Origin: Pyrinomonadaceae bacterium
Lineage (GTDB): Bacteria; Acidobacteriota; Blastocatellia; Pyrinomonadales; Pyrinomonadaceae
Assembly: GCA_035645715.1 (NCBI GenBank)
Contig: DASQMB010000056.1
Location: 18,551 to 82,550 of the forward strand
Length of the DNA: 64,000 nt
Direction: 5' to 3'
The position numbers and the translations under genes were made by a program. The notes beneath the pieces were generated by a model. The model was not told the origin of the DNA, made no database searches, and saw nothing but the letters and a program-made list of their open reading frames with translations. This document shows positions 1 to 64,000 of this stretch, one piece after another. The first letter of the stretch is position 1; every line of letters starts with the position of its first letter.

Positions 1-357
1 GTTCCACTGCGGCAGGACGACGACGGCGCGGCGCGGCCCCTCGTCTCGCCCGCGCCGCCTCGCGTCGGGGAAGAAGCGAGCGCGCACCGTGTCGTTCTCG
101 GGCGCGGGCGTGCCGACGGCGCTCGTCCAGGTCAGGCGGTCGCCGGCGAGCCGGTAGTCCGTCACATCGGGCAGCGCGTAGAACTCCTCGCTGCGTTCGA
201 CCCACGCGCGCGCTAGGCGTTCGACGGCGCGGCGCGGCCCCTCGCCGTTCTCGCCGCCGCCGACGAACTCCGCGCCCCACTCGAACGGCCGCACGACGCG
301 GTTCGTGTCGCGCGCCGCGTGCCTCTGCTCCTTCGACCTGATGTAACGACCCAGCAA
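1..357 (-). CDS. Hypothetical protein, 5' part only (gene runs off the left edge); possible alpha/beta-hydrolase-type N-terminus
   Basis: The reverse frame is open to position 1. It translates as LGRYIRSKEQRHAARDTNRVVRPFEWGAEFVGGGENGEGPRRAVERLARAWVERSEEFYALPDVTDYRLAGDRLTWTSAVGTPAPENDTVRARFFPDARRRGRDEGPRRAVVVLPQWN, with GC-rich third positions. It is absent from the ORF track because it is edge-truncated. The TTG start at 357 is a guess, and the product call rests only on weak recollection of the family. Confidence 0.4.
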   Translation of the reverse strand, partial: MLGRYIRSKEQRHAARDTNRVVRPFEWGAEFVGGGENGEGPRRAVERLARAWVERSEEFYALPDVTDYRLAGDRLTWTSAVGTPAPENDTVRARFFPDARRRGRDEGPRRAVVVLPQWN

Positions 358-491
358 AACTTCTCGCGGCCCCTCGCCCGTTCCGTTGAATTTCCAGCGG
401 CGTGAAAGCGGCCATCCTAAACGTGCGCGCGCCGGCGGGGCAAGCGCGGCCGCCGCGTTCCCATCTCGGAACCGCGGCGGCGGGCGCGGGG

Positions 492-3400
492 TCAGTTGAC
501 CCAGCGGGCGACGGCGCCGGCCGCGCGCAGCTCCTCCTGAAGCCGCTCGTTCGGCTGGACGCGGATGACCCCTCCGGTCCGCGCCTTGACCTTCAGGCCC
601 TCGTCTTTGAGGAGCATGTCGAGGAGCACCTCGCAGTCGCCGGGGTGCGCCAGCAGCGCCTGCGAGATGGTCTCGCTGACGCGGACGCAGTCGCCGTCCA
701 CCTCGAACTCGACGACGAGCGTCTTGTTCGGGCCGCCGAAGCGGGAGCCGGCGTTCTTCGCCGTCTCGATGGGAGCGACCTCGTCGAGGATGAGCTGCGG
801 GTTGCCCTCGGCCGCGCCCTCGCAGCGGCCCGTCACGACCACGACCTTGTCGTTGGCCGCCTCCTGCCCCTTCGTCCTGAAAGACTCGGGCCACATCACG
901 CACTTGACGGAGCTGCCCGAGAGGTCTTCGACCTTGAACATCGCGTAGCGGTCGCCCTTCTTCGTGTTCCTGACGGCGAACTCCGAGATGATGCCGGCCA
1001 CCCTCACCCGCGCCGTCGGCCCCGCCGAGACGAGGTCGGGGACGGGCGTGCAGTTGAGCCAGCCGATCTTCTCCGCGTGGTCTTCGAGCGGGTGGCCCGA
1101 GACGTAGAAGCCGACCGCGGCCTTCTCGTTGTCGAGCATCTGCCGGTGCGTCCAGGCGGGCGCGTCGGTCAGTTGCGCGTGGTCGTCCGGGCCTTCGGGC
1201 TGGGCGGCCGCCAGCATGCCGAACATGTCCGCCTGCCCGCTGTCGCGCTCGCGCCGCCTGCGCGCCCCCAGCTCCAGCGCGCGGTCCACGTTCGCGTGCA
1301 GCGTGGCCCGCCAGTGGTGAGGCTCGTCGCCCGAGGGCATCAGCGAGTCGAAGGCCCCGGCGCAGACGAGGCTCTCCATCACGCGCTTGCCGGAGCCCTT
1401 CTCGCCGACGCGCTCGGCGAAGTCGAAGAGCGACTTGAAGGGGCGCTCGCGCCGCCCCTCGATGACGGCCGAGACGGCCGTCTGCCCTAAGCCCTTGATG
1501 GCCGAAAGCCCGTAGCGGATCGCGCCCTCGACCGGCGTAAAGCCCTGCCGCGACTCGTTCACGTCGGGCGGCAGCATCCTGATCTTCTGCGCACGCAGTT
1601 CCGAAGCGTACTTGAAAATCTTGGCCGCGTCGTCCGTACAGTAGGTCATCACGGCCGCGTAGAAGTGCTCGGGGAAGTTGGCCTTGAGGTACGCGGTCTG
1701 GTAGGCGACGTGGGCGTAGGCGACCGAGTGAGAGCGGTTGAAGCCGTAGTCGGCGAACTGCGCCATCAGGCGGAAGATTTCCTTCGCCTTCTTCTTCGGT
1801 ATCTTGTTCTTCGTGCAGCCCTCGACGAACTTCTCCTCGTGGACGGCCATCTCCTCGCGCTTCTTCTTGCCCATCGCGCGGCGCATCAAATCGGCCTCGC
1901 CCAGTGAGTAGCCGCCGAGCTTCTGCGCGAGCTGCATGATCTGTTCCTGGTAGACCAGCACGCCGTAGGTGTTCCTGAGGATGTCCTCCATCTCGGGCGT
2001 GATGTACTCGACCGTCTTCTTGCCGTGGTAGCGGTCGATGAAGTCGTCCACCATGCCGCCGTCTAAGGGGCCGGGGCGGTAGAGGGCGTTTAAGGCCGAG
2101 AGGTCTTCGATGGACTTGGGCTTGAGCTTGCGGCAAATCTCCTGCATCCCCGAAGACTCGAACTGGAAGACGGCTTCGGTGCGCCCGAGGCCGAACAGCT
2201 CGAAGGTTTTCGGGTCGTCCTGCGGGACGAGCTTCCAGTCGATCTCGCGCCCGTGCAGCTCGCGGATCGACTTACAGCACTGGTCGATGATGGAGAGGGT
2301 CGTGAGGCCCAGGAAGTCCATCTTGAGCATGCCGGTCTTTTCGAGGTCCGACATCTCGAACTGCGTCGTGAACTCCTGCTTGTTGTTGACGGCGACGGGT
2401 ATCAGCTCTTCGAGCGGTTTGGGCGAGATGACGACGCCGGCCGCGTGCACGGACGAGTGGCGCGCGCAGCCTTCGAGCCGCTTGGCGATGTCGATGACCT
2501 TCCTGACCTGCGGGTCCGACTCGACCGCCTGCTTCAGCTCGGGCACCATCTCAAGGGCCTGGCTGATCGAGACGTTGCGGCCCCGGATGGGCGGCGGGAT
2601 GAGCTTCGCTATCTTCTCCACGTCGGCGTAGGGCATGTCGAGGGCGCGCCCCACGTCCTTAATCGCCGCCTTCGAGGCGAGCGTGCCGAAGGTGATGATC
2701 TGGCAGACCGAGTCGCGGCCGTAGAGCTGCGTGACGTGGTTGATGACCTCCGCGCGGCCGTTGACGCAGAAGTCAATATCAATATCCGGCATCGAGACGC
2801 GCTCGGGGTTGAGGAAGCGCTCGAAGAGCAGGTCGTACTGGAGCGGGTCAACGTCGGTGATCTCCAGGCAATAGGCGATGAGCGAGCCGGCGGCCGAGCC
2901 GCGGCCCGGCCCGACGGGAATGCCGCGCTCGCGCGCGAAGCGGATGAAGTCCCAGACGATGAGGAAGTAAGAGGGGAACCCCATCTGCTTGATGATGGCG
3001 ATCTCGCGCGAGACCCTCTGCTGGTATTCGTCGAGGCGGTGCCTGAGCGTCCCCGAAGAGATCATCGGGTCCCAGACGGTCTCGCGCCGCTTCTCGTACC
3101 CTTGCCTGACGACCTTCTCGAAATACTCGTCAATCGAGATGTCGCCCTCCTCGGCCGGGATGGGGAAGACGGGCAGGTGGTTCTCGCCCAGGGGGAGCTT
3201 GAGATTGCACATCTCTGCCACCTCCATCGTGCGCGAGACGGCGTCGGGCGCGTAGGTGAAGATTTGCGCCATCTCGTCGGGCGAGCGGACGTACCATTCC
3301 GGGCCGCCGAAGCTCATCCGGTCGCGGTCGTTGACGGTCTTGCCCGTGCCGATGCAGAGCATCACATCGTGGGCCTCGTAGTCGTCGCGCATCAGGTAGT

Positions 3401-4034
3401 GTGCGTCGTTGGTGGCGACGAGCGGGATGCCTGTGCGCTTCGACAGCTCGACGAGGCTGCCGTTGATCCGTTGCTGGTCTTCGAGCTTGTGGTCCTGTAT
3501 TTCGAGGTAGTAGTTGCCGCGCCCGAGGATGTCCTGAAACTCGTGGGCCGCGCGCTCGGCCGCTTCGATGTTGCCCTCCTTGAGGTGCGCCTGCGGCACG
3601 CCCGACAGACAGGCCGAGAGCCCGATGAGGCCGCCGCCGAACTGCGACAAGAGCTCGCGGTCGATGCGCGGCTTGCGGTAGAAGCCCTCGCGGAAAGCCT
3701 TCGACGTGAGGCGCACGAGGTTGTGGTAGCCCTCGCGGTCCTTCGCCAGCAGGATCATGTGGTTGTAGGGCTTCACGCCTTTGCGCCCGTCGGCCTTCTC
3801 GAACCTGCTCGACGGTGCCAGGTAGACCTCACAGCCGATCAGCGGTTTGATGTCGGCCGCTTTCATCTCCTTGTAGAAGGAGACGGCGCCGTACATGTTG
3901 CCGTGGTCTGTCATGGCGCAGGCCGTCATGCCGAGTTCTTTGACGCGCTCGGCGAGGGGCTTGATCTGGATGGCGCCGTCGAGGAGTGAATAGTCTGTGT
4001 GCAGGTGGAGGTGTGCGAAGTCAGTCTTGGGCAT
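492..4034 (-). CDS. dnaE: DNA polymerase III alpha subunit
   Basis: The ORF is 1180 aa. It has the N-terminal PHP motif HLHLHTDYSLLDG, the pol III alpha core (FLIVWDFIRFARERGIPVGPGRGSAAGSLIAYCLEITDVDP, PDIDIDF) and a C-terminal OB-fold region. Confidence 0.97.
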   Translation of the reverse strand: MPKTDFAHLHLHTDYSLLDGAIQIKPLAERVKELGMTACAMTDHGNMYGAVSFYKEMKAADIKPLIGCEVYLAPSSRFEKADGRKGVKPYNHMILLAKDREGYHNLVRLTSKAFREGFYRKPRIDRELLSQFGGGLIGLSACLSGVPQAHLKEGNIEAAERAAHEFQDILGRGNYYLEIQDHKLEDQQRINGSLVELSKRTGIPLVATNDAHYLMRDDYEAHDVMLCIGTGKTVNDRDRMSFGGPEWYVRSPDEMAQIFTYAPDAVSRTMEVAEMCNLKLPLGENHLPVFPIPAEEGDISIDEYFEKVVRQGYEKRRETVWDPMISSGTLRHRLDEYQQRVSREIAIIKQMGFPSYFLIVWDFIRFARERGIPVGPGRGSAAGSLIAYCLEITDVDPLQYDLLFERFLNPERVSMPDIDIDFCVNGRAEVINHVTQLYGRDSVCQIITFGTLASKAAIKDVGRALDMPYADVEKIAKLIPPPIRGRNVSISQALEMVPELKQAVESDPQVRKVIDIAKRLEGCARHSSVHAAGVVISPKPLEELIPVAVNNKQEFTTQFEMSDLEKTGMLKMDFLGLTTLSIIDQCCKSIRELHGREIDWKLVPQDDPKTFELFGLGRTEAVFQFESSGMQEICRKLKPKSIEDLSALNALYRPGPLDGGMVDDFIDRYHGKKTVEYITPEMEDILRNTYGVLVYQEQIMQLAQKLGGYSLGEADLMRRAMGKKKREEMAVHEEKFVEGCTKNKIPKKKAKEIFRLMAQFADYGFNRSHSVAYAHVAYQTAYLKANFPEHFYAAVMTYCTDDAAKIFKYASELRAQKIRMLPPDVNESRQGFTPVEGAIRYGLSAIKGLGQTAVSAVIEGRRERPFKSLFDFAERVGEKGSGKRVMESLVCAGAFDSLMPSGDEPHHWRATLHANVDRALELGARRRRERDSGQADMFGMLAAAQPEGPDDHAQLTDAPAWTHRQMLDNEKAAVGFYVSGHPLEDHAEKIGWLNCTPVPDLVSAGPTARVRVAGIISEFAVRNTKKGDRYAMFKVEDLSGSSVKCVMWPESFRTKGQEAANDKVVVVTGRCEGAAEGNPQLILDEVAPIETAKNAGSRFGGPNKTLVVEFEVDGDCVRVSETISQALLAHPGDCEVLLDMLLKDEGLKVKARTGGVIRVQPNERLQEELRAAGAVARWVN

Positions 4035-4209
4035 GATGGCGAAAGCTGCTGTCGGGGACCGGGTTTGCCTTGATAGTTGTAGTTGTCGAACGTAGTTTGC
4101 GGGGCCGCGCTGTAGGGGCCGTCCGCGAGCGTGCGGAGTGGTGAGTATAGCCGCTCAGGGTGGTGTGTCAACGGCCCTCGCCGGGCGCCGGAAAAAGGGC
4201 GAAAAAGGT

Positions 4210-4247
4210 GAGAGGGGAGACCGCCCGCGCGGGCGGTCTCCCCTCTC
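4210..4247 (-). terminator. Intrinsic terminator downstream of the S8 protease gene
   Basis: A perfect 17-bp stem (gagaggggagaccgccc / gggcggtctcccctctc) with a 4-nt loop. On the minus strand it is followed by ACCUUUUUCGCCCUUUUUCC. Confidence 0.7.
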
Positions 4248-4294
4248 GCTCGTTTAACTTGAGGCGGCCCCGCCCCGCGGCGGCCGCACGGGAC

Positions 4295-5839
4295 TTACGG
4301 GTTTTGCAGCCAGAGGCTGTAGCTGCCCGAGCCGCTGTAGGAGTAGACGTGCCAGCGGTAGTAGCCGGCCGTCCCGTAATAAGAGATGTCCTCGTTCGAG
4401 GTGGCCGTCTCGCCGCGGGCCACGATCACCCACGAAGAGCCGTTCCACTTTTGCAGGTAGAGGTCGAAGTCGGCGCCCGACGTGGGGCCGCGCAGCCAGC
4501 CGCGGTGATAGCCCGAGACTGAGCTGTAGTAGTAGCTCCCGTTCGGCTGGTACTGCGACGAGCCGGTGCCGGAGAGCGAGCCCGTGTACTGCGTGCAGCC
4601 GGTGCAGGGCGCGCCCCCGCCCCCGCCGCCGTCGGTCGTCAGCAGCGAGTAGAGCAGGCGGTTGGGCGAGCCCGTGCCGATGCCCGTCAGCTTGCCGGTC
4701 GAGGCGGTGTTGATGATCTGCGAGGCCACGGTCGAGGGCGTGGCCCCCGTGTTGTTTTGCAGGTAGAGGGCCGCGACGCCCGCCACGTGCGGCGACGCCA
4801 TCGAGGTGCCGCTGATGGTGTTGGTCGCCGTGTCGGAGGTGTACCAGGCCGACTGGACGGAGGAGCCGGGCGCGAAGATGTCGAGGCAGGTGCCGATGTT
4901 CGAGAAGTCGGAGCGCGCGTCCGACGAGGTGGTCGAACCGACCGTGACGGCGTTCGCCACGCGGGCCGGCGAGTAGTTGCAGGCGTTGGCCCCGTAATCG
5001 TTGCCGGCCGCGACCACCACCGTCACGCCCGAGTTGATGAGGTTGTTGACGGCCGTGTCGAGCGCCGAAGAGGCCCCGCCGCCGAGGCTCATGTTCGCCA
5101 CGGCCGGCAGCACGCGGTTCTGCCGCACCCAATCAACGCCCGCGATCACGCCCGAATCCGTCCCGTTGCCCGTGCAGTTCAAGACGCGCACGGCGTAGAG
5201 GCTGACGCCCTTCGCCACGCCGTAGGTCGAGCCGCCGACCGTGCCGGCGACGTGCGTGCCGTGCCCGTTGCAGTCGTTCGAGTTCTGCCCGTCGCCGATG
5301 GCATCGTAGCCGGCGAACGCGCGCCCGCCGAAGTCCTGGTGCGTGCGCCGGATGCCGGTGTCGATGATGTAGGCGCGGACGCCCGAGCCGGTCGGCGTGT
5401 AGTTGTAAGCCGAGTTGAGTGGCCGGTCGCGCTGGTCTATGCGGTCGAGACCCCAGGGCGGGTTCGACTGCGTGGCCGAGATGCTGACGACGCCGTCCTC
5501 TTCGACGTACTCGACGCGCGGGTCGTCGGCCAGCCGCTCGGCCTGCTCCGCGCTCATCTCGACCGAGAAGCCGAGCAGCGCGTGGCGGTAGAGCCTCTTG
5601 ACCTTGCCGTTGTGGGCCGAGGCCATGTCGGCCGCGACGTTCGGCACGAAGGAACTGTCGCCGTAGGGCTGCGCCGCCCATTCGTTCAGGACGACGATGT
5701 AGTTGTTAGGGACGGGGCGGGCCTTCTTGCGAATCTTCTCTTTCTTCTGGCCGCTGACGACCGGCGTGGTGGTCTGAGACGTGAAGGCCGCGGCGGCCAG
5801 GACCAGGACGGCCGCGAGGAACAGGGTGACTCTCTTCAT
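4295..5839 (-). CDS. Secreted subtilisin-family (S8, proteinase K-like) serine protease with N-terminal propeptide and C-terminal PPC-like domain
   Basis: It has a signal peptide ([19 protein letters not shown]). Catalytic triad contexts are YIIDTGI (Asp), [10 protein letters not shown] (His) and [12 protein letters not shown] (Ser). The tail is Gly-rich followed by an aromatic-rich beta domain. Confidence 0.9.
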
Positions 5840-6295
5840 CTAGCAAAACCTCCGGTGGGCTCAAGAATTCCAGCGTTGGCGCGCGGGGCGCCCGCGCGCG
5901 ACGTTGCGTTGTGAGGGTGGGGCGGTCCGCGCGCGTGACCGCCCCGCTTGGTCCGGGGCTTGAAGCGAGCTGTGCTGCCGCGTCAGAAGCCGCTGACGTT
6001 GAGCCGCCCGCTGGGCAGTCCGTTGACGGGAAGAGATAGCCTTACCGTCGGTATGAAGCCGTCACAAACGAGATGAATTCGGAGAGGCCCGGGCGCCGAA
6101 CAGGCGCACCGCCGCCCGCCTGAACCGCAGACACTTTCCGCCGGGCACACTACGGCCGGGCGAAGTAAACGCCTGAAATTTTTACTTGATTGAGGGGCAA
6201 GAGGTAGCTCGTGAGAGCCGTACTAACAACCTGCTTCGGGGGAAGAGCAGCTTTCGGGGTGAGGCACTATAACAAAAATTTCTGCGCGCGCAAGA

Positions 6296-6331
6296 AAAAT
6301 TTTCGGAATTATGCACTTAGCACACCCAAAG
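6296..6331. repeat. Left terminal inverted repeat
   Basis: aaaattttcggaattatgcacttagcacacccaaag. The reverse complement of 8901..8936 is aaaattttgggaattatggctttgacacacccaaag. Confidence 0.6.
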
Positions 6332-6351
6332 AAAAAGCGTAGTGTCTACGC

Positions 6352-7350
6352 ATGAAGAAGAAGGAAGCCGGCTCCATCCTCGAACCCCACTTCACCGACG
6401 AAGATAAGGCGCGCGAATACCTCGAAAAGATGCGCTGGCCGGAGGGCGTCGTCTGCCCGCATTGCGGCCTGTTGGGCGAAGCCTATCGGATTAACGTCAA
6501 GGAAAAGACGGCCGAAGAAATCGAAGCCATGAAGGCGGCTGGCAAGCGCGTCCGCAAAGCCCGCAAAGGTCTGTGGAAGTGCGCCGGCTGCCGCGAACAG
6601 TTTACGGTGACGGTCAAGAGCATCTTTGAAGACAGCCACATCCCGCTTCACAAGTGGCTGCTGGCGATTCACCTTCTCACCGCGTCAAAGAAGGGCATGA
6701 GCGCGCATCAGCTTATGCGGATGCTCGACATTAAGCAGTACAAGTCGGCGTGGTTCATGGCGCACCGCATCCGCTACGCGATGACGGGCGAGATTTTCGA
6801 GAAGGCGTCTGGCATCGTTGAAGTTGATGAGGCTTACATCGGCGGGAAGCGCCGGAATAAGCACGCCCTAGCGGTCAAGCCGGGCCAGCGCGCGCAAGAG
6901 TCGGCTCGGCCCGGTCGCGGACAAGGCGGCCGTGGTTACGGTCCTTGAGCGCGGCGGCAAGGTCCGCTCGCGGCACGTCGAGAAGGTGACGGCTAAGAAC
7001 CTTCATGCGGTCATTAACGAAGTGTGCGAGGAAGACGCCCATGTTATGACCGATACGGGCGTGCTGCGCGGGATGAAGGACCGGAAGCACTCATTGGTGA
7101 ATCACAAGGCCGATAGTATGTGCAGTATGAGGAAGGCGTGTGCGTCACCACTAACACCGTCGAGGGCTACTTCTCGCTTCTGAAACGCGGCATCAATGGC
7201 GTCTACCATCACGTCAGCAAGAAGCACCTTCACAGGTACTTGGGGGAGTTTGATTTCCGCTACAATGGGCGTAAAATAACAGACGGCGAGAGAGCCGAAG
7301 GTGCCATCAAAGGCGCCGAGGGGAAACGCCTAAAGTACCGGGACTCATGA
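6352..7350 (+). pseudogene. IS1595-family (ISXO2-like) transposase, disrupted by two frameshifts
   Basis: Three consecutive ORF fragments in different frames (6352..6948, 6932..7183, 7120..7350) together rebuild the family layout. The pieces are an N-terminal zinc ribbon (CPHCG...KCAGC), VEVDEAYIGGKRRNKH, AAVVTVLERGGKVRSRHV, MTD...LVNH, then YVQYEEGVCVTTNTVEGYFSLLKRGINGVYHHVSKKHLHRYLGEFDFRYN. Confidence 0.85.
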
Positions 7351-7389
7351 AGCGGCGCGTGAAATAGTAGGCTGATTTCACGCGCCGCT
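7351..7389 (+). terminator. Perfect 15-bp hairpin immediately after the transposase stop codon (terminator-like, no U tract)
   Basis: The arms are agcggcgcgtgaaat and atttcacgcgccgct, with the loop agtaggctg. Confidence 0.35.
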
Positions 7390-7463
7390 ATCCCTCTAGA
7401 AATAGGTTGCGGCGAGCGGCCTTCGTCTATACAATCCGGCATCTAACTCCCGATAGGCTCATC

Positions 7464-8270
7464 ATGGCAGTTGAACTACGCATAGTTTGGGATGGGGATG
7501 TTCCGGGCATAGCGGAGCATCGGCTGAGCATTGCCGCGTTCGGTGAAGCCATCAACCTCCTTCTCGCGGCATACCGAAGAATCGCCAGCAATATGTTTAG
7601 CGCCGCAGAGGAGTATGCGGTGACGGGGCGACTGCATAACCTAGCGAAGCTGGTAGATGTTGAGATTGCGGCGATTGAAGGTAGCTCTACCGGGATTGTG
7701 GCGTATGGGACGTTCCGCCCAACGTTTCAGCCCCAAGCCTCCTTTTTTGTCAATGACATTGCTGAGCGAGCCGCCGCCGAACTTGTCGAGTCTATCCAAC
7801 AGGAAGGTAACGGGCAGCCTCGCAATGCGGACGTGCGGAAGTTTCTGGCGGCTTTACCGGAGGGTTTGACGCGACAACGTTACGAGCTAACGGACGACAA
7901 CGGCCAGACCCTACATGCTCCGGTCGAACTTGGGCATCTGAACTTGCCCGCCCCCTCGCTTGTTGACTTGCCCTATCTTTTTGAATTTACAGGTAACGTT
8001 ATCGGGGTGGGCTTTGAGCCGGGTAAAAGTGAAGTTCGCATTAGGACGGTTAGCACCGAAAGCTTACAGCTTTCGGCCACAACGGCGCTCGTAGAGAGAG
8101 CATTATCCCTGCGAAACGACCTTGTGCGTGGAATGGCAGTCAGAAGGAAGGAAGCGCGACTCTTGCGGCTTGACGCGAGGAACGCAGAGCCATTTGCCCT
8201 TACGCCAGAAGTGGCCCGGCGGCATGTCTTCACACGTTGGGATGAACTACTGACGAGGCTTGCCCAATGA
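7464..8270 (+). CDS. Hypothetical 268-aa protein, upstream partner of Doc (no family recognised)
   Basis: The track ORF starts at a TTG (7407); I prefer the ATG at 7464 (MAVELRIVWDG...). Its stop overlaps the doc start in an ATGA (8267..8270). I see no signal peptide, TM segment or known motif. Confidence 0.7.
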   Translation: MAVELRIVWDGDVPGIAEHRLSIAAFGEAINLLLAAYRRIASNMFSAAEEYAVTGRLHNLAKLVDVEIAAIEGSSTGIVAYGTFRPTFQPQASFFVNDIAERAAAELVESIQQEGNGQPRNADVRKFLAALPEGLTRQRYELTDDNGQTLHAPVELGHLNLPAPSLVDLPYLFEFTGNVIGVGFEPGKSEVRIRTVSTESLQLSATTALVERALSLRNDLVRGMAVRRKEARLLRLDARNAEPFALTPEVARRHVFTRWDELLTRLAQ

Positions 8271-8704
8271 ACGGTGCGGAGGTCTGGCGAGAGTTCATCT
8301 CGCCAGAAATCATCATAGAACTGCACGAAGTGGGTATGGATAGATACGGCGGGTTGAAGTCTCTCCCCGTCGAGGGTTGTGTTGAGCGTAGCGCGGGCGG
8401 GGCTTATACGGCGAGTCTGTACACGGCAAAGAATAACCCGCCGACTGCGCTTGAAATTGCGTTACCATTCGCGGGCTATCTTTTATTCTATCTAGCAAAG
8501 AATCATTGTTTCTCTGACGGCAATAAGCGCGTAGCGTGGACTGCGACAATGCACGTTCTTGCGCATTTCGGTTTGACGTTGACGGCCACCCAAGATGCAG
8601 CCTATGAACTTGTTGACGCGGTGGTAACGGGCAGAATTGAGGGCGGCGCAGACGTGACCCTTTGGCTGGAACAATACCTTACAGCTATTGATTATGAAAG
8701 TTAA
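8267..8704 (+). CDS. doc: Doc (death-on-curing) family Fic-fold toxin
   Basis: The ORF is 145 aa and carries the Doc-type Fic motif HCFSDGNKRVAW (HxFxDGNKR) at 8504..8530. Its size is typical of the family. Confidence 0.9.
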   Translation: MNGAEVWREFISPEIIIELHEVGMDRYGGLKSLPVEGCVERSAGGAYTASLYTAKNNPPTALEIALPFAGYLLFYLAKNHCFSDGNKRVAWTATMHVLAHFGLTLTATQDAAYELVDAVVTGRIEGGADVTLWLEQYLTAIDYES

Positions 8705-8861
8705 AGAACCCACACCAAACCCGGCAGGCAAAAAAGGCAAGCCGCTCAACTTGTCACATCTCACCTTTGATGAGGCTGTGCGGAAAATGCTAGCGACTGA
8801 GCCACCGAAGCCAGAACCTAAAGCCCCGAAGCCGCCGAAGAAGTCAGCCCCGCGCAAGTAA
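8694..8861 (+). CDS. Small Lys/Pro-rich ORF (55 aa) overlapping the doc 3' end
   Basis: The ATG at 8694 overlaps the doc stop by 11 nt. The product is MKVKEPTPNPAGKKGKPLNLSHLTFDEAVRKMLATEPPKPEPKAPKPPKKSAPRK. It falls below the ORF-track size cutoff and has no obvious Shine-Dalgarno sequence. Coding status is uncertain. Confidence 0.35.
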   Translation: MKVKEPTPNPAGKKGKPLNLSHLTFDEAVRKMLATEPPKPEPKAPKPPKKSAPRK

Positions 8862-8900
8862 GCCCCGCCCGCCGTTCCGCGCCCGATTACCTCTCTAATC

Positions 8901-8936
8901 CTTTGGGTGTGTCAAAGCCATAATTCCCAAAATTTT
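8901..8936. repeat. Right terminal inverted repeat
   Basis: ctttgggtgtgtcaaagccataattcccaaaatttt, which is 30/36 complementary to 6296..6331. Confidence 0.6.
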
Positions 8937-9052
8937 CGGGCCGGACCGTCTGTAGGTTCGGTGCGTGCGGGACCGCACTTTTCCAATTTCCACGAAGGCC
9001 CGCCTGGCCCCGGCGGCAGTGCCGGCAGTGACGGCAACTTGCTGACGCCCGT

Positions 9053-10780
9053 TCAGCCCTTGCCCTTGCCCCTGCGCTCACGGTAGCGCCTGAGCATCTG
9101 CGGCGAGAGCAGGAGCGTTTGCAGCAGCGACCCCGTGGCGAAGCGCCGCGCGAGCGAGCGGAAGAGTGCCGCGCCCTCGGGCGTGTAGCTGAACCACCAC
9201 ACGTCCTGGAGGCGCGCGAGGCGGTTGACGTGGACGTGGTGCGGGGCGACGAGTTCGAGCAGTCCGAGCCGGCCGTGGGTGCGGCCGAGGCCGCTCTGCT
9301 TGACGCCGCCCCACGGCGTCTGCGCGATGCCGTGTGTGTAGAGCACCTCGTTGACCATGACGGTGCCGGCCTCGATGCGCTCGGCGAGGCGGCGGCCGCG
9401 GTCGAGGTTGCGCGTCCAGACGCTCGCCGTCAGGCCGAAGTGGCTGTCGTTGGCGAGGCGGACGGCCTCGTCCTCCGATGCGAAGGTCATCACGGGCAGG
9501 ACCGGCCCGAATGTCTCCTCGCGCATGACGGCCATCGAGTGGTCCACGCCGACGAGCACAGTCGGCGCGTGGAACCAGCCGCCGGTGGCGCCCGTCTCAC
9601 GGCCCGTGGACTGGGGATCGTCGCCGTCGCCGCGGCGTTCTGGCTTGGGGCGCGAGCCGCCCGAAAGGATGCGCGCGCCGCGCTCGACGGCCTCGCGGAT
9701 GTGGCGCTCGACCGTCATGAGTTGGCGCTCGCTCGACATCGCGCCGAGGTCGGCCGTGCCAGCCTCGGCCCCTTCGGCCGCTGCCTGGCGCAGCGCCCCG
9801 ACCTTCGAGACGACGCGGGCCAGGAACTCTTCGGCCACACGCTCGTGGACGTAGCAACGCTCGACCGAGGCGCATGCCTGCCCCGAGTTGGCGAACGCGC
9901 CCCAGACGGCCGCGCTCGAAGCCGCGTCGAGGTCCGCGTCTTCGAGGACGATCATCGGGTCTTTGCCGCCGAGTTCGAGCACGACTGGCGTCAGCCGCCG
10001 CGCCGCGGCCTCGGCCACGCGCCGCCCCGTCTCGACGCTGCCGGTGAACATGATCTTGTCGGCGCCGGCCTCGACGAGCGCCGCGCCGGTCGTGCCGTCG
10101 CCCGTCACCACTTCGAGCACGCCCTCGGGCAAACCGGCGCGGGCGAACACCTCGGCGATCTTCATGCCCACGAGCGGCGTCAGCTCGCTCGGCTTGAGAA
10201 CGACGGAGTTGCCGGCCATCAGCGCCATCACGACCTCGCCGAGCGGGATGGCCCACGGGAAGTTCCACGGCGAGATGATGCCGACCACGCCGAGCGGGCG
10301 GTAATGGATCGTCGAGCTGCGGCCCATGAAGCGATAGAGGCCGATGTCTATCCGCTCGGGCCTGAGCATCCGCTCGCTGCGGCGCGCGAAGAACTGCATC
10401 AGGTCGAGCGTCGGCACGACCTCCATCGCCAGCGCCTCGGCCTCGGGCTTGCCCGACTCGCGCGAGACGAGCCGCGCCACCTCGTCCATCTCTTCGAGCA
10501 AGAGGCGCCGGGCGCGCAGCACGACCGCGCCCCTTTCACGGAAACCTAACGCCGCCCAACCCTTCTGCGCCGCCCGCGCGCGCGCGACCGCGGCCACGAC
10601 CTCTTCGGCCGTGCGTGCGGGCACGCGCCCGACCTCCTCGCCGGTCGCCGGGTCGTACGAGACTATCTCACGCTCCGCCACGGCCCGAGTGCCCGCCCGT
10701 GTGCCGGCCTGCGCGTCCGCCTGTGTGCCGGCCTGCGTCGTGCCGGCTGTTTGCGGCGCGTCGGTGATCTGTATTGACAT
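9053..10780 (-). CDS. NAD(P)+-dependent aldehyde dehydrogenase family protein
   Basis: It has the ALDH motifs VVLELGGKDP and the catalytic Cys context SGQACASVERCYV. I place the start at MSIQITD (10780). The 764-aa track ORF adds an Arg-rich, non-coding-looking N-terminal extension that would overlap pepP. Confidence 0.9.
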   Translation of the reverse strand: MSIQITDAPQTAGTTQAGTQADAQAGTRAGTRAVAEREIVSYDPATGEEVGRVPARTAEEVVAAVARARAAQKGWAALGFRERGAVVLRARRLLLEEMDEVARLVSRESGKPEAEALAMEVVPTLDLMQFFARRSERMLRPERIDIGLYRFMGRSSTIHYRPLGVVGIISPWNFPWAIPLGEVVMALMAGNSVVLKPSELTPLVGMKIAEVFARAGLPEGVLEVVTGDGTTGAALVEAGADKIMFTGSVETGRRVAEAAARRLTPVVLELGGKDPMIVLEDADLDAASSAAVWGAFANSGQACASVERCYVHERVAEEFLARVVSKVGALRQAAAEGAEAGTADLGAMSSERQLMTVERHIREAVERGARILSGGSRPKPERRGDGDDPQSTGRETGATGGWFHAPTVLVGVDHSMAVMREETFGPVLPVMTFASEDEAVRLANDSHFGLTASVWTRNLDRGRRLAERIEAGTVMVNEVLYTHGIAQTPWGGVKQSGLGRTHGRLGLLELVAPHHVHVNRLARLQDVWWFSYTPEGAALFRSLARRFATGSLLQTLLLSPQMLRRYRERRGKGKG

Positions 10781-10966
10781 AGGTTTTCGGCCCTCGCGTG
10801 CGCGGCGATTATCGCTCGAAACGGGGCGGGCGAGAAGCCGGCGCGTCGGTCGCCGTGCGCGGCCGTGCGGGCGCGGTCGGGCGGGCACGTTTCCCGCGGC
10901 CCGCGCCGGTCGGTTAGAATCGCCCCGGTCGAAAATCATCCGAGACGCCGGGAGACTTTGACAGCT

Positions 10967-12262
10967 ATGCGCAGACCGCAGCTCACCGAGTTCATGCGCC
11001 GCATGGAGCCGAACTCGGTCGCCGTCCTGCCTTCGGCGCGCGAGGTGACGCGCTCGCACGACACCGAATACCGCTTCCGCCAGGACACGGACTTTTACTA
11101 CGTGACCGGCTTCCACGAGCCCGACTCCATCGCAGTCGTCGCGCCCGGCCGGGAAGAGGTTTATACGCTCTTCGTCCGCCCGCGCGACCCCGAGAAGGAG
11201 ACATGGACGGGGCGGCGTGCCGGCGTAGAGGGCGCGAAGGAACGCTTCGGCGCCGACGCCTCCTTCCCCGTCGAGGAGTTCGAGTCGAAGCTCGCGGACC
11301 TCCTGGCGGGCGCGCGTAACCTCTACTACCGGCTCGGGGGCGGCCACCCTGACCTAGACCAGACCGTCATCCGCCAGCTCTCGCGGATGCGGATGATGGG
11401 GCGCAAAGGGGTCCAGCCGCCGCAGGCGATAATTGACCCCGGCTCGCTGCTCCACGAGATGCGGCTGTTTAAGATGGACGAGGAGATCGCCCTCATGCGC
11501 CGCTCGGCCGAGATCGCGGCCGAGGGGCACCGCGAGGCGATGCGGGCCGCGCGCCCGGGTATGAACGAGTACGAGATCGAGGCCCTCATCGAGTACGTCT
11601 TCCGCCGCGCGGGTGCCGCCGCGCCAGCCTACAACTCCATCGTCGGTGCCGGCGCCAACGCCACCATCCTCCACTACGTGGACAACAACGCCGAGTTGAG
11701 AGACGGCGACCTGCTCCTGATCGACGCCGGCGCAGAGTTTCAGGGCTACGCCTCCGACATCACGCGCACCTTCCCCGTCAGCGGCAGGTTCACGCCGCCG
11801 CAGCGCGCCGTCTACGAGGTCGTGCTCGACTGCCAGCAGCGGTGCATCGAGATGGTCGCGCCCGGCGTGACGTTGGAGGAGATGCACCAGCGCTCGGTCG
11901 AGCTGCTGACCGAGGGCATGGTCCGCCTCGGCCTGCTCGAGGGGGAAGTGAAGAAGTTGATCGAGGATGAAGAGTATAAGAAGTTCTACATGCACCGCCT
12001 CGGCCACTACCTCGGCATGGACGTGCACGACGCCGGCCTCTACCACCTCGACGGGCAGCCGCGCGCCGTCGAGGCCGGCATGGTGATGACGGTCGAGCCC
12101 GGCATCTACGTCGCCGAGGACGCCGAGGGCGTGCCCGCAGAGTTCCGCGGCATCGGCATCCGCATCGAAGACGACGTGCTCGTCACCCCCGAAGGTTACG
12201 AGGTCCTGACCTCGGCCGCGCCTAAACAGGTCGAAGAGATCGAGGCGCTGATGGCGCGCTAG
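10967..12262 (+). CDS. pepP: Xaa-Pro aminopeptidase (M24B)
   Basis: Metal-ligand contexts are DLLLIDAGAEFQGYASDITRT, HRLGHYLGMDVHD, VMTVEPGIY and GIRIEDDVLVT. The start is taken at the ATG 10967 (MRRPQLTEF). Confidence 0.9.
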   Translation: MRRPQLTEFMRRMEPNSVAVLPSAREVTRSHDTEYRFRQDTDFYYVTGFHEPDSIAVVAPGREEVYTLFVRPRDPEKETWTGRRAGVEGAKERFGADASFPVEEFESKLADLLAGARNLYYRLGGGHPDLDQTVIRQLSRMRMMGRKGVQPPQAIIDPGSLLHEMRLFKMDEEIALMRRSAEIAAEGHREAMRAARPGMNEYEIEALIEYVFRRAGAAAPAYNSIVGAGANATILHYVDNNAELRDGDLLLIDAGAEFQGYASDITRTFPVSGRFTPPQRAVYEVVLDCQQRCIEMVAPGVTLEEMHQRSVELLTEGMVRLGLLEGEVKKLIEDEEYKKFYMHRLGHYLGMDVHDAGLYHLDGQPRAVEAGMVMTVEPGIYVAEDAEGVPAEFRGIGIRIEDDVLVTPEGYEVLTSAAPKQVEEIEALMAR

Positions 12263-12341
12263 GCCGCGGCTCGCGGCCTTCACTCAGGCCGCGGGCAGCG
12301 CCCTTCACTCAAGCCGCGGGCAGCGGCGTTTGCTTAAGACG

Positions 12342-12381
12342 AAAAGGCGGCGCGGAGACTTTCCACTCCGCGCCGCCTTTT
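12342..12381. terminator. Bidirectional intrinsic terminator between convergent pepP and the DHH gene
   Basis: A perfect 16-bp stem (aaaaggcggcgcggag / ctccgcgccgcctttt), with A/T runs on both sides. Confidence 0.75.
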
Positions 12382-12445
12382 CGTTCGCGGCCGCCCCGGA
12401 CCCGCGCCGGCCGCCGACCGCCGCACTCTCATCAACCCACGCCCT

Positions 12446-13411
12446 TCACTCCTCGAAGCCCTGCCGCAGCTCGGCGACGATCTCGCGGGCGACCTCGCGC
12501 GCGCGCGCGACCTCGTCGGGCCTGAAGGAGACGGCGCCGACAACGGCGTGGCCGCCGCCGCCGTAACGCTCGCAGATGGTGGCGATGTTGTGGCGTCGAG
12601 GGCGCGGGCTGAAAGGGTTCGAGCCGACCGAAATCTTGGTCCGCGCCGCGCCGCGCGTCAGAGCGACAGAGTAGGTCGTCTCCGGCCGGACGTAGTAGGG
12701 GATGAACTTGTTGAAGCCGGCCAGCCCCTCGTCCACGAGGTCGAAGGTGATGACGCCGCGCTCGTAAGTCGCCTTGCGCCTGACGACTTCGAGCGTCTCG
12801 CGGTGGCGGGCGAGCAGCGGCGCGAAACGCTCCCGCACCTCGGGGCTCGTCGCCACCTCTTCGAGCGGGCGCTCGGCCAGCGCGCGGATCAGCCCCTCTA
12901 TGAAATCGTCGTCGGGCACGTTCTCGATGACCTGCATCAGTTGCAGGGTCGGCTCGCGCAGTTCGACCGGCTGCGCCGCCGAAGTGTAGAGGGCGCCGTC
13001 AATCGTGTGCGCCCACGAGACGAGCGAGTCGAGCGACGGGTCTTCGAACCCGAAACGGTCGCGCGCCACGGCCGCGATGAACTCCGTGCAGGACTTGCTC
13101 TCGGGGTCCCAGAACTTGCGGCCCGACGCGTCGGCGCGGAAGTGTGCCTCGTCCTCGGGCGTGAGGAAGGCCGACTGGTGGTGGTCGAACCACCAGGTAA
13201 GACGCTCGTGGGGGCTGTACTTGAAATCGACGATGGCGTTCTCGTCGCCGTCGAACATCCCCTCGTCGAAGAGTTCGCCCGCGCGGTGGAGCAGTCCCGC
13301 GTAGCCGACCTCGGCCGCGGGGTTGACGCGCGCCAGGTAGAAGCGCGTGAAGACTGCGGCCGAGGCGACCCCGTCGAAGCAGTGCCCGTGGTAGAGCAGA
13401 CGTAAATTCAT
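12446..13411 (-). CDS. DHH/DHHA1-family phosphoesterase
   Basis: It has HGHCFDG near the N-terminus, FDHH, and the C-terminal GGGGH (DHHA1) motif. The start is taken at MNLRLLYHGH (13411). Confidence 0.8.
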   Translation of the reverse strand: MNLRLLYHGHCFDGVASAAVFTRFYLARVNPAAEVGYAGLLHRAGELFDEGMFDGDENAIVDFKYSPHERLTWWFDHHQSAFLTPEDEAHFRADASGRKFWDPESKSCTEFIAAVARDRFGFEDPSLDSLVSWAHTIDGALYTSAAQPVELREPTLQLMQVIENVPDDDFIEGLIRALAERPLEEVATSPEVRERFAPLLARHRETLEVVRRKATYERGVITFDLVDEGLAGFNKFIPYYVRPETTYSVALTRGAARTKISVGSNPFSPRPRRHNIATICERYGGGGHAVVGAVSFRPDEVARAREVAREIVAELRQGFEE

Positions 13412-13470
13412 TCCCGTGTCAGTAGGACGAAAAAAGGCGAGTTCGGCAAAGCCCGACATGATAGCAAGCG

Positions 13471-13577
13471 AAGGGGAAAAGGGGAAAAGGGAAAGAAGAC
13501 GGCGGAAGAGCGGTCAACTCTTCCCGCGCTTCCATCCCCTTCTCGCCTTTTCCCCTTCTCCTCTTTCCCCTCTTTTA
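13471..13577. repeat. Polypurine / polypyrimidine imperfect inverted repeat in the spacer between two minus-strand genes
   Basis: The purine arm is aaggggaaaaggggaaaagggaaagaagacggcggaagag. The pyrimidine arm is ctcttcccgcgcttccatccccttctcgccttttccccttctcctctttcccctctttt. A related copy lies at 54121..54290. Confidence 0.55.
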
Positions 13578-13594
13578 TCCGGCGGCGCGCCGTG

Positions 13595-14239
13595 TTACGG
13601 CCCGGGCTTCTCCTCGCAGGGCTCGACGGCGCTCTGCTCGGTCAGCCCGAGCTTCTCGCGGATGAAGCGCTCCACGTCCTGCTCGACCAGTTCGCCGCCC
13701 ACGACCCAGGTCTTCTCGGTCAGCACCTCGCCGGTCGGGTTCAGCCGCGCCGGTTCGAGGAAGACGTTGAAGGGCGAGCCCCAGCGGCGCGTGTCGTTGC
13801 ACGCCTGCCGCAGCGCGTAGTGCGTCGTCTGGTCACGCGCCGAGGGCGCCTCCGACTCGACGACCACCGTGTAGGGCGCGCCGCCCGCCCCCTCGAAGTA
13901 CTTGCGCGTGTCGTCGGCCGATGCGTACTCGCTGACGGCGATCACGTCGAAGCCGTACTTGCGGTACTTCTCGTAGAACTTGCCGACCACCGGCGCCTGC
14001 GCCTTCCAGTTGCCGCACCACGGCGCGAAGTAGACCACAGCCACCAGCTTCTTGCCCTTCGCCCACTCGCGCAGGTTCACGGGCGAGCCGCCCTCCAGGC
14101 TCTTGAAGGTCCAGTCTTTGTAAGCGACCTTCTGCTCGACCAGCGGCGCGTACTCGTGGCCGCCCTGCGCCCGCGCCGCCCCCGCGGCGCACACCGCGAG
14201 CGCGACCGCCAGTGCCGCGCGTGTCAGATGCCTGAGCAT
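13595..14239 (-). CDS. Secreted thioredoxin-fold (TlpA/redoxin-like) protein with a single-Cys CGNW motif
   Basis: It has a signal peptide (ALAVALAVCAAGAARAQ). The active-site position reads VYFAPWCGNWKAQ, that is CxxW where CxxC is expected. Confidence 0.8.
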   Translation of the reverse strand: MLRHLTRAALAVALAVCAAGAARAQGGHEYAPLVEQKVAYKDWTFKSLEGGSPVNLREWAKGKKLVAVVYFAPWCGNWKAQAPVVGKFYEKYRKYGFDVIAVSEYASADDTRKYFEGAGGAPYTVVVESEAPSARDQTTHYALRQACNDTRRWGSPFNVFLEPARLNPTGEVLTEKTWVVGGELVEQDVERFIREKLGLTEQSAVEPCEEKPGP

Positions 14240-14294
14240 AACTTTTACCTCTTACCGGCGCGGTGGCCGGCGGTCCTTCGGGCGAAGGGTCTTT

Positions 14295-15560
14295 TCAGCG
14301 GGGCGTTCCCGCGTCGGCCGTCATCGGGGGCTCGTCGAGCAGGGGCTTGACGAGGGCCTCGAAGCCGGCGCGGTCGCGGGGGCCGAGGATTTTTTCGCGG
14401 ACGCGGCCCTGGCGGTCGAGTACATAGGTGACGGGCAGGCCCGGCCCGTTGTTGAAGCGGTCGGGCGTGTCCTCCGGTCCGAAGAGGACCGTGTAGCTTT
14501 GCGGCACGTCCTTCTGGAAGCCGCGGACCTGCTCGGGCGTGTCGTGCGAGGTGACGCCGACGACCGTGAAGCCGCGGTCGCCGTGCTCGCGGACCAGCTC
14601 GTTAAATTCGGGTATCTCGCCGCGGCAGGGGCCGCACCACGTCGCCCAGAAGTTGAGTAGTACGACCTGCCCGCGCAGCTCCGAGAGGCGGAAGGGCCGG
14701 CCGTCGATGGTCTTGAACTCGGCGTCGGGCAGCGGCGGGAACTTCGCGGCCGCCTCTTCGCCCGCCAGCGCGCTCGCCGCGACGGGCGCGGCCGGCGCCT
14801 TCCCCTTCAGCCAGCGTTCGATGGCGGCCTCGGCGCTCGGCAGCGTGGCGGCGAAGCCGGCGAGGCGCGTCACCGTGCCGGTGGCGATCATCAGGCCGAT
14901 GATGATGAGCATCGCGCCCGAGAAGACCTCGACCTTGTGCAGGTGGCGGCGGAAGCGCGAGTAGAAGCCGAGGAACTTGTTGATGCCGAGGCCCGTCAGC
15001 AGGAAAGGCACGGCGAGCCCGGCCGCGTAGAAGGCCGACAGCACCAGCCCGCCCTGCCAGCCGCCGCTCGTGGCCGCCAGGCCGATGATGCCGCCGAGGA
15101 TGGGGCCGATGCAGGGGGTCCAGCCGGCGGCGAAGGCTATGCCGAGCAGTAGCGAGCCCAAGGGGCCGCGCGGCTTCTCGTCGGAGAACTTGCGCGTGTC
15201 CTTGTAGAGCGCCCCGACCTTGAGCACGCCCATCAACTGCAACCCGAAGCCGATGATGATGAGGCCGGCGACGAGGCTCACCCAGCGGTTAGTGAAGAGC
15301 GCCGAGCCGATGAGACCGGCGGCCGCGCCCAGCGCGAGGAAGATGAGCGAGAGGCCGGCGTTGAAGGCCAGCGAGTTGAGGATGACGGCGCGGCGCGCGT
15401 TTCGCCGGCCCTCGCCGCCCTCGCCCTTCAAGTGCTCGACGCTCACGCCCGAGATCAGAGAGATGTAGCCGGGCACGAGCGGCAGCACGCACGGCGAGAG
15501 AAACGACGCGAGGCCGCCGACGAAAGCGATTAAAGCGGTGTAGATGTTTGCGCCTTCCAT
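14295..15560 (-). CDS. CcdA/DsbD-type transmembrane thiol-disulfide transporter fused to a C-terminal TlpA/ResA-like thioredoxin domain
   Basis: The N-terminal polytopic domain carries LSPCVLPLVPGY and GWTPCIGPILG. The C-terminal domain carries [17 protein letters not shown]. Confidence 0.9.
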   Translation of the reverse strand: MEGANIYTALIAFVGGLASFLSPCVLPLVPGYISLISGVSVEHLKGEGGEGRRNARRAVILNSLAFNAGLSLIFLALGAAAGLIGSALFTNRWVSLVAGLIIIGFGLQLMGVLKVGALYKDTRKFSDEKPRGPLGSLLLGIAFAAGWTPCIGPILGGIIGLAATSGGWQGGLVLSAFYAAGLAVPFLLTGLGINKFLGFYSRFRRHLHKVEVFSGAMLIIIGLMIATGTVTRLAGFAATLPSAEAAIERWLKGKAPAAPVAASALAGEEAAAKFPPLPDAEFKTIDGRPFRLSELRGQVVLLNFWATWCGPCRGEIPEFNELVREHGDRGFTVVGVTSHDTPEQVRGFQKDVPQSYTVLFGPEDTPDRFNNGPGLPVTYVLDRQGRVREKILGPRDRAGFEALVKPLLDEPPMTADAGTPR

Positions 15561-15678
15561 GACGAACGAGAGCTTACAACAAACCTTCGGGAATTTCCGC
15601 CCGCGACGCGCCCCGGCGCCGTAAAGAAACGGTAAAAATATTGACGACCCGTGCGCCGTGGACGGCCGCCGTAGGGCG

Positions 15679-17154
15679 CTACTCCTGAATCAGCTTCTCG
15701 ATCATGGCGGTGAGGGCGCGGGCCTCCTCCTCACTGGCGCTGACGGTGATGAAGCGGACGCGCCCCTTGCGGTCGATCAGGACTGCGGTCGGGATGGCGA
15801 CGACGCCGTAGGCTTCGCCGTTCTCCTCGTGCGAGGCGATGCCGACGCCGTAGGCCATCGAGTAGCGCCGCTTGAACTGCCGCACGTACTCGATCTCGGC
15901 GGCCGGCGCGACCTTCCGCCCCTCGATGTGGCCGTAGAGCTCCGTCAGGCCGAGGATGACCAGGCCGCGGTCCTTGTACTTCTTGTGCAGCGCGTTGAGC
16001 TTCGGGATGGTAGCGCGGCAGGGGCCGCACCACGTCGCCCAGAAGTCGAGCAGCACGACCTGCCCGCGCAGGTCCGACACCTTCACCGGAGACTGGTCGA
16101 GCCACTCGTCGATTTTGATCTCGGGCGGCTCGCCCGCGCCGCCCCACTCGACGGCGGGCGGCGCGTCGAGCCCCTCGCGGTTGTCGAGCAGCATCATGGT
16201 GGCGTTGCGGTAGAGGCGCGCCGACGGGAAGGCGATGGAGAGGCCGCGCATCTCCTGGATGACTTTGAGCGCGTCGGCGCGGCGGCCGGCCTTGAGCAGC
16301 GTGTTCGAGAGGAAGGCGCCCGCGCCGAAGACGGCCGCGTCGCGCTGGCGCGGTTCGAGGCCGGGGCCGCGCGACAGTTCGAGTGCAGCCGCGTAGGCGT
16401 CGCGCGCATGCTCGGCGGCCCGCGCGTGGTTCTGCTTCTTCGCCTGGAGCGAGGCGAGGATGACGGCCATCCGGTTCACCTCGGCAGAGTTGCGCGGCGT
16501 GCTCGCCCTGTAATCGGCGAAGTACTTCTCGGCCTCCTCGGCCAGCTCGGCCTGAGCTGCCTGCTGCACGGCGGCAACGCGGGCCTTCTGCCGCAGCTCG
16601 TCGGGCGCGCCTGCGGGCTCCTCGGAGAGGAAGCGGCGCAGGGAAGAGAGCGCCATGTCGCCCTTGCCTGCGAGCGCGTAGAGCTGGCCGAGGTGATAAA
16701 AGTCGGCGCCGGCCAGCGGCTCGCGCGCGGCGAGCGCCGTCGCGTAACGGAGCGCGAGGTCGCGCTGCTCCTGCACGGTCTTCTGTTCGAGCTGACGGTT
16801 GTAGGGAAGCTTGTTCTTCTCGAACTCGTCGAACTTGCGCCGCGCGTAGCTCGCCGCCTCCTCGTGGAGCGCCTGCGCCGACTTGCCTTCGGCCCCGGCG
16901 CCGGCGGCCTGGGCGCCCGCCGGCGTAGCATCGCCCGCCTTCGGCGCGGCGGAATCAGGCCCGACCGTGCCCGACTTAGGCGGCGGCGTTTGCGCGGGCG
17001 ACTGTGCGGGCGACTGTGGGGGCGACTGCGCCGGTGACTGTGAGGGAGGCTGCGACGGCGCGGTTGACTGGGCGCGCGCGCGGCTCGGAGTCGGGAAGGC
17101 CGGCGCAGCGACGCACGCCGCGAGCACGAGGGCGAATGGCAAAGCTCTCTTCAT
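15679..17154 (-). CDS. Secreted TPR-like protein with C-terminal TlpA-like thioredoxin domain
   Basis: It has a signal peptide, an (S/A)P(A/P)Q low-complexity repeat and a helical repeat region. The thioredoxin motif is [19 protein letters not shown]. Confidence 0.85.
16988..17059. repeat. Six tandem 12-nt units inside the 15679..17154 CDS
   Basis: The units are gtttgcgcgggc, gactgtgcgggc, gactgtgggggc, gactgcgccggt, gactgtgaggga and ggctgcgacggc. They encode [27 protein letters not shown] on the minus strand. Confidence 0.6.
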
Positions 17155-17172
17155 CGAACTGTTTTCCTTAAG

Positions 17173-18393
17173 TCACGGCCGGGAGGCGCCTGCGAGGGCG
17201 CGGCCGAATCGGGCCGGGGAGAAGGCCGAGAGGGTCTGCGGGGGAAGCGAACCGAGCGTGGCGAGCCCGCCCTCGGCGACGAGGGCGGCCGTCAGTTCGC
17301 CGACGGCCGGGGCCAGCAGGATGCCGTTACGGTAAAGGCCCGCGGCGTAGAAGAGGCCGCCCACGTCCTCCGACTCGCCGAGCACGGGCCACCCGTCGGC
17401 CGAGCGCGGGCGCAGGCCAGCCCAGGAGTCGCGGAGCCGCAAGGCCGCGACCCGCGGCGCCAGCTCAAGCGCGTGAGAGGTGACGGCGTTGAGACCGCCC
17501 ACCGTCACCTCACAGTCGAACCCCGCGTGCTCTGTGGTCGAGCCGGCGAGCAGCCGCCCGTCGTGCCGCGGCACGAGGTAGCCGCGCGGGCTGTAGATGA
17601 CGTGGCGGATGGGCGCCTCGACCGCAGCCTGCTCGAAGCAGAGCATCTGGCCGCGCACGGGCTCGACCTCTGGGTGTTTGAAGTTGAGCGCCTTGCCGCC
17701 GCCGGCCCCCGCGCCGCCCGCGACGAACGGCAGGCGCGAGGCCCAGGCCCCCGCGGCCAGGACGACCGCCCCCGCGCCCAGGAAGCCGCGCGAAGTCTCC
17801 ACACCCGTCGCGCGGCCCAGCTCGACGCGCACGGCCCCCGCCTCGGTCTGCGCGTGGACGCGCACGCCGAGCCGCAGGCACGAGACCGCCAGGGCGCGGG
17901 TTAACTGCCGGTTCTCGACCTGCCAGTCTTCGGGGAAGAGCAGCGCCCCGCGCACGTGCGGCGAGAGCTGTGGTTCGAGCGCGCGCGCCTTTTCGCCCGT
18001 CAACCTCTCGACAGCGAGCCCCGCGCGCGACTGCCATTCGTAGCGGCGCGCGGCCTCCTCCTCGTCGTGCCCGGTGAAGGCCGCGTAGAGCGTGCCCGTC
18101 CGGTCTAACTCCACGTCCACGCCCGACTCTTCTCGGAGCGCCGCGGCGAAGTCCGGGTACATCGCGCGCGAGGCGCAGAGCAGGTCGAACAGCTCGTCGC
18201 GCCGGTCGGCCTCGGCCTGCGGGGCGAGCATCCCGCCCGCTGCGCCCGAGGCGCCCGCGCCAACGCCGCGCCCCTCGACGACCGCCGCCGAGAGGCCCCG
18301 GAGCGCGAGACCGCGGGCAGCCGCGAGGCCGGCGACCCCGCCGCCCACCACCGCCACGTCCGCCGGCCGCATAGACTCAACGCTGCTTCGCAT
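17173..18393 (-). CDS. FAD-dependent glycine/D-amino-acid oxidase family protein (ThiO-like)
   Basis: It has the N-terminal dinucleotide-binding motif DVAVVGGGVAGLAAARGLALRG and DAO-family length. Specific assignment to ThiO is not certain. Confidence 0.8.
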   Translation of the reverse strand: MRSSVESMRPADVAVVGGGVAGLAAARGLALRGLSAAVVEGRGVGAGASGAAGGMLAPQAEADRRDELFDLLCASRAMYPDFAAALREESGVDVELDRTGTLYAAFTGHDEEEAARRYEWQSRAGLAVERLTGEKARALEPQLSPHVRGALLFPEDWQVENRQLTRALAVSCLRLGVRVHAQTEAGAVRVELGRATGVETSRGFLGAGAVVLAAGAWASRLPFVAGGAGAGGGKALNFKHPEVEPVRGQMLCFEQAAVEAPIRHVIYSPRGYLVPRHDGRLLAGSTTEHAGFDCEVTVGGLNAVTSHALELAPRVAALRLRDSWAGLRPRSADGWPVLGESEDVGGLFYAAGLYRNGILLAPAVGELTAALVAEGGLATLGSLPPQTLSAFSPARFGRALAGASRP

Positions 18394-18436
18394 TCGGGAA
18401 AACTGCTGATATGATGCAGAAAAAGTAATCAGCCGT

Positions 18437-18565
18437 CAGTTTGTAGTTTTCAGTTTTGAGTTTTTAGTTTTCGGCCGCCGCGGTGCGGCGACGCACATTT
18501 CTGTTCTCTCAAAACTAAAAACTAAGAACTAAAAACTCATAACCGACGACTGACGACTGACGACT
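18437..18565. repeat. Two inverted arrays of 7-bp tandem repeats (AT-rich) flanking a GC-rich core, plus 3x gacgact
   Basis: The left array is cagtttg tagtttt cagtttt gagtttt tagtttt. The right array is aaaact aaaaact aagaact aaaaact, followed by gacgact x3 ending 3 nt before the IDH ATG. Confidence 0.65.
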
Positions 18566-18568
18566 GCC

Positions 18569-19570
<1,002 letters not shown>

Positions 19571-20016
19571 TTCACAGAACCAGCGCGAGATGAATCGCAG
19601 GCGTGAGATGAAGCTCAAACGCCTCGGTTCAATCGAACGTGATGTCTTCACCGAAAACGCGAGTTCGTAAGCTCGCCTGCGGCTGCGGCAGGCATCGAAT
19701 GAACGTCGTGCGCCGCTGTTAGTGAGCGGGGGCGGCGCACACGAACTCAACATTCCTTAAACTACAAGCACGAAGATTTCACGAAGAGTCCGAACGCAGC
19801 CTCACGCGCGTCGCCTATCATCCTCTTTCCGAATACATCGTCATCCGTCGTCGCAGGAAATCCGACGCCCGCGAAGACCATCGCTTAATGAATAAAGGCG
19901 AGACGACAGGCCGGGCAGATAGAATAGTTCTCAGGTTTATGTTAAAAATTCCGGCGCGGCCTCAGACGCTTCGGCGTTTTCCCATTCACTTCTAAGACTT
20001 CCCGCTGAGTGTTTCC

Positions 20017-22221
20017 ATGAGTGAGATCAGTCGTAATAAAGGTTTCGAGCGTAGGCTCTCAAGGCTTTTCCCGGCGTTGATTCTCTTCGCGGCTCTCTTT
20101 TGCGGCCTCCTCTTTTTTGTCGGCTCTAAAGCATCTGGGCGCGGACAGTATCCCGCCGGGGACTATTACAGAACAGAGCATTACGCCGGACATGAGGTTG
20201 CTGCCGGTCGCGTGATAGTGAAATTCCGCGACCAGAAGAGCCCCGTCGAGATGGCTCACGTCGAAGCGTCGCTCGATGCAGAGACGAACGAAAGGTTGGG
20301 CGGCACGGGCGCGAGGCTGATTCGCTCGCGCGGCAGAAGCACGCAGGCCCTAATCGAGGAGCTTAAGTCGCGTCCGGATGTTCTCTACGTCGAACCGGAC
20401 TACCTTGCGGCAGGCGGCGCCGCGCCTAACGATTCGCAGTACGGCTTTCTGTGGGGACTGAACAACGCGGGCCAGAGCATACAGGGCACGCCCGGCACGC
20501 CCGGCGCTCACATCGCGGCTCAGGCGGCATGGGATAGAACGACGGGCGCGCGAGACATCGTCGTCGCCATCTCAGATTCGGGCGTTGATTACAACCATCC
20601 GGACCTGAACGCCAACCTGTGGTCGGCGCCAGCCGCTTTCACGGTCAACATCAACGGCCAATCGCTCACCTGCGGCGCGGGCACGCGCGGTTACAATGCG
20701 ATTCTTAACAACTGCGATCCGCTGGACGATCACAATCACGGCACGCACGTGGCCGGAACAATCGGGGCGGCGGGCAACAACGGAGCGGGCGTCGCCGGAG
20801 TGAACTGGCAGACGAGCATGATGGCCGTCAAATGGCTCAACAGCCAGAACGGCGGGTTCATATCCGACGCCATCAAGTCGCTTGAGTTCGTGATTCAGGC
20901 GCGCAATGCGTTTGCGGCTACCGGCGGCGCTGACGTGAGGATAATAAACAACAGTTGGTATGCAGGTTCCAGCTCGAACGCGCTTCTGGATCAGGTTCGG
21001 CGCGTTCAGGCTAACGGCATGCTGTTCGTCGCGATTGCGGGCAATGGAATCAGTAACAATTTCGTCGCTAAAGACAACGACGTTTCGCCGACCTACCCGG
21101 GCAACTACAACGAGCCAAACGTCCTGACCACGGCCGCCACGACCAATCAGGACGGCATCGCTTCCTTCTCTAACTTCGGAAAGACGAGCGTGCATCTGGG
21201 CGCGCCCGGCGCCAACGTTTTCTCGACGATTCGCAACGGCGGTTACGGTTATTTCAATGGCACTTCAATGGCCGCCCCGCACGTCGCAGGGGCCGCGGCG
21301 CTCCTTCTCTCGCGTTGCGACCTTACAGCCGCCGGTTTGAAGGGAACGCTCCTGGCCTACACGGATGCCATACCTGCTCTCGCCGATAAGACTACGAGCG
21401 GCGGGCGTCTTAACGTCAGCAGGGCGCTCGAAGCCTGCGCGGCATACGCCAATATAGCTGACGATGAGCGCTTCTTCGTGCGGCAGCATTATGTGGATTT
21501 CCTCAACCGCGAGCCTGACGCTTCGGGCCTCGCCTTCTGGCTGAATGAGATAACTTCGTGCGGCGGCGACGCGCAGTGCAGGGAAGTGAAGAGGATAAAC
21601 GTCAGCGCCGCTTTCTTCCTCTCTATCGAATTTCAGCAGACGGCCTATCTGGTCTACCGCGCTTACAAGGCGGGATTCGGCAACATACAGGGAAAACCCG
21701 TGCCCATCAGGCGCGAAGAGTTGCTGCCGGAGATGCAGCAGATAGCGCAGGGCGTGATCGTCGGCCAGAGTGGTTGGGAGCAGCGATTGGAGCAGAACAA
21801 GCAGGCGTTCTTCGACCAGTTGGTCACGCGCCAGCGGTTTACAACACTCTACCCGCAGGCGATGTCGGCCGGGCAGTTCGTCGACGCCTTGAACGCCAAT
21901 GCAGGCGGCGTGCTCTCTCAGGCGAAACGCGTTGCGCTCGCGAATGAACTTGCCTCTGGTGCAAGGACGCGCGCGCAGGTTCTTCGCGCCGTCGCCGAAG
22001 ACGCAGACCTCTCTCAGGCCGAGTTTAATCGTGCCTTCGTGCTGATGCAGTACTTCGGTTACATGCGTCGCAATCCGGACGACTCGCCCGACGGCGACTT
22101 CTCAGGATGGCAGTTCTGGCTCTCGAAACTCGACCAGTTCAACGGCAACTTCATCCAGGCCGAGATGGTAAAAGCCTTCATCACATCATTCGAGTACAGG
22201 CGAAGGTTCGGCCCCGTCTGA
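20017..22221 (+). CDS. Secreted S8 subtilase with C-terminal DUF4214-like domain
   Basis: Catalytic contexts are [27 protein letters not shown] and NGTSMAAPHVAGAAALL. The C-terminal region FFVRQHYVDFLNREPDASGLAFWLNEI is typical of DUF4214. GC content and GC3 are visibly lower than in neighbouring genes. Confidence 0.9.
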   Translation: MSEISRNKGFERRLSRLFPALILFAALFCGLLFFVGSKASGRGQYPAGDYYRTEHYAGHEVAAGRVIVKFRDQKSPVEMAHVEASLDAETNERLGGTGARLIRSRGRSTQALIEELKSRPDVLYVEPDYLAAGGAAPNDSQYGFLWGLNNAGQSIQGTPGTPGAHIAAQAAWDRTTGARDIVVAISDSGVDYNHPDLNANLWSAPAAFTVNINGQSLTCGAGTRGYNAILNNCDPLDDHNHGTHVAGTIGAAGNNGAGVAGVNWQTSMMAVKWLNSQNGGFISDAIKSLEFVIQARNAFAATGGADVRIINNSWYAGSSSNALLDQVRRVQANGMLFVAIAGNGISNNFVAKDNDVSPTYPGNYNEPNVLTTAATTNQDGIASFSNFGKTSVHLGAPGANVFSTIRNGGYGYFNGTSMAAPHVAGAAALLLSRCDLTAAGLKGTLLAYTDAIPALADKTTSGGRLNVSRALEACAAYANIADDERFFVRQHYVDFLNREPDASGLAFWLNEITSCGGDAQCREVKRINVSAAFFLSIEFQQTAYLVYRAYKAGFGNIQGKPVPIRREELLPEMQQIAQGVIVGQSGWEQRLEQNKQAFFDQLVTRQRFTTLYPQAMSAGQFVDALNANAGGVLSQAKRVALANELASGARTRAQVLRAVAEDADLSQAEFNRAFVLMQYFGYMRRNPDDSPDGDFSGWQFWLSKLDQFNGNFIQAEMVKAFITSFEYRRRFGPV

Positions 22222-22247
22222 TTGGCGCTCTGACCGCATGGAGGGAA

Positions 22248-22287
22248 GAGGGGGGGCGAATCACCACTGTGATGATTCGCCCCCCTC
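22248..22287. terminator. Bidirectional terminator between convergent genes
   Basis: The stem is gagggggggcgaatca / tgattcgcccccctc, followed by ccatcttctt. Confidence 0.7.
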
Positions 22288-22336
22288 TCCATCTTCTTAC
22301 TGTGACAGTTTCGCGCCGACGTACGTCCGAAGGGCG

Positions 22337-25240
22337 TCAGGCGAGCGGGCCTGTCCCCTGCTCGTGCGTCGAAGCGAGGTCGCCCGCTACGACGACCGTG
22401 AGATGGTCCGGACGAAAGTACCTGCGCACGGCCGCGTTGACCTCTTCGAGCGTGACGGCGCGGACGATCTCCGGGAATCGCTCGACGTAGTCGAGCCCGA
22501 GGCGGTAGAACTCGGCGTTCCAGAGCGCCGAGGCCAGCCCCGCGTTGGTCGAGAGCGAAACCTTGAACGAGCCGACGACCGAGGATTTCTCGTCGGCCAG
22601 CTCCTCGGGCCGGATGCCCTCGGCGACGTACCCGCGCAGGACTTGGAGCGCCGACGTAATCGCACGCTCGACGTTCTGCGGGTTGACCGAAACGGCGATG
22701 TACCACGGACCCGCAGCCAGCCCCGGCGAGCGGAAGCGCGAGGCGATGCCGTAAGTCAGCCCCTCCGCGTCGCGCACCTGTAGTCCGAGGCGCGAGGAGA
22801 GCGTTGACTCGCCGAGCGCGCGGTTGGCGATGAGCGCCGCGTAGTAGTCCGACGAGTCGCGCCGGAGCGGGGCGGCCGACCCGAGCAGCACGTCCACGTT
22901 GGCCTTGTCCCGTACCACGACCACCTCGCGCCGTGTGCCCTCGGCCGGCGTCGGGTCGGATACGTCTACCTCAACGCTCTCGGGGCCGCCGAAGTCCTGG
23001 AACAGCTCGCGGAAGAGGGCACGCGCCTGCTCGGCCGCCACGCCGCCCGCGACCGAGAGGATCAGCGAGCGCCCGCCGTAGCGCCGCTCGTAGAAGCCGC
23101 GCACGTCATCTACCGTGATCGAGCCGACGCTCTCGATGAGCCTCTCGCCGGCGTGGGTGTAGAAGGGGCTGGCCTCGTCGAAGAGGAGCTGGGTCAGCCG
23201 CTCGTAGGCGCGCCAGGTCGTCTCCGACTGCTGCTCGCGGATGGCCGCGATGGTCTGCTGCTTGAGCTTCTCCAACTCGTCGGCCGGGAACGAAGGCTCG
23301 CGCAGCATCTCGGCCAGGGCGCCCAGCACGAGGGGGAAGTCTTCGGCGAGCGCGCGACCGCGGACGTGAACGGCGAACTGGTCGGCCGAGAAAGACAGCT
23401 CGGCCCCGGCGCCTTCGAGCGCGCCGGCCAGTTCGAGCTTCGTGCGGCGGCGCGTGCCGCGCTCAAGCATCTCGGCCGTGAGGGCGGCGAGGCCCGGCCT
23501 GTCGCGGGGCTCGAAGAAGGAGCCGGCGCGCAGGCTCGCGCGCAGCGCCACGGTCGGCGTCGCGGGGTTCTCGACGGCGAGCAGCACGGCGCCCGTCTCC
23601 AACTCCTCGCGCCTGACCCGCGCCGCGAAGCCCGCACCCGCGTGCGCGGGGCCGCCGCCCGCGCGCTCCGGCGCACCCTCATCGCCCGCCGCAGCCCGTG
23701 GGTCGCGGTAGTACTTCCAACCGTGCGGGCGCGCCGCCGCGGGCCGCACAGCCCGTAACCGCGCCGCGCCCGTGCCGCCCCCGTCGCTCATGCCGCCCGT
23801 GCCGCCTGTGCTGCCCGTACCGCCCGTGTCGTTTGTGCCGCCTGCCTCATCGCCGTTCGGGCCGCCTCCGCCGTTCCTGCTCGCGCCGTTGCTCTGCTTC
23901 GGGACGAAGTGGCCGACGGTGCGGTTGTCTTCGGTCAGGTAGCGCAGGGCAGCGCGGCTCACGTCGTCGCCCGTGACGCGGGCGACGTTGCGCGCGTAGC
24001 TGTTGTAGAAGCGCCAGTCGGCCACCGCCTCGGCCTCGGACATCTGCATGGCGACGTTGTGCGTGCCGTCGCGCTCGTAGGCCACGGCCGCCGCGATCTG
24101 GCGGCGGGCCTTCACGACTTCCTCATCGGTCAGGCCCTCGGCCGCGCGCGCGATCTCGCCGAGGATGGCCTCCTCGACGCGCCGCGGCTCGACGCCCGGC
24201 GCGGCCGTCGCGTAGACGTTGAAGAGGCCGGGGTCTCGGAACTGGTCCAGGCGCGCGTCCACGCTGACGGCCAGCTCGGTCTCGACCAGGGCCTGATAGA
24301 GCCGACTGGTGACGCCGTTCGAGAGCACGGAGGCGAACACGGCCAGCGGGAAGATGTCGTTCTCGGCCGGGGCCTTGAGCGCCCGCTCGGACAGCTCCGC
24401 GTTCGAGAGCACGCGCGTCTGCCCGAGCGCGGCCGGGGTGCGGAAGGCTATCTGCACGAGCGGCAGCTCGCCCGCGCGGCGCACCACGAGGCGGCGCTCG
24501 CCCTCCTGCGGCGGCTCGTCTGTGTAGACCTCCGGGATGGGGCGGTCGGAGGCCGGGAAGGCGCCGAAATACTTCTCGGCGAGGCCGAGGGCACGCGCCT
24601 CGTCGAAGTCGCCGACGACGATGGCGGTCGCGTTGTTCGGGTGGTAGAAGGTGTCGTAAAACTCCTTGAGCCGCGAGGTCGGGACGTTCTCCACGTCGGC
24701 GCGCCAGCCGATGGTCGGGTGATGATACGGGTGCTCGCGGAAGGCCGCTGCGTAGACAGCCTCGTCGAGCACCAGGAGCGGCTCGTTCTGCCCGCGCTCC
24801 AGCTCGTTGCGCACGACGGTCATCTCCGACTGGCGGTCCTCGTCGGCGATGAAGGAGTTGCGCATCCGGTCGGCTTCGAGCCGGACGGCCAGTTCGAGTT
24901 CGTCCGAGGGGACGGTCTCGAAGTAGTTGGTGCGGTCGTACCAGGTCGTCGCGTTGTAGTCGGCCCCGACCCGCTGGAGCGTGGCCGCGATCTGCGTCCC
25001 GCGCCGCTTGTTGAACTCGGGCGTGCCCTTGAAGAGCAGGTGTTCGAGCAGGTGCGTGGCGCCCGTGTACCCCACCGCCTCGTTGCGCGAGCCGACGCGG
25101 TAGACGACCAGAAACGTCACCACCGGCGCCACCCTGTTCTCGACCAGCAGCAGCTTCAGGCCGTTCGCCAGGCGGTACTCGCGCACGCCCTCCTCTTCGG
25201 CCACGAACGCGGCCCCGCCAGACTGTCCTTGGACACTCAC
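22337..25240 (-). CDS. Fused two-module M16 (pitrilysin/insulinase) family zinc peptidase
   Basis: The ORF is 967 aa. The N-terminal module has the HxxEH motif HLLEHLLFKGT. A Gly/Thr low-complexity linker (GGTNDTGGTGSTGGTGG) precedes a second M16-like module that lacks HxxEH. Confidence 0.9.
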   Translation of the reverse strand: MSVQGQSGGAAFVAEEEGVREYRLANGLKLLLVENRVAPVVTFLVVYRVGSRNEAVGYTGATHLLEHLLFKGTPEFNKRRGTQIAATLQRVGADYNATTWYDRTNYFETVPSDELELAVRLEADRMRNSFIADEDRQSEMTVVRNELERGQNEPLLVLDEAVYAAAFREHPYHHPTIGWRADVENVPTSRLKEFYDTFYHPNNATAIVVGDFDEARALGLAEKYFGAFPASDRPIPEVYTDEPPQEGERRLVVRRAGELPLVQIAFRTPAALGQTRVLSNAELSERALKAPAENDIFPLAVFASVLSNGVTSRLYQALVETELAVSVDARLDQFRDPGLFNVYATAAPGVEPRRVEEAILGEIARAAEGLTDEEVVKARRQIAAAVAYERDGTHNVAMQMSEAEAVADWRFYNSYARNVARVTGDDVSRAALRYLTEDNRTVGHFVPKQSNGASRNGGGGPNGDEAGGTNDTGGTGSTGGTGGMSDGGGTGAARLRAVRPAAARPHGWKYYRDPRAAAGDEGAPERAGGGPAHAGAGFAARVRREELETGAVLLAVENPATPTVALRASLRAGSFFEPRDRPGLAALTAEMLERGTRRRTKLELAGALEGAGAELSFSADQFAVHVRGRALAEDFPLVLGALAEMLREPSFPADELEKLKQQTIAAIREQQSETTWRAYERLTQLLFDEASPFYTHAGERLIESVGSITVDDVRGFYERRYGGRSLILSVAGGVAAEQARALFRELFQDFGGPESVEVDVSDPTPAEGTRREVVVVRDKANVDVLLGSAAPLRRDSSDYYAALIANRALGESTLSSRLGLQVRDAEGLTYGIASRFRSPGLAAGPWYIAVSVNPQNVERAITSALQVLRGYVAEGIRPEELADEKSSVVGSFKVSLSTNAGLASALWNAEFYRLGLDYVERFPEIVRAVTLEEVNAAVRRYFRPDHLTVVVAGDLASTHEQGTGPLA

Positions 25241-25387
25241 TCGGATGAACCTCTCCTCGACGAAAATTCGGGGGAACGTTCGGGGTGTGCCATGCTACCA
25301 AACAGCCGGACGCGGCGGCGAGCGGCCGCCGGCCCGCGCGGCCGGGCGCGGCGTGTCGGGCGCCTCTGGCTTTGTGGCACAAAGAGC

Positions 25388-25416
25388 TTGACAGGGGCGC
25401 TTCCGCGGGTTATCGT
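25388..25416 (+). promoter_or_regulatory. Sigma70-like promoter, probably giving a near-leaderless mRNA
   Basis: TTGACA (25388..25393), a 17-nt spacer, then TATCGT (25411..25416). The ATG at 25426 lies only 10 nt after the -10 box. Confidence 0.45.
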
Positions 25417-25425
25417 CCGGGCAGC

Positions 25426-26049
25426 ATGGCCGTCGTCAGGATGTTCAGGGAAGAGACGAGCGGGGCGGAGCCGCCCCCGGCGCTGCACGACCGCGCGATG
25501 GACAACCTGCGCTTCATCCGCGAGGCGATGGAGCGCGCCTCCTCGTTTACGGCCGTGCCCGGAAGGGGGCAGGTCGCCATCGGCCTGACGGCGCTGGCGG
25601 CGACCTTCTTCGCGGCGCGGCAGCCGGACGCCGCCGGCTGGCTCGCCGTCTGGATGGCAGAGTTCTGCGTCTCGTTCGTGATCGCCGGCTGGGCCATGTG
25701 GCGGAAGTCGCGGGCGGCCGACACGCCGCTGCTGTCGCGGCCGTTCTGGAAACTGGCCGTCAACTTCTCGCCGCCGATGTTCGTCGGCGCGCTCCTCACG
25801 ATAGTCTTCATCAGGGTCGGTTTGACGGGGTTCCTGCCCGGCGTCTGGCTCCTGCTCTACGGGGCGGGCGTCGTCACGGGCGGGGCCTTTTCGGTGCGCC
25901 CGGTCCCGGTCATGGGGCTCTGCTTCATGGCACTGGGGGCGGTCGCCCTGTTCTGTCCGCCCGAATGGGGCCACGCCTTCATGGCCGCCGGGTTCGGGCT
26001 GCTGCACGTCCTCTTCGGACTGCACATAGCGAGGAACTACGGTGGCTAG
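25426..26049 (+). CDS. Hypothetical polytopic membrane protein
   Basis: It has several hydrophobic helices ([52 protein letters not shown] and others). It overlaps the downstream regulator gene by 8 nt. Confidence 0.7.
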
Positions 26050-26467
26050 ACAAAGCGCACTTCCGAAGGAGTCGGGCCGCGCCAGGGCCGGCGCGAAGCA
26101 GGAGCAGGAGAGCAACCGGCCGCGGCAAACCGTCCAGCGCCAGCAGCCGAAAGGGGCCGGAAGCCCGGCGGCGGCGGCCGACCTCGACCGTCTCATCCAC
26201 GAGCGCGTCCGCCTCGCCATCGTCAGCGCGCTCGCGGTCAACGAGTCGCTCACCTTCAACGAACTCAAGCAACTCCTGAACACCACAGACGGCAACCTGA
26301 GCGTCCACGCGCGCAAGCTCGAAGAGGCCGAGTACGTCGTCTGCAACAAGTATTTCGACGGGCGCACGCCGAAGACCGAGTACCGCCTGACGGCCGCAGG
26401 CCGCCGCGCCCTCGAACACTACCTGAACCACATGGAGAGCCTGATCCGCGCCGCGCGCGGGGGCTGA
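26042..26467 (+). CDS. Winged-helix (ArsR/MarR-like) transcriptional regulator with basic disordered N-terminus
   Basis: The C-terminal ~90 aa read [68 protein letters not shown], which is a wHTH pattern. The start codon is GTG. Confidence 0.8.
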
Positions 26468-26474
26468 GGGGCGG

Positions 26475-26503
26475 GTCGGCCCGTGGCGGCCGACTATTTT
26501 TTT
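26475..26503 (+). terminator. Intrinsic terminator after the regulator gene
   Basis: The stem is gtcggcc / ggccgac, followed by tattttttt. Confidence 0.65.
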
Positions 26504-26613
26504 GCAAGCTTGCTTTACAGTGCAAAGTCATTTGCGAGATGCGGCGCGGCAGCAGTGACGTGCGAAGGGGCGCGACCCGGGCGGCGTCACGAAAAAAGTG
26601 AAAGGGGTGGGGG

Positions 26614-26913
26614 ATGAGTCTATGTTCATCTCGGAGGCGCAGGCGCAGGGCGGCGGCTTCGATCCTGAGGCTGGCGCTGCTGGCCGCGCCGGTCCTCTTC
26701 TGGGCGGTGGTCTTCGCGGCGCTTGCGGGCGTAAGTCCGGCCGAGCGGGCGGTCGAAGGGCTGACCGGCGCGGCGCAGGTTCCGGCCGCCGTGGCCTGCC
26801 CGCTCGTCGCGGTCCTGCTCGGCTGCGGCGCGCTGCGGGGCGGCGCGGCGGGCCGCGGTGCGTCGGCCGGGCGCTTTCCGCCGGTGAGAAAGGAGTCGGG
26901 GGAAGATGTCTGA
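26614..26913 (+). CDS. Small membrane protein (99 aa), translationally coupled to the next gene
   Basis: An Arg run is followed by two hydrophobic helices, and GC3 is high. The stop overlaps the ATG of the 26906 gene, and an AAGGAG sequence lies inside its 3' end. Confidence 0.5.
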   Translation: MSLCSSRRRRRRAAASILRLALLAAPVLFWAVVFAALAGVSPAERAVEGLTGAAQVPAAVACPLVAVLLGCGALRGGAAGRGASAGRFPPVRKESGEDV

Positions 26914-29068
26914 GAAGACGAGGCTGGGGCTGTGGGTACTGGGGGTCGGTCTGACGCTGGGGCTGGCGGGCGACGTGCTGCTGCGCGCGACGCCCTGGGG
27001 GCTGAACTTCGCGCTCTGGGTCGGGGCGCTGGCGGCCGCGGCGCTGGCGTTGAAGATGCGAGCGGGCCGCTGCCGGGACGGAAACACTGGCGACGGTGGA
27101 GGCGGGACGGCCGACTCGGGGCGTTCCCTCGTCGGCAACCCGGGCAGCGCCCCGGTCGGCGACTCGGGGCGCGCCTTCTCCGGCGGCTCGGACCGTATCT
27201 TCGCCGGCGGCCTCGGCAGTGTCTTCGCGGACGAGGGCGCCTGGGCGCTGCCGTGCGCGTTCGCCTTCGCGTTGGCCTTCGCCTGGCGCGACTCGCCGGC
27301 GCTGCTCGCGCTCGACGCGCTGGCCGTCCTCGCGCTGCTCTCGGTGGCGCTGCTCGGCGGGCGCGGCGGGCGCGTGCTACGCGCCGGGCCGACCGACTAC
27401 TGGCTGGCGGGGCTGGCCGCGGGAGTGGCGGCGGCGTTCGCGCCGCTGCTGCTGGTGGGCGCCGACGTGAAGTGGGGCGAGGTGCCGCGCAGGGGCTGGA
27501 CGAGACACGCCGTGGCGGCGCTGCGCGGCCTCCTGATAGCCGTGCCGCTGCTGCTGCTCTTCGGCGGGCTCTTCACAGCGGCTGACGCGGCCTACGCCGG
27601 CCTCGTCAACCGCACCTTCAACCTCGACCCCGACCTGGCCTTATCGCACCTCTGCCTTACCCTCTTCTTCGCCTGGATAAGCGCCGGTTACCTGCGCAGC
27701 CTCGTGCTGGGGCAGGCGGGCAAAGGGGACCGCGGCGCGCGCACGGCCCGCCACGTGTTCGGCTTCTACTCGGACGAGCGGCCCGCGCCGGTCGTCAGCA
27801 TGAACCTCGGCGCGGCGTCCGGCTACAACTCTCCGACAATCAACACCGGCGCGGCGCGAAGAGGGGGCGCGGCGACTGACTACCGGATGCCGCCGCCGAG
27901 CGTCACGGAGTTAACGGGCGATGCGGCGAGGCCGGCCCCGCCCTCCGTCGTCGGAGAGCCGCCGCGGCCGGCCGGGCCTGAGTTCGCGCCCGAGCCCGCC
28001 GCGTCAACCGAACCGGGCGCGCCGAGCGAGCGAGCCGCGCGGGCCGAGTCGGCCGCGCCGCCGGATGAGACTGCAAATAAGACTGCGGGTGAGACCGGCG
28101 CGGCGGGGCAGGCCGAGGCGACACGGGCCGCGGAGCCCCCGAAGACCGACATCTGGGGCGGGATACGGCTCGGCTTGGTCGAGGTCGCCGTCGCTCTGGG
28201 CCTGCTGAACGCCCTCTTCGTGAGCTTCGTGGCCGTGCAGATACGCTACCTGTTCGGCGGCGCGGCGCTGGTGGCGGAGACGGCCGGGATGACCTACGCC
28301 GAGTACGCGCGGCGCGGCTTCTTCGAGCTGGTCTGGGTGGCGGCGCTGGTGCTGCCGCTGCTGCTCGCGGCCCACTGGCTGCTGCGTCATGAGCGGCCGG
28401 CGCACGAGCGAGTCTTCCGCCTGCTGGCCGGCGGGCTGCTCTCGATGCTCTTCGTGGTGCTGGCGTCGGCGCTCTGGCGGATGAGGCTTTACCAGGGCGA
28501 GTACGGGCAGACTGAGCTGCGCTTCTACACGACGGCCTTCATCGGGTGGCTGGCGCTGGTCTTCGTCTGGTTCGCGCTGACGGTGCTGCGCGGGCGGCGT
28601 GAGCTTTTCGCCTTCGGCGCGTTGGTCGCCGCACTCGCGGTGCTCGGCGCGCTCAACTTCGTCAACCCGAGCGCGCGCATCGTGCGGGCCAACGCCGCGC
28701 TGGCGCGCGAGCGCGGGACCTTCGACGCGGCCTACGCCGCATCGCTCGGCGCCGACGCCGTCCCGGCCCTGCTCGAAGCCGCGCCGCAACTCGGCCGCAG
28801 GGACCGCGCGGAGGTTGCCCGCCGCCTGCTCGAACAGGATTGGGGCGCGGAGGACTGGCGTTCCTGGAACCTGTCGCGCGCCCTGGCCCGCCGTGCTGTC
28901 GTCGAAGACGAGGCGGCGCTGCGCGGGTGGGCACCGGCGCCCGAGCCGGAGGCCGTACCGGCGCCCGAGCCGAAGGCCGCGCCGGTGCCCGCCTCGCCCG
29001 CCTCGCCCGCCCCGCCCGCGGGGGCCGAGAGCGGGAGGGCCGCGGCTCAGGGCGTCGGGTCCGAGTAG
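26906..29068 (+). CDS. Large polytopic membrane protein (DUF4153/DUF4173-like by recollection)
   Basis: The ORF is 720 aa with many TM helices, interrupted by a long Pro/Ala-rich, probably disordered loop (about aa 300-400). Confidence 0.85.
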   Translation: MSEKTRLGLWVLGVGLTLGLAGDVLLRATPWGLNFALWVGALAAAALALKMRAGRCRDGNTGDGGGGTADSGRSLVGNPGSAPVGDSGRAFSGGSDRIFAGGLGSVFADEGAWALPCAFAFALAFAWRDSPALLALDALAVLALLSVALLGGRGGRVLRAGPTDYWLAGLAAGVAAAFAPLLLVGADVKWGEVPRRGWTRHAVAALRGLLIAVPLLLLFGGLFTAADAAYAGLVNRTFNLDPDLALSHLCLTLFFAWISAGYLRSLVLGQAGKGDRGARTARHVFGFYSDERPAPVVSMNLGAASGYNSPTINTGAARRGGAATDYRMPPPSVTELTGDAARPAPPSVVGEPPRPAGPEFAPEPAASTEPGAPSERAARAESAAPPDETANKTAGETGAAGQAEATRAAEPPKTDIWGGIRLGLVEVAVALGLLNALFVSFVAVQIRYLFGGAALVAETAGMTYAEYARRGFFELVWVAALVLPLLLAAHWLLRHERPAHERVFRLLAGGLLSMLFVVLASALWRMRLYQGEYGQTELRFYTTAFIGWLALVFVWFALTVLRGRRELFAFGALVAALAVLGALNFVNPSARIVRANAALARERGTFDAAYAASLGADAVPALLEAAPQLGRRDRAEVARRLLEQDWGAEDWRSWNLSRALARRAVVEDEAALRGWAPAPEPEAVPAPEPKAAPVPASPASPAPPAGAESGRAAAQGVGSE

Positions 29069-29609
29069 GGGCGCGCGGCCCGCATGCGGTTGGCGAACTT
29101 CTCGGCGATCTTGTTGGGGATGTTCTTGCCGAGGAGGACCGAGCGCGTCTTGCCGCTGGTGACGACGAGCATCGTCTTCGGGTCGAGGACGGTGAAGCTG
29201 TGGCGGCGGCTGAAAGCCTTGCGCGTGATCTCGATGACGAGGTCGGCCTCGTTCTCGTTGCGCGTGATGACGAGGCCCCAGGCGCGGCACAGCCTCTCGG
29301 AACGCGCGGGGCGCGGCGGCGAGGCGAGGGAAGGGCAGGTCTAAGTCGAGGCCGACCAGGACCAGGCGAGGCTCTCGCCTCGTATCGTTTCCGTATTTGC
29401 GGCCTCCGGCGGGTCGCGTTTGGCTACACGCCTCGGCAGTTTTCCCTCAAAGTTTCGGGGAAAACGAGGCGGGCGGCGCCCGCGACGACGGCGGCCCGCC
29501 AGTTGCAGTTTCGGACGGCCAGAAGAGGCTGTGCGCGGGCGAGGTAAGTCTCTAAGGCTCGCGCCGCCGCAGAGCGTCTTTCAGCGAACAAGGGGAGGGG
29601 AGCGAAGTC

Positions 29610-30470
29610 TTGCGCGGGTCGAGGCTGATAGGGTGGCTGTTGGGCGCGTGCCTGCTGTTGCAGGTGGCGTGCGGCGGCTGGCCGAGCTCGGAAGGCCCGC
29701 TCGGACTGGGCGGCGGCGCGGCCGCACGCCTCGCGCCGCGCTTTAACCTCTTCACGCCCGAGCAGGACGTGGAACTGGGCCGGATGACGGCGCGCGAGTA
29801 CGCGGGCCAGTTGCCACTCGTCGAGGACGAGCGCGTCGTCTCTTACGTCCAGCGCCTCGGCGAGCGACTGGCGGCGCGGGCCCCCGGCTACGGGTTCGAG
29901 TACAGGTTCGCGGTGGTGGCCTCGCCCGACGTGAACGCCTTCGCCCTGCCGGGCGGCTTCGTCTTCGTCAACGCGGGCGCGGTGCTCGCGGCCGAGAGCG
30001 AGGGCGAGCTGGCCGGGGTGCTGGCGCACGAGATCGCGCACGTCGCCCTGCGCCACGGGACCAACCAGGCGTCCAAAGCCTACCTTGCGAAGACCGGGCT
30101 CAACTTCATCCAGGCGGTGACGGGCGGCGAAGAGACGCGCCTGGGCAAATTCGTCGGCTCGCTCGGCAGCGCCGGCGCCGAGCTGATCTTCCTGCGCTTC
30201 AGCCGCGCCTCCGAGTCGGAGGCCGACCTCGAAGGCGCCCGCCTGATGGCCTCGGCCGGGTACGAGCCGCGCGAGATGGCGAGCTTCTTCTCGCGCCTCG
30301 GGGAACGCAGCGTCGAACGCCCGCACGAGCTACTGAGCGACCACCCGCATCCGCACGAGCGCGTCGCCGCCATCGAGCGCCACGCCCGGTCGCTCGGCGT
30401 GACCTCGCACGAGCCTTCGGACGCCGAGTTTCGGAAGATGAAAGCGCGGCTCTCCGCGCGCCTCAGGTAG
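29610..30470 (+). CDS. M48-family zinc metallopeptidase, probable lipoprotein
   Basis: It carries the HExxH motif HEIAHVALRH and the N-terminus LLGACLLLQVACGG, which looks like a lipobox. The TTG start is preceded by GGAGG. Confidence 0.88.
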   Translation: MRGSRLIGWLLGACLLLQVACGGWPSSEGPLGLGGGAAARLAPRFNLFTPEQDVELGRMTAREYAGQLPLVEDERVVSYVQRLGERLAARAPGYGFEYRFAVVASPDVNAFALPGGFVFVNAGAVLAAESEGELAGVLAHEIAHVALRHGTNQASKAYLAKTGLNFIQAVTGGEETRLGKFVGSLGSAGAELIFLRFSRASESEADLEGARLMASAGYEPREMASFFSRLGERSVERPHELLSDHPHPHERVAAIERHARSLGVTSHEPSDAEFRKMKARLSARLR

Positions 30471-30518
30471 AGGTCCGGCGCGGCCGGGTCGGGGCCGAGC
30501 CCTCACGAAAGCTTAAAC

Positions 30519-33500
30519 TCAGGTGATGAGGTCGAAGTCGCCGTCGAGGACGCGGTCGAGGCGCCCCGTGCGCCAGCCGCGCACGGAGTCGCGGACGAGC
30601 GGCGAGGGCTCCTCGCGGTAGCGGCGGACGATCTGCGCCGTTGCCTCGTCGGTTGCCATCGCCGCTTCGGCCTGACGCCTTAGCGCCTCGGGACCGTGGC
30701 CGGCGGGCTCGTCCGGCTGGCCGACGACGCGGACGCGCGCCCGCGCACGGCTGAAGGAAGACTTCTCGCCCTGCGGCGATTCGAGGACGTGCAGGCCGCC
30801 CTCGGCCTTGAGGATCGTGTAGGCGGCGTAGCCCGAGACGGCGAGCAGCGCGCGGTAGCCCCCGCCCGCGCCGTCGCCCTGCTCCGGCTCGCCCCCTCGT
30901 TCTTCGAGGACGGCCAGCCTCATCCGCCGCTTCTCGGCCCAGCGGCGGTACATGCCCGCCAGGGCTCGCGCGAAGCGCGAGCCGGCCGCGCGGTCGTCGC
31001 CCGGTTCGTCGGAGGCTGCGACGAGCAGGAAGGCGTCGCGCGGCTCGCCGGCTTCGAGCCCGCGGCGCGCCTCGCCGAGCAGGTAGAGCTGTTGGGCGAG
31101 GCGCGCGACGAGGTCCTGCGGCAACCTGCGCGGCCCTTCATGCGAGCCGGCACGGCCGAGGCGCGAAAGCAGCGAGCCGGCCGTGTCGAGGCCCGCCTCG
31201 ATGCGGTCCATGTACTCGATCAGGCCGAGCACGGAGAAGCGCGCCGCCGAGTTCCAGAAGTGGGCCGACTGCGTCTGCCGCAGCGACTCCTCCTTACGAC
31301 CGCGCCAATCGCCCGACTCGACCAACACCGCCAGCTCCTCGTAGATGTCGCGCAGCAGTTCCAGCTCGGCGGCCGTGCCCCTCGCGTCGAGCGCGATTCC
31401 TTCAACCCTCAACTCCTCGGGGGCCGCGGCCCTGGCGGCCTCCTGCCCGGCGGACTCGGCGTGGGCAGACGCGGACTCGGCCGCCGTCTCCGGGTCGGGC
31501 GCGTCCGGGTCCACGAACTCCACGTCGAGCGACTCCTGACCGGCCGACGAGCGGACGAAGAGGAACTGGTCGCCCTCCGGGTACTGGTGGTTGACGATGG
31601 CGATGGCGAGCGGCGCGAGCAGGTAACGCTCGACGGCGCGCTTGAGGGGCCGCGCGCCGAGGTCGGCCGTGAAGCCCTTCTCCAGCAGGAACTCGATGGC
31701 CGACTCGTCCCACTCGACGGCCCACTGGCGCGTGCGCAGTCCGCGCCGGTTGAGCACGTCGTGGAGCTCCTTGCGCAGCAGGTCGCGCATCACTGCGCGC
31801 CCGAGCGGGCGGAAGACGACGACGCGGTCGATGCGGTTGACGAACTCGCGGCGGAAGGCGCGCCCCACCGCGCGCTCGACCGAGGCCGAGGCGAACTGCG
31901 CCTGCTCCTGCGAGAAGCCGATGGAGGCCCCGTGCGGGAGCGTCGCCCCGAGGTTCGAGGTCATGATGATGACCGAGTGGCGGAAGTCTGCGGTGTTGCC
32001 GCGCCGGTCGGTCAGGCGCCCGTCGTCGAAGACCTGTAGGAAGAGGTCCCAGACCTGCGGGTGCGCCTTCTCGAACTCGTCGAGGAGGACGACCGAGAAG
32101 GGCTGCTTACGAATCTGGTTGACGAGGGCCGTGCTGCTGCTCGTCTCCGAGGCTTCGCCGAGGATGCGGTCGAGCGAGTCGGGCGTCTGGAACTCGCTCA
32201 TGTCGAGGCGGATCATGCGGTCGGGCGAGCCGAAGAGGAACTCTGCGAGCGTCTTGGCGATCTCGGTCTTGCCCGTCCCCGTCGGGCCGACGAAGAGGAA
32301 GACGCCCTGCGGGCGGGTCGGGTCCGTCACGCCCGCCTTGACCATCGCCACGCGCTCGACCAGGCACTCGACGGCCTCCGGCTGGCCCAGCACGCGCCGC
32401 TCGAAGAAGGCGCGCAAGGCGGAGAGGTCGAGCCCCTCGCGCTCGTCGAGAATCTGGCGCGGCAGGCCGGTCATCTGCGAGAGCGTGACGAGCAGGTCGT
32501 CGAGCGTGAGCTGCCGCTGCGTGTAGGAAGCCTCGTCTTCGGCGAGCTGGCGGCGGCGCGCCGCGTCGAGGAAGAAGAGGAGATTGCCGGGCGCGGCCTT
32601 GTCGGCGAGGTACTGCTGTGCGAGCTGGAACGCCTCGCGCAACGTCTCGTCGGGGACGCGCCGCATGTCCGCGCCCGGCAGCGGCAGGCCGAGCGCGAAC
32701 CGCTCGGACCAGCGGCGCCCGAGTGCCATCGTCTCCTCGTCGCCGAGCGGCGAGAGCAGGCAGGTCTGCATCGCCGTGCGCAGCTTCGGGCGCATCCGCA
32801 CCAACTGCTCGAAGGGCGCGGGCTCGATCTCGCCGACCACCTTCAGCTTGCCGCTCTCGATCTCGGGCAGCATCATGTCGAGCACGCCGGTCGGGTTCTG
32901 GCTGTGGCGGCCGGCCCAGAGCATCTCGTGGAAGTTGGGCACGACCCAGAGCACGCGCCGGTCGCCCACCTCTCGGACGAGCGAGTGGAGCCGCCCTTCG
33001 ATCATGCCGATGTACTGCTGGCCCGATATCAGGTCGGCGGCGCCGGCCTCGAAGACGAGCCAGCCGTCGGCGCGCAGCCGGTCGGCGGCGGCCCGCAGCA
33101 CCGCCGTCTTGCCCGTGCCCGAGTCGCCGACGAGCAGGACGCTGCGCGGCGGGTCGTTCCGGAGCGCCGACTCGATCTCCGAGACGCGCGCCTCGACGGT
33201 CGGCGTCGTGAAGACCTCGCCGCCCGCGCCGGCCTCCCAGACGCGCCCGAAGGATTTCAGAAACTCCATCGTCTCACGCTGCTTCACCCAAACGGCCAGG
33301 CCCTCGGCCAGTCCGGCCGGAAGCACGTCCGACAAATCACCCATGAGCAGCCCGACCTCGGCCACCTGTGCCGTGCCCAGGCGCCCGCGCTCGCAGGCCG
33401 CGAGCAGGTCGTCGAGCGTCAACGCCTCGCCGGCTTCGAGCCGGCCCGCGACGAACTCTCGCAACGAGCTGAGCGGCACGAACTCTCGCCAGGAGGAGTC

Positions 33501-34229
33501 GAGGCTCGCCAGGAGCCCCGCGAGCACCGGCCGCCGCGCGTGCGCGCCGAGCGCCCTCAGCGCGTAGAAGCGTTGCCAGGGCCAGCAGTCGTTGACGAGG
33601 GGCAGGAGGCGCTCGGCCGTCTCGCCGGACGAATCGGGCGTGCGCCGGGCGAGGGCTTCGAGCGCCATGCATGCCAGGACGGCGGGGGTGGTGAAGGTGT
33701 GCGCGATCATCTCGACGGTCGTCGCGCCCCCGTCGCGCAGCAGCTCGACGCCGCGGTTGAACTCTTCGCTCTCAAGCAACTCGCGCGGGTGCGCCGTGCG
33801 GTTGAAGAATTCATCCAAACCCCAGGCGAGCGCCTGGGGGGCGTCGCCGGCTGCCTCCGCCTTCTCAGTCGCTTCCGCCCACTCCGTCGCCTCGACCTCC
33901 CGCGCCGTCTCCGCGCCCCAGGCAGTTCCTCCCGTCTGTGTCCATTCCGCCGACGCCGCTTCGCCCGAATCGCTCACCAGCCGCAGGGCAGGCACCGCCT
34001 CTTCGTTCAGACGAGCCGGACCCGCCGCGCCCCCGTCAACCCCCGACTCATCAACCGCCGCCCGCCTCTTCTCTTCGCCGGTCCTCACTTTTTCCAGCTC
34101 GGCATGGAGCCGGGCCGACTCCCTCTCGGCCTCGGCCCGCCGCTCGTCGGCCGCGCGCAGCCGCCCCAGCGCTAGCCAGAGCGCGCCGGCGCACAGCAGG
34201 CACAGGATGAGGAGTCCGAGTTCGAGCAT
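30519..34229 (-). CDS. Membrane-anchored ClpA/ClpB-type double AAA+ ATPase with C-terminal release-factor-like (RF2-like, GGQ-less) domain
   Basis: The ORF is 1236 aa. It starts with a TM helix (MLELGLLILCLLCAGALWLALG) and a coiled coil. D1 has Walker A GDSGTGKT but a degenerate Walker B (LWVVPNFHEM). D2 is canonical (GPTGTGKT, VVLLDEFEKAHP, IIMTSNLG, GARPLKRAV). From about aa 940 to 1236 it resembles RF2 domains 1, 2 and 4. Confidence 0.92.
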   Translation of the reverse strand: MLELGLLILCLLCAGALWLALGRLRAADERRAEAERESARLHAELEKVRTGEEKRRAAVDESGVDGGAAGPARLNEEAVPALRLVSDSGEAASAEWTQTGGTAWGAETAREVEATEWAEATEKAEAAGDAPQALAWGLDEFFNRTAHPRELLESEEFNRGVELLRDGGATTVEMIAHTFTTPAVLACMALEALARRTPDSSGETAERLLPLVNDCWPWQRFYALRALGAHARRPVLAGLLASLDSSWREFVPLSSLREFVAGRLEAGEALTLDDLLAACERGRLGTAQVAEVGLLMGDLSDVLPAGLAEGLAVWVKQRETMEFLKSFGRVWEAGAGGEVFTTPTVEARVSEIESALRNDPPRSVLLVGDSGTGKTAVLRAAADRLRADGWLVFEAGAADLISGQQYIGMIEGRLHSLVREVGDRRVLWVVPNFHEMLWAGRHSQNPTGVLDMMLPEIESGKLKVVGEIEPAPFEQLVRMRPKLRTAMQTCLLSPLGDEETMALGRRWSERFALGLPLPGADMRRVPDETLREAFQLAQQYLADKAAPGNLLFFLDAARRRQLAEDEASYTQRQLTLDDLLVTLSQMTGLPRQILDEREGLDLSALRAFFERRVLGQPEAVECLVERVAMVKAGVTDPTRPQGVFLFVGPTGTGKTEIAKTLAEFLFGSPDRMIRLDMSEFQTPDSLDRILGEASETSSSTALVNQIRKQPFSVVLLDEFEKAHPQVWDLFLQVFDDGRLTDRRGNTADFRHSVIIMTSNLGATLPHGASIGFSQEQAQFASASVERAVGRAFRREFVNRIDRVVVFRPLGRAVMRDLLRKELHDVLNRRGLRTRQWAVEWDESAIEFLLEKGFTADLGARPLKRAVERYLLAPLAIAIVNHQYPEGDQFLFVRSSAGQESLDVEFVDPDAPDPETAAESASAHAESAGQEAARAAAPEELRVEGIALDARGTAAELELLRDIYEELAVLVESGDWRGRKEESLRQTQSAHFWNSAARFSVLGLIEYMDRIEAGLDTAGSLLSRLGRAGSHEGPRRLPQDLVARLAQQLYLLGEARRGLEAGEPRDAFLLVAASDEPGDDRAAGSRFARALAGMYRRWAEKRRMRLAVLEERGGEPEQGDGAGGGYRALLAVSGYAAYTILKAEGGLHVLESPQGEKSSFSRARARVRVVGQPDEPAGHGPEALRRQAEAAMATDEATAQIVRRYREEPSPLVRDSVRGWRTGRLDRVLDGDFDLIT

Positions 34230-34344
34230 AAAGAGGTAGCGGGCTTAACGATTGTCGGCCGGGAAGGGCCGCGGGTTACGGCGGAAGAAATCCGAAGGCG
34301 GGACGGATGTTAACACGGGCCGCGGAGTCGAAATAAACTGACGG

Positions 34345-34390
34345 CAAAAAGAGGCCGCGCCGCCGGCCCACGAGGGGCGGCGGCGCGGCC
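34345..34390 (-). terminator. Strong intrinsic terminator (minus strand)
   Basis: A 12-bp perfect GC stem (ggccgcgccgcc / ggcggcgcggcc) plus inner pairs. On the minus strand it is followed by CUCUUUUUG. Confidence 0.8.
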
Positions 34391-34873
34391 TGTTCCCGTT
34401 GAAACGCCGAAGCGCGTCATGGGATGGCGGCTGCGCTGCATGTACACGCAAGCGCGGCCATTTTTATATCCCGAAGCGCGGGCCAGCGGTCGGCCTTGCC
34501 TCCGGTCGGCTCGGACTTTCATCGGCTTGCGCCTCTTCGAGTCCCCGCCGCCCTCACGGGCGCGGTGCCGTTTGGTTTTTGTTCTGGTGGCTGTCCTCCA
34601 CCGCCGGTCTACGTTCCGGCGAAACGAGGTCCGACCGAGGTCGGACGACTGACTGCCCCGAAGTTGATCACTCCTCAGGGCGCGAGCGCGTTTTTATCCG
34701 CGTCGCCCGGAGAGCCTGCCGACTCTCCTCCAGCAAGCCTTTCGGCTTCGGCCCGGGCGTCATTGGCGACAACTTAAATCCGCTGCTGTTGCCGTCCTCG
34801 GGCGTCGGGCATTTCTGCCCTCGACCCGCCGATCCCGCGCCGGTCACGGCCCCCTTGAGAACCGCGACGGGAT
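34345..34873 (-). ncRNA. Candidate ~530-nt structured non-coding transcript (family not identified)
   Basis: The unit is bounded by a consensus promoter and the terminator above. It contains no convincing ORF. It has many short perfect hairpins, several with GNRA loops (34807..34820 GAAA, 34736..34747 GAAA, 34549..34562 GUGA), plus 34709..34728 and 34629..34646. Confidence 0.45.
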
Positions 34874-34877
34874 GCGG

Positions 34878-34906
34878 ACTATACGCACCGCGCCACACCC
34901 TGTCAA
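34878..34906 (-). promoter_or_regulatory. Consensus sigma70-type promoter on the minus strand
   Basis: On the minus strand it reads TTGACA (34906..34901), a 17-nt spacer, then TATAGT (34883..34878). An A7 run lies just upstream. Confidence 0.6.
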
Positions 34907-34991
34907 GCGGTTTTTTTCGCCGGCCGAAATCACCAATTAAAGCCCGCGTGTGATGATTTTCCGAGGGCTCGCAGGCGCTGGCAGTTGGCCT

Positions 34992-36731
34992 TCAGCGGCC
35001 GTGGAGCGGAAGGCGGAACGCGGCCATCTCTTCGCCGTTGCGGACCAGCAGCACGTCGCCGACCAGGACGGGGTGGTTCCAGGTCTTCCCCCTGATGGCC
35101 GAAAACCGCGCCAGTTCCTCGAAGCGTTCGGGGGCCGCGCCGGCCAGCGCCAGCTCGCCCTGCTCAGACACCACCAGCAACACGTCCTGTTCGGGCAGCA
35201 GGATGAGCTGGCCGGAGCCGTAGTTTCCGCCCTCCCACCTGCGCCCGCCGTCCGCGAGGTCGATGCAGGCGAGCGTGCCGTTGTCGAACCCGTAGGCGTG
35301 GCCGCGGTGCACGACGAAGTCGTTGAAGTAGGGCTTCAGCCCGTCGGTTGTCCAGCGCTCTTCGACCTTCCATCCGTCGCCGGCGTGCGCGACCGCGATG
35401 CGGTGCAGGTCGGCCCCCTCGCCGTCGCTCACCAGCAGGTCTCCGTCCGCGGTCAGGGCCGGCTGAACGATGCGGGTGTTCTGCGACAGTGGGTACTGCC
35501 AGAGCAGCCTTCCGTCCTCCGGCGCGACGCTGACCACGCCGGGGCCGCTCAGCAGCACGATCTGCGTGATTCCGTCAATCGTCGCTAAGTGGGGTGAGCT
35601 GTAACCGCTCCCGCCCTTCGGGCCGAACCAGCGTTGCTCGCCGGTGGCCGCGTCGTAGGCGGCGAGCGTGCCGGCGGTGGCGACGACGACCGCGTCGCCG
35701 ATCAACAGCGGCGAGCCGGCGAAGCCCCAGCCCGGAACCTTGGTCTGCGTGTCGGCGGCCGCGTTGCGCGACCAGACGACCGAGCCGTCGCCGGCATCGA
35801 GCGCGTTCAGGATGCCGGTCGCGCCGAGCGTGTAGACACGGCCGCCGCCGAGAGTCGGGGTCCCGCGCGGTCCGGCCCCGGCGTTCGACTCCCAGAACCT
35901 CGCCTCGTCGCGGTGGACCCAGACCGGCTGGCCCGTGGACGCGTTGTAGCAGGCGACGACCTCGTGCGGGCCGCGCTGCTCTTGCGTGTAGAGGCGGTCG
36001 CCGCCGACCGCGAAGGACGACCAGCCCGGCCCGACGGGGCGGCGCCACAACTCGACCGGCGGCGAAGTTTTCCAGTCGGTTGCGATCCGCACACCGCGGA
36101 CGACGCCGTCGCGCTCGGGGCCGCGAAAGCCGGGCCACGCCGCCCCGGCCTCCGCCGCCGGGGCCGACGTGCCGGGTGCCGGTTCGTCGCCGGCGCGGGC
36201 CAGCAGTCGCTGCTCGGGCGTCTGCGACCAGCGCCAGGCGAAGTCCGAATCGGCATCGCCGGTGATGCCGCCCGTCCGCAAAAGCGTGAAGGCGCCGCAG
36301 GCGATCAGGACGGCGGCGGCCAGGACCGCGCGCCGTCGCCCGTCGGAAAGCCGGCGGCCGACCGCCGCCCCGGCGGCGAGCGCCATGCTCACGAACACGA
36401 GGCCGTAGATGGGGAACATCATCCCCATCATGCCCCCCGCGATTGATTCGTGGAGGAGCGGCCGGGCCGCGACCATCGCGGCGACCAAAAGGGCGACGAT
36501 CCCCCACCGCTCGGCGCGCGGAGCGCGGCTGAAGAAGGCCCACCAGACGACGATCCCCAGCCCGCCAATCACCCCGGCCAGCAGGCCGAAGATGAGGGCT
36601 CCGGGCGCGACGAGTGGGACGACGAACCAGCCGAGCAGTTGCAGAGTGACGAAGAGGAGGCCGGGCCACAGCCGGAGCGGTTTCCGAATGGGGGCGCGGT
36701 CTGAGTGTTTGTCTGTGTGGGGGAGGGCCAT
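34992..36731 (-). CDS. Membrane-anchored PQQ-like (BamB-type) beta-propeller repeat protein
   Basis: About four N-terminal TM helices are followed by repeated propeller blades (GGRVYTLGATGILNALDAGDGSVVWS, TLAAYDAATGEQRWF, GTLACIDLADGGRRWE). The start is taken at MALPHTD (36731). Confidence 0.85.
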   Translation of the reverse strand: MALPHTDKHSDRAPIRKPLRLWPGLLFVTLQLLGWFVVPLVAPGALIFGLLAGVIGGLGIVVWWAFFSRAPRAERWGIVALLVAAMVAARPLLHESIAGGMMGMMFPIYGLVFVSMALAAGAAVGRRLSDGRRRAVLAAAVLIACGAFTLLRTGGITGDADSDFAWRWSQTPEQRLLARAGDEPAPGTSAPAAEAGAAWPGFRGPERDGVVRGVRIATDWKTSPPVELWRRPVGPGWSSFAVGGDRLYTQEQRGPHEVVACYNASTGQPVWVHRDEARFWESNAGAGPRGTPTLGGGRVYTLGATGILNALDAGDGSVVWSRNAAADTQTKVPGWGFAGSPLLIGDAVVVATAGTLAAYDAATGEQRWFGPKGGSGYSSPHLATIDGITQIVLLSGPGVVSVAPEDGRLLWQYPLSQNTRIVQPALTADGDLLVSDGEGADLHRIAVAHAGDGWKVEERWTTDGLKPYFNDFVVHRGHAYGFDNGTLACIDLADGGRRWEGGNYGSGQLILLPEQDVLLVVSEQGELALAGAAPERFEELARFSAIRGKTWNHPVLVGDVLLVRNGEEMAAFRLPLHGR

Positions 36732-36865
36732 GTCAGACCAATACGCCGCCCGAGAGGCCGTTTGTTCCCCGGGCTCGCGGCCCGACCGCGGCCCGACCCA
36801 GCGCCGGGGCGGCGGCGGCATTTCTTACCGGAGTGACGGGCGGGCGAATCGTCTCGACTCTTCGG

Positions 36866-37456
36866 TCAGACCTTGTTCGCCCGGGTCGCGCGGTTCAGGT
36901 AGTGCTGCCAGAGCAGGTGCGCGGCGACGGCGCGGAAGGGGCGCCATTGCTCGGCCAGTAGTTCGAGATCGGCGGGCGTCGGCCTCGAAGTGAGTTCTTT
37001 GACCTCCTGCGCGGCGACGGCCAGCGCGAGGTCGCCGCCCGGCCAGGCGTCGGGGCGGCCGAGCGCCATCAGCAGGTAGATGTCCACGGTCCACGGCCCG
37101 ACCCCTTTGACCTTGAGCAGCGCGGCCTTCACAGCCTCGTCGGGCAGCGACGAGAGCGCGTCGAGGTCCAACTCGCCCGCGGCGACCCGTCGCGCGAGCC
37201 CGCGACAGTAGTCGGCCTTCTGGCGGCTGAAGCCGGCGGCGCGCAGCGTCTCGTCGTCGAGCGCGAGGAGGGTCGCGGGCGTGAGCGGCGAGGCGGCGGC
37301 GAGCAGGCGGTCGAAGGTGGCGCGCGCAGAGGAGAGTGAGACCTGCTGTTCGAGGATGATCCGGACGAGGGTGGGGAAGCCGGGCTCGCGCGCCCAGAGG
37401 GGCGGCGGTCCGTGGCGCTCGACGACGCGGGCGAGGTCCGGGTCGCGCCGCGCCAG
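36866..37456 (-). CDS. HhH-GPD superfamily DNA glycosylase (AlkA/3-methyladenine glycosylase II-like); start codon unresolved
   Basis: It contains FPTLVRIILEQQVSLSSARATFDRL and LLKVKGVGPWTVDIYLLMALGRPDAWPGGDLAL. The homologous frame extends about 100 codons upstream of the only ATG/GTG/TTG (the TTG at 37171). The coordinates given use an in-frame CTG at 37456. Confidence 0.75.
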   Translation of the reverse strand: MARRDPDLARVVERHGPPPLWAREPGFPTLVRIILEQQVSLSSARATFDRLLAAASPLTPATLLALDDETLRAAGFSRQKADYCRGLARRVAAGELDLDALSSLPDEAVKAALLKVKGVGPWTVDIYLLMALGRPDAWPGGDLALAVAAQEVKELTSRPTPADLELLAEQWRPFRAVAAHLLWQHYLNRATRANKV

Positions 37457-37557
37457 TTCGGCGACGCCGGCCGCGAGCGTCTCGGGCGTGAGCCGCTCGA
37501 TTCGCCGCGGCGCGCGGCGGGCGCGTGCGGCCGGCGGGGCGGGATGGCGGCGGGTCT

Positions 37558-38190
37558 TCAGAAGTCTTCGTCGTCCTCGTCGGCCTGGTCGAGGGCGTTG
37601 ACTATCCAGCGCGCCTCCTCGGAGCCGTACTCGTCGGCCTGACCTTCGAGGGCGTAGCGGGCCGTGTCGGAGTCTACGGGGTCGCCGAGCAGCCCGATGA
37701 GCGCGGCCGTCGGCAGTTGCAGCAGCGCCTCCTGGGCGACGGCGCGCACAGACGGGTCGGGGCAGCGGGCCAACTCACACAACTCGCTCGGCGCGAGGCG
37801 GGCCGTCATCACGTCGGCCAGGGCGTCCACGCGGACGTAATCGCGCGAGCGGAAGGCGCGGCCCAGAAGCTGGGCGAAGACCTCGGCCGAGCGCGCGCCG
37901 TTGTGGAGGACCGAGGCGCAGGTCTCGGCCATCCGCGCCAGCTCGCGCGTCTGCTCGTCGCTGAGGGCCGAGGGGCCGCCCTCGGCCGCGCGCTCGTCGA
38001 GGGCGGCGAGAAGTCGGCTCAACTCCCACTCGGAGCGCGCGTCGTAAGAGGTCTCGCCGCGCGGCGCCGGGTTCGGGTTGACGGGCGGTTGTGAGGCGGA
38101 GAGGGCGCGCTCGAACAGGCTGCGCGTCGAGGGCCTCAGCCCCTGCCAGACGCTCGCCACGCGCGCGCCGAAGTCTTCAATCATCATCAT
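37558..38190 (-). CDS. Hypothetical protein with acidic C-terminus
   Basis: The ORF is 210 aa with coding-like GC3 and ends DQADEDDEDF. I recognise no family. Confidence 0.7.
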   Translation of the reverse strand: MMMIEDFGARVASVWQGLRPSTRSLFERALSASQPPVNPNPAPRGETSYDARSEWELSRLLAALDERAAEGGPSALSDEQTRELARMAETCASVLHNGARSAEVFAQLLGRAFRSRDYVRVDALADVMTARLAPSELCELARCPDPSVRAVAQEALLQLPTAALIGLLGDPVDSDTARYALEGQADEYGSEEARWIVNALDQADEDDEDF

Positions 38191-38263
38191 TCAATTCGTC
38201 TCCCGCTCGTGGGTCGGGACACGACGAATATAACAGAAAACGGGCCGGCGGTCAGCCGCCGAT

Positions 38264-38482
38264 TCAGCCGTTGTGGTCAATAATCTCGGCGATTTCGGCG
38301 AAGAGAATTTTGACGACCTCGCCGTCGGCCCGCTCGATCTTGACGCTCGGGCGGGTGAGCGCCTGCGTCTGCTTGAGGCTGCGGACGACGCCGCGGACGC
38401 GCGTGCCGTCGCCGCGCACGATCTCGACGTTGCCCTTGCCGTAGAGCGGCTGGAGGGCCGCCAGTGCTTTGCTCACGTCCAC
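38264..38482 (-). CDS. Small hypothetical protein (72 aa)
   Basis: The GTG start at 38482 is preceded by GGGAG at about 10 nt. The product is VDVSKALAALQPLYGKGNVEIVRGDGTRVRGVVRSLKQTQ... The longer track ORF adds an Arg/Pro-rich extension. Confidence 0.6.
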   Translation of the reverse strand: MDVSKALAALQPLYGKGNVEIVRGDGTRVRGVVRSLKQTQALTRPSVKIERADGEVVKILFAEIAEIIDHNG

Positions 38483-38787
38483 AGAAATTTCACTCCCAGG
38501 GCGCCGGCCGCCCGGAACGCGGCGGGTCCGCGCGGCGGCGGGTCTCGAAAGCTCCGTCCGCCGCGACGTGGCACATGGTGTGCCGCCGCGTGCGCCGGGC
38601 CTTGCGTGCGCGGACCCGAAAGGCCAGAATGCCTGTCGTCCTGACGGCCGGGGCACGGGAATGTAGTCTAAGTCTCACGCCGCCCGCGTGCAACCGCGCC
38701 GCTCTGAAGGTCGTATATTTGATGCACACGTCGCCGGCCGCACGCCGCGCCGGCCCACTTCCCCAAATAAGGTTCGGCTGGAGAGCT

Positions 38788-39834
38788 ATGCAGAACGAAC
38801 AGTACGCCAACCGAGCGGCCGAGGTCATCTGCCCGAGCTGCCGCGCCTCGCTGACGGCGGGCCTGCGCTTCTGCCGCATGTGCGGCTACCGCCTCGGCGA
38901 AGGGACGGATGAGTACAACGAGACGCGGCGCTTCGACGCCGCGGCCGGCCCCGCCGCTGCAGCCGCGGGCGCTCCACCGCGGGCGGCGGACCCGTTCGCC
39001 TCCCGCCGGACGGCGGACCCCTTCGCCCCGCAATCGGCCTGGGGCGCGGTCCCCATGGCGCCGCTCGCGCCGGGCGCCGGCTCAACCTTTGGCCGCCTGT
39101 CGCGCGCCTGCAACCCGGCCCGCATGGGCTGGTTCGGCTGGCTGGTGCTCTCGCTGGCGCTCATCTTCGCCGTCGGCATAGGGGTGAAGATGATGCGCGG
39201 CCAGCGCTCGGCGGGCGCGGTCCGGCAGGCGCAGATTTCGGTCTCTATCCCGCGCGAGGTTGACGGCTTCGAGACGGCCGACGGCGGCGGCGTCTTTATC
39301 GAGGGGCTCTCCGGCCCCGATACCTCGATTGAGCGCGCCGGCCTGCTCGGCGGCGACATCATCATCAGCCTCGACAACCAGGCGGTCCGCAACGTGTCGG
39401 CCCTGCGGAGGGTTTTGGCCGCGACGCCGCCGGGCAAGTCCGTCGAGGTCGTCTTCATCCGCGACGGCGAGAGGAGGACGGCCGCGCTCAACACGATGCA
39501 CGAGAAGGAGTACCGCGGCATGGAGCCGATTGACAGCCGGCCGGGCGGGCGCGGTCTCTTCGGTGTGGACGTGGGCAGCCGCGTGCGCCTGCCCGACTCG
39601 AATCTCTACGGGGTGGAGCTCGACGGGGTCAACCGCAACGGCCCGGCGGGCCTCTCGGGGCTTAAGAGGGGCGACGTGGTAGTCGAGGTGAACGGGAAGC
39701 CGACCCGCACGAGCGGCGACCTGCGGCTGCGGATTTACGAGGCGATGCCCGGCAGCACGATTCCCGTCGTCGTCTTCCGCGACGGCCAGCGGATGGAAAT
39801 GCAGGTCAAGGTGGGGAGCAGCCGGGACAACTGA
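38788..39834 (+). CDS. Zinc-ribbon / single-TM / PDZ-domain protein
   Basis: The ATG at 38788 follows GGAGAG. It has the zinc ribbon CPSCRASLTAGLRFCRMCG, the TM helix WFGWLVLSLALIFAVGIGV, and two PDZ-like segments (GLLGGDIIISLDNQAV, GLKRGDVVVEVNGKP). Confidence 0.85.
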   Translation: MQNEQYANRAAEVICPSCRASLTAGLRFCRMCGYRLGEGTDEYNETRRFDAAAGPAAAAAGAPPRAADPFASRRTADPFAPQSAWGAVPMAPLAPGAGSTFGRLSRACNPARMGWFGWLVLSLALIFAVGIGVKMMRGQRSAGAVRQAQISVSIPREVDGFETADGGGVFIEGLSGPDTSIERAGLLGGDIIISLDNQAVRNVSALRRVLAATPPGKSVEVVFIRDGERRTAALNTMHEKEYRGMEPIDSRPGGRGLFGVDVGSRVRLPDSNLYGVELDGVNRNGPAGLSGLKRGDVVVEVNGKPTRTSGDLRLRIYEAMPGSTIPVVVFRDGQRMEMQVKVGSSRDN

Positions 39835-39870
39835 CGGGCGCGAGCGCGACGGGTGCGGAGCGACGGCCGC

Positions 39871-40224
39871 TCAGGCGCGCGGGCCGGCGTGCTCGACGAG
39901 ACGGGCCTCCATCTCGCGCCGCACGTCGTCGCGGTCCTCCTCGGGCTCGTCCGGCTCGAACAGCTCGAAGAGCGCGTAAGGCGTCGGGCCGACCAGCCGC
40001 AGCTCCCACGCCTCGCGCCCGCCCTGCGCGCCGCGCGTGAACCACACCGCGTCCACCTCAGACTCGCAGACCGGCATCCCCTCGAACATCGTCTCGCCCG
40101 CGGCCGGCTCGCCGCCGCCGCCCAACTCGGCAAGCGCCGCCCTCGTCAACAGAGCGCGCGCCGGCCGCCAGCCGTGCTTGCGGTAGACCGACAGTACCTC
40201 TCGAAAATTTTCCAGACGCCCCAT
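39871..40224 (-). CDS. Hypothetical protein (117 aa)
   Basis: The ORF has coding-like composition. I recognise no family. Confidence 0.55.
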   Translation of the reverse strand: MGRLENFREVLSVYRKHGWRPARALLTRAALAELGGGGEPAAGETMFEGMPVCESEVDAVWFTRGAQGGREAWELRLVGPTPYALFELFEPDEPEEDRDDVRREMEARLVEHAGPRA

Positions 40225-40569
40225 AATTAACGCAGCGCGCGCACTTTCGGCCCCGCCGGTGCTTTCAGGATACAGCAGGCGCCACAGCGCGGCACAGCGC
40301 GGCCCCGGCCCGCGCCGCCCGCCCGCCGGGGCACGGCGGCGACGGCGGGGCGGCCCGCTGATTGACGGCGCGGACGCTTGCCGCGTTAGCCCTCGAAGGC
40401 GCGCAGTCGCCGACCGCGCTTGTCCGCGCGGCCCGCGTTAGTTACATTTCCGAGTCCGAAGGCGTGCGTGGCGGCCGGGTGGTCGCGGCGGGCGCCGTCA
40501 GAAACATTCCGAGGCCCCCATGGCGGGGAGATTGGCGGGCTCGTTATCCAAAGATTACGTGAGGAACCT

Positions 40570-41370
40570 ATGGGCGCTGCGGGCGGGGGGCGCAGGGCCT
40601 TCTTCGCTGCCGTCGAGCGAGCTTTCGCGCGGCACGGCCGGGGGCTCGAAACGTGTTGCCCGGCGGGCGACTCGGTTGCGTGGCGGGTGCTCGCCGAGTA
40701 CGGCGCGATGTTCGTCGCCGAGGGTGTGGCGCTGCCGCCCGTCTGCGTCTTCGAGAGTGAGGAGGAGGTCGAGCGTTTCCAGCGCGAGGCGGGCTGGCGC
40801 GTCGAGACGCTCGAAGGGCTCGAGATCGGGTTGCAGCCGGCCGCGATGGAAGCGCTGCTGCGCGCGCGCGCCGAGGGGCGAAGGCTCGGGCTGACCTTGA
40901 CGCCGCGCGGCGGCCCCGAGGCCGGGCGGCGCACCTTCGACGACTCGCTGCGCCTCTGGCGCTCGCGCTGCGACCCTGCGCTCGAACACTGGTGCGGCCG
41001 GGGCCGCCTCTCGCGCGACGAGGCCGAGCGGGTGCGCTCTCTGCCGTCGCGCGAGCAGGTGGCGGCCGTGCTCAAGCTCGAAGCCGAGGGCATCTTCTTC
41101 AGCAAAGACCTGCGCAAGAGCATCCTGCATTCGGTGGCCGCGCCCGGCACCTCGCAGCACCTCGCCATGCTCGCCTTCGACGTGGCCGAGTACTCCGAGC
41201 CGGCCGTGCGCCGCCTGCTCGCCCGCCACGGCTGGTTCCAGACGGTCGTGAGCGACCTGCCGCACTTCACCTACCTCGGCCTCGCCGAAGAAGATTTGAC
41301 GGCGCGCGGCCTGCGGCGGGTCGAGTCGGAGGGGCAGGAGTTCTGGATACCCGACCTCGCGGACGGCTGA
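40570..41370 (+). CDS. M15-family (VanY-like) D-Ala-D-Ala carboxypeptidase-type protein
   Basis: The metal-ligand pattern is GTSQHLAMLAFDV (SxHxxGxAxD-like) together with SDLPHFTYLG. The ATG at 40570 follows GAGGAA. No signal peptide is apparent. Confidence 0.75.
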   Translation: MGAAGGGRRAFFAAVERAFARHGRGLETCCPAGDSVAWRVLAEYGAMFVAEGVALPPVCVFESEEEVERFQREAGWRVETLEGLEIGLQPAAMEALLRARAEGRRLGLTLTPRGGPEAGRRTFDDSLRLWRSRCDPALEHWCGRGRLSRDEAERVRSLPSREQVAAVLKLEAEGIFFSKDLRKSILHSVAAPGTSQHLAMLAFDVAEYSEPAVRRLLARHGWFQTVVSDLPHFTYLGLAEEDLTARGLRRVESEGQEFWIPDLADG

Positions 41371-41614
41371 CGTTGGGCGCGCGTCGCCCCGTCGCCCGCG
41401 CCAGGCGCGCCGCCCGTTTTGTCTCGGCCCGCCCGCCCTGCCCGAGTGCCGTTTACTTTTAACTCGGATTGTGAGAAAGAGTCGGGCCTCGGCCCGACGG
41501 GCGTTTCGGCCTGATGGCCCTCGTCTTAAATTCTTTCGGCTTCGGCGCCGGAAACACTCGGCCGAGCGCGGCGGTCGCGCGGCGCGGCCGCCACAAACCC
41601 AAAAGGAGAGCGAA

Positions 41615-42106
41615 ATGATCCCCTGCCCTTCGTGTGGAGCAGACAACGTCGAAGGCACGCGTTTTTGTGTGAAGTGCGGCTCGGGGCTGCCCTCTTCGCC
41701 GCAGCCCGAGCAGTGGCGCTACAGCGGCGACCTCGGCCAGACCCAGACCGAGCAGCGCCAGCAGACAGGCGGCTATGCCCCGCCGCCGCCCGGCTACCCG
41801 GCCTACAACCCCGGCCAGAACATGATGTACCAGCATCCGGGCGGCGCCGACTGGCAGGCGAAGGGCGCCGACAAGAAGGTTGCGGCCGGGCTGTGCGGCA
41901 TCCTGCTCGGCAGCCTCGGCATACACAAGTTCATCCTCGGCTACTCGACCGAAGGCATCATCATGCTTCTGATCACGGTTCTGACCTGCGGCATCGGCGG
42001 GATGGTGACGGGCGTCATCGGCCTGGTCGAGGGCATCATCTACCTGACCAAGTCTGACGAGGAGTTTGTCAGGACTTACGTCCAGAACAAGAAGGGCTGG
42101 TTCTGA
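41615..42106 (+). CDS. Zinc-ribbon plus TM2-domain membrane protein
   Basis: The ATG follows AAGGAGAG. It has CPSCGADNVEGTRFCVKCG, a Pro/Gly/Tyr-rich linker, and the TM2-like segment VAAGLCGILLGSLGIHKFILGY...GGMVTGVIGLVEGIIYL. Confidence 0.85.
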   Translation: MIPCPSCGADNVEGTRFCVKCGSGLPSSPQPEQWRYSGDLGQTQTEQRQQTGGYAPPPPGYPAYNPGQNMMYQHPGGADWQAKGADKKVAAGLCGILLGSLGIHKFILGYSTEGIIMLLITVLTCGIGGMVTGVIGLVEGIIYLTKSDEEFVRTYVQNKKGWF

Positions 42107-42130
42107 GCCGGGCGTGCGTGAGGTAGAGTC

Positions 42131-42556
42131 GTGAGGTCAACGAAGACGGTCGCGTTCGTGTCGGGCGCTGCGCTGCTCGCGTCGCTGGCGGCGCTGCGCG
42201 CGGCGGCGACGACCACGCCGGGCGCCGTCCTCTTCGCCGGCCACGAGCTGCGCTGGGCCTGCCCCTTCAAGCTCTGGCTCGGGGCCGACTGTCCGGGCTG
42301 CGGGATGACGCGCGGCGTCGTGCTCGCGCTGGGCGGCCGCTGGGAAGAGGCGCTGGCCCTGAACCCCGGCGGGCCGCTTCTGGTTCTGGGGGCGCTGCTG
42401 TTCGGGGCGGCGCTGCTGTTGCTCCCGCCGCTGTCGCTGTCGCGTGACGCGTCGTGGTTCGGCGCCGCGCTCGGCCGCCTGGGGAATACGGCCGCCGGCT
42501 ACGCCTGTCTGACGGCGGCCGTCGTCCTGGTCCGCTGGACGCTCGCACTCGCCTGA
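42131..42556 (+). CDS. DUF2752-like membrane protein
   Basis: It carries the characteristic CPFKLWLGADCPGCGMTRG motif, followed by TM helices. Confidence 0.8.
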   Translation: MRSTKTVAFVSGAALLASLAALRAAATTTPGAVLFAGHELRWACPFKLWLGADCPGCGMTRGVVLALGGRWEEALALNPGGPLLVLGALLFGAALLLLPPLSLSRDASWFGAALGRLGNTAAGYACLTAAVVLVRWTLALA

Positions 42557-42787
42557 CGCCCCACGCGAAAAATCCTTGCCACGCGGCCAGGAAGTGATAA
42601 ACTTCACCGCTCCTGACGATTCGGAGATGCCGAGCCGTCGCTTCTCCCCTTAACGTTAAAAGACAGTCCCAACTGTTTCACCCGGACCGCTTCCGGTCAC
42701 GTCGCTTCTTTTCAGCCCCCTCGCTCTTTCGCTGAAAGTGTGCGTTACCGTCGGCGACCCTTCTTTCCCGAACGAGAGGGTCACAAG

Positions 42788-44365
42788 ATGGACACCCCCC
42801 AGGTAATCGCCGGCCGGTTCCGCGTCGAGTGCGAGATCGGCCGGGGCGGCATGGGCACGGTCTACCGCGCCTCACACCTCGGCCTCGAACGCGTGGTCGC
42901 CGTCAAAGTTCTCAAGCCGGAGTTTTCGGCCGACCGCGAGGTGGCCGAGCGCTTCATGCGCGAGGCCCGCACGATGGCCCGGCTGCGCCACCCGCGCGCC
43001 GCCATGATCTTCGACGCCGGCCACCTCTCCGACGGCCGCCCCTTCATCGTCATGGAGTACGTCGAGGGCTCGACGCTCGCCGAGACGCTGGCGCGCGACG
43101 GGCAGTTCGCGCCCGAGCGGGCCGTCGGCGTGGCCGCCGAGATTTGCGACGTGCTGGCCGAGGCCCACGCCCTCGGCATCATCCACCGTGACCTCAAGCC
43201 CTCGAACATCATGCTCAACGGGCGCGGCGTCTGCGTGCTCGACTTCGGCATCGCCAAAGTCTTGCAGACCTCGACCGAGGTGACGCGCACGCACGCGACG
43301 ACCGAGACCGGCCTCGTCATCGGCACGCCGCGCTACATGTCGCCCGAGCAGTGCCTCGGCCACCAGATCGGGCCGGCCAGCGACCTCTACAGCGTCGGCG
43401 TCCTGCTCTACGAGATGCTGACGGGCCGGCCGCCCTTCGTGGACCAACTCTCTTCGGCCGTGCTCGTCAAGCAGGCGACGGCCGCGCCGCCGCCGCTCTC
43501 GGCCCTCCAGCCCGAGTGCCCGCCGGCACTGGCCGCGGCCGTCCACTCGCTGCTCTCGAAGAACCCTGCGCAGCGCCCGGCCAGCGCCGTCGAGGCGCGC
43601 CGGCTGCTCGAAGAGGGTGTGGCGCGCCGGCCCCGCGCGGCTGAGGCGGCGGGCGCCGCGCCCGAGCCGTTCACGAACACCGTGGCCGCGCTCAACGCCG
43701 GCCGCTTCGCCTTTACGCGGGTGGCGACGGCCTTCGCCGTGCTCGCCATGATCTGCGTGGCGCTGGTAGCGCTCTCGGCAGGCTCGGCCGACGCGGGCGA
43801 GCCTGCCGCCCCAGTGGCGGAGGGGGCGCTCGAAGCCGCCGCGCGGCTCAGGCCGCGGGGGCTCGTGCGCAGGGCCGAGCCGTCGCTCTCGGAGGTGGAG
43901 GCGCGCGCCCTCGCCGCCAGACTGACGCGGGGCCAGGTCTCGGCCGCGCGTGCCATGCTGACCGACCGCGGCACGCTCGTCGCCGCCGTGGTCGAGGACC
44001 GTGCCGACGGCCTCGCTCGCCTCTATCTCATCGAGCGCGGCAAGGACCGCACCTTCCGCATCACCGACCGTGTGCCGCTCGACGTGGAGGGCTTCCGCGG
44101 GGCCGAATGGACCGAGGAGGTCGCAGACCTCGACGGCGACGGCTACTCCGAGATCGTCTGCGCGGGCCAGAACCCTGCCGACTACGAGCGGGACGGCCGC
44201 CGCTTCGTCGTCTTCGCGCCCCGCAAGTGGCAGGTCTACAGTCTCCACGTCGCGCCCGAGGCGGGGGCAGCCTCGCGGCTGCGCGCCACCTGGTCGCCCA
44301 ACTCGATGGACGACGACGCACGCCGCTTCCGCCGCGCCATGCGGCTGCGCGCGCAGGCGCCCTGA
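42788..44365 (+). CDS. Hanks-type Ser/Thr protein kinase with TM segment and extracytoplasmic domain
   Basis: Kinase motifs are GRGGMGTVYRA, VAVK, HRDLKPSNIML, DFGIAK and GTPRYMSPEQ. The C-terminal region includes DLDGDGYSEIVCAG (FG-GAP/VCBS-like). Confidence 0.9.
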   Translation: MDTPQVIAGRFRVECEIGRGGMGTVYRASHLGLERVVAVKVLKPEFSADREVAERFMREARTMARLRHPRAAMIFDAGHLSDGRPFIVMEYVEGSTLAETLARDGQFAPERAVGVAAEICDVLAEAHALGIIHRDLKPSNIMLNGRGVCVLDFGIAKVLQTSTEVTRTHATTETGLVIGTPRYMSPEQCLGHQIGPASDLYSVGVLLYEMLTGRPPFVDQLSSAVLVKQATAAPPPLSALQPECPPALAAAVHSLLSKNPAQRPASAVEARRLLEEGVARRPRAAEAAGAAPEPFTNTVAALNAGRFAFTRVATAFAVLAMICVALVALSAGSADAGEPAAPVAEGALEAAARLRPRGLVRRAEPSLSEVEARALAARLTRGQVSAARAMLTDRGTLVAAVVEDRADGLARLYLIERGKDRTFRITDRVPLDVEGFRGAEWTEEVADLDGDGYSEIVCAGQNPADYERDGRRFVVFAPRKWQVYSLHVAPEAGAASRLRATWSPNSMDDDARRFRRAMRLRAQAP

Positions 44366-44401
44366 AACCGACCGCGCCGGTACGACCGCGACGATCTCTG
44401 T

Positions 44402-44442
44402 AAGGCGAAGGCGGGAGGGTCAAATCCCCCGTCCTTCGCCTT
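44402..44442 (+). terminator. Hairpin downstream of the kinase gene (no clear U tract)
   Basis: The arms are aaggcgaaggcgggaggg and cccccgtccttcgcctt, forming an imperfect stem. Confidence 0.4.
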
Positions 44443-44677
44443 CGGCGCTTCGTCCCCCTTTAGCCCCATAAATCTCGCCCGAAACGCCCCGGCCGCCGGG
44501 CCGCTTTTTACTTTTGCGCGGCTTAAGCGGGGGCAACCGCGCGTGCTATCATCGCCTCCAAGTTGCGAACCGGGGCCGAGTCTGAATCCGCCGCCAGCCG
44601 CCTTCTTCGGGCTTCGCGCGCGCGGCTCGCACGGGCCGAGGACGCGCCGAGAGACCGTCCAGACATTCGGAAGAGCT

Positions 44678-46213
<1,536 letters not shown>

Positions 46214-46259
46214 AGAGGCAAGTGAAGAGGCAGGTGAAGAGAAGGGACGGGGGCGGAAG

Positions 46260-47765
46260 GTGAAATCAGTGGGCGAAGATTCGAGAGTGAAGAAGGCGGC
46301 CGGCGCGGCGCCGAAGCGGTCGGCCGCAGGGCTCGGCCGCAGGCTGGCGGCGGCGCTCCTCGCGCTCGCGCTGCTCGCGTCGGGCCTGGCCGCGTTAGTC
46401 GCGGCCCAGTCTCAGGAGCGTCCGAACCCGGCGCCCGCGGCGCAGTCGGCCGGGCCTGCGGCGCCGACGGCCGACCGCTCGACGGCCGCGCTCTCGCGCG
46501 AGGCGGCCGAGGCGGCGCGGCTCGTCACGGAGTTCGAGGCGAACGGCCTCAAGGTGCTGGTCAAGCGGCGCGAGGCGAGCCAGTCGGTCGTGGCCGGCCT
46601 CTTCCTGCGCGGCGGGTCGCGCAACGTCACGGCCGAGAACGCCGGCGTCGAAGCACTGATGCTCGACGTGGCGACCGAGGCCAGCCAGAACTTCCCGCGC
46701 GACCGGATGCGGCGCGAGACCTCGCGCCTCGGCACCAGCCTGAGCTACGGCGTCAACCAGGACTACTCGGTCTTCTCGCTCGGCAGCACGCGCCAGCACT
46801 TCGACCGCTCCTGGGAGATTTTCGCCGACGCGGCGCTCAGGCCCTCGTTCGCCCGCGAAGACTTCGAGCGCATCAAGAGCCGGCTCGTCGTCAACCGCAG
46901 CGACGACGACGACACCCCCGACTCGGCCCTCCAACTCCTCCAGTCGCGCGTGGCCTACGCCGGCCACCCTTACCTCAACGACCCGCGCGGCACGGCCGAG
47001 TCGGTCTCGCGGCTGACGCTCGAAGACGTGCGCCGCTTCCACCAGCAGATGATGCAGACCTCGCGCCTGCTGCTCGTCGTCGTCGGCGACGTGGACCCGC
47101 AGGACATACGGCGCAAGGCCGAGGCCACGTTCGCCAGGCTCCCGCGCGGCGACTACCGCCCCGCGCCCGTGCCCGAGCTGGCCTACAAGGCGGCCACGCT
47201 CGAAGTGGTGCCGCGGGGGCTGCCGACCAACTACGTCTCCGGCGTCTTCGTCGCGCCGGGCCTGACCGCGCCCGACATCTACGCGATGCGCATCGCGTCT
47301 TCCATCCTGCGCGACCGGGTCTTCTACGAGGTGCGCGTGCGCCGCAACCTCTCCTACGCGCCCGACGCCACGCTCGGCAGCCAGGGCGCCAACGTCGGCG
47401 GCCTCTACGTCACGGCCGTTGACGCCAGCCAGGCGATCCGCGTCATGCTCTACGAGGTCAAGCGCCTACAGACCGAGCCCATCAGGCCCGACGACATCAA
47501 GGCGCAGGCCCAGCAATACCTGACGCGCTATTACCTCGGGCAGGAGACCAACGCCGCGCAGGCCGGCGAGCTGGCGCAGTATGAGCTGATCGGCGGCGGC
47601 TGGCGCAACTCGGTAGACTTCATCGAGCGGCTGCGGGGCGTCACGCCCGAGGACGTGCAGCGCGTCGCCCGCCAGTACATGCGCAACATCCAGTTCGTCG
47701 TCATCGGCAACCCCGAGAGCATCGACCGCAACGCCTTCCTCGGCCAGGCGGAGGCGGGCCGGTAA
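46260..47765 (+). CDS. Secreted M16-family peptidase-like protein lacking HxxEH (non-catalytic partner type)
   Basis: It has M16 length and layout. The position equivalent to HxxEH reads ALMLDVATEAS. The start codon is GTG and a signal-like segment is present. Confidence 0.85.
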   Translation: MKSVGEDSRVKKAAGAAPKRSAAGLGRRLAAALLALALLASGLAALVAAQSQERPNPAPAAQSAGPAAPTADRSTAALSREAAEAARLVTEFEANGLKVLVKRREASQSVVAGLFLRGGSRNVTAENAGVEALMLDVATEASQNFPRDRMRRETSRLGTSLSYGVNQDYSVFSLGSTRQHFDRSWEIFADAALRPSFAREDFERIKSRLVVNRSDDDDTPDSALQLLQSRVAYAGHPYLNDPRGTAESVSRLTLEDVRRFHQQMMQTSRLLLVVVGDVDPQDIRRKAEATFARLPRGDYRPAPVPELAYKAATLEVVPRGLPTNYVSGVFVAPGLTAPDIYAMRIASSILRDRVFYEVRVRRNLSYAPDATLGSQGANVGGLYVTAVDASQAIRVMLYEVKRLQTEPIRPDDIKAQAQQYLTRYYLGQETNAAQAGELAQYELIGGGWRNSVDFIERLRGVTPEDVQRVARQYMRNIQFVVIGNPESIDRNAFLGQAEAGR

Positions 47766-47888
47766 GGGCGGCGGCTTGGGGAAAATAAAGGGAGGCCCGC
47801 GCAGGTCGTGCGAACACGACCTGCGCGGGCCTCACCTCTTTTCCGAGGCGGCCTTTCGGGCTCCCCGAGTCCTTACGGCTTCGGGGTC

Positions 47889-48431
47889 TTACGGAGTGGC
47901 GTGCGCCGGGGCGTCGGCCCCCTGCTCCGCCAGCGGCGGGGGCGGGACAACCGAGGTCGCCTCCCGCGTCGCCGCGCCGAGCTTGAGACAGGCCCGCAGG
48001 CCCGTGAACATGCAGTAGAGCGCGAAGGCGTGGAAGGCTATGCCGAGCCAGTCGGCGACGTAGACGAAGAGCAGCGAGTCGAGCGCGTAGAAGACCATCC
48101 CGGTGACGAAGGCCCAGGTGTGTCGCCGCTCGGACAGGTAGCCGGCCAGCGCGAAGGCCCCGACGATGCTCAGGTCGAGCGCGAGCGCGACGACCTTCGC
48201 CGCGTTGCCCACGCCCTCGGCCAGGCCGGCCGCCAGCGCGTCAATCACCTGCGTCACGCCGAGGCTCAGGATGAAGCCCCACTGGTTGCCCGAGAGCGAG
48301 ACCAGCGAGGTCAGCAGCGAGAGCGCCGCGATCCAGTAGAACCAGCGGGCGCCCGAGCGGCAGCGTTCTTCGAGCGCGGCCCGCTCGTCGAGTTCGGCGA
48401 TGAGGGTGTTGTTGTTGTCGAATAGTCCCAT
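47889..48431 (-). CDS. Hypothetical membrane protein
   Basis: It has four or five hydrophobic helices (WFYWIAALSLLTSLVSL, VVALALDLSIVGAFALAGYL and others). Confidence 0.7.
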   Translation of the reverse strand: MGLFDNNNTLIAELDERAALEERCRSGARWFYWIAALSLLTSLVSLSGNQWGFILSLGVTQVIDALAAGLAEGVGNAAKVVALALDLSIVGAFALAGYLSERRHTWAFVTGMVFYALDSLLFVYVADWLGIAFHAFALYCMFTGLRACLKLGAATREATSVVPPPPLAEQGADAPAHATP

Positions 48432-48461
48432 GACGTGACGGCTCCCGTTTTTAGATGCTGC

Positions 48462-49622
48462 TCAGCGGGACAGCTCCCGCTTTATTTTCGAGTGAAGTGA
48501 GGGATCGAGGCGTTCCAGCGCGCGGGCGTGCGCCTGGGCCGCGGCCCGGTCGCCGACTTCGAGGAAGGTGACGGCGAGGTTGTAGTAGCCCTCGGCGAGG
48601 TCGGGCCTCAGGGCGACGGCGCGCTTGTAGGCTTCGAGCGCCTTGTCGTAGCTGCCGCCGTAGTAGTGCGCGTCGCCGAGCTTGGTCAGGGCCTCGTAGG
48701 AGTCGGGTTCGAGCCTGAGCGCCTGCTCGAATGCCTTGACGGCCTCGCGGTTCTTACCCTGCTTGACGCGGCAGAAGCCGACCTGAATCCAAGCTTCGAC
48801 TCGGTTCGGGTTCTTGTTGACGGCCGTCTCGAAGTAGCCGAGGGCGCTCTCGTAGTTGCCGAGCCAGAGCGAGTTGAGGCCGTTCCTGTACCACCAGTCG
48901 GAGAGCGCGTCCGACTTCTGGAAGCTGCGGGCGCGTGCCGCCAGCTCGGCGAAGCCGATCAGCGCGGGCGCGGTCCTGACCTCCGCCACGCGCTGGGAGC
49001 CGAGCGCGAGGTTGATGTTCTGCCCGTTCATCACCCGGATGGTGACGACGCCCACCACCTCGCCGCGCATGTTGAAGACTGGGCTGCCCGAGTTGCCGTG
49101 CGAGATGGGCGCCGTGATCTGGACGATGCGCCCGAGCGAGGGCACCTCGCGCACCGCCGAGACGATGCCGTCCGACACGGACCCTTCGAGACGCAGCGGG
49201 TTGCCGATGACGAAGATGCGCTCGCCCTCCTCGGGCAGGACGTTCGACACCCGCACGACTGGCGCCCGCTCGGCCGGCATCTCGACCTGCAAGACGGCCA
49301 GGTCGCCATCCTCGTCAACCGCCCGCAGGCCGGCCACCGGGTAGGTCTTCCCCTTGCCCTCGAAGGTGCGAACCTCGACTCGGCGCGCGCCCTCGACGAC
49401 GTGGAGGTTGGTCACCACCTCGCCGGGGCGGACGAAGAAGCCGCTGCCGGTCAGGCCCACCTCACCCGATGCGTTGTAGGTGATAACGGAGACGACCGAC
49501 GGCTTGACGCGGCGGATCAGTTCGGGCAGAGACTCTTCGGGGCCGGAAGTTGCGGCTGCGGTCTGCGCGAAGACGAAGAGCACGCAGAGCGCGAGCCACA
49601 GGGGGAACTTGCGGTTCGGCAT
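48462..49622 (-). CDS. Secreted trypsin-like (S1C/HtrA-type) serine protease fused to TPR repeats
   Basis: Catalytic contexts are TNLHVV (His), DLAVLQV (Asp) and HGNSGSPVFN (Ser). The C-terminus has TPR-like repeats (YESALGYFETAVNKNPN, AVKAFEQALRLEPD and others). Confidence 0.88.
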   Translation of the reverse strand: MPNRKFPLWLALCVLFVFAQTAAATSGPEESLPELIRRVKPSVVSVITYNASGEVGLTGSGFFVRPGEVVTNLHVVEGARRVEVRTFEGKGKTYPVAGLRAVDEDGDLAVLQVEMPAERAPVVRVSNVLPEEGERIFVIGNPLRLEGSVSDGIVSAVREVPSLGRIVQITAPISHGNSGSPVFNMRGEVVGVVTIRVMNGQNINLALGSQRVAEVRTAPALIGFAELAARARSFQKSDALSDWWYRNGLNSLWLGNYESALGYFETAVNKNPNRVEAWIQVGFCRVKQGKNREAVKAFEQALRLEPDSYEALTKLGDAHYYGGSYDKALEAYKRAVALRPDLAEGYYNLAVTFLEVGDRAAAQAHARALERLDPSLHSKIKRELSR

Positions 49623-49937
49623 TGCTTACTTTCTTTTCAAGTCTGAGTGCGGGCCTCGGCCTTCTCGGCCCGCCTTCGGGGGGACTGTGGGACGGGCCGG
49701 CGGCCCGCAGGTCTTTAACGTTTCGCCCGCGCGGCCGAGCGGAGAGGCCCGGCCGGCGGTGCCGTGCATTATGCCGGACGCGGGCGCAATGTCAAACCCT
49801 TTGTGGCGAATCTGTGTCGGCGGCCGGCGCGTGCGCGCGATTCGGCCGCGGAAAAGGGGGCGCCGTCAAGTCTGCGCGCACCTTTTCCGGCGGGGCCTCA
49901 ACTTGAAATGCGCGCTGCTTTTGATGTAAGACAGTGT

Positions 49938-49957
49938 TTCAGAATAAAAATTCTGAA
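49938..49957. promoter_or_regulatory. Perfect 8-4-8 palindrome, candidate operator
   Basis: TTCAGAAT aaaa ATTCTGAA lies in the AT-richer spacer upstream of the small ORF and pckA. A related half-copy, caaaattctgaca, lies at about 50055..50068. Confidence 0.4.
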
Positions 49958-50083
49958 GATGAAAGTGGCGATGGGGGCCGGGCGCGGGTCGCACGGCGGC
50001 CCCGCGGAGAAGGGGCGGAGGGGGCCGAGCCGTCGCCGCCGGCCCATGCGGTTTCAAAATTCTGACAAGCCGGGTGAAGTTTT

Positions 50084-50323
50084 GTGAGCAGCGAAAGCGT
50101 TAGTTCCCCTAAGCACCTGACGCGAGCCGAGCAGGAAGTACACTCGGCTTCGGAGCGTCTGAATGAGCAGATCGACGAGGCGCTGGCGGCCGTGGCCTCC
50201 CTGCGTGACCCGGACGGCGTCGGCGAGCTGGAGGCCCGCGCCGACCGACTCGAACGCGCCGCCCGCGACCTCTCCGTCGCGCTCCGCGAGCTGGCCGAGG
50301 AGCGCCGCCGCGAGCGCGGTTGA
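50084..50323 (+). CDS. Small hypothetical coiled-coil protein (79 aa)
   Basis: It is a GTG-start ORF with coding-like GC3 in its second half and a helical, charged sequence. Coding status is uncertain. Confidence 0.35.
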   Translation: MSSESVSSPKHLTRAEQEVHSASERLNEQIDEALAAVASLRDPDGVGELEARADRLERAARDLSVALRELAEERRRERG

Positions 50324-50514
50324 CGCGGTCGATAAGGCCCCGAAGGGCGCTGCCACAACTTTAATCGCACCGGCGGGAGCGCCGCCGCCGTCGCAGCCGG
50401 GCGGGCTGCGGACGCGGCCTGCGCTCCTGTCGCACGTCGGGCGCCGTTTTGTTCGGCCGGCCAACAAAGGCCGGAGAGTTGATTGATTTACCGCTCATTG
50501 CTACAGGAGAAATT

Positions 50515-52140
<1,626 letters not shown>

Positions 52141-52169
52141 GGCCGGGAACGCGAAGGTGTGAAGCAGAA

Positions 52170-52199
52170 AGAGGGCGACGCTTTAAAGCGTCGCCCTCT
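52170..52199. terminator. Bidirectional intrinsic terminator after pckA
   Basis: A perfect 15-bp palindrome (agagggcgacgcttt / aaagcgtcgccctct), followed by cttcttttcc. Confidence 0.8.
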
Positions 52200-52248
52200 C
52201 TTCTTTTCCCGCCTCGAAGCTTCTCTCTTCTCTCACGCCTCGCAGGCA

Positions 52249-52851
52249 CTACTTCGTCCCGGGCCTCAGCTCGCCGCGGGCGAGCTTGATGTCTTCCATG
52301 ATGCGGCGGGCGAGCTTGGGAGCGGCGGCGTTGCCGTCGAAGGCGGTGACCTTGCCGGTGGCGAGGACGACGCCCGAGCTCCTGTGCGTTAGTTGGTAGG
52401 TGAAGGTATAGGTGAAGACCGGGCGGTCTACGTGGACGAGCACGTCGGCGATCTTGCGCTTCTCCCAGTCGCCGCCGAGGAGCGCCAGCGGCCAGGGCTC
52501 GGCCTCGGCCCGCTCGCGCAACTCGTCCTCCAACAGCACGGGCTCGAAGAAGGATGTGCCCGAGCTGACAGAGAAGGTGCGCGCGCTCTTGAGCAGCGCC
52601 CGCGGGTTGAGAGCGGCGGCGCGGGCTGACTCCTCGGCCGCAATCCGCTCTTCGGCCTCCTTCTTCAGCTCCTTCGCCGTGACCTCGTCAGAGACGCGCT
52701 CCCCGACCGTCTGCGACGGCTCGATTCTGACGACCACGCGCTGCTCGGTCTGCGCGCTCGCGCCGTCGGCCGCGGCCGCGGCCAGCGCGGTCAGAAAGAG
52801 TGTCGCCCGCAGAGCGCGGAGCATCCCCGTCATTCTCATCCTCGTCTTCAT
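52249..52851 (-). CDS. Secreted hypothetical protein (200 aa)
   Basis: It has a signal peptide (LRATLFLTALAAAAADGASAQ). I recognise no family. Confidence 0.7.
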   Translation of the reverse strand: MKTRMRMTGMLRALRATLFLTALAAAAADGASAQTEQRVVVRIEPSQTVGERVSDEVTAKELKKEAEERIAAEESARAAALNPRALLKSARTFSVSSGTSFFEPVLLEDELRERAEAEPWPLALLGGDWEKRKIADVLVHVDRPVFTYTFTYQLTHRSSGVVLATGKVTAFDGNAAAPKLARRIMEDIKLARGELRPGTK

Positions 52852-53048
52852 CGTTCTCCTTCGCTGAGCGTTGCCTGCGTGTGGGCGGGGGCGTGGGCAT
52901 CGGCCCGCGCCGCGGCGAGGGCTGCGCGGCCGGCGAAGGCGAACAGGGCGAGGGCCGCCAGCCAGGCCAACACCTCGACCGCCACCTTCGCCGCCAGCAC
53001 GCGTCGCCCGCGCCCGGTCCCGCCGTGTTCGACCCTATCGTTCGTCAT
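52848..53048 (-). CDS. Small single-TM protein (66 aa), coupled to the downstream gene
   Basis: The product is MTNDRVEHGG...VLAWLAALALFAFAG... Its stop overlaps the next ATG in an ATGA. The longer track ORF (to 53246) looks non-coding. Confidence 0.4.
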   Translation of the reverse strand: MTNDRVEHGGTGRGRRVLAAKVAVEVLAWLAALALFAFAGRAALAAARADAHAPAHTQATLSEGER

Positions 53049-53277
53049 CTTCGAGAACCCCCACGGCGTGAGTAGCAACGGGCGTGCCAACTTGATGAAG
53101 CGCGCGAAAGGGACGGCACGGGCGTCCCGCCCGCCGGCCTCTTTACGACAGGTGAAAGAAAATTGCGGCGAGCATCCGGCGCCGATGTCGGCCGCCGCGC
53201 GGCAGAAGTGGATTCGCGCGCGGCCCGGCGGCCGGCGGCGCGACATCCGCGGCCCTACTCTGGCAAGATAAGAAGCG

Positions 53278-55056
<1,779 letters not shown>

Positions 55057-55203
55057 GGCGGCCGTTGAAGGGGACCGCGGGTGAAAACTTCGGCCGCGGC
55101 CGGGCGCCGAGTCTGCTATGATACGGCCCCGACCCGAGAGGCAGTCCCGTCAAGCTCTACTCATCGCCGGACACGCGCAGTCGCAAGTCAACCCCCTTAA
55201 CCT

Positions 55204-56721
<1,518 letters not shown>

Positions 56722-56865
56722 AGCCGCGCCGTTAGAGCCGCACAGGCGAAAGTCTGCGGCCGGACCGCGCTGGCTTTCACAGAGAACCCGCCACGCATTC
56801 CCTGAATCTCCTTCCGCCGAGGCCGGCGGAAACTCCGGCCTTTCACTGTCAAAACGGCAGTCGGG

Positions 56866-56880
56866 CTGACAGTTTGTCAG
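56866..56880. promoter_or_regulatory. Perfect palindrome CTGACA-gtt-TGTCAG within a cluster of TGTCA motifs (candidate enhancer/UAS)
   Basis: Further CTGTC(A) motifs lie at about 56846, 56888 (within the CCTGTCAGG palindrome) and 56902. The cluster sits about 100-150 bp upstream of the candidate -24/-12 element. Confidence 0.4.
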
Positions 56881-56994
56881 GCCCGTCCTGTCAGGGTGGC
56901 CCTGTCGCGGCTGCCGGGCGCGTGGCGCAGCGCCGGGCCTAAAGCCCGGCCGCCGTGGCACTTAAGCCTCGGGGCGGGTCGCCGGGGCGGGTGC

Positions 56995-57008
56995 GGCACG
57001 GGGGTTGT
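56995..57008 (+). promoter_or_regulatory. Weak sigma54-like -24/-12 element
   Basis: GGCACG gggg TTGT has the correct spacing relative to TGGCACG-N4-TTGC, but the -12 element reads GT rather than GC. It lies about 88 nt upstream of the receiver-gene ATG. Confidence 0.3.
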
Positions 57009-57095
57009 GAAGGCCGGGAGCGGGCGCCCGTCTGTTTCGCTTGTGCAGCGGGCGGCCACCCAGGCGAGGCCGTGGCGAAAGGGAAGATAACTCGA

Positions 57096-57473
57096 ATGGC
57101 ACGGGTGATGATTTGCGACGACGACGCCGAAGTCTCTGCGAGGCTGGTGGCAGCTCTACGCGAGGCCGGCCACGAGGCCGAGAGCTGTCGTCACACGATG
57201 GACGTGCTGCGCGAGGCGGCCGAGGGCCGCTTCGACCTGATCGCGGTCGGTCTCGACATGGCCGGCTTCGGCCGGGCCGGGGCGGTCGAGGCCCTGCGCG
57301 AATTGTCGCCGCGCACGCGGCTCATCGCCATCCACCGCCGCCCGCCCGAGATCATGCGCAGCGCGGCCTACGCGCGGCTCGCCGCAGTGCTCCCGCGCCC
57401 CGTCCGCGTCAAAGATTTCATGTACGCCGTCGCCTGCGCCCTGAGCGAGCCGGCGATGCCCGAGCCAGTTTGA
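57096..57473 (+). CDS. Stand-alone response-regulator receiver (CheY-like) protein
   Basis: The product is MARVMICDDDAEV...FDLIAVGLDMAG... with a REC-domain pattern and 125 aa. The longer track ORF start looks non-coding. Confidence 0.8.
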   Translation: MARVMICDDDAEVSARLVAALREAGHEAESCRHTMDVLREAAEGRFDLIAVGLDMAGFGRAGAVEALRELSPRTRLIAIHRRPPEIMRSAAYARLAAVLPRPVRVKDFMYAVACALSEPAMPEPV

Positions 57474-57599
57474 AGCCTGCCTCTGCCCGCCGCGGCCCCG
57501 CCGAAAGGGGCGGGCCGGGCACCCGCTGGCCTCGTCTCTCACGACACCCGCAGCCGTTATTACCCGCCTGCGTTTCTATCTTTCGGAGGAGAAGACACG

Positions 57600-58124
57600 A
57601 TGAAGAACCTGAAGAGAAGGTACGGGCTCGCGCCGCTGTTCGTCGCGGCGCTCGTCGTCATGGGCGGGGCCGCCGCCTTCGCGCAGCGCCAGCTCGCCGG
57701 GGGCACGGCGGGCCGGCCCGAGGTGAAGGTCGCGCTCGTCGGCACGGTCGAGCGCGAGGGCAAGCGGCTCTCGCTCGAAGAGGCCGGCAGCGTCCGGCCC
57801 GGCGAATTGCTCGACTGGCGGATCGTCTCGGAGAACGAGGGCGAAGGCGCCGCGCGTGCCTACAAGGCAGTCGGCCACATCCCGCCCGGCACCGCCTTCG
57901 TCGCCGGCAGCGCCGCGGCCGAGGGCGGCTCGACCGTCACCTACAGCATTGACGGCGGCAAGACCTACTCGACCCTCCCCCTGGTCGAGGAGAAGCAGCC
58001 CGACGGCACTGTGAAGCGGGTGCCGGCGCCGGCCTCGATGTACACGGAAGTGCGATACGAGTGGAGCGACGCGCTGGCCGCCGGCGGCAAGCTCTCGGCC
58101 TCCTACCAGGTACGCGTCAAGTAA
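57600..58124 (+). CDS. Small secreted DUF11-like (conserved repeat domain) protein
   Basis: It has a signal peptide (APLFVAALVVMGGAAAFA) and a single Ig-like repeat pattern (PGELLDWRIVSENEGEGAA...IPPGTAFVAGS...VTYSIDGG...YQVRVK). Confidence 0.8.
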   Translation: MKNLKRRYGLAPLFVAALVVMGGAAAFAQRQLAGGTAGRPEVKVALVGTVEREGKRLSLEEAGSVRPGELLDWRIVSENEGEGAARAYKAVGHIPPGTAFVAGSAAAEGGSTVTYSIDGGKTYSTLPLVEEKQPDGTVKRVPAPASMYTEVRYEWSDALAAGGKLSASYQVRVK

Positions 58125-58224
58125 GCCGGGCGCCGGCCCGAAAGGCTTCAGGCTCGCAGGGGCGCTCGCTCACTCGCCCGAACCCCCGCCGGCCGCGGCC
58201 CACGGCCCGCCGACATAAGGAATA

Positions 58225-60378
58225 ATGAAGATGAAAAGACCAACCTTCCACCCCCACTTCCGGCGCAAGCTCGCGGGCATCCTCGTCGGCCTCGCGCTCG
58301 GCTGTCTCGGGCACGCGCCCGCGCACGCGCAGACGGCCGGCGGCACAGTCATCGAGAACCAGGCCTCGGCCAGCTACGGCGACGGCGGCGGCAACACCTA
58401 CGAGACCATCTCGAACAAGGTGACGGTGACGGTCGCCAACGTCGCCGGCCTGACCATCACGCCCGACGACACGGCGGGCAGCGGCGCGAGTGGCAACGTC
58501 GTGGCCGGCAACCCCACCGCCTCCGTCACGCTCGCGGTCTCCAACAGCGGCAACTTCGCCAACACCGTCACCTTCAAGGCCGGCGGCGCCAGCCTGATCG
58601 TCTCGGGCGCCATCACCTCGGCCAACCTGACCGCGGCCTTCTTCGACGCCAACTCCAACGGCGTCTTCGACGCGGGCGACACGGACATTCTCAGCAACGG
58701 CTCCGACGTGGCCTCGGCCTCGATCCCGGCCGGCCAGAGCCGCAACGTCGTCGTGCGCTTCTCGGTGCCCGCCGCGGCCTCGGGCCAGATCAACATCCAG
58801 CTCGGCGACGCGGCCACCGGCGGCCCGACCTTCGACAGCCAGCCGGTCGCGGCCTCGGCCGCAGATGTCGTGGCGACCACGGCCGGCGTCAACGGGCAGG
58901 TCGAGGCCCGCGGCCTCGCCAGCCTCTCCGTGCTGACCGACGTGGCGATCCAGACCACGCTGAGCGGCCCCGCCGGCCCCATCAACCCCGGCAACGACAT
59001 CAACTACCTGATGAACACCTGCAACGTCTCCTCGACGCAGGTGGCCTCGGCCACGACGCTGACCAACGCTCCGGGCGGCGCAAACTCGGGCGTCTTCGAG
59101 ATTTTCCCCATCCCGAACCAGACCTCTTTGAAGGCGGGCCAGGCGTTCCCGGCCGGAACGCTCTACTCGGTCTCGCCGCTGACGGACAACCCCGTCACGG
59201 CGGCCGTCTGGACCAGCGCCGCGCCGGCCGACCTGACGACGGTGCGCCGCGTCGCCTTCAACCGCGGGGCCTCGCTCGCGGCCGGCAACACCTGCACCTC
59301 CAATCAGGCGGTGGTCGTCACCATCAACCTCTCGGCCAATGCCAACCTGCCGGTGCTCGCCATCGTTGACTCGTTCGTCAACAACACCTTCGGCGTCCGC
59401 ATCACCGACCAGTCGGGCGACACGGTCTCGAACTCCGGTAACGGCCGCGCCGACCTCTCGCCCGCTTCCAGCACGCTCGACGGCACGAACCTCTCTCCGC
59501 CGGGCAACGTTGACGGCGACGGCGTGCTGCTGTTGACGCTCATCGCCAGGCTCGGCTCGGTCTTCAACGGCCCGAACGGCGCGCCGCAGGCCGTCGGCCC
59601 GAACCACACCAACGACGACTACACCAACCGCAGCGTCACGGTCGGCATCGCCGGCGTCGCGCCCGGCGGCAACACCACGGCGGCCGGCAGCTCGCTCTTC
59701 CAGAACACGGTCGAGAACACGGGCAACGCCGACGACGTGTACACGCTGACCGTCACGAACTTCGCCTCGCTGCCGGCGGGCACCACCCTCGTCATCACCA
59801 CGCCCAACGGCGCGGTGACGGTGGACGACCCCTCCGACAGCGTGACCATCAACGTCGCGCGCGGCGCGACGGCCAACTACACCGTGCAGTTCAACCTGCC
59901 GGCGGGCCAGACCGTGCTCACGGGTTACGCGGCCACCATCCGCGCCACCTCGGGCAACACCCCCGCGCAGTCGAACGACACCATCGACCGGCTCTACACG
60001 GGCTTCCTGCTGCTGCAAAAGTCGGTCTCGATTGACAACACGACCGGGGTCGGCGGCGCGACAGACGCGGTGCCCGGCGCCGACATCGTCTACTCGATCA
60101 CCTACGAGAACGTCTCGTCGGGCGGCGGCGGGGCCGGCAACGTCCAGCTGACGGCGACCAACATCGCCATCCGCGAGGACGGCGGCGCGGCGCCGAACAA
60201 CTGGGCCTCGAACACCACGCAGGTGACGAGCCCGATGCCCAGCGCCACCGGCGGCACGGTCGTGGACAACGCGACCAACCTGCCCGTGACGGCCGGGACC
60301 ACCTTCCTCCGGGCCGACATCCCCTCGCTCGCGCCCGCCGCAACCGGCACGTTCACCTTCCGCCGCCGCATCAACTGA
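58225..60378 (+). CDS. Secreted multi-repeat DUF11-like surface protein (717 aa)
   Basis: It has a signal peptide and the N-terminal motif TVIENQASASYGDGGGNTYETISNKVTVTVANVAGLTITPD. Repeated Thr/Asn/Gly-rich beta-type repeats follow. Confidence 0.85.
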   Translation: MKMKRPTFHPHFRRKLAGILVGLALGCLGHAPAHAQTAGGTVIENQASASYGDGGGNTYETISNKVTVTVANVAGLTITPDDTAGSGASGNVVAGNPTASVTLAVSNSGNFANTVTFKAGGASLIVSGAITSANLTAAFFDANSNGVFDAGDTDILSNGSDVASASIPAGQSRNVVVRFSVPAAASGQINIQLGDAATGGPTFDSQPVAASAADVVATTAGVNGQVEARGLASLSVLTDVAIQTTLSGPAGPINPGNDINYLMNTCNVSSTQVASATTLTNAPGGANSGVFEIFPIPNQTSLKAGQAFPAGTLYSVSPLTDNPVTAAVWTSAAPADLTTVRRVAFNRGASLAAGNTCTSNQAVVVTINLSANANLPVLAIVDSFVNNTFGVRITDQSGDTVSNSGNGRADLSPASSTLDGTNLSPPGNVDGDGVLLLTLIARLGSVFNGPNGAPQAVGPNHTNDDYTNRSVTVGIAGVAPGGNTTAAGSSLFQNTVENTGNADDVYTLTVTNFASLPAGTTLVITTPNGAVTVDDPSDSVTINVARGATANYTVQFNLPAGQTVLTGYAATIRATSGNTPAQSNDTIDRLYTGFLLLQKSVSIDNTTGVGGATDAVPGADIVYSITYENVSSGGGGAGNVQLTATNIAIREDGGAAPNNWASNTTQVTSPMPSATGGTVVDNATNLPVTAGTTFLRADIPSLAPAATGTFTFRRRIN

Positions 60379-60391
60379 AGCGGCGGCCCGA

Positions 60392-60439
60392 GGCCGGGCC
60401 TTCGGGGGCTCACGCCCGCGACCCCCGAAGGCCCCGGCC
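60392..60439 (+). terminator. 17-bp GC-rich hairpin between two DUF11-like genes (attenuator or terminator-like, no U tract)
   Basis: The arms are ggccgggccttcggggg and cccccgaaggccccggcc, with a 13-nt loop. Confidence 0.35.
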
Positions 60440-60482
60440 GCGGCAAGCCCCACGGGTTCCCTAGTCAGTCTTCTCCTAAGCC

Positions 60483-63400
60483 ATGACCGACGCCCCCCTC
60501 ATCAAAGTCGTCCGCGCCGCCGCGCTCGTCATGGCCGCCGTCCTCTGGACGGCGGCCGTGGCGGGCGCCTCCGCGCGCGACGGCCGGACCGACGCGGGCG
60601 CGGTCATCACCAACCGGGCCGAGGCCACCTACGCCGACGCCGACGGCACCGAGTACGGCACCGTTTCGCCCACCGTCACCGTCGTCGTCAGGAGCGTGGC
60701 CGCCGTCGCCGTCACGCCCGACGAGACCGAGCCCTCTGCCAGCGTCGGGCCGAACGAGCAGTTCGAGCGCCTCTTCCGCGTCTGCAACACCGGCAACACG
60801 CCGGACCTCTACACCATCACCGCGGCCGAGGTCGAAGAGCCCGCCGCGATAGTCTCCCTCCACTTCGACACAGACAACACGGGCACGCTGACGGGCGGCG
60901 ACCGCGAGATCACGCTCGGGCAGACGATGAGCCCGCGGCTCGTGCGCGGCGCCTGCGTCGGCGTCGTGGCCGTCGTCGCCACCAACGACGCGCCGCAGGG
61001 GCAGCGGCTCAACATACGCCTGACCGCGCGCTCGAACGTCCTCGACGCGCTCGACGCGGGCGCGGCCGACATCGGCACCATCGTCAACGTCGTCGGGCGC
61101 GGCGCGCGCCTCTCGTCGCCGGCCGACCCGCAGCTCCCGCCCGTCAAGCTCGTCTCGGGCCGCGAGCGCGTCACCACCTCGCCGGGCCGCACGCTCGACT
61201 TTGAAATCTCCTTCCGCAACAGCGGCGACGTTGTGGCCCGCCGCGTTATCCTGCGCGACGACCTTCCCGAGGGGCTCAACTACGTCGGCGGCACGCTCCG
61301 GCTCGACGGGCGCGCGCTGACCGACGCCGAAGACTCCGACGAGGGGCACGTCCGCGACCGCCGCATAGAGGTCCGCCTCGCGCAGCTCGCGCCGGGCGCG
61401 GTCGTGCGCGTCGGGTTCGAGGCGCGCGTGGTCGGCGCCGTGCCGGGCCGCGGCCTCGTCAACACTGCGACCGTCGTGGCCGAGAACGCGCCCTCGACTT
61501 CGAGCACTTCGGCCACGGCCGTCACCACCCCTTACGGCCTGGTCTACCAGGGCCGCACGAACGGCACGCCCGTCCCCGGCGCGCGCGTCTCCCTGCTGCT
61601 AGACGCGGCGGCGGGCGCCCCAGTCCAGCTCGCGCCCGGCGGCGGCTCTGAGCCGAACGAAGAGAACGCTAACCCGTTCGCGTCCGACGGGCAGGGGCGC
61701 TGGGGCTTCGCGCTCGCGCCCGCGCAGCTCGGCACGCCGCAGACGCCGGCGCGCTACTTCCTGAACGTGACTGCGCCCGGCTACCGCTCGCGCCTGATCG
61801 AAGCGACGGTGACGCCGCGGGCCGACGGCTCGAACCTCTTCGCGCTCGCGGTGCGCGCGCTCGACGGCCAGCCCGTGGCCGAGGCCGCCGGCTTCGGCCT
61901 GGTCGAGTCGGCCGTCGAGATCACCGACCTGGCGGCCTTCGCCTTAAACGTCCCGCTCTTCGAGGCCACCTCGCTCGGCATCACGAAGGCGGCCGACCGC
62001 CCCTCGGCCGAGGTGGGCGACGCCGTCAGCTACCGCGTCGAAGTCCACAACGCCACGCCGGTCGCGGCCGAGGAGGTGCGGCTGCGCGACGTGCTCCCGC
62101 CCTCGTTCCACTACGCCGAAGGCACCGCGCGCCTCCACGCGCCTCCCGGCGGCCCGCGCGCGGTCGAGCCCGAAGTACTCTCGGACGGCGTGCTCGTCTT
62201 CCGCCTCGGCCGTCTTGCGCCAGGCGCCCGCGCCGTGCTGACCTACCGCGCGCGCGTCGGCGCCAACGCCCGCGAGGGCGAGCAGTTCAACTCGGCGCAG
62301 GCCACGGCCGTCCTCGTCAACGGCGAGCGCTTGACGACGACCACGGCCCGCGCGGCGGTCCGCGTGCGCCGCGGCCTCTTCTCGTCGCAGCAGTTGATCG
62401 TCGGCCGCGTCTTCGAGGACGCGAACGGCGACGGGCAGTTCGACTCGGGCGAGCGCGGCCTGCCCGGCGTGCGCCTCTACCTGAACAACGGCGAGTCCGT
62501 AATCACCGACTCGGCCGGCCTCTACAACTTCCCCGCCGTCAACGAGGGCTCGCAGGTCATCTCGCTCGACCCGGTCACGCTGCCGTCCGGCTACGAATTG
62601 ACCGACACGGGCCGACGCGACGAGCAGAGCTGGACGCGCCTGCTGCGCACGCCACTCGGCGGCGGCGGACTCCTCCGGCAAAACTTCGCCCTCCGCCCGG
62701 CAGGCGGCTCGGGCACTACGACGAAGGCCGCCGCCTCCAACTACGTCGCGCCCTCGAACGGCCGCGCCGCACGCGCGGACGCCGCCGCGAGGCCCGACGT
62801 GCCGACCGCCGCCGAGACGAACAGGCCCGGCGGAACCGGCGGATCGCTCTACGGGACCAACGGCGCGAACAGCTCGGCCCCGCCGGCGGTGGCGGGTGCG
62901 GCGAAGGCGCCCGCGCGGCCCGCCGACGCGGGCACCTACGAGGTGCTGACGAACGAGACGCTGGAGCCGATAGCGGCGGGCGAGGTGCGCGTCGCCTCGC
63001 CGCGGCCCGACGAGGTGGCGGCCGGCGCCGCGCTCGAAGTGACGGCGCAGGTCAACGCGGGCTACACGGTGGCCGTCGAGGTCGGCGGACAGCGCGTGCC
63101 CGACTCGAAGATCGGCGAGCGCCGCCTCGACCACAGGAACCGCATCGCCACCTTCACCTTCGTCGGCATCAACCTCGTGCCCGGCCCGAACCGCGTCCGC
63201 GTCTCGGCCGTCGGCCCCGACGGCCGGCAGGGTCGCGCCGTCGAACTCGTCGCCTACGGCCGCGGCCCGGCGCGGCGCGTCGAGATCGAAACGGACAAGC
63301 CCGAAGTGGCGGCCGGCGGGCGCGACTCGGCCGTGGTCCGCGTCCGCGCGCTCGACCAGTGGGGCCACCCCGCGGCCGACGGCTCGGTGGCGATCCAGAC

Positions 63401-64000
63401 CTCGGCGGGCCGCCTCGTCCGCCTCGAACCTGCCGGGGGCGACGGCGCAGAAGTTAAAGGCGACGGCGCGGCCGGCCCGACGCTGAACGTTGTGGTCTCC
63501 AACCCCAACTCGCCGCTCGCAGTCCCCGGTCAGGACGAGGGCTCGACCGAGCAGGTCGTGCCGCTCTCCGGCGGTGAAGCGCGCGTGCTGCTCGTCGGCG
63601 GGAGCGCGCCCGGCGCGGCCCAGATTCGCGCGACGACCGGCGCGGCCGAGGGCCGCCGCGAAATCCGCATCACGCCCGAGGTCAGGCCCACGATTCTCGT
63701 CGGCCTGGCAGAGCTGACCGTCGGCGCGCAGCAGCCCGAACTCTCCGACGAGTCGGACCGCGCCACGCGCCGCCGCCTCGCCTTCTTCTACCGCGGCCAG
63801 GTTCTCGGCCCGAACCTTCTGACGCTGGCTTACGACAGCAACCGGCCCTTGAACCGCCTCGGCCGCCGCGACCGCCTCTTCCAGTATGACCCGCTCGACC
63901 GCGCTTATCCTCTCTTCGGCGACTCCTCGACCCGCTCGGACGATGCCGAGTCGAACTCGAAGCTCTACGCGCGCCTCGACCGCGGCCGCTCCTACTTCCT
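60483..64000 (+). CDS. Very large secreted repeat protein (DUF11-like, SdrD-B/CarboxypepD_reg-like and Ig-like domains), 3' end outside the window
   Basis: The frame from the ATG at 60483 stays open to the window end (>1170 codons). It is absent from the ORF track because it has no stop. It begins MTDAPLIKVVRAAALVMAAVLWTAAVAGA and contains AVITNRAEATYADADGTEYGTVSPTVTVVV (the same N-terminal motif as the 58225 gene), LGITKAADRPSAEVGDAVSYRVEVHN, and GRVFEDANGDGQFDSGERGLPGVRLYLNNGESVITDSAGLYNF. Confidence 0.85.
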   Translation, partial: MTDAPLIKVVRAAALVMAAVLWTAAVAGASARDGRTDAGAVITNRAEATYADADGTEYGTVSPTVTVVVRSVAAVAVTPDETEPSASVGPNEQFERLFRVCNTGNTPDLYTITAAEVEEPAAIVSLHFDTDNTGTLTGGDREITLGQTMSPRLVRGACVGVVAVVATNDAPQGQRLNIRLTARSNVLDALDAGAADIGTIVNVVGRGARLSSPADPQLPPVKLVSGRERVTTSPGRTLDFEISFRNSGDVVARRVILRDDLPEGLNYVGGTLRLDGRALTDAEDSDEGHVRDRRIEVRLAQLAPGAVVRVGFEARVVGAVPGRGLVNTATVVAENAPSTSSTSATAVTTPYGLVYQGRTNGTPVPGARVSLLLDAAAGAPVQLAPGGGSEPNEENANPFASDGQGRWGFALAPAQLGTPQTPARYFLNVTAPGYRSRLIEATVTPRADGSNLFALAVRALDGQPVAEAAGFGLVESAVEITDLAAFALNVPLFEATSLGITKAADRPSAEVGDAVSYRVEVHNATPVAAEEVRLRDVLPPSFHYAEGTARLHAPPGGPRAVEPEVLSDGVLVFRLGRLAPGARAVLTYRARVGANAREGEQFNSAQATAVLVNGERLTTTTARAAVRVRRGLFSSQQLIVGRVFEDANGDGQFDSGERGLPGVRLYLNNGESVITDSAGLYNFPAVNEGSQVISLDPVTLPSGYELTDTGRRDEQSWTRLLRTPLGGGGLLRQNFALRPAGGSGTTTKAAASNYVAPSNGRAARADAAARPDVPTAAETNRPGGTGGSLYGTNGANSSAPPAVAGAAKAPARPADAGTYEVLTNETLEPIAAGEVRVASPRPDEVAAGAALEVTAQVNAGYTVAVEVGGQRVPDSKIGERRLDHRNRIATFTFVGINLVPGPNRVRVSAVGPDGRQGRAVELVAYGRGPARRVEIETDKPEVAAGGRDSAVVRVRALDQWGHPAADGSVAIQTSAGRLVRLEPAGGDGAEVKGDGAAGPTLNVVVSNPNSPLAVPGQDEGSTEQVVPLSGGEARVLLVGGSAPGAAQIRATTGAAEGRREIRITPEVRPTILVGLAELTVGAQQPELSDESDRATRRRLAFFYRGQVLGPNLLTLAYDSNRPLNRLGRRDRLFQYDPLDRAYPLFGDSSTRSDDAESNSKLYARLDRGRSYF

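Follow-up and report, generated by a model that had tools for sequence, protein, structure and literature searches.

Within the window, a stretch of 64,000 nucleotides from an Acidobacteriota genome, a gene for a Doc-type toxin directly follows a gene for a large uncharacterised protein (ORF268), and both are enclosed, together with a third small ORF, by the inverted repeats of an insertion sequence (IS) of the IS1595 family. The reading that we favour, and hold to be probable, is that this element is a 'transporter IS' carrying a coupled Doc toxin-antitoxin (TA)-like pair, with ORF268 as a large antitoxin of a new kind. The evidence comes from the strict association of the two genes across genomes, metagenomes and a temperate phage, from the boundaries of the IS, and from the sequence and predicted structure of both proteins.

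The ORF268-doc gene pair

ORF268 starts at the ATG at position 7464, a start supported by the alignment of its homologues, and is joined to doc by the start/stop overlap ATGA at 8267–8270, with the 3′ end of doc in turn overlapping the small ORF by 11 nt (Table 1). These ORFs and overlaps, as well as the motif HCFSDGNKR in Doc, had been described in an earlier note on this DNA, and all are present in the sequence. Scanning of positions 5700–9300 against Rfam gave no match to an RNA family, and a promoter and terminator scan gave chance-level results only. The perfect inverted repeat at 7351–7389 has no counterpart at the other loci compared, nor was a conserved operator-like palindrome found upstream of ORF268 across these loci.

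Table 1. Features of the ORF268-doc locus and of the surrounding insertion sequence (positions in the window)
Feature	Position	Strand	Remark
Target-site duplication, left copy, AAAATTTT, 8 bp	6296–6303	.	Same octamer abuts both element ends
Left terminal inverted repeat, 28 nt, CGGAATTATGCACTTAGCACACCCAAAG	6304–6331	+	Ends fit the GGnAAT[AT]AT... consensus
Transposase pseudogene, IS1595-family (ISXO2-like), three reading frames	6352–7350	+	Pfam matches and tblastn
Perfect 15-bp inverted repeat, 9-nt loop	7351–7389	+	Between transposase stop and ORF268; candidate terminator or operator
ORF268	7464–8270	+	Putative antitoxin or partner of Doc; uncharacterised family of ~265 aa
doc, 145 aa	8267–8704	+	Fic-fold toxin gene, kinase-type motif HCFSDGNKR
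Small ORF, 55 aa, Lys/Pro-rich	8694–8861	+	Within the IS; doubtful status; start ATG 8694
Right terminal inverted repeat, 28 nt, reverse complement GGGAATTATGGCTTTGACACACCCAAAG	8901–8928	-	Pairs with left end
Target-site duplication, right copy, AAAATTTT, 8 bp	8929–8936	.	Perfect repeat of left copy

The Doc protein matched the Fic family PF02661 in Pfam at 35.1 bits (gathering cut-off 24, E 2.5e-8) and PHROG 577 'Doc-like toxin' over its whole length (E 7e-17), and its residues 10–125 align with residues 3–110 of P1 Doc (3K33, E 5.5e-7). The motif HCFSDGNKR (residues 80–88) fits the Doc-type HxFx(D/N)(A/G)NKR, in which K replaces the second G of the Fic motif. The score against NCBIfam TIGR01550 (DOC_P1) was 33.2 bits and did not reach the cut-off of 38.65, which sets the window Doc apart from the close P1-type members, in a divergent clade of the same family. 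With its motif intact and its full-length alignment with P1 Doc, the protein looks functional. The catalytic motif is likewise intact in 47/55 members of the clade, and the catalytic His has been lost in 8/55 Docs although their pairs are intact, suggesting that toxicity is not universal.

According to the earlier note this Doc lacks a Phd/YefM-type partner and is coupled instead to the large upstream gene, and this arrangement, with a conserved partner of ~265 aa, holds across the Doc clade. A survey of Doc neighbourhoods, which the note had proposed, gave a near-universal co-occurrence: the Doc gene lies directly downstream of an ORF268 homologue at 22/22 testable genome loci and at 43/45 testable metagenome loci. 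Found in >65 independent loci, the arrangement is not due to chance. The two genes overlap by 4 nt in 12 of 18 intact pairs, with the others spaced by -1 to +15 nt. All Doc relatives at 37–48% identity have an ORF268 homologue upstream, and a relative at 35% identity is partnered by a 75-aa MazE and not by ORF268. The pair is also present in the cultured, temperate Myxococcus phage Mx9, as the adjacent genes p03 and p02; no ORF268 homologue was found in a plasmid collection.

ORF268 and doc form a self-contained mobile unit. DNA homology with the closest relative is limited to 7446–8716, corresponding to these two genes, and at other loci the pair was found beside housekeeping genes, a phage integrase, a serine recombinase or an IS1-like transposase. 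About 40% of testable loci sit within IS elements, and the majority of the pairs lie away from any transposase, intact and next to unrelated genes or in a phage. Identical ORF268 and Doc proteins were recorded on two contigs, and relatives at 72–91% identity are intact as well. Where decay was seen, ORF268 was broken beside an intact Doc at none of the loci, the reverse was found at one and both were broken at four, a pattern to be read with the caveat that some frameshifts are from nanopore-derived metagenome-assembled genomes and may be sequencing errors. Inter-protein mutual information from 38 pairs was above the shuffled-pairing null for all three ORF268 regions (z 6–14), and since the top-scoring pairs lie in clade-specific indels, this signal is attributed to phylogeny and not to contacts.

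The lack of any recognisable motif in ORF268, as stated in the earlier note, was borne out by searches of Pfam, NCBIfam, PADLOC and PHROGs, none of which gave a match; a known antitoxin domain, which the note had set against its own claim, was thus not found in these libraries, and neither was a recognisable DNA-binding domain. None of 46 aligned homologues had a Pfam match, and no family member matched DUF4065/Panacea in Pfam at E ≤1. The family comprises ~415 representatives (clusters at 50% identity, E ≤1e-3), all of ~265 aa. An AF2 model of ORF268 (pLDDT 83) predicts an α/β N-terminal part, an OB-like barrel (~168–240) and a C-terminal helix (248–267) with a lower pLDDT than the core; W259 and L266, in this helix, are invariant across the homologue alignment. 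A Foldseek search with the model, as suggested in the earlier note, returned weak OB-fold matches from the PDB (best E 3e-4), with SSB, Stn1 and IF1 among the matches to the C-terminal half, and no similarity to any antitoxin fold. Residues 1–132 modelled alone (pLDDT 66) gave nothing below E 0.16 against the PDB, and the family profile searched against PDB sequences gave only noise-level matches, to ScoE, ribosomal protein L23 and a designed coiled coil.

The IS1595-family element around the pair

The element spans 6304–8928 (2,625 bp) and holds the transposase remnant and all three ORFs. This context of inverted repeats, target duplication and transposase was absent from the earlier note. 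With the palindromic duplication counted in, the inverted repeat amounts to 36 nt with 83% complementarity. The element is a low-GC island, with 50–58% GC against ~70% in its flanks. Its transposase matched Zn_ribbon_IS1595 (PF12760, E 2.9e-14) and DDE_Tnp_IS1595 (PF12762) in Pfam, with the matches spread over three ORFs, and tblastn with intact relatives as queries showed that residues ~165–228 are encoded in frame +2 and the parts on either side in frame +1. It is homologous to the intact transposases of loci L001, L005 and L012, and its two frameshifts make the window element a defective, non-autonomous copy.

Since the octamer AAAATTTT is palindromic, the duplication in the window is ambiguous when taken alone. 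Six more elements (L001, L003, L006, L012, L019 and L021) have the gene order tnp-ORF268-doc, share the GGnAAT[AT]AT... end consensus and are flanked, at different sites, by perfect 8-bp duplications, which in these six are non-palindromic. The pair is intact despite a dead transposase in the window and at L006, L011, L019 and L024. Strict co-descent of transposase and cargo was considered and dropped: between L001 and L012 the transposases are 74% identical and the ORF268 proteins 44% identical, in a comparison limited to the four loci with an intact transposase, and these incongruent identities indicate that the history of IS and cargo is not one of simple co-descent. For the window itself, we propose that the transporter IS would have inserted at an intergenic AAAATTTT site of the high-GC host genome, and that the two frameshifts would later have inactivated its transposase.

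A putative antitoxin and its alternatives

The window Doc is of the Fic-fold kinase toxin type and, by homology with P1 Doc, would phosphorylate EF-Tu and so stop translation. ORF268 would be its dedicated partner, from a family that appears to replace the ~73-aa Phd or the MazE antitoxin throughout the Doc clade, and the best-supported function that we can infer for it is that of an antitoxin acting through its C-terminal helix. It would neutralise Doc via direct binding, with the amphipathic helix (F256, W259, L262/L263 and L266) as the most likely contact by analogy with the Phd C-terminus. The globular body, consisting of the predicted α/β domain and OB-like barrel with an invariant GVGFEPG loop, could have a second role, with stability control and ligand sensing or binding as candidates. 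Conservation runs across all 268 aa, including seven conserved Arg and this loop, and goes beyond what would be needed if the body only held a neutralising tail in place. The pair may promote retention of its carrier, be it an IS, a phage or an integrase island, by working as a module for addiction or exclusion, and such a role would explain why it is still intact here after decay of the transposase. An extension of this proposal, which we consider unlikely, is that ORF268 is a ligand-sensing switch freeing Doc on cue, with the pair integral to the IS life cycle or to immunity. The cue could be phage infection, ssDNA or a transposition intermediate, either nucleic acid or protein, and the outcome could be growth arrest tied to transposition or element loss, or exclusion immunity.

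An alternative that we judge possible, if on the unlikely side, is that the pair is an abortive-infection or phage-exclusion system, in which ORF268 is an OB-like sensor that releases Doc on infection and the hitch-hiking on IS elements is incidental. It overlaps with the favoured explanation because ORF268 would still keep Doc inactive, and differs from it in the biological role and in the job of the globular domain. The surroundings of the pair speak in both directions: it lies beside the antirepressor region in Mx9 and in integrase islands elsewhere, with another copy adjoining a large N6/N4 methyltransferase, but the ~40% of testable loci in IS elements are not in defence islands, and housekeeping genes flank many solo loci. 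Doc weakly matches the PADLOC candidate defence families PDC-S23, PDC-S05 and PDC-M59B, whereas ORF268 has no PADLOC match. A large, conserved and globular partner is in line with the sensory Panacea antitoxins (PMC10440598). Compared with viral models, full-length ORF268 resembles three uncharacterised phage proteins, one of which is annotated with DUF6575, a domain also named for an E. coli defence system obtained by experimental selection (PMC9519451); these structural matches, however, are at low TM (0.28–0.38) and to otherwise unannotated proteins only.

That all three ORFs serve the IS lineage as accessory factors in transposition, instead of forming a TA system, is in our view very unlikely. 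ORF268 could then bind DNA ends or ssDNA, and the Doc kinase could regulate the transposase, ORF268 or a host factor. The order and orientation tnp-ORF268-doc, kept between the terminal repeats in seven or more elements, would suit such functions, as would the OB-like C-terminal half of ORF268, its many conserved arginines and a family of basic small ORFs that is commoner in IS-borne copies. However, over half of the pairs are intact in places without a nearby transposase, others have survived a dead transposase, and the two genes alone are common to the window and its closest relative. Most members of the IS1595 family are not known to require such accessory factors.

Even less credence can be given to the module in the window being an inert relic, with a dead IS and ORFs that are open by chance or through recent decay. 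The two transposase frameshifts and the catalytic His missing in some members of the Doc clade would fit with this, but ORF268 and Doc are full length and have all family-invariant residues as well as an intact motif, and neither the identical proteins on two contigs nor the intact relatives would be expected of a relic.

The 55-aa downstream ORF gave no family match in searches of Pfam, NCBIfam, PADLOC and PHROGs. Its place is taken by an unrelated 99-aa ORF at L039 (84% Doc identity), and L040 has no ORF there. A family of ~54-aa basic ORFs (consensus MKPAPAPKVPGNTPWERLDNAVRTVLTVPKEALLKEEARLKRLRAKKRAKK) follows doc at 7/33 testable metagenome loci and about 7/23 genome loci, is enriched in IS-borne copies and also occurs at loci without Doc; most loci have no third ORF after doc. 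The window ORF was tried as a member of this family and rejected, as its best domain scored 4.0 bits against the family HMM, within the shuffled range (4.8–7.7 bits for the top shuffles). The option raised in the earlier note, that this ORF is the true antitoxin in reverse order and ORF268 an accessory, is hardly credible: the 11-nt overlap with the doc stop, the small, basic and probably disordered nature that it has in common with many antitoxins, and the ~54-aa ORFs at some loci are in line with it, but conservation of the module does not extend to this ORF, whose place in the closest relative is taken by a different one, making it an unlikely antitoxin.

If, as in the favoured explanation, ORF268 neutralises Doc, it would represent a new and structurally distinct antitoxin family beside Phd, the MazE type and PanA, of about 415 clusters and absent from Pfam. 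Its size, globular nature and OB-like domain make it a candidate sensory antitoxin, and, should the switch reading be true, it would found a novel class of Fic/Doc antitoxins with a sensor function. The IS1595-family lineage described here has a TA-like pair as conserved cargo, with seven elements having clean target duplications, and suggests why such cargo outlasts its transposase. The pair of the cultured phage Mx9 provides an experimental entry point. These findings do not amount to a change of paradigm, as the mixing and matching of toxins and antitoxins and the carriage of TA systems on mobile elements are already established.

Comparison with known systems

The phd-doc genes of bacteriophage P1 form a type II TA system, in which Doc is a Fic-fold EF-Tu kinase and Phd has 73 aa. 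The window pair resembles it in having a toxin with full-length homology and the Doc-type motif, an upstream and translationally coupled partner gene, and a place on mobile DNA, with a temperate phage among the carriers. In contrast to Phd, the partner in the window has 268 aa, lacks a Phd/YefM or recognisable DNA-binding domain and is globular, with a predicted α/β and OB-like fold, and the window Doc falls below the TIGR01550 cut-off and has a clade-specific HCF signature. As in canonical type II TA systems, the ORF268 and doc genes are co-oriented, tightly coupled and conserved as a pair. A canonical antitoxin of ~70–90 aa of the Phd/YefM, MazE/AbrB or RHH type was not found upstream of the window doc, and the view of the earlier note that the module departs from the textbook phd-doc architecture therefore stands, with an upstream partner of 268 aa that has none of these domains.

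The C-terminal peptide of Phd alone suffices for neutralisation of Doc (PMC9207808). In the Doc:PanA pair of Corynebacterium doosanense, described in the NetFlax study, it is the C-terminal 'Phd-C' of a large globular antitoxin that neutralises, leaving an accessory or sensory part to the globular domain (PMC10440598). By analogy, Doc:PanA would be the closest mechanistic precedent for ORF268, as both combine Doc with a large globular partner and ORF268 also has a conserved C-terminal helix. The two differ in that ORF268 does not match DUF4065/Panacea and has a different predicted fold, and the likeness of its tail to Phd-C consists of a hydrophobic heptad-like pattern only, with no statistical support.

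The window element shares with the IS1595-family transporter IS a transposase with a Zn-ribbon and an ISXO2-like DDE domain, short inverted repeats, an 8-bp duplication and passengers that lie after the transposase and before the right end. Its ends (GGnnATTAT) may resemble those of the ISNwi1 subgroup in the ISfinder table. Transporter IS (tIS) are IS with passenger genes (Siguier, Gagnevin and Chandler 2009, cited in PMC3129680 and PMC11891212), and the passengers that we found cited for them are transcription regulators, methyltransferases and resistance genes. The passenger in the window is instead a TA-like pair, and the transposase is a pseudogene. We found no report in the literature of an IS1595 element carrying Doc or TA genes, or of the ORF268 partner family.

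Type II TA pairs have been described inside Tn3-family transposons, beside the transposition genes, with a proposed role in stabilisation of the element (Lima-Mendez et al. 2020, PMC7157771). The window element likewise carries a TA-like pair beside a transposition gene. It differs from the Tn3 family in type and mechanism, being a small DDE IS that lacks both resolvase and res site; the text of PMC7157771 does not mention Doc, and the putative antitoxin in the window belongs to a new family. The theme of TA pairs inside transposons, known for the Tn3 family, is thus extended to small IS elements.

The Doc-family gene and its large upstream partner

The layout of three ORFs proposed in the earlier note, with its coordinates and both of its overlaps, is present in the window (Table), and the ATG at 7464 is supported as the start of the 268-aa gene (ORF268) since all homologues share an M-x-x-E-L-K-I N-terminus. 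The 145-aa protein is by sequence a member of the Doc family, as the same note had suggested: it scores 35.1 bits against Pfam Fic (cut-off 24), matches PHROG 577 'Doc-like toxin' over its full length (E 7e-17), aligns with residues 3–110 of P1 Doc (3K33, E 5.5e-7) and carries the Doc-type motif HCFSDGNKR, and the kinase-type active site of the predicted protein is intact. Its score against NCBIfam TIGR01550 falls just under the cut-off (33.2 versus 38.65 bits), thus placing it in a divergent clade. The HCF signature characterises the ORF268-partnered clade, with HPF found in a MazE-partnered relative and in two other most distant relatives (35–37% identity; partner determined for the MazE-partnered one only). 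Eight of 55 clade members have S, Q or N in place of the catalytic His, with both genes intact (at loci L008, L015 and L019, and in Doc homologues P0056, P0059, P0061, P0065 and P0068), and p02 of phage Mx9 (L047 3795–4259) has Q there, again with both genes intact; such proteins may be attenuated or repurposed toxins.

Neither ORF268 nor the small ORF had a match in Pfam, NCBIfam, PADLOC or PHROGs, and Pfam likewise gave no match to 46 aligned ORF268 family members or to ten more, the phage copy among them, in agreement with the first reading of the 268-aa protein as lacking a recognisable motif. A word-indexed search with ORF268 returned 47 clusters of hypothetical proteins of 256–285 aa and one 179-aa fragment, mainly from Acidobacteriota, and 1.84 billion cluster representatives, searched exhaustively with a profile, yielded a family of 415 representatives at E≤1e-3 and 255 at E≤1e-30. 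Among the 150 matches listed, nearly all are about 265 aa long and match end to end, and all are too short for a fusion to another domain.

The AF2 model based on the family alignment (pLDDT 83, pTM 0.59) predicts an alpha/beta region (residues 1–156), a barrel of five strands and a helix (residues ~168–240) and a terminal helix (residues 248–267) of lower confidence, at 73–78. Among PDB structures, Foldseek matched this model only weakly, to OB folds (eIF5A, E 3e-4, then Stn1, SSB, IF1, CusF and enterotoxin B), and to no antitoxin fold. Three uncharacterised phage proteins matched near-full-length among viral models (E 7e-8 to 2.5e-6, but TM only 0.28–0.38), and one of these is annotated with DUF6575, a domain named in an E. 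coli defence system found by experimental selection (PMC9519451); this model-based resemblance is a lead rather than a classification. Alignment showed conservation of R20, S22, F26, R38, R39, D65, E114, R125, Q138 and Y140 and, further along the chain, of a GVGFEPG loop (181–187), R192, R217, R232, W259 and L266, and such strong conservation argues that the body of ORF268 has a function of its own.

Conservation of the pair and a candidate antitoxin

Doc lies directly downstream of the ORF268 homologue in 22/23 genome loci, covering Terriglobia, Bryobacterales, Thermoanaerobaculia, Myxococcales and Binataceae (the contig of the 23rd ends 280 nt past the gene), and in 43 of the 45 testable loci among 53 from metagenomes, the two exceptions being short matches confined to the C-terminus. 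These counts clearly dispose of the possibility, raised in the earlier note, that the large protein is never found beside Doc homologues elsewhere. The start and stop codons overlap by 4 nt in 12 of 18 intact pairs, the remainder being spaced by -1 to +15 nt. An ORF268 homologue (33–40% identity) also precedes each of the Doc relatives at 48, 45, 38 and 37% identity, and at 35% identity one relative has in its place a MazE-type antitoxin of 75 aa. The cultured, temperate Myxococcus phage Mx9 encodes an ORF268 homologue (p03, 264 aa, 31% identity, E 9e-21) adjoining p02, annotated as 'putative Doc-like toxin', while phage Mx8 has a truncated remnant only. Pairing in genomes, metagenomes, distant Doc relatives and phage therefore identifies ORF268-Doc as a conserved unit of two strictly coupled genes. 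The Mx8 remnant (L048, NC_003085.1 35217–35882) comprises the first ~190 aa of an ORF268 homologue, without Doc, and lies antisense to two annotated genes, p62 and, in part, p63 ('anti-repressor Ant'), of which the first may be a spurious call over it.

At no locus was ORF268 broken beside an intact Doc; the reverse was seen at one locus and disruption of both genes at four, although some of these loci are from nanopore MAGs. We infer that ORF268 is the cognate antitoxin of Doc. In the simplest mechanism, its conserved amphipathic C-terminal helix (F256, W259, L262/L263, L266) would occlude the Doc groove, which is supported by two precedents: Phd residues 52–73, with their hydrophobic hot spots, suffice for Doc inhibition (PMC9207808), and in Doc:PanA a C-terminal 'Phd-C' element neutralises the toxin from a large globular antitoxin, whose globular domain was proposed to be sensory (PMC10440598). 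Mutual information between ORF268 and Doc gave a signal dominated by phylogeny.

The insertion sequence and other carriers of the pair

Missing from the earlier note, which had the gene layout right, is that the module lies within an IS1595-family insertion sequence with terminal repeats and a duplication. In tblastn with intact relatives, the transposase is in frame +1 except for residues ~165–228, which fall in frame +2, indicating two frameshifts. The outer 8 nt of the bracketing inverted repeat form the palindrome AAAATTTT, for which a target-site duplication of 8 bp outside 28-nt terminal repeats is the better reading, thus delimiting an element of 2,625 bp (6304–8928) that coincides with a GC trough (50–58%, against ~70% in the flanks).

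Features of the window and of related loci (L numbers: loci outside the window)
Feature	Position	Strand	Remarks
IS1595/ISXO2-type transposase	6352-7350		Zn-ribbon and DDE domains; coding sequence spread over three frames; directly upstream of ORF268
36-nt inverted repeat	6296-6331 and 8901-8936		Encloses transposase, ORF268, doc and small ORF
ORF268	7464-8270	+	ORF call and homologue alignment
doc	8267-8704		145 aa; ATGA overlap with ORF268
Small ORF	8694 (ATG)-8861		55 aa, Lys/Pro-rich; 11-nt overlap with doc stop
Target-site duplication, L001			CAAATAAG
Target-site duplication, L012			CAAAATAG
Target-site duplication, L019			CTCGTGAG
Target-site duplication, L003			TCTGTAAC
Target-site duplication, L021			TGATTCTA
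Target-site duplication, L006			GACTTAAG
~54-aa family, L001	6240-6413
~54-aa family, L005	6211-6375
~54-aa family, L006	6221-6400
~54-aa family, L011	6209-6373
~54-aa family, L012	6232-6405
~54-aa family, L041-L045

Judged by sequence motifs in translations only, the insertion point is intergenic, between high-GC genes for a subtilisin-like S8 protease (4295–5839, minus strand) and an aldehyde dehydrogenase (9053–~10600, minus strand), with a high-GC Xaa-Pro aminopeptidase gene beyond (10865–12262, plus strand). Just outside the left end, beyond the element as delimited, ~150 nt of low GC (~52%, 6150–6295) contain a terminator-like hairpin (6157–6175) and had no match in Rfam. From the first base past the transposase stop runs an inverted repeat (7351–7389) with perfect 15-bp arms and a loop of 9 nt. 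It has no T-run, shows no conservation across other loci and could act as a terminator or operator.

In 10/23 genome loci, 13/31 testable metagenome loci and L024–L026, ORF268 is immediately preceded, on its own strand, by an IS1595 transposase. Six related elements share ends of the form GGnAAT[AT]AT... and have perfect, non-palindromic 8-bp duplications at differing sites (Table), thus the transposase-ORF268-doc units transposed as single elements. Their ends presumably resemble those of the ISNwi1 subgroup. These elements fall into the category of IS1595-family 'transporter IS' introduced by Siguier et al. 2009 (cited in PMC3129680 and PMC11891212). The cargo region is variable, since the L001 element (3949–7139, 3.2 kb, perfect terminal repeats) has additional 61-aa and 142-aa ORFs past the small ORF, and the L019 element (2742–6282, 3.5 kb, perfect terminal repeats) has ~1.3 kb separating transposase and ORF268. 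Identity between L001 and L012 is 74% in the transposase versus 44% in the cargo and thus not congruent; the association is old but not simple co-descent. The transposase has often decayed with the pair intact, as in the window, L006, L011, L019 and L024.

Outside IS elements, one copy of the pair adjoins a phage integrase and others a serine recombinase, an IS1-like transposase or ordinary genes of metabolism. In L039, the closest relative at 75% nt identity, homology is limited to the two genes (window 7446–8716). On IS elements, a phage and integrase islands alike, the two genes travel together. At L009, an IS-end-like sequence GGTAATTATCCCTTGAC (4916–4932) lies 39 nt upstream of ORF268, with no transposase or matching right end, and may mark a transposase-less derivative or IS remnant. 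On IS elements the pair probably acts as an addiction or stabilising system for the element or its replicon, a role already proposed for toxin-antitoxin pairs in Tn3 transposons (PMC7157771); where a phage or island carries it, it probably mediates exclusion or abortive infection.

The small downstream ORF and comparison with known systems

The small ORF had been put forward as a possible reverse-order antitoxin. A distinct basic family of ~54 aa (at least 625 clusters, without annotation; consensus MKPAPAPKVPGNTPWERLDNAVRTVLTVPKEALLKEEARLKRLRAKKRAKK) occurs at the 3′ end of IS-borne ORF268-doc modules, following doc in L001, L005, L006, L011, L012 and L024–L026, as degenerate copies in L007 and L022, and in 7/33 testable metagenome loci, mainly IS-borne; it is also found behind unrelated small operons without Doc or IS1595 transposase. 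The window ORF scores 4 bits against the family profile, inside the range of shuffled sequences, and at its position L039 has an unrelated 99-aa ORF and L040 none. Without demonstrable membership of the family and not conserved in the nearest relatives, it is a poor antitoxin candidate and possibly not a genuine gene. The L039 ORF (4731–5030) overlaps the doc stop exactly as in the window and shares the first ~8 codons before diverging completely, indicating that the sequence beyond the doc stop has been replaced.

Our literature search found no description of the ORF268 partner family, or of Doc as cargo of IS1595 elements; toxin-antitoxin partner swapping and carriage on transposons are already established. 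As a pair, ORF268 and Doc would work like a type II toxin-antitoxin module. The defining feature of canonical phd-doc is missing, however, as the partner has no Phd/YefM or other known antitoxin domain, which bears out the view that this is not the textbook arrangement; nor is it a PanA system. The carrier belongs with the IS1595-family transporter IS, of which the window holds a defective copy.

Follow-up and report, generated by a model that had tools for sequence, protein, structure and literature searches.

Membrane-anchored, double-ring Clp-type AAA+ proteins with a C-terminal RF2-derived module that lacks the GGQ domain

A gene of a Pyrinomonadaceae soil bacterium encodes a 1236-aa protein in which a release factor (RF)-like module is covalently joined to a membrane-anchored two-ring Clp/Hsp100 ATPase. 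This joining was proposed in an initial annotation and is supported by the analysis of the window (the whole stretch of DNA, 64,000 nucleotides), with a first ring (D1) predicted from sequence motifs to be inactive and a second ring (D2) predicted to be active. The public record with an identical protein reads 'AAA family ATPase [Pyrinomonadaceae bacterium]', and ClpC is the name given by automatic annotation in JGI and some NCBI records. The protein belongs to an uncharacterised family of double-ring AAA+ proteins of the ClpA/ClpC type that spans several phyla. The family comprises ~400 clusters at 50% identity and occurs in at least 245 species genomes from several phyla and in hundreds of uncultured bacteria. 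Its hosts include poorly studied but abundant soil phyla, among them Acidobacteriota and Gemmatimonadota. The RF-like module was always found at the extreme C-terminus of the AAA+ protein (~400 cluster representatives), and its C-terminal end point is the same in all relatives. In other words, the fusion is a conserved unit. Stand-alone RF-like copies are apparent only, as they are frameshift splits that adjoin AAA+ fragments. No description of this architecture was found in the searched literature, within which the earlier statement that it is undescribed holds. The gene and the parts of its C-terminal region are as follows.

30519..34229, minus strand: complete gene (1236 aa plus stop) for a membrane-anchored ClpA/C-like double-ring AAA+ protein with a C-terminal RF2-derived module
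31395..31559, minus strand: tether, residues 891-945, acidic/Ala-rich, low-confidence and probably disordered (AF2, alignment)
31044..31394, minus strand: RF domain-1-like helical bundle, residues ~946-1062, aligned to RF2 residues ~9-120
31158-31259, minus strand: conserved FW.S..RF.VLG..EYMDRIEAGL.TA.SLL.RL, inside the domain-1-like bundle
30705..31043, minus strand: RF domain-2-like alpha/beta part, residues 1063-1175, with a Pfam PCRF match at 1084-1148
30636..30704, minus strand: 23-aa helical linker AGHGPEALRRQAEAAMATDEATA, replacing the ~93-aa GGQ domain 3 and helix alpha7 (AF2, MAFFT)
30522..30635, minus strand: RF domain-4-like beta-beta-beta-alpha block, residues 1199-1236 (AF2, Foldseek, MAFFT)

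The initial annotation placed a resemblance to RF2 in the last ~300 aa (30522-31412, residues ~940-1236 of the 1236-aa protein), and several independent comparisons agree with it. The last ~290 aa matched Pfam PCRF (PF03462) at 32.5 bits against a GA of 24. NCBIfam prfB (TIGR00020) scored 38.7 bits on the C-terminal fragment, below its equivalog cutoff of 370. A phmmer search of the PDB matched RF1/RF2 (E~5e-6), the family profile matched RF2 residues 9-217 (E=1.5e-15), and hhalign against EcRF1/RF2 gave a probability of 97.9% (E=3.4e-13). Further evidence comes from an AF2 model of the module (pLDDT 91.6, pTM 0.87). Its 50 best Foldseek matches in the PDB were all bacterial RF1/RF2 or mitochondrial mtRF1 (best E=3.7e-13). 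The structural alignment was collinear over the full length (~362 columns versus the 362-residue RF2). The inter-domain arrangement is nearest to that of free (closed) RF2 1gqe, to which the TM score was 0.56. The pLDDT was 53-65 over the first ~30 residues of the model, which belong to the tether, and the tether is variable in the family alignment.

The likeness to RF2, and more distantly to RF1, consists of a homologous domain 1 helical bundle and a homologous domain 2, with a probable domain 4 to complete the beta-sheet superdomain, and of the shared motifs W..P.R...LG, MY.RWAE, SG..AY..L..E.G.H and R.Y....P...V.D....G....VL.G..D. The domain-2-like part retains the structural motifs MY..WA and SG..AY..L..E.GLH. 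The domain-4-like block, IVRRYRE.PSPLVRDSVRGWRTGRL.RVL.GDFDL, is the most conserved stretch of the module, and this Arg-rich block is nearly invariant across phyla. Three segments had originally been aligned by eye with RF2. The first two were reproduced by HMMER. The third, at the C-terminus, had no significant match by sequence alone, but its modelled beta-beta-beta-alpha topology and its collinear placement by Foldseek and MAFFT agree with the original alignment. Sequence comparison and modelling support the view that the module is probably an RF2-derived scaffold of domains 1, 2, and 4 without the GGQ domain. Unlike RF2, which is a free factor, it is attached to the C-terminal end of a 1236-aa AAA+ protein. 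Across phyla, few parts of the protein are as well conserved as this module, whose net charge is about neutral rather than strongly basic. The module also carries family-specific invariant motifs (EYMDRIEAGL, PSPLVRD, and WRTG) that have no counterpart in RFs.

What has been lost from the RF? Pfam RF-1 (PF00472) was not matched at E<=10, and GGQ was found in no reading frame of the region and in none of 79 family modules. The domain-3 segment, which is 93 aa in RF1/RF2, has a median length of 24 aa in the family. Thus, the GGQ segment was correctly described as lost and replaced by a short stretch, and catalysis as lost with it, since the GGQ hydrolase domain is deleted. A GGQ hidden behind a sequencing frameshift was also considered and is ruled out, as none occurs in any frame or in the 79 relatives. 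The proposal that the decoding scaffold is kept fared worse. The alpha5-tip GxGG.E, the PxT/SPF loop, R.HTS, and the switch loop are absent or unconserved. In the profile alignment, the SPQ that was read as the SPF tripeptide lies two residues out of register, and it is not conserved in the family. Furthermore, alignment with EcRF1/RF2 and the variability within the family show that the basic HR..R strand of RFs is replaced by H-V-L-E with an invariant Glu. Because all codon-reading elements are lost, the suggested recognition of terminating ribosomes through the stop codon is unlikely.

Such a fusion might arise as an artefact, either through a frameshift or mis-assembly that fused a clp gene with a damaged prfB, or through chance similarity in a high-GC ORF. 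The window has ~70% GC and many spurious long ORFs, and frameshifts split some of the relatives found in long-read assemblies. However, dozens of independent assemblies, drawn from several phyla, show the same collinear architecture in one frame, which refutes this explanation. The lack of GGQ in every frame and in 79 modules, the strong homology statistics (profile, Foldseek, and hhalign), and the module C-terminus shared by all relatives also argue against it and leave it with next to no probability.

The two AAA+ rings lie upstream of the tether in the gene.

32430..33209, minus strand: D1 AAA+ module, residues 341-600 (Pfam, PDB alignments, family alignment)
33105-33128, minus strand: D1 Walker A GDSGTGKT
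33003-33023, minus strand: D1 pore-loop Tyr, GQQYIGM
32925-32954, minus strand: D1 degenerate Walker B VLWVVPNFHE
31560..32429, minus strand: D2 AAA+ module and ClpB_D2-small, residues 601-890 (Pfam, PDB and family alignments)
32265-32288, minus strand: D2 Walker A
32127-32159, minus strand: acidic/polar GEASETSSSTA in place of the D2 pore-1 loop
32070-32093, minus strand: D2 Walker B VVLLDEFE
31911..31925, minus strand: S-I-G-F-S, an [I/V]-G-F tripeptide loop at the ClpA IGL ClpP-docking position (alignments)
31824-31844, minus strand: D2 Arg finger
31638-31658, minus strand: D2 sensor-2 GARPLKR

The degeneracy of the D1 Walker B, pointed out originally for this protein (VVPNFH), extends to the whole family, because the motif lacks D-E in 59 of 59 members. 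A Tyr or Phe is present in the D1 pore loop of the same 59. D1 is predicted to bind ATP without hydrolysing it while retaining a substrate-gripping pore-loop Tyr. The M-domain columns are gaps in every family member, and no M-domain follows D1. For D2, the two Pfam families that had been named as a check both matched the protein (AAA_2, 4e-45; ClpB_D2-small, 4e-13). The Walker A, Walker B, Arg finger, and sensor-2 motifs are all intact, and D2 is predicted to be a complete ATPase and the sole hydrolysing ring. The aromatic D2 pore-1 loop (GYVG) is absent from all 59 members. The SIGFS stretch aligns with KSIGLI of EcClpA and with the ClpA-derived insert in 5ofo, the BAP chimera, at a position where ClpB is gapped, and the [I/V]GF tripeptide is found in every one of the 59. 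This signature points to ClpP docking and proteolysis rather than to ClpB-type disaggregation. The label of a canonical ClpB-like D2 is thus apt for the ATPase motifs, but not for the pore loop, which is missing, or for the ClpA-type IGF loop, which is present. ATP-driven extraction by conventional threading is also doubtful, given that none of the 59 members has an aromatic pore-1 loop in the hydrolysing ring.

Which Clp protein does the family resemble most? It shares with ClpA and ClpC the tandem D1-D2 arrangement, the lack of an M-domain, and the D2-small domain. The match to ClpA is single and collinear (residues 365-879 versus ClpA 210-720), and the family [I/V]GF lies exactly at the ClpA IGL loop, a sequence signature by which ClpP binding is putative. 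In contrast to ClpA and ClpC, the family has a TM anchor and a HEAT-like N-domain instead of Clp_N, a degenerate D1 Walker B, an acidic/polar loop instead of the D2 GYVG, and the C-terminal RF-like module. ClpB/Hsp104 proteins are the best-scoring solved relatives of D2 (T. thermophilus ClpB 1qvr, E=1e-78) and share AAA_2 and ClpB_D2-small. Unlike them, the family has a dead D1 ATPase, no coiled-coil M-domain (the Hsp70 docking site), and no D2 pore Tyr, and it has a ClpP-type loop, which is missing from ClpB. In the D2 region the identity to both ClpB and ClpC is 40-45%. This identity, together with the ClpC name in JGI and some NCBI records, would fit an ordinary ClpB or ClpC chaperone with a functionally unimportant C-terminal extension. 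However, the protein scores far below the NCBIfam equivalog cutoffs (ClpB, TIGR03346, 319 vs 1232 bits; ClpA, 288 vs 993). The ordinary-chaperone explanation is also at odds with the missing Clp_N, M-domain, and D2 pore-loop Tyr, with the dead D1 Walker B, and with the high conservation of the C-terminal module across phyla. It is very improbable.

The N-terminal part consists of three segments.

34164..34226, minus strand: transmembrane anchor, residues 2-22, followed by basic residues (hydropathy of full-length family members)
33858..34163, minus strand: charged helix and acidic/Ala-rich low-complexity spacer, residues 23-124, weakly conserved and variable in length
33210..33857, minus strand: conserved all-helical HEAT/ARM-like N-domain, residues 125-340 (AF2 model)

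An N-terminal TM helix had been predicted for this protein, and a 19-aa window with KD>=1.6 begins near residue 3 in 182 of the 205 full-length members. In these anchored members a median of 3 K/R occurs in the 12 aa after the hydrophobic window, and most of the protein is predicted to be cytoplasmic. The coiled coil described after the TM helix is present, but it is limited to close relatives, and tblastn homology begins at about query residue 120 in most loci. The HEAT-like N-domain behind the anchor went unrecognised in the original architecture. No match to Clp_N or any other Pfam family was found in residues 1-343. The AF2 model of the N-domain (pLDDT 92.6) has 14 helices, and its structural matches are generic alpha-solenoids only (best E 0.14). 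The N-domain as modelled is a HEAT/ARM-like solenoid and not Clp_N. A natural short, soluble variant keeps D1, D2, and the RF-like module and has no membrane anchor, indicating that the core function does not require membrane location. The anchored members resemble FtsH, likewise an N-terminally membrane-anchored cytoplasmic AAA+ ring tied to proteolysis. FtsH differs in its single classic-clade AAA module, its two TM helices, and the M41 protease fused to it, and it is not known to share homology with the family beyond the AAA+ core.

To our knowledge, all characterised bacterial RF paralogues (RF1, RF2, PrfH, and ArfB/ICT1) keep the GGQ hydrolase. PrfH, ArfB/YaeJ, and ICT1 retain this domain, while PrfH lacks domain 1 and ArfB lacks the decoding domain. 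The family shows the converse truncation. Its tRNA-shaped body is kept, its catalytic domain is deleted, and it is joined to an ATPase that bears a protease-docking signature and, in most members, a membrane anchor; none of PrfH, ArfB/YaeJ, and ICT1 is fused to an ATPase. What they share with the family is an RF origin, the shedding of part of the RF body, and a place outside normal termination (for PrfH, 10.1101/2025.01.09.632186 and PMC13166195). Functional analogues are also known. In Pelota/Dom34-ABCE1 and Vms1-Cdc48, inactive or repurposed RF-family proteins that act in the A site without reading a stop codon are paired with an ATPase (PMC6514570). Balon, an RF-family protein without decoding or GGQ motifs, is a hibernation factor that binds the A site independently of mRNA (PMC10901736). 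Pelota/Dom34, Vms1, and Balon are analogues only, since their archaeo-eukaryotic aeRF1 fold is unrelated and they share no homology with the family. Membership of the module in the aeRF1/Pelota/Balon group is ruled out because its 50 best Foldseek matches are all bacterial-type RFs. In Pelota-ABCE1, Vms1-Cdc48, and Balon the proteins are separate polypeptides and the central domain that reaches the peptidyl-transferase centre is kept, whereas in the family the module is fused and this domain is deleted.

How might such a protein act? The best explanation, given somewhat less than even confidence, is that the family consists of AAA+ proteins with RF2-derived A-site mimics and forms a ribosome-directed Clp machine, a function suggested by sequence, models, and analogy. 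According to the sequence and structure analyses, the N-terminal TM helix of the main clade ties a cytoplasmic hexamer to the membrane through the ~100-aa spacer, the HEAT-like N-domain sits atop D1, and a ~50-aa flexible tether ends in the RF2-derived module. The six tethered modules may serve as catalytically dead, codon-independent, tRNA-shaped A-site mimics that bring stalled or idle ribosomes to the ring, near the membrane in the anchored clade. ATP hydrolysis by D2 would then remodel ribosome-associated clients or feed ClpP docked on the IGF loops. Such a machine would be the bacterial functional counterpart of the inactive-RF-plus-ATPase pairs Pelota-ABCE1 and Vms1-Cdc48.

Every characterised homologue of bacterial class-I RFs known to us acts on the ribosome. 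The A-site mimic reading is favoured because all three parts of the RF body (domains 1 and 2, and probably 4) are kept and strongly conserved, and because Balon binds the A site without decoding or GGQ motifs (PMC10901736). Several observations weigh on the other side. Processive threading into ClpP fits poorly with a D2 that lacks an aromatic pore-1 loop. About 100 Å separate the ribosomal A site from the nascent-chain exit, too far for one module to serve both directly. No conserved gene neighbours (ribosomal, rescue, or clpP) were found across the family, and a role in translation is thus without neighbourhood support. The fully specified version, in which an unrecognised ribosome-directed AAA+ machine uses six dead RF2-derived A-site mimics to recruit stalled or idle ribosomes to a ClpP-coupled ring, where D2 extracts, degrades, or releases clients or the ribosome itself, is rather unlikely in all its parts.

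A new ligand for the module is plausible because all codon-reading and decoding-centre residues are replaced, including HR..R by HVLE, and the switch loop is unconserved. It is possible, if doubtful, that the RF scaffold makes no ribosome contact and was exapted by a specialised membrane-associated ClpP-partner unfoldase as a domain for binding substrates or adaptors, for autoregulation, or for oligomerisation. Consistent with exaptation, the RF elements that contact the decoding centre are all lost or chemically inverted (the invariant Glu), EYMDRIEAGL, PSPLVRD, and WRTG are invariant without an RF counterpart, and the module is near neutral in charge. The absence of conserved translation-related neighbours fits as well, as do the Pyrinomonadaceae neighbours, which are envelope-biogenesis proteins (BepA-like and BamB-like). 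However, we know of no case in which the codon-recognition superdomain of bacterial RFs serves a non-ribosomal role. Exaptation is also harder to square with a tRNA-shaped body that is kept complete, domain 1 included, in an RF2-like inter-domain arrangement (TM 0.56, free RF2), and the example of Balon shows that a protein without decoding motifs can still bind the A site (PMC10901736).

Another proposal, which we consider improbable, is a parking or hibernation tether, in which the dead RF module would plug the A sites of idle ribosomes independently of mRNA during starvation and keep these ribosomes at the membrane-bound ring, and D2 hydrolysis would release them on recovery, ClpP docking being incidental or regulatory. 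Balon is a precedent for an A-site hibernation factor without decoding or GGQ motifs (PMC10901736). The hosts, judged by MAG titles, belong to oligotrophic soil lineages, a D2 without a threading pore loop suits a clamp-and-release ATPase better than an unfoldase, and six tethered modules per hexamer would provide avidity. However, the invariant IGF loop and the conserved D1 pore Tyr favour polypeptide engagement and ClpP coupling, the soluble variant has no anchor, and no association with HPF, RaiA, or stress operons was seen.

In the preferred reading, the architecture may couple ribosomes to a machine that remodels or degrades proteins. If the module does target ribosomes, the family would represent a bacterial-fold inactive-RF-plus-ATPase pathway analogous to Pelota-ABCE1 or Vms1-Cdc48, and the first known case in which the decoding body of a bacterial RF is used with its hydrolase domain removed. 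If it does not, the family would be the first known exaptation of the RF decoding superdomain for another ligand. For students of AAA+ mechanism the motor itself is unusual, with a predicted dead D1 that has a pore Tyr and a live D2 that lacks a pore aromatic yet carries an IGF loop. The natural soluble short variant makes work with recombinant protein practical.

Among PADLOC anti-phage defence models no match was found for the RF-like module or the N-domain, and generic AAA+ similarity was confined to D2. Within Pyrinomonadaceae the gene is syntenic and vertically conserved. A conserved structured RNA of ~525 nt lies just upstream of it.

The AAA+ protein encoded in the window carries, in its last ~290 residues, a module homologous to domains 1, 2 and probably 4 of release factor 2 (RF2). 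The stretch singled out by the initial annotation corresponds to the last ~297 residues of the following gene, and a deposited identical protein is named 'AAA family ATPase [Pyrinomonadaceae bacterium]':

30519..34229, minus strand: AAA+-RF gene, an ORF of 1236 aa

The resemblance to RF2, initially proposed by eye, is real for most of the module. The Pfam PCRF domain was matched at residues 1084-1148 (32.5 bits vs a gathering score of 24), and in NCBIfam the module scored 38.7 bits for prfB vs 21-23 bits for prfA. As judged from its sequence, the module is nearer RF2 than RF1. RF1/RF2 were the only matches of a phmmer search against PDB sequences (E~5e-6). A profile built from 79 relatives matched E. 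coli RF2 residues 9-217 (E=1.5e-15) and reproduced the first two hand alignments, and hhalign against E. coli RF1 and RF2 (EcRF1/RF2) gave a probability of 97.9% (E=3.4e-13). Further evidence comes from structure. The AlphaFold2 model of the C-terminal 326 aa (pLDDT 91.6, pTM 0.87) was disordered in the first ~30 residues only, and its 50 best Foldseek matches in the PDB were all RF1/RF2 (or mtRF1/mtRF1a), with a best E of 3.7e-13. The best TM-score, 0.56, was to free, closed RF2 (1gqe), and the alignments covered the entire RF length. The global alignment with EcRF1/RF2 was collinear, running through domain 1, domain 2, a gap and domain 4. A third hand-aligned segment, the C-terminal block, was not significant by sequence alone; it is assigned to RF domain 4 because of structure and collinearity.

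The GGQ domain is missing, as first reported. The module has no RF-1 Pfam match, and the domain-3 segment, 93 aa long in RF1/RF2, has a median length of 24 aa across the family (relatives with the same AAA+ plus RF-like architecture). Could a GGQ motif be hidden behind a frameshift? None was found in any frame of 30401-31600 or in any of the 79 family modules, and the C-terminal end position is common to all relatives. A frameshift artefact is excluded as the source of the GGQ-less module. The further proposal that the decoding apparatus had been kept did not hold. The alpha5-tip GxGG.E, the SPF/PxT loop, R.HTS and the switch loop are replaced or unconserved, and where RFs have the strand G.HR..R the family has G-L-H-V-L-E, with an invariant Glu. 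The SPQ tripeptide, which had been read as the counterpart of SPF, lies two residues off register in the profile alignment and is unconserved, its position being occupied by TPQ, IPE, WG etc. in relatives. The module keeps the structural core motifs of RFs and has invariant motifs of its own (FW.S..RF.VLG, EYMDRIEAGL, PSPLVRD and WRTG).

The membrane anchor was confirmed. A hydrophobic segment of 19 residues starting at about residue 3 and followed by K/R was present in 182 of 205 full-length members, which indicates a putative signal-anchor that would leave most of the protein in the cytoplasm. Next come a charged helix and an acidic spacer (residues 23-124), both of low conservation, and then a conserved domain (residues 125-340) that had been overlooked. 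This N-domain has no Pfam match, and its AlphaFold2 model (pLDDT 92.6) is all-helical, with only generic HEAT/ARM/TOG-like solenoid similarity in Foldseek. With the N-region as the only query, a word-index homology search returned just 2 proteins.

The ATPase was compared with E. coli ClpA and ClpB in an alignment that included 59 full-length members. In the first ring module, D1, a Walker A motif is accompanied by a pore loop of the ClpA/B type that bears Tyr/Phe in 59/59 members. The Walker B motif of D1 is degenerate, as noted initially; D-E is never present among the 59 members, and most have P-N-F, so D1 can presumably bind ATP and is predicted to be unable to hydrolyse it. The Walker A/B, Arg-finger and sensor-2 motifs of the second module, D2, are perfect. 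In place of the GYVG pore-1 loop, D2 has an acidic/polar loop that varies among members and conserves no aromatic residue:

32127-32159, minus strand: D2 pore-loop region, with an acidic, non-aromatic pore-1 loop

All 59 members have an [I/V]-G-F tripeptide at the position of the ClpP-docking IGL loop of ClpA, where ClpB has a gap; the counterpart of this loop in the ClpB-ClpA 'BAP' chimera (5ofo) is, by alignment, the ClpA insert. The M-domain is absent from the family. The loop and the missing M-domain argue that the protein, by its motifs, is ClpA/ClpC-like and not ClpB-like; together with the lack of GYVG they correct the earlier description of D2 as ClpB-like. The protein scores far under every curated equivalog cutoff. 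A tblastn search of plasmids with D2 was uninformative, matching only ordinary ClpB/ClpK-type genes. We know of no characterised Clp/Hsp100 protein that combines a hydrolysis-dead D1 bearing a pore Tyr, a live D2 with an acidic, non-aromatic pore-1 loop and a ClpP-type IGF loop.

What might a release factor body do on such a ring? In the reading that we tentatively prefer to two others, and consider quite possible, the tethered RF-derived modules would serve as codon-independent A-site mimics and would draw ribosomes to a ClpP-coupled ring. The entire RF body, including domain 1, is kept and conserved, and ribosomes are, as far as we know, the target of every bacterial RF homologue characterised. 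However, the decoding-face chemistry is remodelled and the gene context is without translation-related genes, and both points argue against ribosome targeting. The RF scaffold may instead have been exapted for a non-ribosomal ligand, a reading that we place second and regard as conceivable. Remodelling need not abolish A-site binding, as shown by Balon, an RF-family protein that has neither decoding nor GGQ motifs yet can occupy the A site without needing mRNA (PMC10901736). The third reading, a parking or hibernation tether like Balon, seems improbable. Within the preferred reading, that of ribosomes drawn to a ClpP-coupled ring, the absent D2 pore aromatic fits a threading, ClpP-feeding mechanism awkwardly. 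One speculative reconciliation is that D2-driven protomer motions may move the D1 pore Tyr. It is rather doubtful that the family constitutes a new type of bacterial ribosome-associated machine.

The claim that the architecture was undescribed stands as far as the literature is concerned: no description was found in the full-text literature searched or in the RF-evolution survey of Burroughs & Aravind (PMC6514570). Each of RF2, ClpB, ClpA/ClpC and aeRF1/Balon has at least one defining feature that the family lacks. Domain annotations in databases already show it (PF03462 + PF07724 + PF10431), and relatives are named 'PCRF domain-containing protein', 'AAA family ATPase' or 'ClpC'. At E<=1e-30 and among 1.84 billion, the RF-like profile matched 399 cluster representatives (50% identity). 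Complete family proteins are 1050-1290 aa long and have the module at their very C-terminal end. Among species-representative genomes, a scan identified at least 245 carriers, and taxonomy was read from the 80 loci returned among them, all of which were MAGs. Pyrinomonadaceae formed the majority of these loci; the rest were from Blastocatellia, Terriglobia, Gemmatimonadota, Acidimicrobiia, Calditrichaceae and Krumholzibacteriia. Metagenomic matches also carry the labels Eisenbacteria and Caenarcaniphilales.

At least 8 cluster representatives belong to a short variant (865-925 aa) that is without the anchor and the HEAT-like domain and keeps the degenerate D1, D2 and the RF-like module. Two examples are complete genes inside contigs:

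L092:2324-4987: short variant P0315, 887 aa
L093:6001-8649: short variant P0289, 882 aa

The ATPase and the dead RF module thus make up the invariant unit of the family, and the natural soluble variant is a handy construct for biochemistry. A split-off N-domain upstream of the variant at L092 was rejected, as the 180-aa ORF there is unrelated to the N-domain. Stand-alone GGQ-less RF proteins on long contigs (P0033, P0102, P0034 and P0040) were also rejected. They lie directly downstream of AAA+ fragments in long-read assemblies, and such apparent stand-alone PCRF proteins are probably assembly frameshift splits, not independent genes. At loci L002/L064, L050, L060, L062, L090 and L091, from Microflora-Danica-type and other long-read MAGs, the gene is fragmented, either over 2-5 frames or into adjacent ORFs.

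The window has a GC content of ~70% and is matched by a JGI soil-type metagenome contig. Within Pyrinomonadaceae, two genes flank the AAA+-RF gene, in the window at these positions:

29610-30470, plus strand: BepA-like M48 metalloprotease with a lipoprotein-type signal (LLLQVAC)
34992-36821, minus strand: BamB-like PQQ beta-propeller

Neither appears to be co-transcribed with the AAA+-RF gene. M16, S8 and PDZ protein genes also lie within 10 kb, and the neighbourhood is one of envelope biogenesis, rich in proteases, with no tie to the family beyond Pyrinomonadaceae. All-vs-all ORF clustering of 81 loci found no gene neighbours conserved across phyla. Conserved operon partners were rejected, since the convergent M48 gene of 36 Pyrinomonadaceae loci represents lineage-level synteny only. 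Membership in a defence system was likewise rejected (PADLOC gave nothing specific), and the heat-shock CIRCE operator is absent from the window. Overlapping or antisense ORFs of up to 704 aa lie opposite the AAA+-RF gene, e.g. 32061-34175 and 30696-32039 on the plus strand. These long ORFs are spurious, typical of ~72% GC DNA, and not genes.

The intergenic gap 5' of the AAA+-RF gene, 762 nt long, contains a candidate RNA:

34345-34906, minus strand: candidate ncRNA including promoter and terminator, with ~525 nt between them
34906-34878, minus strand: sigma70-type promoter, TTGACA-17-TATAGT (11/12 match), with an A-tract before it
~34394-34345, minus strand: strong GC-rich intrinsic terminator

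The ~525-nt region is conserved (70-79% identity) at 17 related Pyrinomonadaceae loci, where it invariably precedes the AAA+-RF gene by 0.1-3 kb and shares its strand; this linkage is lineage-level synteny only. It has no codon periodicity, matches no Rfam 15 family and is neither a tRNA nor a tmRNA. The stretch seems to be a new structured RNA found in one sub-clade of Pyrinomonadaceae. In the RNAalifold prediction, 47 of the 151 pairs show compensatory double changes, and several hairpins carry UUCG/GAAA caps. Invariant single-stranded stretches include GCGGAUAAAAACGCG and CCAGAACAAAAACC.

Follow-up and report, generated by a model that had tools for sequence, protein, structure and literature searches.

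A promoter-to-terminator unit upstream of an AAA+/RF-like gene

The window, that is, the whole 64,000-nucleotide stretch of Pyrinomonadaceae DNA analysed here, carries on its minus strand a gene for an AAA+/RF-like protein whose ATG lies at 34229 and, upstream of that gene, a unit of about 525 nt that is bracketed by a promoter and an intrinsic terminator and whose RNA 3' end lies 117 nt from the ATG. An earlier interpretation made from the letters alone (hereafter the sequence-only reading) had proposed a minus-strand promoter-to-terminator unit of ~530 nt ending ~115 nt before the same ATG, and both values agree with ours. The 5' end of the RNA was placed from the promoter and from the point at which conservation starts. 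The features of the unit are the following.

34907-34920, minus strand: A-rich, UP-element-like tract 5' of the -35 hexamer, recognised from sequence
34878-34906, minus strand: near-consensus sigma-70-type promoter (TTGACA 34906-34901, 17-nt spacer, TATAGT 34883-34878)
34347-34872, minus strand: body of the non-coding RNA (ncRNA), about 520-525 nt, defined by full-length nhmmer homologues, consensus fold, and z = -5.9
34843-34868, minus strand: 5' hairpin GUCGCGGUUC-UCAA-GGGGGCCGUGAC (helix 2; 11 pairs, double-sided changes in 5, 99.7% of cells paired)
GGGA at about 34397-34394, minus strand: short end-closing helix UCCC/GGGA, joining the 5' and 3' ends and adjoining the 5' hairpin (helix 1)
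34749-34842, minus strand: multi-helix domain I (helices 3-6, covarying)
34820-34807, minus strand: GNRA-capped hairpin of domain I, tip loop GAAA/GUGA/GCAA/GCGA
34735-34748, minus strand: hairpin AAGCC-GAAA-GGCUU (helix 7; 100% paired, 3 of 5 pairs compensatory, GAAA invariant)
34687-34702, minus strand: hairpin with invariant 8-nt loop GAUAAAAA (helix 11; GC-to-CG swap in stem)
34655-34681, minus strand: candidate kissing loop 1 hairpin, 9-nt loop AG-UGAUCA-A (hexamer 34670-34665)
34571-34629, minus strand: most conserved core, nearly every column invariant in 30 copies
34508-34569, minus strand: variable domain III, with lineage-specific insertions (helices 16-19, still covarying)
34463-34505, minus strand: domain IV, CCGGAGG...CUUCGG plus conserved GGGAUAYAAA junction (helices 20-22)
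34429-34459, minus strand: candidate kissing loop 2 hairpin, palindrome UGUACA 34446-34441 (helix 23)
34401-34418, minus strand: UUCG-capped hairpin, followed by the GGGA strand of the end-closing helix (helix 25)
34345-34391, minus strand: intrinsic terminator from a terminator scan, G+C-rich hairpin 34391-34352, then U-tract 34351-34345

The promoter scores 11/12 in a promoter scan, and the 2-kb region holds two promoter-like sites vs. 0.1 expected from shuffles. The -35 element, the spacer, and the -10 element are exact in 32 of the 36 homologous copies for which upstream DNA was read, and the remaining four keep TTGACA and have a variant -10 element. In the window the A-tract proper occupies 34911-34917, and most of the 36 copies have an A/T-rich tract in the corresponding position, in genomes of 60-70% GC. 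The textbook promoter with an upstream A-tract described in the sequence-only reading is therefore present and conserved. The terminator described there is present as a GC stem and U-tract, but its stem comprises 17 pairs with one bulge rather than 12 bp, with CUUUUUG (34351-34345) after it. In the consensus fold it is helix 26, in which 10 of the 17 pairs are compensatory, and a U-run follows it in all copies. By sequence, the unit thus has both features of an independent transcription unit: its own conserved promoter and its own conserved intrinsic terminator. The exact promoter (32/36) and the UP-like tract together suggest that the RNA is likely to be highly expressed.

Covariation supports a closed, multi-domain RNA fold

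The minus strand has a minimum free energy (MFE) of -280.9 kcal/mol, with z = -5.9 relative to dinucleotide shuffles; the plus strand has z = -3.9. An alignment of 30 full-length copies yields a consensus fold with 142 pairs in 26 helices, in which 96.0% of consensus pairs are paired, vs. 33-45% in a control in which the partners were slid, and in which 75 pairs show compensatory double changes, vs. 15-26 with partners slid. None of 500 shuffles reached any of the covariation measures, and many conserved G-U pairs are compatible with the minus strand only. The structured, non-coding unit postulated from the sequence is borne out by these results. The short hairpins listed with it are all in the sequence, and most of them are also in the MFE and consensus folds.

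The fold is closed and multi-domain; it contains tetraloops of the GNRA and UUCG types, and several of its A-rich loops and linkers are invariant. The GNRA loops had been put forward as a hallmark of large folded RNAs, and their conservation is genuine: one of them reads GAAA, GUGA, GCAA, or GCGA across homologues, so that in it only the loop class is kept. Loops and linkers of invariant sequence include GAUAAAAA, AACGUAGA, AGGNAAAG, and AGAACAAAAACCAAA. Also conserved are GCCAnUGACGCC in domain I (n = A/G/U/C), GGAUAAAAACG at the hairpin at 34687-34702 (invariant in all copies), and GCCGACCGG and GGRAUAYAAA in the region of domain IV. The core comprises CCUCGUU, a CCGG-AACGUAGA-CCGG hairpin, a GGUGG-AGGACAG-CCACC hairpin, and single-stranded AGAACAAAAACCAAA. 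At the other extreme, the domain III insertions of the window copy and of locus L013 differ from each other, and most copies have neither. A scan of all column pairs for covarying pseudoknots, additional long-range helices, or a tetraloop receptor gave none that is convincing; its output consisted only of G/C-rich, G-U-tolerant chance helices. In size, in covarying helices, and in conserved unpaired nucleotides the RNA has the properties of a large ornate bacterial ncRNA, a class that is descriptive and does not imply homology.

Homologues define a family within the Pyrinomonadaceae

Homologues were retrieved with nhmmer, and metagenome copies with the core pattern (34571-34629), on which the covariance model (CM) R1 is also centred. 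The homologous copies number 40, of which 8 come from Pyrinomonadaceae/Acidobacteriota metagenome-assembled genomes and 32 from metagenome contigs; every copy not truncated by its contig is full length, and in all of them promoter and terminator lie on the same strand. CM R1, run over the window and loci L001-L099, including all 80 AAA+/RF loci, found nothing beyond the nhmmer copies, and the window itself holds one copy.

No Rfam 15 model reached its gathering score in the window or in 11 homologous loci (models searched including OLE, ROOL, GOLLD, raiA, HEARO, Acido-1, and Acido-Lenti-1). At E <= 10 there were sub-threshold matches only, mostly in the terminator region; the best, Pxr, reached 27.6 bits where 80 is the threshold, with most of the score over the terminator hairpin. 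Cmscan against Rfam and ARAGORN, both named as checks in the sequence-only reading, thus return no known family and no tmRNA. Our search of the literature on large ncRNAs of Pyrinomonadaceae, Blastocatellia, or Acidobacteria found nothing relevant.

A phage-borne or mobile-element-borne RNA was considered and rejected: there were no matches among 2.9 million viral contigs, the window has a single copy and no tRNA genes in its 64 kb (ARAGORN), and the locus is a conserved chromosomal block beside a housekeeping gene of 85-92% identity. A CsrA-type sponge presenting GGA in loops was likewise rejected; GGA is not repeated in similar hairpins, and several occurrences are lost, CCAGAACG replacing CCGGAACG.

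We conclude that positions 34345-34920 of the minus strand very probably specify an ncRNA that is real, structured, and independent and that belongs to a new family, previously undescribed and, as far as these data show, confined to part of the Pyrinomonadaceae (Acidobacteriota).

The unit is neither a coding remnant nor a tmRNA or RNase P RNA

Open reading frames do overlap the region: those on the minus strand span 68-76 aa, and the longest on the plus strand reaches 184 aa. They could be taken for a decayed protein-coding remnant or for genes for small proteins. Frames of this size are, however, expected at 65-70% GC, variability among the 30 homologues shows no 3-base periodicity (0.17 / 0.16 / 0.14), of 634 pairwise indels, 547 have lengths not divisible by three, and base-pair covariation is pervasive. 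The earlier statement that the unit has no credible open reading frame therefore holds, and we assign the coding explanation a negligible probability. Equally negligible is the probability that the unit represents this lineage's own divergent version of tmRNA or RNase P RNA. That possibility was raised by two strings, GUC-GCC-AAU-GAC, which resembles a tmRNA resume-codon context, and GAUGAAAGUCCGAGCC, which resembles the P4 strand of RNase P RNA; it is also compatible with a strong promoter of the kind used by stable RNAs, and tmRNA and RNase P RNA are themselves abundant stable RNAs of several hundred nt. Both strings are literally present, GUCGCCAAUGAC at 34770-34759 in domain I and GAUGAAAGUCCGAGCC at 34523-34508 in domain III, but neither is a conserved feature. 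In the 64-kb window ARAGORN detected neither a standard nor a permuted tmRNA, and the Rfam tmRNA and RNase P models gave no match even at E <= 10. The RNA has no T-arm, acceptor stem, or CCA; its ends pair only via UCCC/GGGA, with the terminator after. Read as a tag from GCC-AAU-GAC, the sequence translates to ANDARAEAERLAGGESAGSPGDADKNALAP and a stop, and the 5' part of the RNA is loosely like the 5' end of a tmRNA, but the homologues break both frame and codon: the AAU codon reads AAU, AGU, AUU, or ACU, indels of 1-2 nt follow it, and, with a variable middle base, non-3n indels, and no periodicity, there is no conserved tag reading frame. The P4-like string lies inside the domain III insertion peculiar to the window copy and does not recur in the other copies; most homologues are without an insertion there. 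Every defining feature of tmRNA and RNase P RNA that was tested is missing from the window RNA, and both resemblances are due to chance. The locus thus encodes neither tmRNA nor RNase P RNA, and a misleading clue is removed.

The downstream gene is a conserved neighbour

The AAA+/RF-like protein is membrane-anchored and combines a ClpB-like AAA+ part with a C-terminus that is RF domain-2/4-like, a release-factor decoding domain lacking GGQ. A reading of it as a defence-system component was rejected, PADLOC giving generic AAA-domain matches only. Among 13 informative metagenome loci, that is, loci retrieved by the RNA pattern alone and having enough downstream DNA, 12 have an AAA+/RF (AAA+/PCRF) gene downstream on the same strand, at 0.1-3.3 kb (within 3.5 kb), whereas the upstream neighbours differ; the PQQ-like gene upstream of the unit in the window is a neighbour in none of the homologous loci.

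This arrangement invites two explanations in terms of the gene. According to one, the RNA is a very long leader that acts in cis, like an attenuator or riboswitch, to control how far transcription reads through into the AAA+/RF-like gene, consistent with the same-strand, terminator-ended arrangement 117 nt upstream in the window and with direct adjacency also at loci L111, L129, L013, and L019. Across homologues, however, zero to three unrelated genes lie between the RNA terminator and the AAA+/RF gene; in several lineages the intervening genes are TerC-like, secreted, or oxidoreductase-like. What follows the terminator differs from locus to locus: a TerC-like gene, a gene for a secreted 280-aa protein, a methyltransferase-like open reading frame, or, at L116, a convergent flavoprotein gene. 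Moreover, neither the consensus fold nor the column-pair scan yields an alternative antiterminator pairing, every copy has the terminator as a covarying helix of 17 bp, and the size and closed architecture of the RNA are unlike those of known leaders. The comparative context largely refutes the leader reading, leaving it very improbable, and yields no evidence for riboregulation of the AAA+/RF-like gene; of the two options of the sequence-only reading, independent RNA or long leader, the first stands and the second falls. According to the other explanation, the RNA serves the AAA+/RF protein as a dedicated partner (cofactor, scaffold, decoy, or substrate mimic) in a translation or quality-control module. 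The association at 12 of 13 loci with differing upstream neighbours speaks for it, as does the C-terminus of the protein, the RF domain-2/4 fold being one that reads RNA on the ribosome. Against it, the protein family spans many phyla, in which the gaps upstream of the gene are mostly <250 nt, too short for the RNA, and in which the CM found no RNA at AAA+/RF loci, so that the idea of an analogous upstream RNA there was dropped. At three Pyrinomonadaceae loci (L006, L007, and L010) the AAA+ gene and a conserved neighbour of 666 aa are both retained, and the RNA is missing from the space between them; L116, representing the RNA clade that diverges most, lacks an AAA+ gene within 4 kb; unrelated genes and a strong terminator separate RNA from gene; and family-level synteny alone could explain the adjacency. 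We consider a dedicated partnership rather unlikely. The juxtaposition with a ribosome-related fusion protein, to which the sequence-only reading drew attention, amounts on this evidence to lineage-specific synteny, with the gene a conserved neighbour rather than a demonstrated partner.

Two palindromic loops suggest self-association

Loop 1 contains a self-complementary hexamer that occurs once per RNA and reads UAAUUA in 14, UGAUCA in 10, UGAUCG in 3, UGAUUA in 2, and UAAUUG in 1 of the 30 copies, its self-complementarity never being mismatched. Positions 2 and 5 are G-C, G.U, or A-U, and never A/C; position 6 changes from A to G four times, each time keeping a U.G pair; and, with changes mapped on the tree, the route from UGAUCA to UAAUUA passes through UGAUUA. 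Because bases that lie two apart are unable to pair inside a single loop, pairing of the hexamer would have to be between strands; the MFE fold leaves the loop open. Because the independent events on the tree are few (at least two C-to-U, one or two G-to-A, and four A-to-G) and the sequences are related, the covariation is suggestive and not decisive. In loop 2, GUGUACA is invariant in 30/30 copies and the outer stem covaries, with UGUACA present once per RNA. By our estimate, an RNA with about 15 loops would have about 0.6 loop palindromes of 6 nt by chance, so that one such loop is not rare.

The layout of loop 1, purine-purine-hexamer-purine, is that of the kissing loop of the HIV-1 dimerisation initiation site (DIS), in whose 9 nt a self-complementary hexamer is preceded by two purines and followed by one, and whose natural variants switch between the palindromes GCGCGC and GUGCAC. 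The DIS differs in belonging to a viral genomic RNA and in its G+C-rich palindrome, whereas the palindromes here are rich in A/U and have a much lower predicted stability: as isolated self-duplexes, UAAUUA, UGAUUA, and UGAUCA have -0.4, -0.6, and -5.0 kcal/mol.

From these sequence patterns, self-association through the palindromic loops is a plausible property of the RNA, to which we give slightly less than an even chance. The RNA might instead be a monomeric ribonucleoprotein scaffold or protein sponge whose invariant loops, the palindromic ones included, are protein sites. The many invariant loops and linkers, such as GAUAAAAA, AACGUAGA, AGGNAAAG, and AGAACAAAAACCAAA, are like those of protein-bound RNAs, for example OLE, and the UAAUUA self-duplex is thermodynamically weak. 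However, a protein site is not expected to change two positions together while keeping self-complementarity through a G.U intermediate, and no gene for an RNA-binding protein is consistently adjacent. We regard the monomeric alternative as unlikely, if worth keeping in mind.

Discussion

The explanation that we favour for the whole of the data, and that we hold with moderate confidence, is that the unit encodes a stand-alone, ornate, trans-acting ncRNA of a new family that may self-associate. Such an RNA would act as an architectural particle, and neither by base-pairing with mRNA nor by controlling the downstream gene. Its UGAUCA/UAAUUA and UGUACA loops would make symmetric loop-loop (kissing) contacts between RNA copies, and these contacts could build a homodimer or higher oligomer, by analogy with OLE, ROOL, and GOLLD. 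The invariant A-rich loops may make tertiary or quaternary A-minor contacts or may be protein-binding sites.

OLE, ROOL, and GOLLD form RNA-only dimers and cages, as shown by cryo-EM (PMC12286853). Kretsch et al. used covarying palindromes to argue for intermolecular pairing at OLE L9.3 and GOLLD L21a, and cryo-EM confirmed it (PMC12286853). The window RNA resembles OLE (ornate, large, extremophilic; RF01071) in length (about 520 vs. about 600 nt), in being a stand-alone gene of narrow range, and in having many covarying helices interspersed with invariant loops. The contacts of the OLE dimer include a symmetric kissing loop with a covarying palindrome (PMC12286853), and the UGAUCA/UAAUUA loop is a matching signature, here from sequence alone. 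The two RNAs have no sequence or structure homology (no Rfam match), and OLE is found in Firmicutes beside oapA, with OapA/B/C at the membrane, whereas the window RNA is in another phylum and has no such genes. ROOL (RF03087) and GOLLD (RF01998) are homo-oligomers held by kissing loops and A-minor contacts, with a variable or disordered linker region (PMC12286853); the window RNA is similarly large and ornate, with invariant A-rich loops, two palindromic loops, and variable domain III. ROOL and GOLLD are not homologous to it, however, and are mostly phage-borne or prophage-borne and near tRNA genes, whereas the window RNA is chromosomal, with no viral matches and no tRNA genes, and its oligomerisation is predicted only. 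The smtA motif ('Soda Lake RNA'; Narunsky et al., 2024, PMC11109978) is, according to the parts of that report used here, also large (>350 nt), covariation-supported, restricted to one narrow lineage, and upstream of a gene that it probably does not regulate; it differs in host (Thioalkalivibrio), in neighbouring gene, and in its smaller size, and those parts of the report describe no palindromic loops.

The most far-reaching version of our proposal is a long shot: the RNA could, for the first time, take quaternary assembly of ornate RNAs beyond Firmicutes and phages, as a chromosomal, highly expressed, RNA-only dimer, ring, or cage formed via two kissing loops and possibly working with the AAA+/RF protein. 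If this were true, the RNA might, for example, serve that protein as a docking platform or as a ribosome-site mimic in a hitherto undescribed translation quality-control pathway.

To our knowledge, only a handful of bacterial ncRNAs longer than about 400 nt are without an assigned function (OLE, GOLLD, ROOL, HEARO relatives, and the smtA motif), and each such large ncRNA studied so far has repaid study. The alignment of 30 full-length sequences, from 40 copies in all, is a resource for structural biology, and the new family, very strongly backed by covariation, would extend the small set of ornate RNAs to another phylum and another lifestyle, that of abundant soil and desert Acidobacteria.

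Promoter, terminator, and homologous copies

The RNA gene lies on the minus strand between two protein genes, in the following arrangement.

34992-36821, minus strand: PQQ/BamB-like propeller gene, upstream of the RNA, 609-aa product
34917-34911, minus strand: A-tract
34906-34901, minus strand: −35 element TTGACA
Between TTGACA and TATAGT, minus strand: spacer, 17 nt
34883-34878, minus strand: −10 element TATAGT
Between promoter and terminator hairpin, minus strand: G+C-rich RNA body, ~525 nt
34391-34352, minus strand: long hairpin, terminator
34351-34345, minus strand: U-run CUUUUUG
30519-34229, minus strand: AAA+/RF gene, downstream of the RNA, 1236-aa product

A promoter scan gave the hexamers TTGACA/TATAGT a match of 11/12 and returned 2 promoter-like sites per 2 kb vs. 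0.1 in shuffles, and a terminator scan recovered the hairpin and U-run. The 1236-aa protein comprises two AAA+ modules resembling those of ClpB/ClpA, together with a ClpB D2-small domain, and has a PCRF fragment at its C-terminus.

Relatives of this AAA+/RF-like protein in GTDB species representatives supplied 80 loci; the closest relatives (55-66% identity) are from Pyrinomonadaceae/Acidobacteriota MAGs, and the family reaches Gemmatimonadales, Planctomycetota, Lysobacter, Hyphomicrobium, and others. When the window RNA was used as nhmmer query, 7 of the 80 loci showed a full-length match on the same strand, upstream of the AAA+/RF gene, and one further copy with an internal deletion came to light; when aligned, the copies have invariant −35 and −10 elements, a covarying terminator stem, and long identical blocks. 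A pattern for the most conserved core, GAACGTARAC-N20-32-AANAAAAACCAA, yielded 59 loci when scanned against JGI metagenome contigs, 32 of which were identified by profile search as real copies, for a total of 40 homologous copies besides that in the window, with pairwise divergence of up to 39%. (The other 27, within L081-L139, are chance pattern matches without similarity to the RNA and should be disregarded when the locus list is reused.) The core pattern had no match in 2.9 million viral contigs, and a covariance model of the conserved core, R1, recovered nothing additional or more distant from loci L001-L099 and no second copy from the window.

The promoter TTGACA-17-TATAGT is exact in 32 of the 36 copies with upstream DNA available; in the remaining four, which are the most divergent, TTGACA is kept alongside a variant −10 element. 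In most copies with upstream DNA, an A/T-rich tract lies 5' of the −35 element despite genomes of 60-70% GC, and in the consensus structure described below 10 of the 17 pairs of the terminator helix are compensatory. The promoter (window 34878-34920, minus strand; 36 loci) thus combines consensus −35 and −10 elements, 17-nt spacing, the A/T-rich tract, and G+C-rich CCGCC/CCGGC between −10 element and start. In E. coli, such a combination is a typical feature of rRNA and tRNA promoters subject to growth-rate/stringent control.

Covariation and non-coding character

The minimum-free-energy fold of the minus strand has −280.9 kcal/mol and z = −5.9 vs. dinucleotide shuffles (z = −3.9 for the opposite strand); all hairpins listed in the sequence-only reading are found in the sequence, and most occur in this fold. 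For A3, an alignment of 30 full-length copies made by MAFFT without structure fitting, RNAalifold gave 142 pairs in 26 helices, and for 75 of the 142 pairs at least one sequence has replaced both bases while still pairing. Standard pairs fill 96.0% of cells in this structure, vs. 87.7% in column shuffles, and 0 of 500 shuffles matched any observed pairing measure. With 3' partners slid by 1-3 columns, standard pairs fill 33-45% of cells and double-change pairs number 15-26, vs. 75 observed, a comparison that tends to favour the observed structure because the consensus was derived from A3 itself. Many conserved G-U pairs would become A-C mismatches on the opposite strand, which fits minus-strand transcription. 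Column variability exhibits no 3-base periodicity (0.17/0.16/0.14), and of 634 pairwise indels 547 have lengths that are not divisible by three; overlapping ORFs are therefore taken to be the usual high-GC artefacts. We conclude from these patterns that the region is structured and non-coding; the proposal of a promoter-to-terminator structured non-coding unit is confirmed by the scans, the covariation, and the lack of periodicity.

The RNA bears features typical of complex folds. The tip of one hairpin varies among GAAA, GUGA, GCAA, and GCGA, indicating that the GNRA class, and not the sequence, is conserved; a second GAAA loop is invariant, and several UUCG loops are conserved. Invariant A-rich loops or linkers comprise GAUAAAAA, AACGUAGA, AGGNAAAG, AGAACAAAAACCAAA, and GGGAUAYAAA, and a short helix, UCCC/GGGA, joins the 5' and 3' ends. 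Domain III (window 34569-34508, minus strand) varies in length among copies. It is a lineage-specific insertion hot spot, in which the window and L013 (~3500-3580) carry different extra hairpins, and its insertions recall the variable/disordered linker of ROOL. A shortened copy in an Acidobacteria MAG (L016:2582-2967) lacks ~130 nt in mid-RNA, corresponding to domains III-IV and the UGUACA hairpin, and retains the promoter, the 5' two-thirds, and the terminator; either natural deletion or faulty assembly would account for it.

Comparison with known RNA families

Rfam 15 gave no match at gathering score in the whole 64-kb window. A permissive scan (E ≤ 10, 34000-35200) gave sub-threshold matches only, several of them over the terminator, the best being Pxr at 27.6 bits vs. 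a threshold of 80, and ARAGORN found neither a tRNA nor a tmRNA. Therefore tmRNA, RNase P RNA, OLE, ROOL, GOLLD, raiA, HEARO, and Acido motifs are excluded as homologues. The sequence-only reading had pointed to two look-alike strings, both of which are, on comparison of copies, due to chance. The tmRNA-like resume-codon context GCC-AAU-GAC reads GCC-A[A/G/U/C]U-GAC in homologues, so that the second base of the putative Asn codon is the variable one, and is followed by 1-2 nt indels, and the RNA has none of the tmRNA hallmarks T-arm, acceptor stem, and CCA. The RNase P "P4-like" string, GAUGAAAGUCCGAGCC, sits in a variable-domain insertion absent from other copies. Our literature search found no paper describing this RNA, and we consider it very probable that it is a real, new, and independent ncRNA.

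Relation to the AAA+/RF-like gene

Two observations favour a link between RNA and AAA+/RF gene: of the 13 RNA-retrieved loci with enough downstream sequence, 12 carry the gene on the same strand no more than 3.5 kb away, and the upstream neighbour, by contrast, changes. The RNA could have been, as initially suggested, either an independent structured RNA or a long terminator-controlled leader. No other gene separates the terminator from the AAA+/RF gene in the window, L013, L019, L111, and L129. In L001, L004/L107, L085, L102, L104, and L112, between one and three unrelated genes intervene, whose products include a TerC-like protein, a ~280-aa secreted protein, and a ~420-aa TAT-signal protein. 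In L116 the next gene encodes a flavoprotein and is convergent, and the AAA+ gene is absent from the 4 kb around. Because the genes after the terminator differ among copies, the RNA does not serve as leader to any one gene, and we reject that reading; the independent structured RNA, with conserved promoter and terminator and varying downstream genes, proved right.

In many Pyrinomonadaceae, the RNA/AAA+ block is preceded by a divergently oriented, highly conserved gene of 666-669 aa (85-92% identity; product N-terminus MT..E.T.KRP.R.KF.GR.LFLTEDVSL.RRQLE). The RNA lies within the block formed by the 666-aa gene and the AAA+ gene in L085, L104, L124, and L127, and these two genes adjoin without RNA between them in L006, L007, and L010 (Pyrinomonadaceae), implying that the RNA gene was gained or lost inside a conserved block. 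The presence of the AAA+ gene without adjacent RNA implies that the protein needs no RNA in cis. Also speaking against a link, at AAA+/RF-like loci in other phyla the upstream gap is mostly <250 nt, and no RNA copies are detectable there. The adjacency of RNA and AAA+ gene is best taken as lineage synteny, with partnership an unproven possibility.

The upstream neighbour changes between RNA loci, the PQQ-like gene being unique to the window. In its product, the propeller is preceded by a long N-terminal stretch containing several hydrophobic segments; the protein weakly matches the NCBIfam "acido-empty-quinoprotein" model; the gene is not conserved as a neighbour of the RNA.

A hydrophobic helix, MLELGLLILCLLCAGALWLALG, is predicted at the N-terminus of the AAA+ protein, ahead of the two ATPase modules. 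In a by-eye alignment of its C-terminus with release-factor domains 2/4, YTILKAEGGLHVLESPQ replaces the RF2 SPF region and RLDRVLDGDFDLIT stands at the end; no RF-1/GGQ domain was detected, and the GGQ tripeptide is missing. The family (~1100-1300 aa; Acidobacteriota, Gemmatimonadota, Planctomycetota, Lysobacter, Hyphomicrobium, others) matches only generic Clp and RF models of NCBIfam, below cut-offs. We read it as a candidate "unfoldase with a decoding-site probe", as yet uncharacterised, that merits separate analysis.

Palindromic loops and candidate self-association

A search for covarying pseudoknots gave nothing reliable. Two hairpins have palindromic loops.

34681-34655, minus strand: hairpin with 8-9-bp covarying stem and 9-nt loop AG-UGAUCA-A
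34459-34429, minus strand: second hairpin with covarying outer stem and invariant loop with palindrome UGUACA

The first loop has five hexamer variants among 30 copies (UAAUUA in 14, UGAUCA in 10, UGAUCG in 3, UGAUUA in 2, and UAAUUG in 1), and all five are self-complementary with G.U allowed, although palindromic hexamers are not uncommon by chance. The combinations at positions 2 and 5 are G-C, G.U, or A-U, never A/C. On a tree built without the hexamer columns, C5-to-U has at least two origins, G2-to-A occurs on a U5 background only, and A6-to-G has four origins, with U1.G6 retained. The changes follow the classical compensatory route through a wobble intermediate, a covariation that rests on few independent events. 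Since positions 2 and 5, two bases apart, preclude pairing within one loop, and since the UGAUCA-type hexamer occurs once per RNA, pairing between two RNA copies would be the simplest reading. The HIV-1 dimerisation loop has the layout two purines, 6-nt palindrome, one purine, which is also that of AG-UGAUCA-A. The argument for pairing between copies was likewise made by Kretsch et al. (PMC12286853), who confirmed it with cryo-EM structures for loops L9.3 of OLE and L21a of GOLLD.

RNA copies would thus pair symmetrically through the UGAUCA-type loop and the UGUACA loop as kissing loops, and two symmetric contacts per monomer would permit a dimer or a larger closed assembly; the A/U-only hexamer variant has a very weak predicted duplex in isolation. 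We advance self-association through these two candidate kissing loops tentatively, as a possibility somewhat short of probable.

A new ornate RNA

By description, the RNA is a "large ornate" bacterial ncRNA, with OLE, ROOL, GOLLD, and the narrow-range smtA "Soda Lake" RNA (Narunsky et al., 2024; PMC11109978), and is a homologue of none of them. It resembles these RNAs in size, in dense covariation, in its invariant unpaired nucleotides, and in having a narrow distribution; OLE and GOLLD also have in common with it a covarying palindromic loop. It differs from them in host phylum and gene neighbourhood, and its location is chromosomal, not phage-borne. The best-supported account is that of a new family of ~520-nt ornate ncRNA in Pyrinomonadaceae, which, to judge from its promoter, would be strongly promoted and which may self-associate through the two candidate kissing loops.
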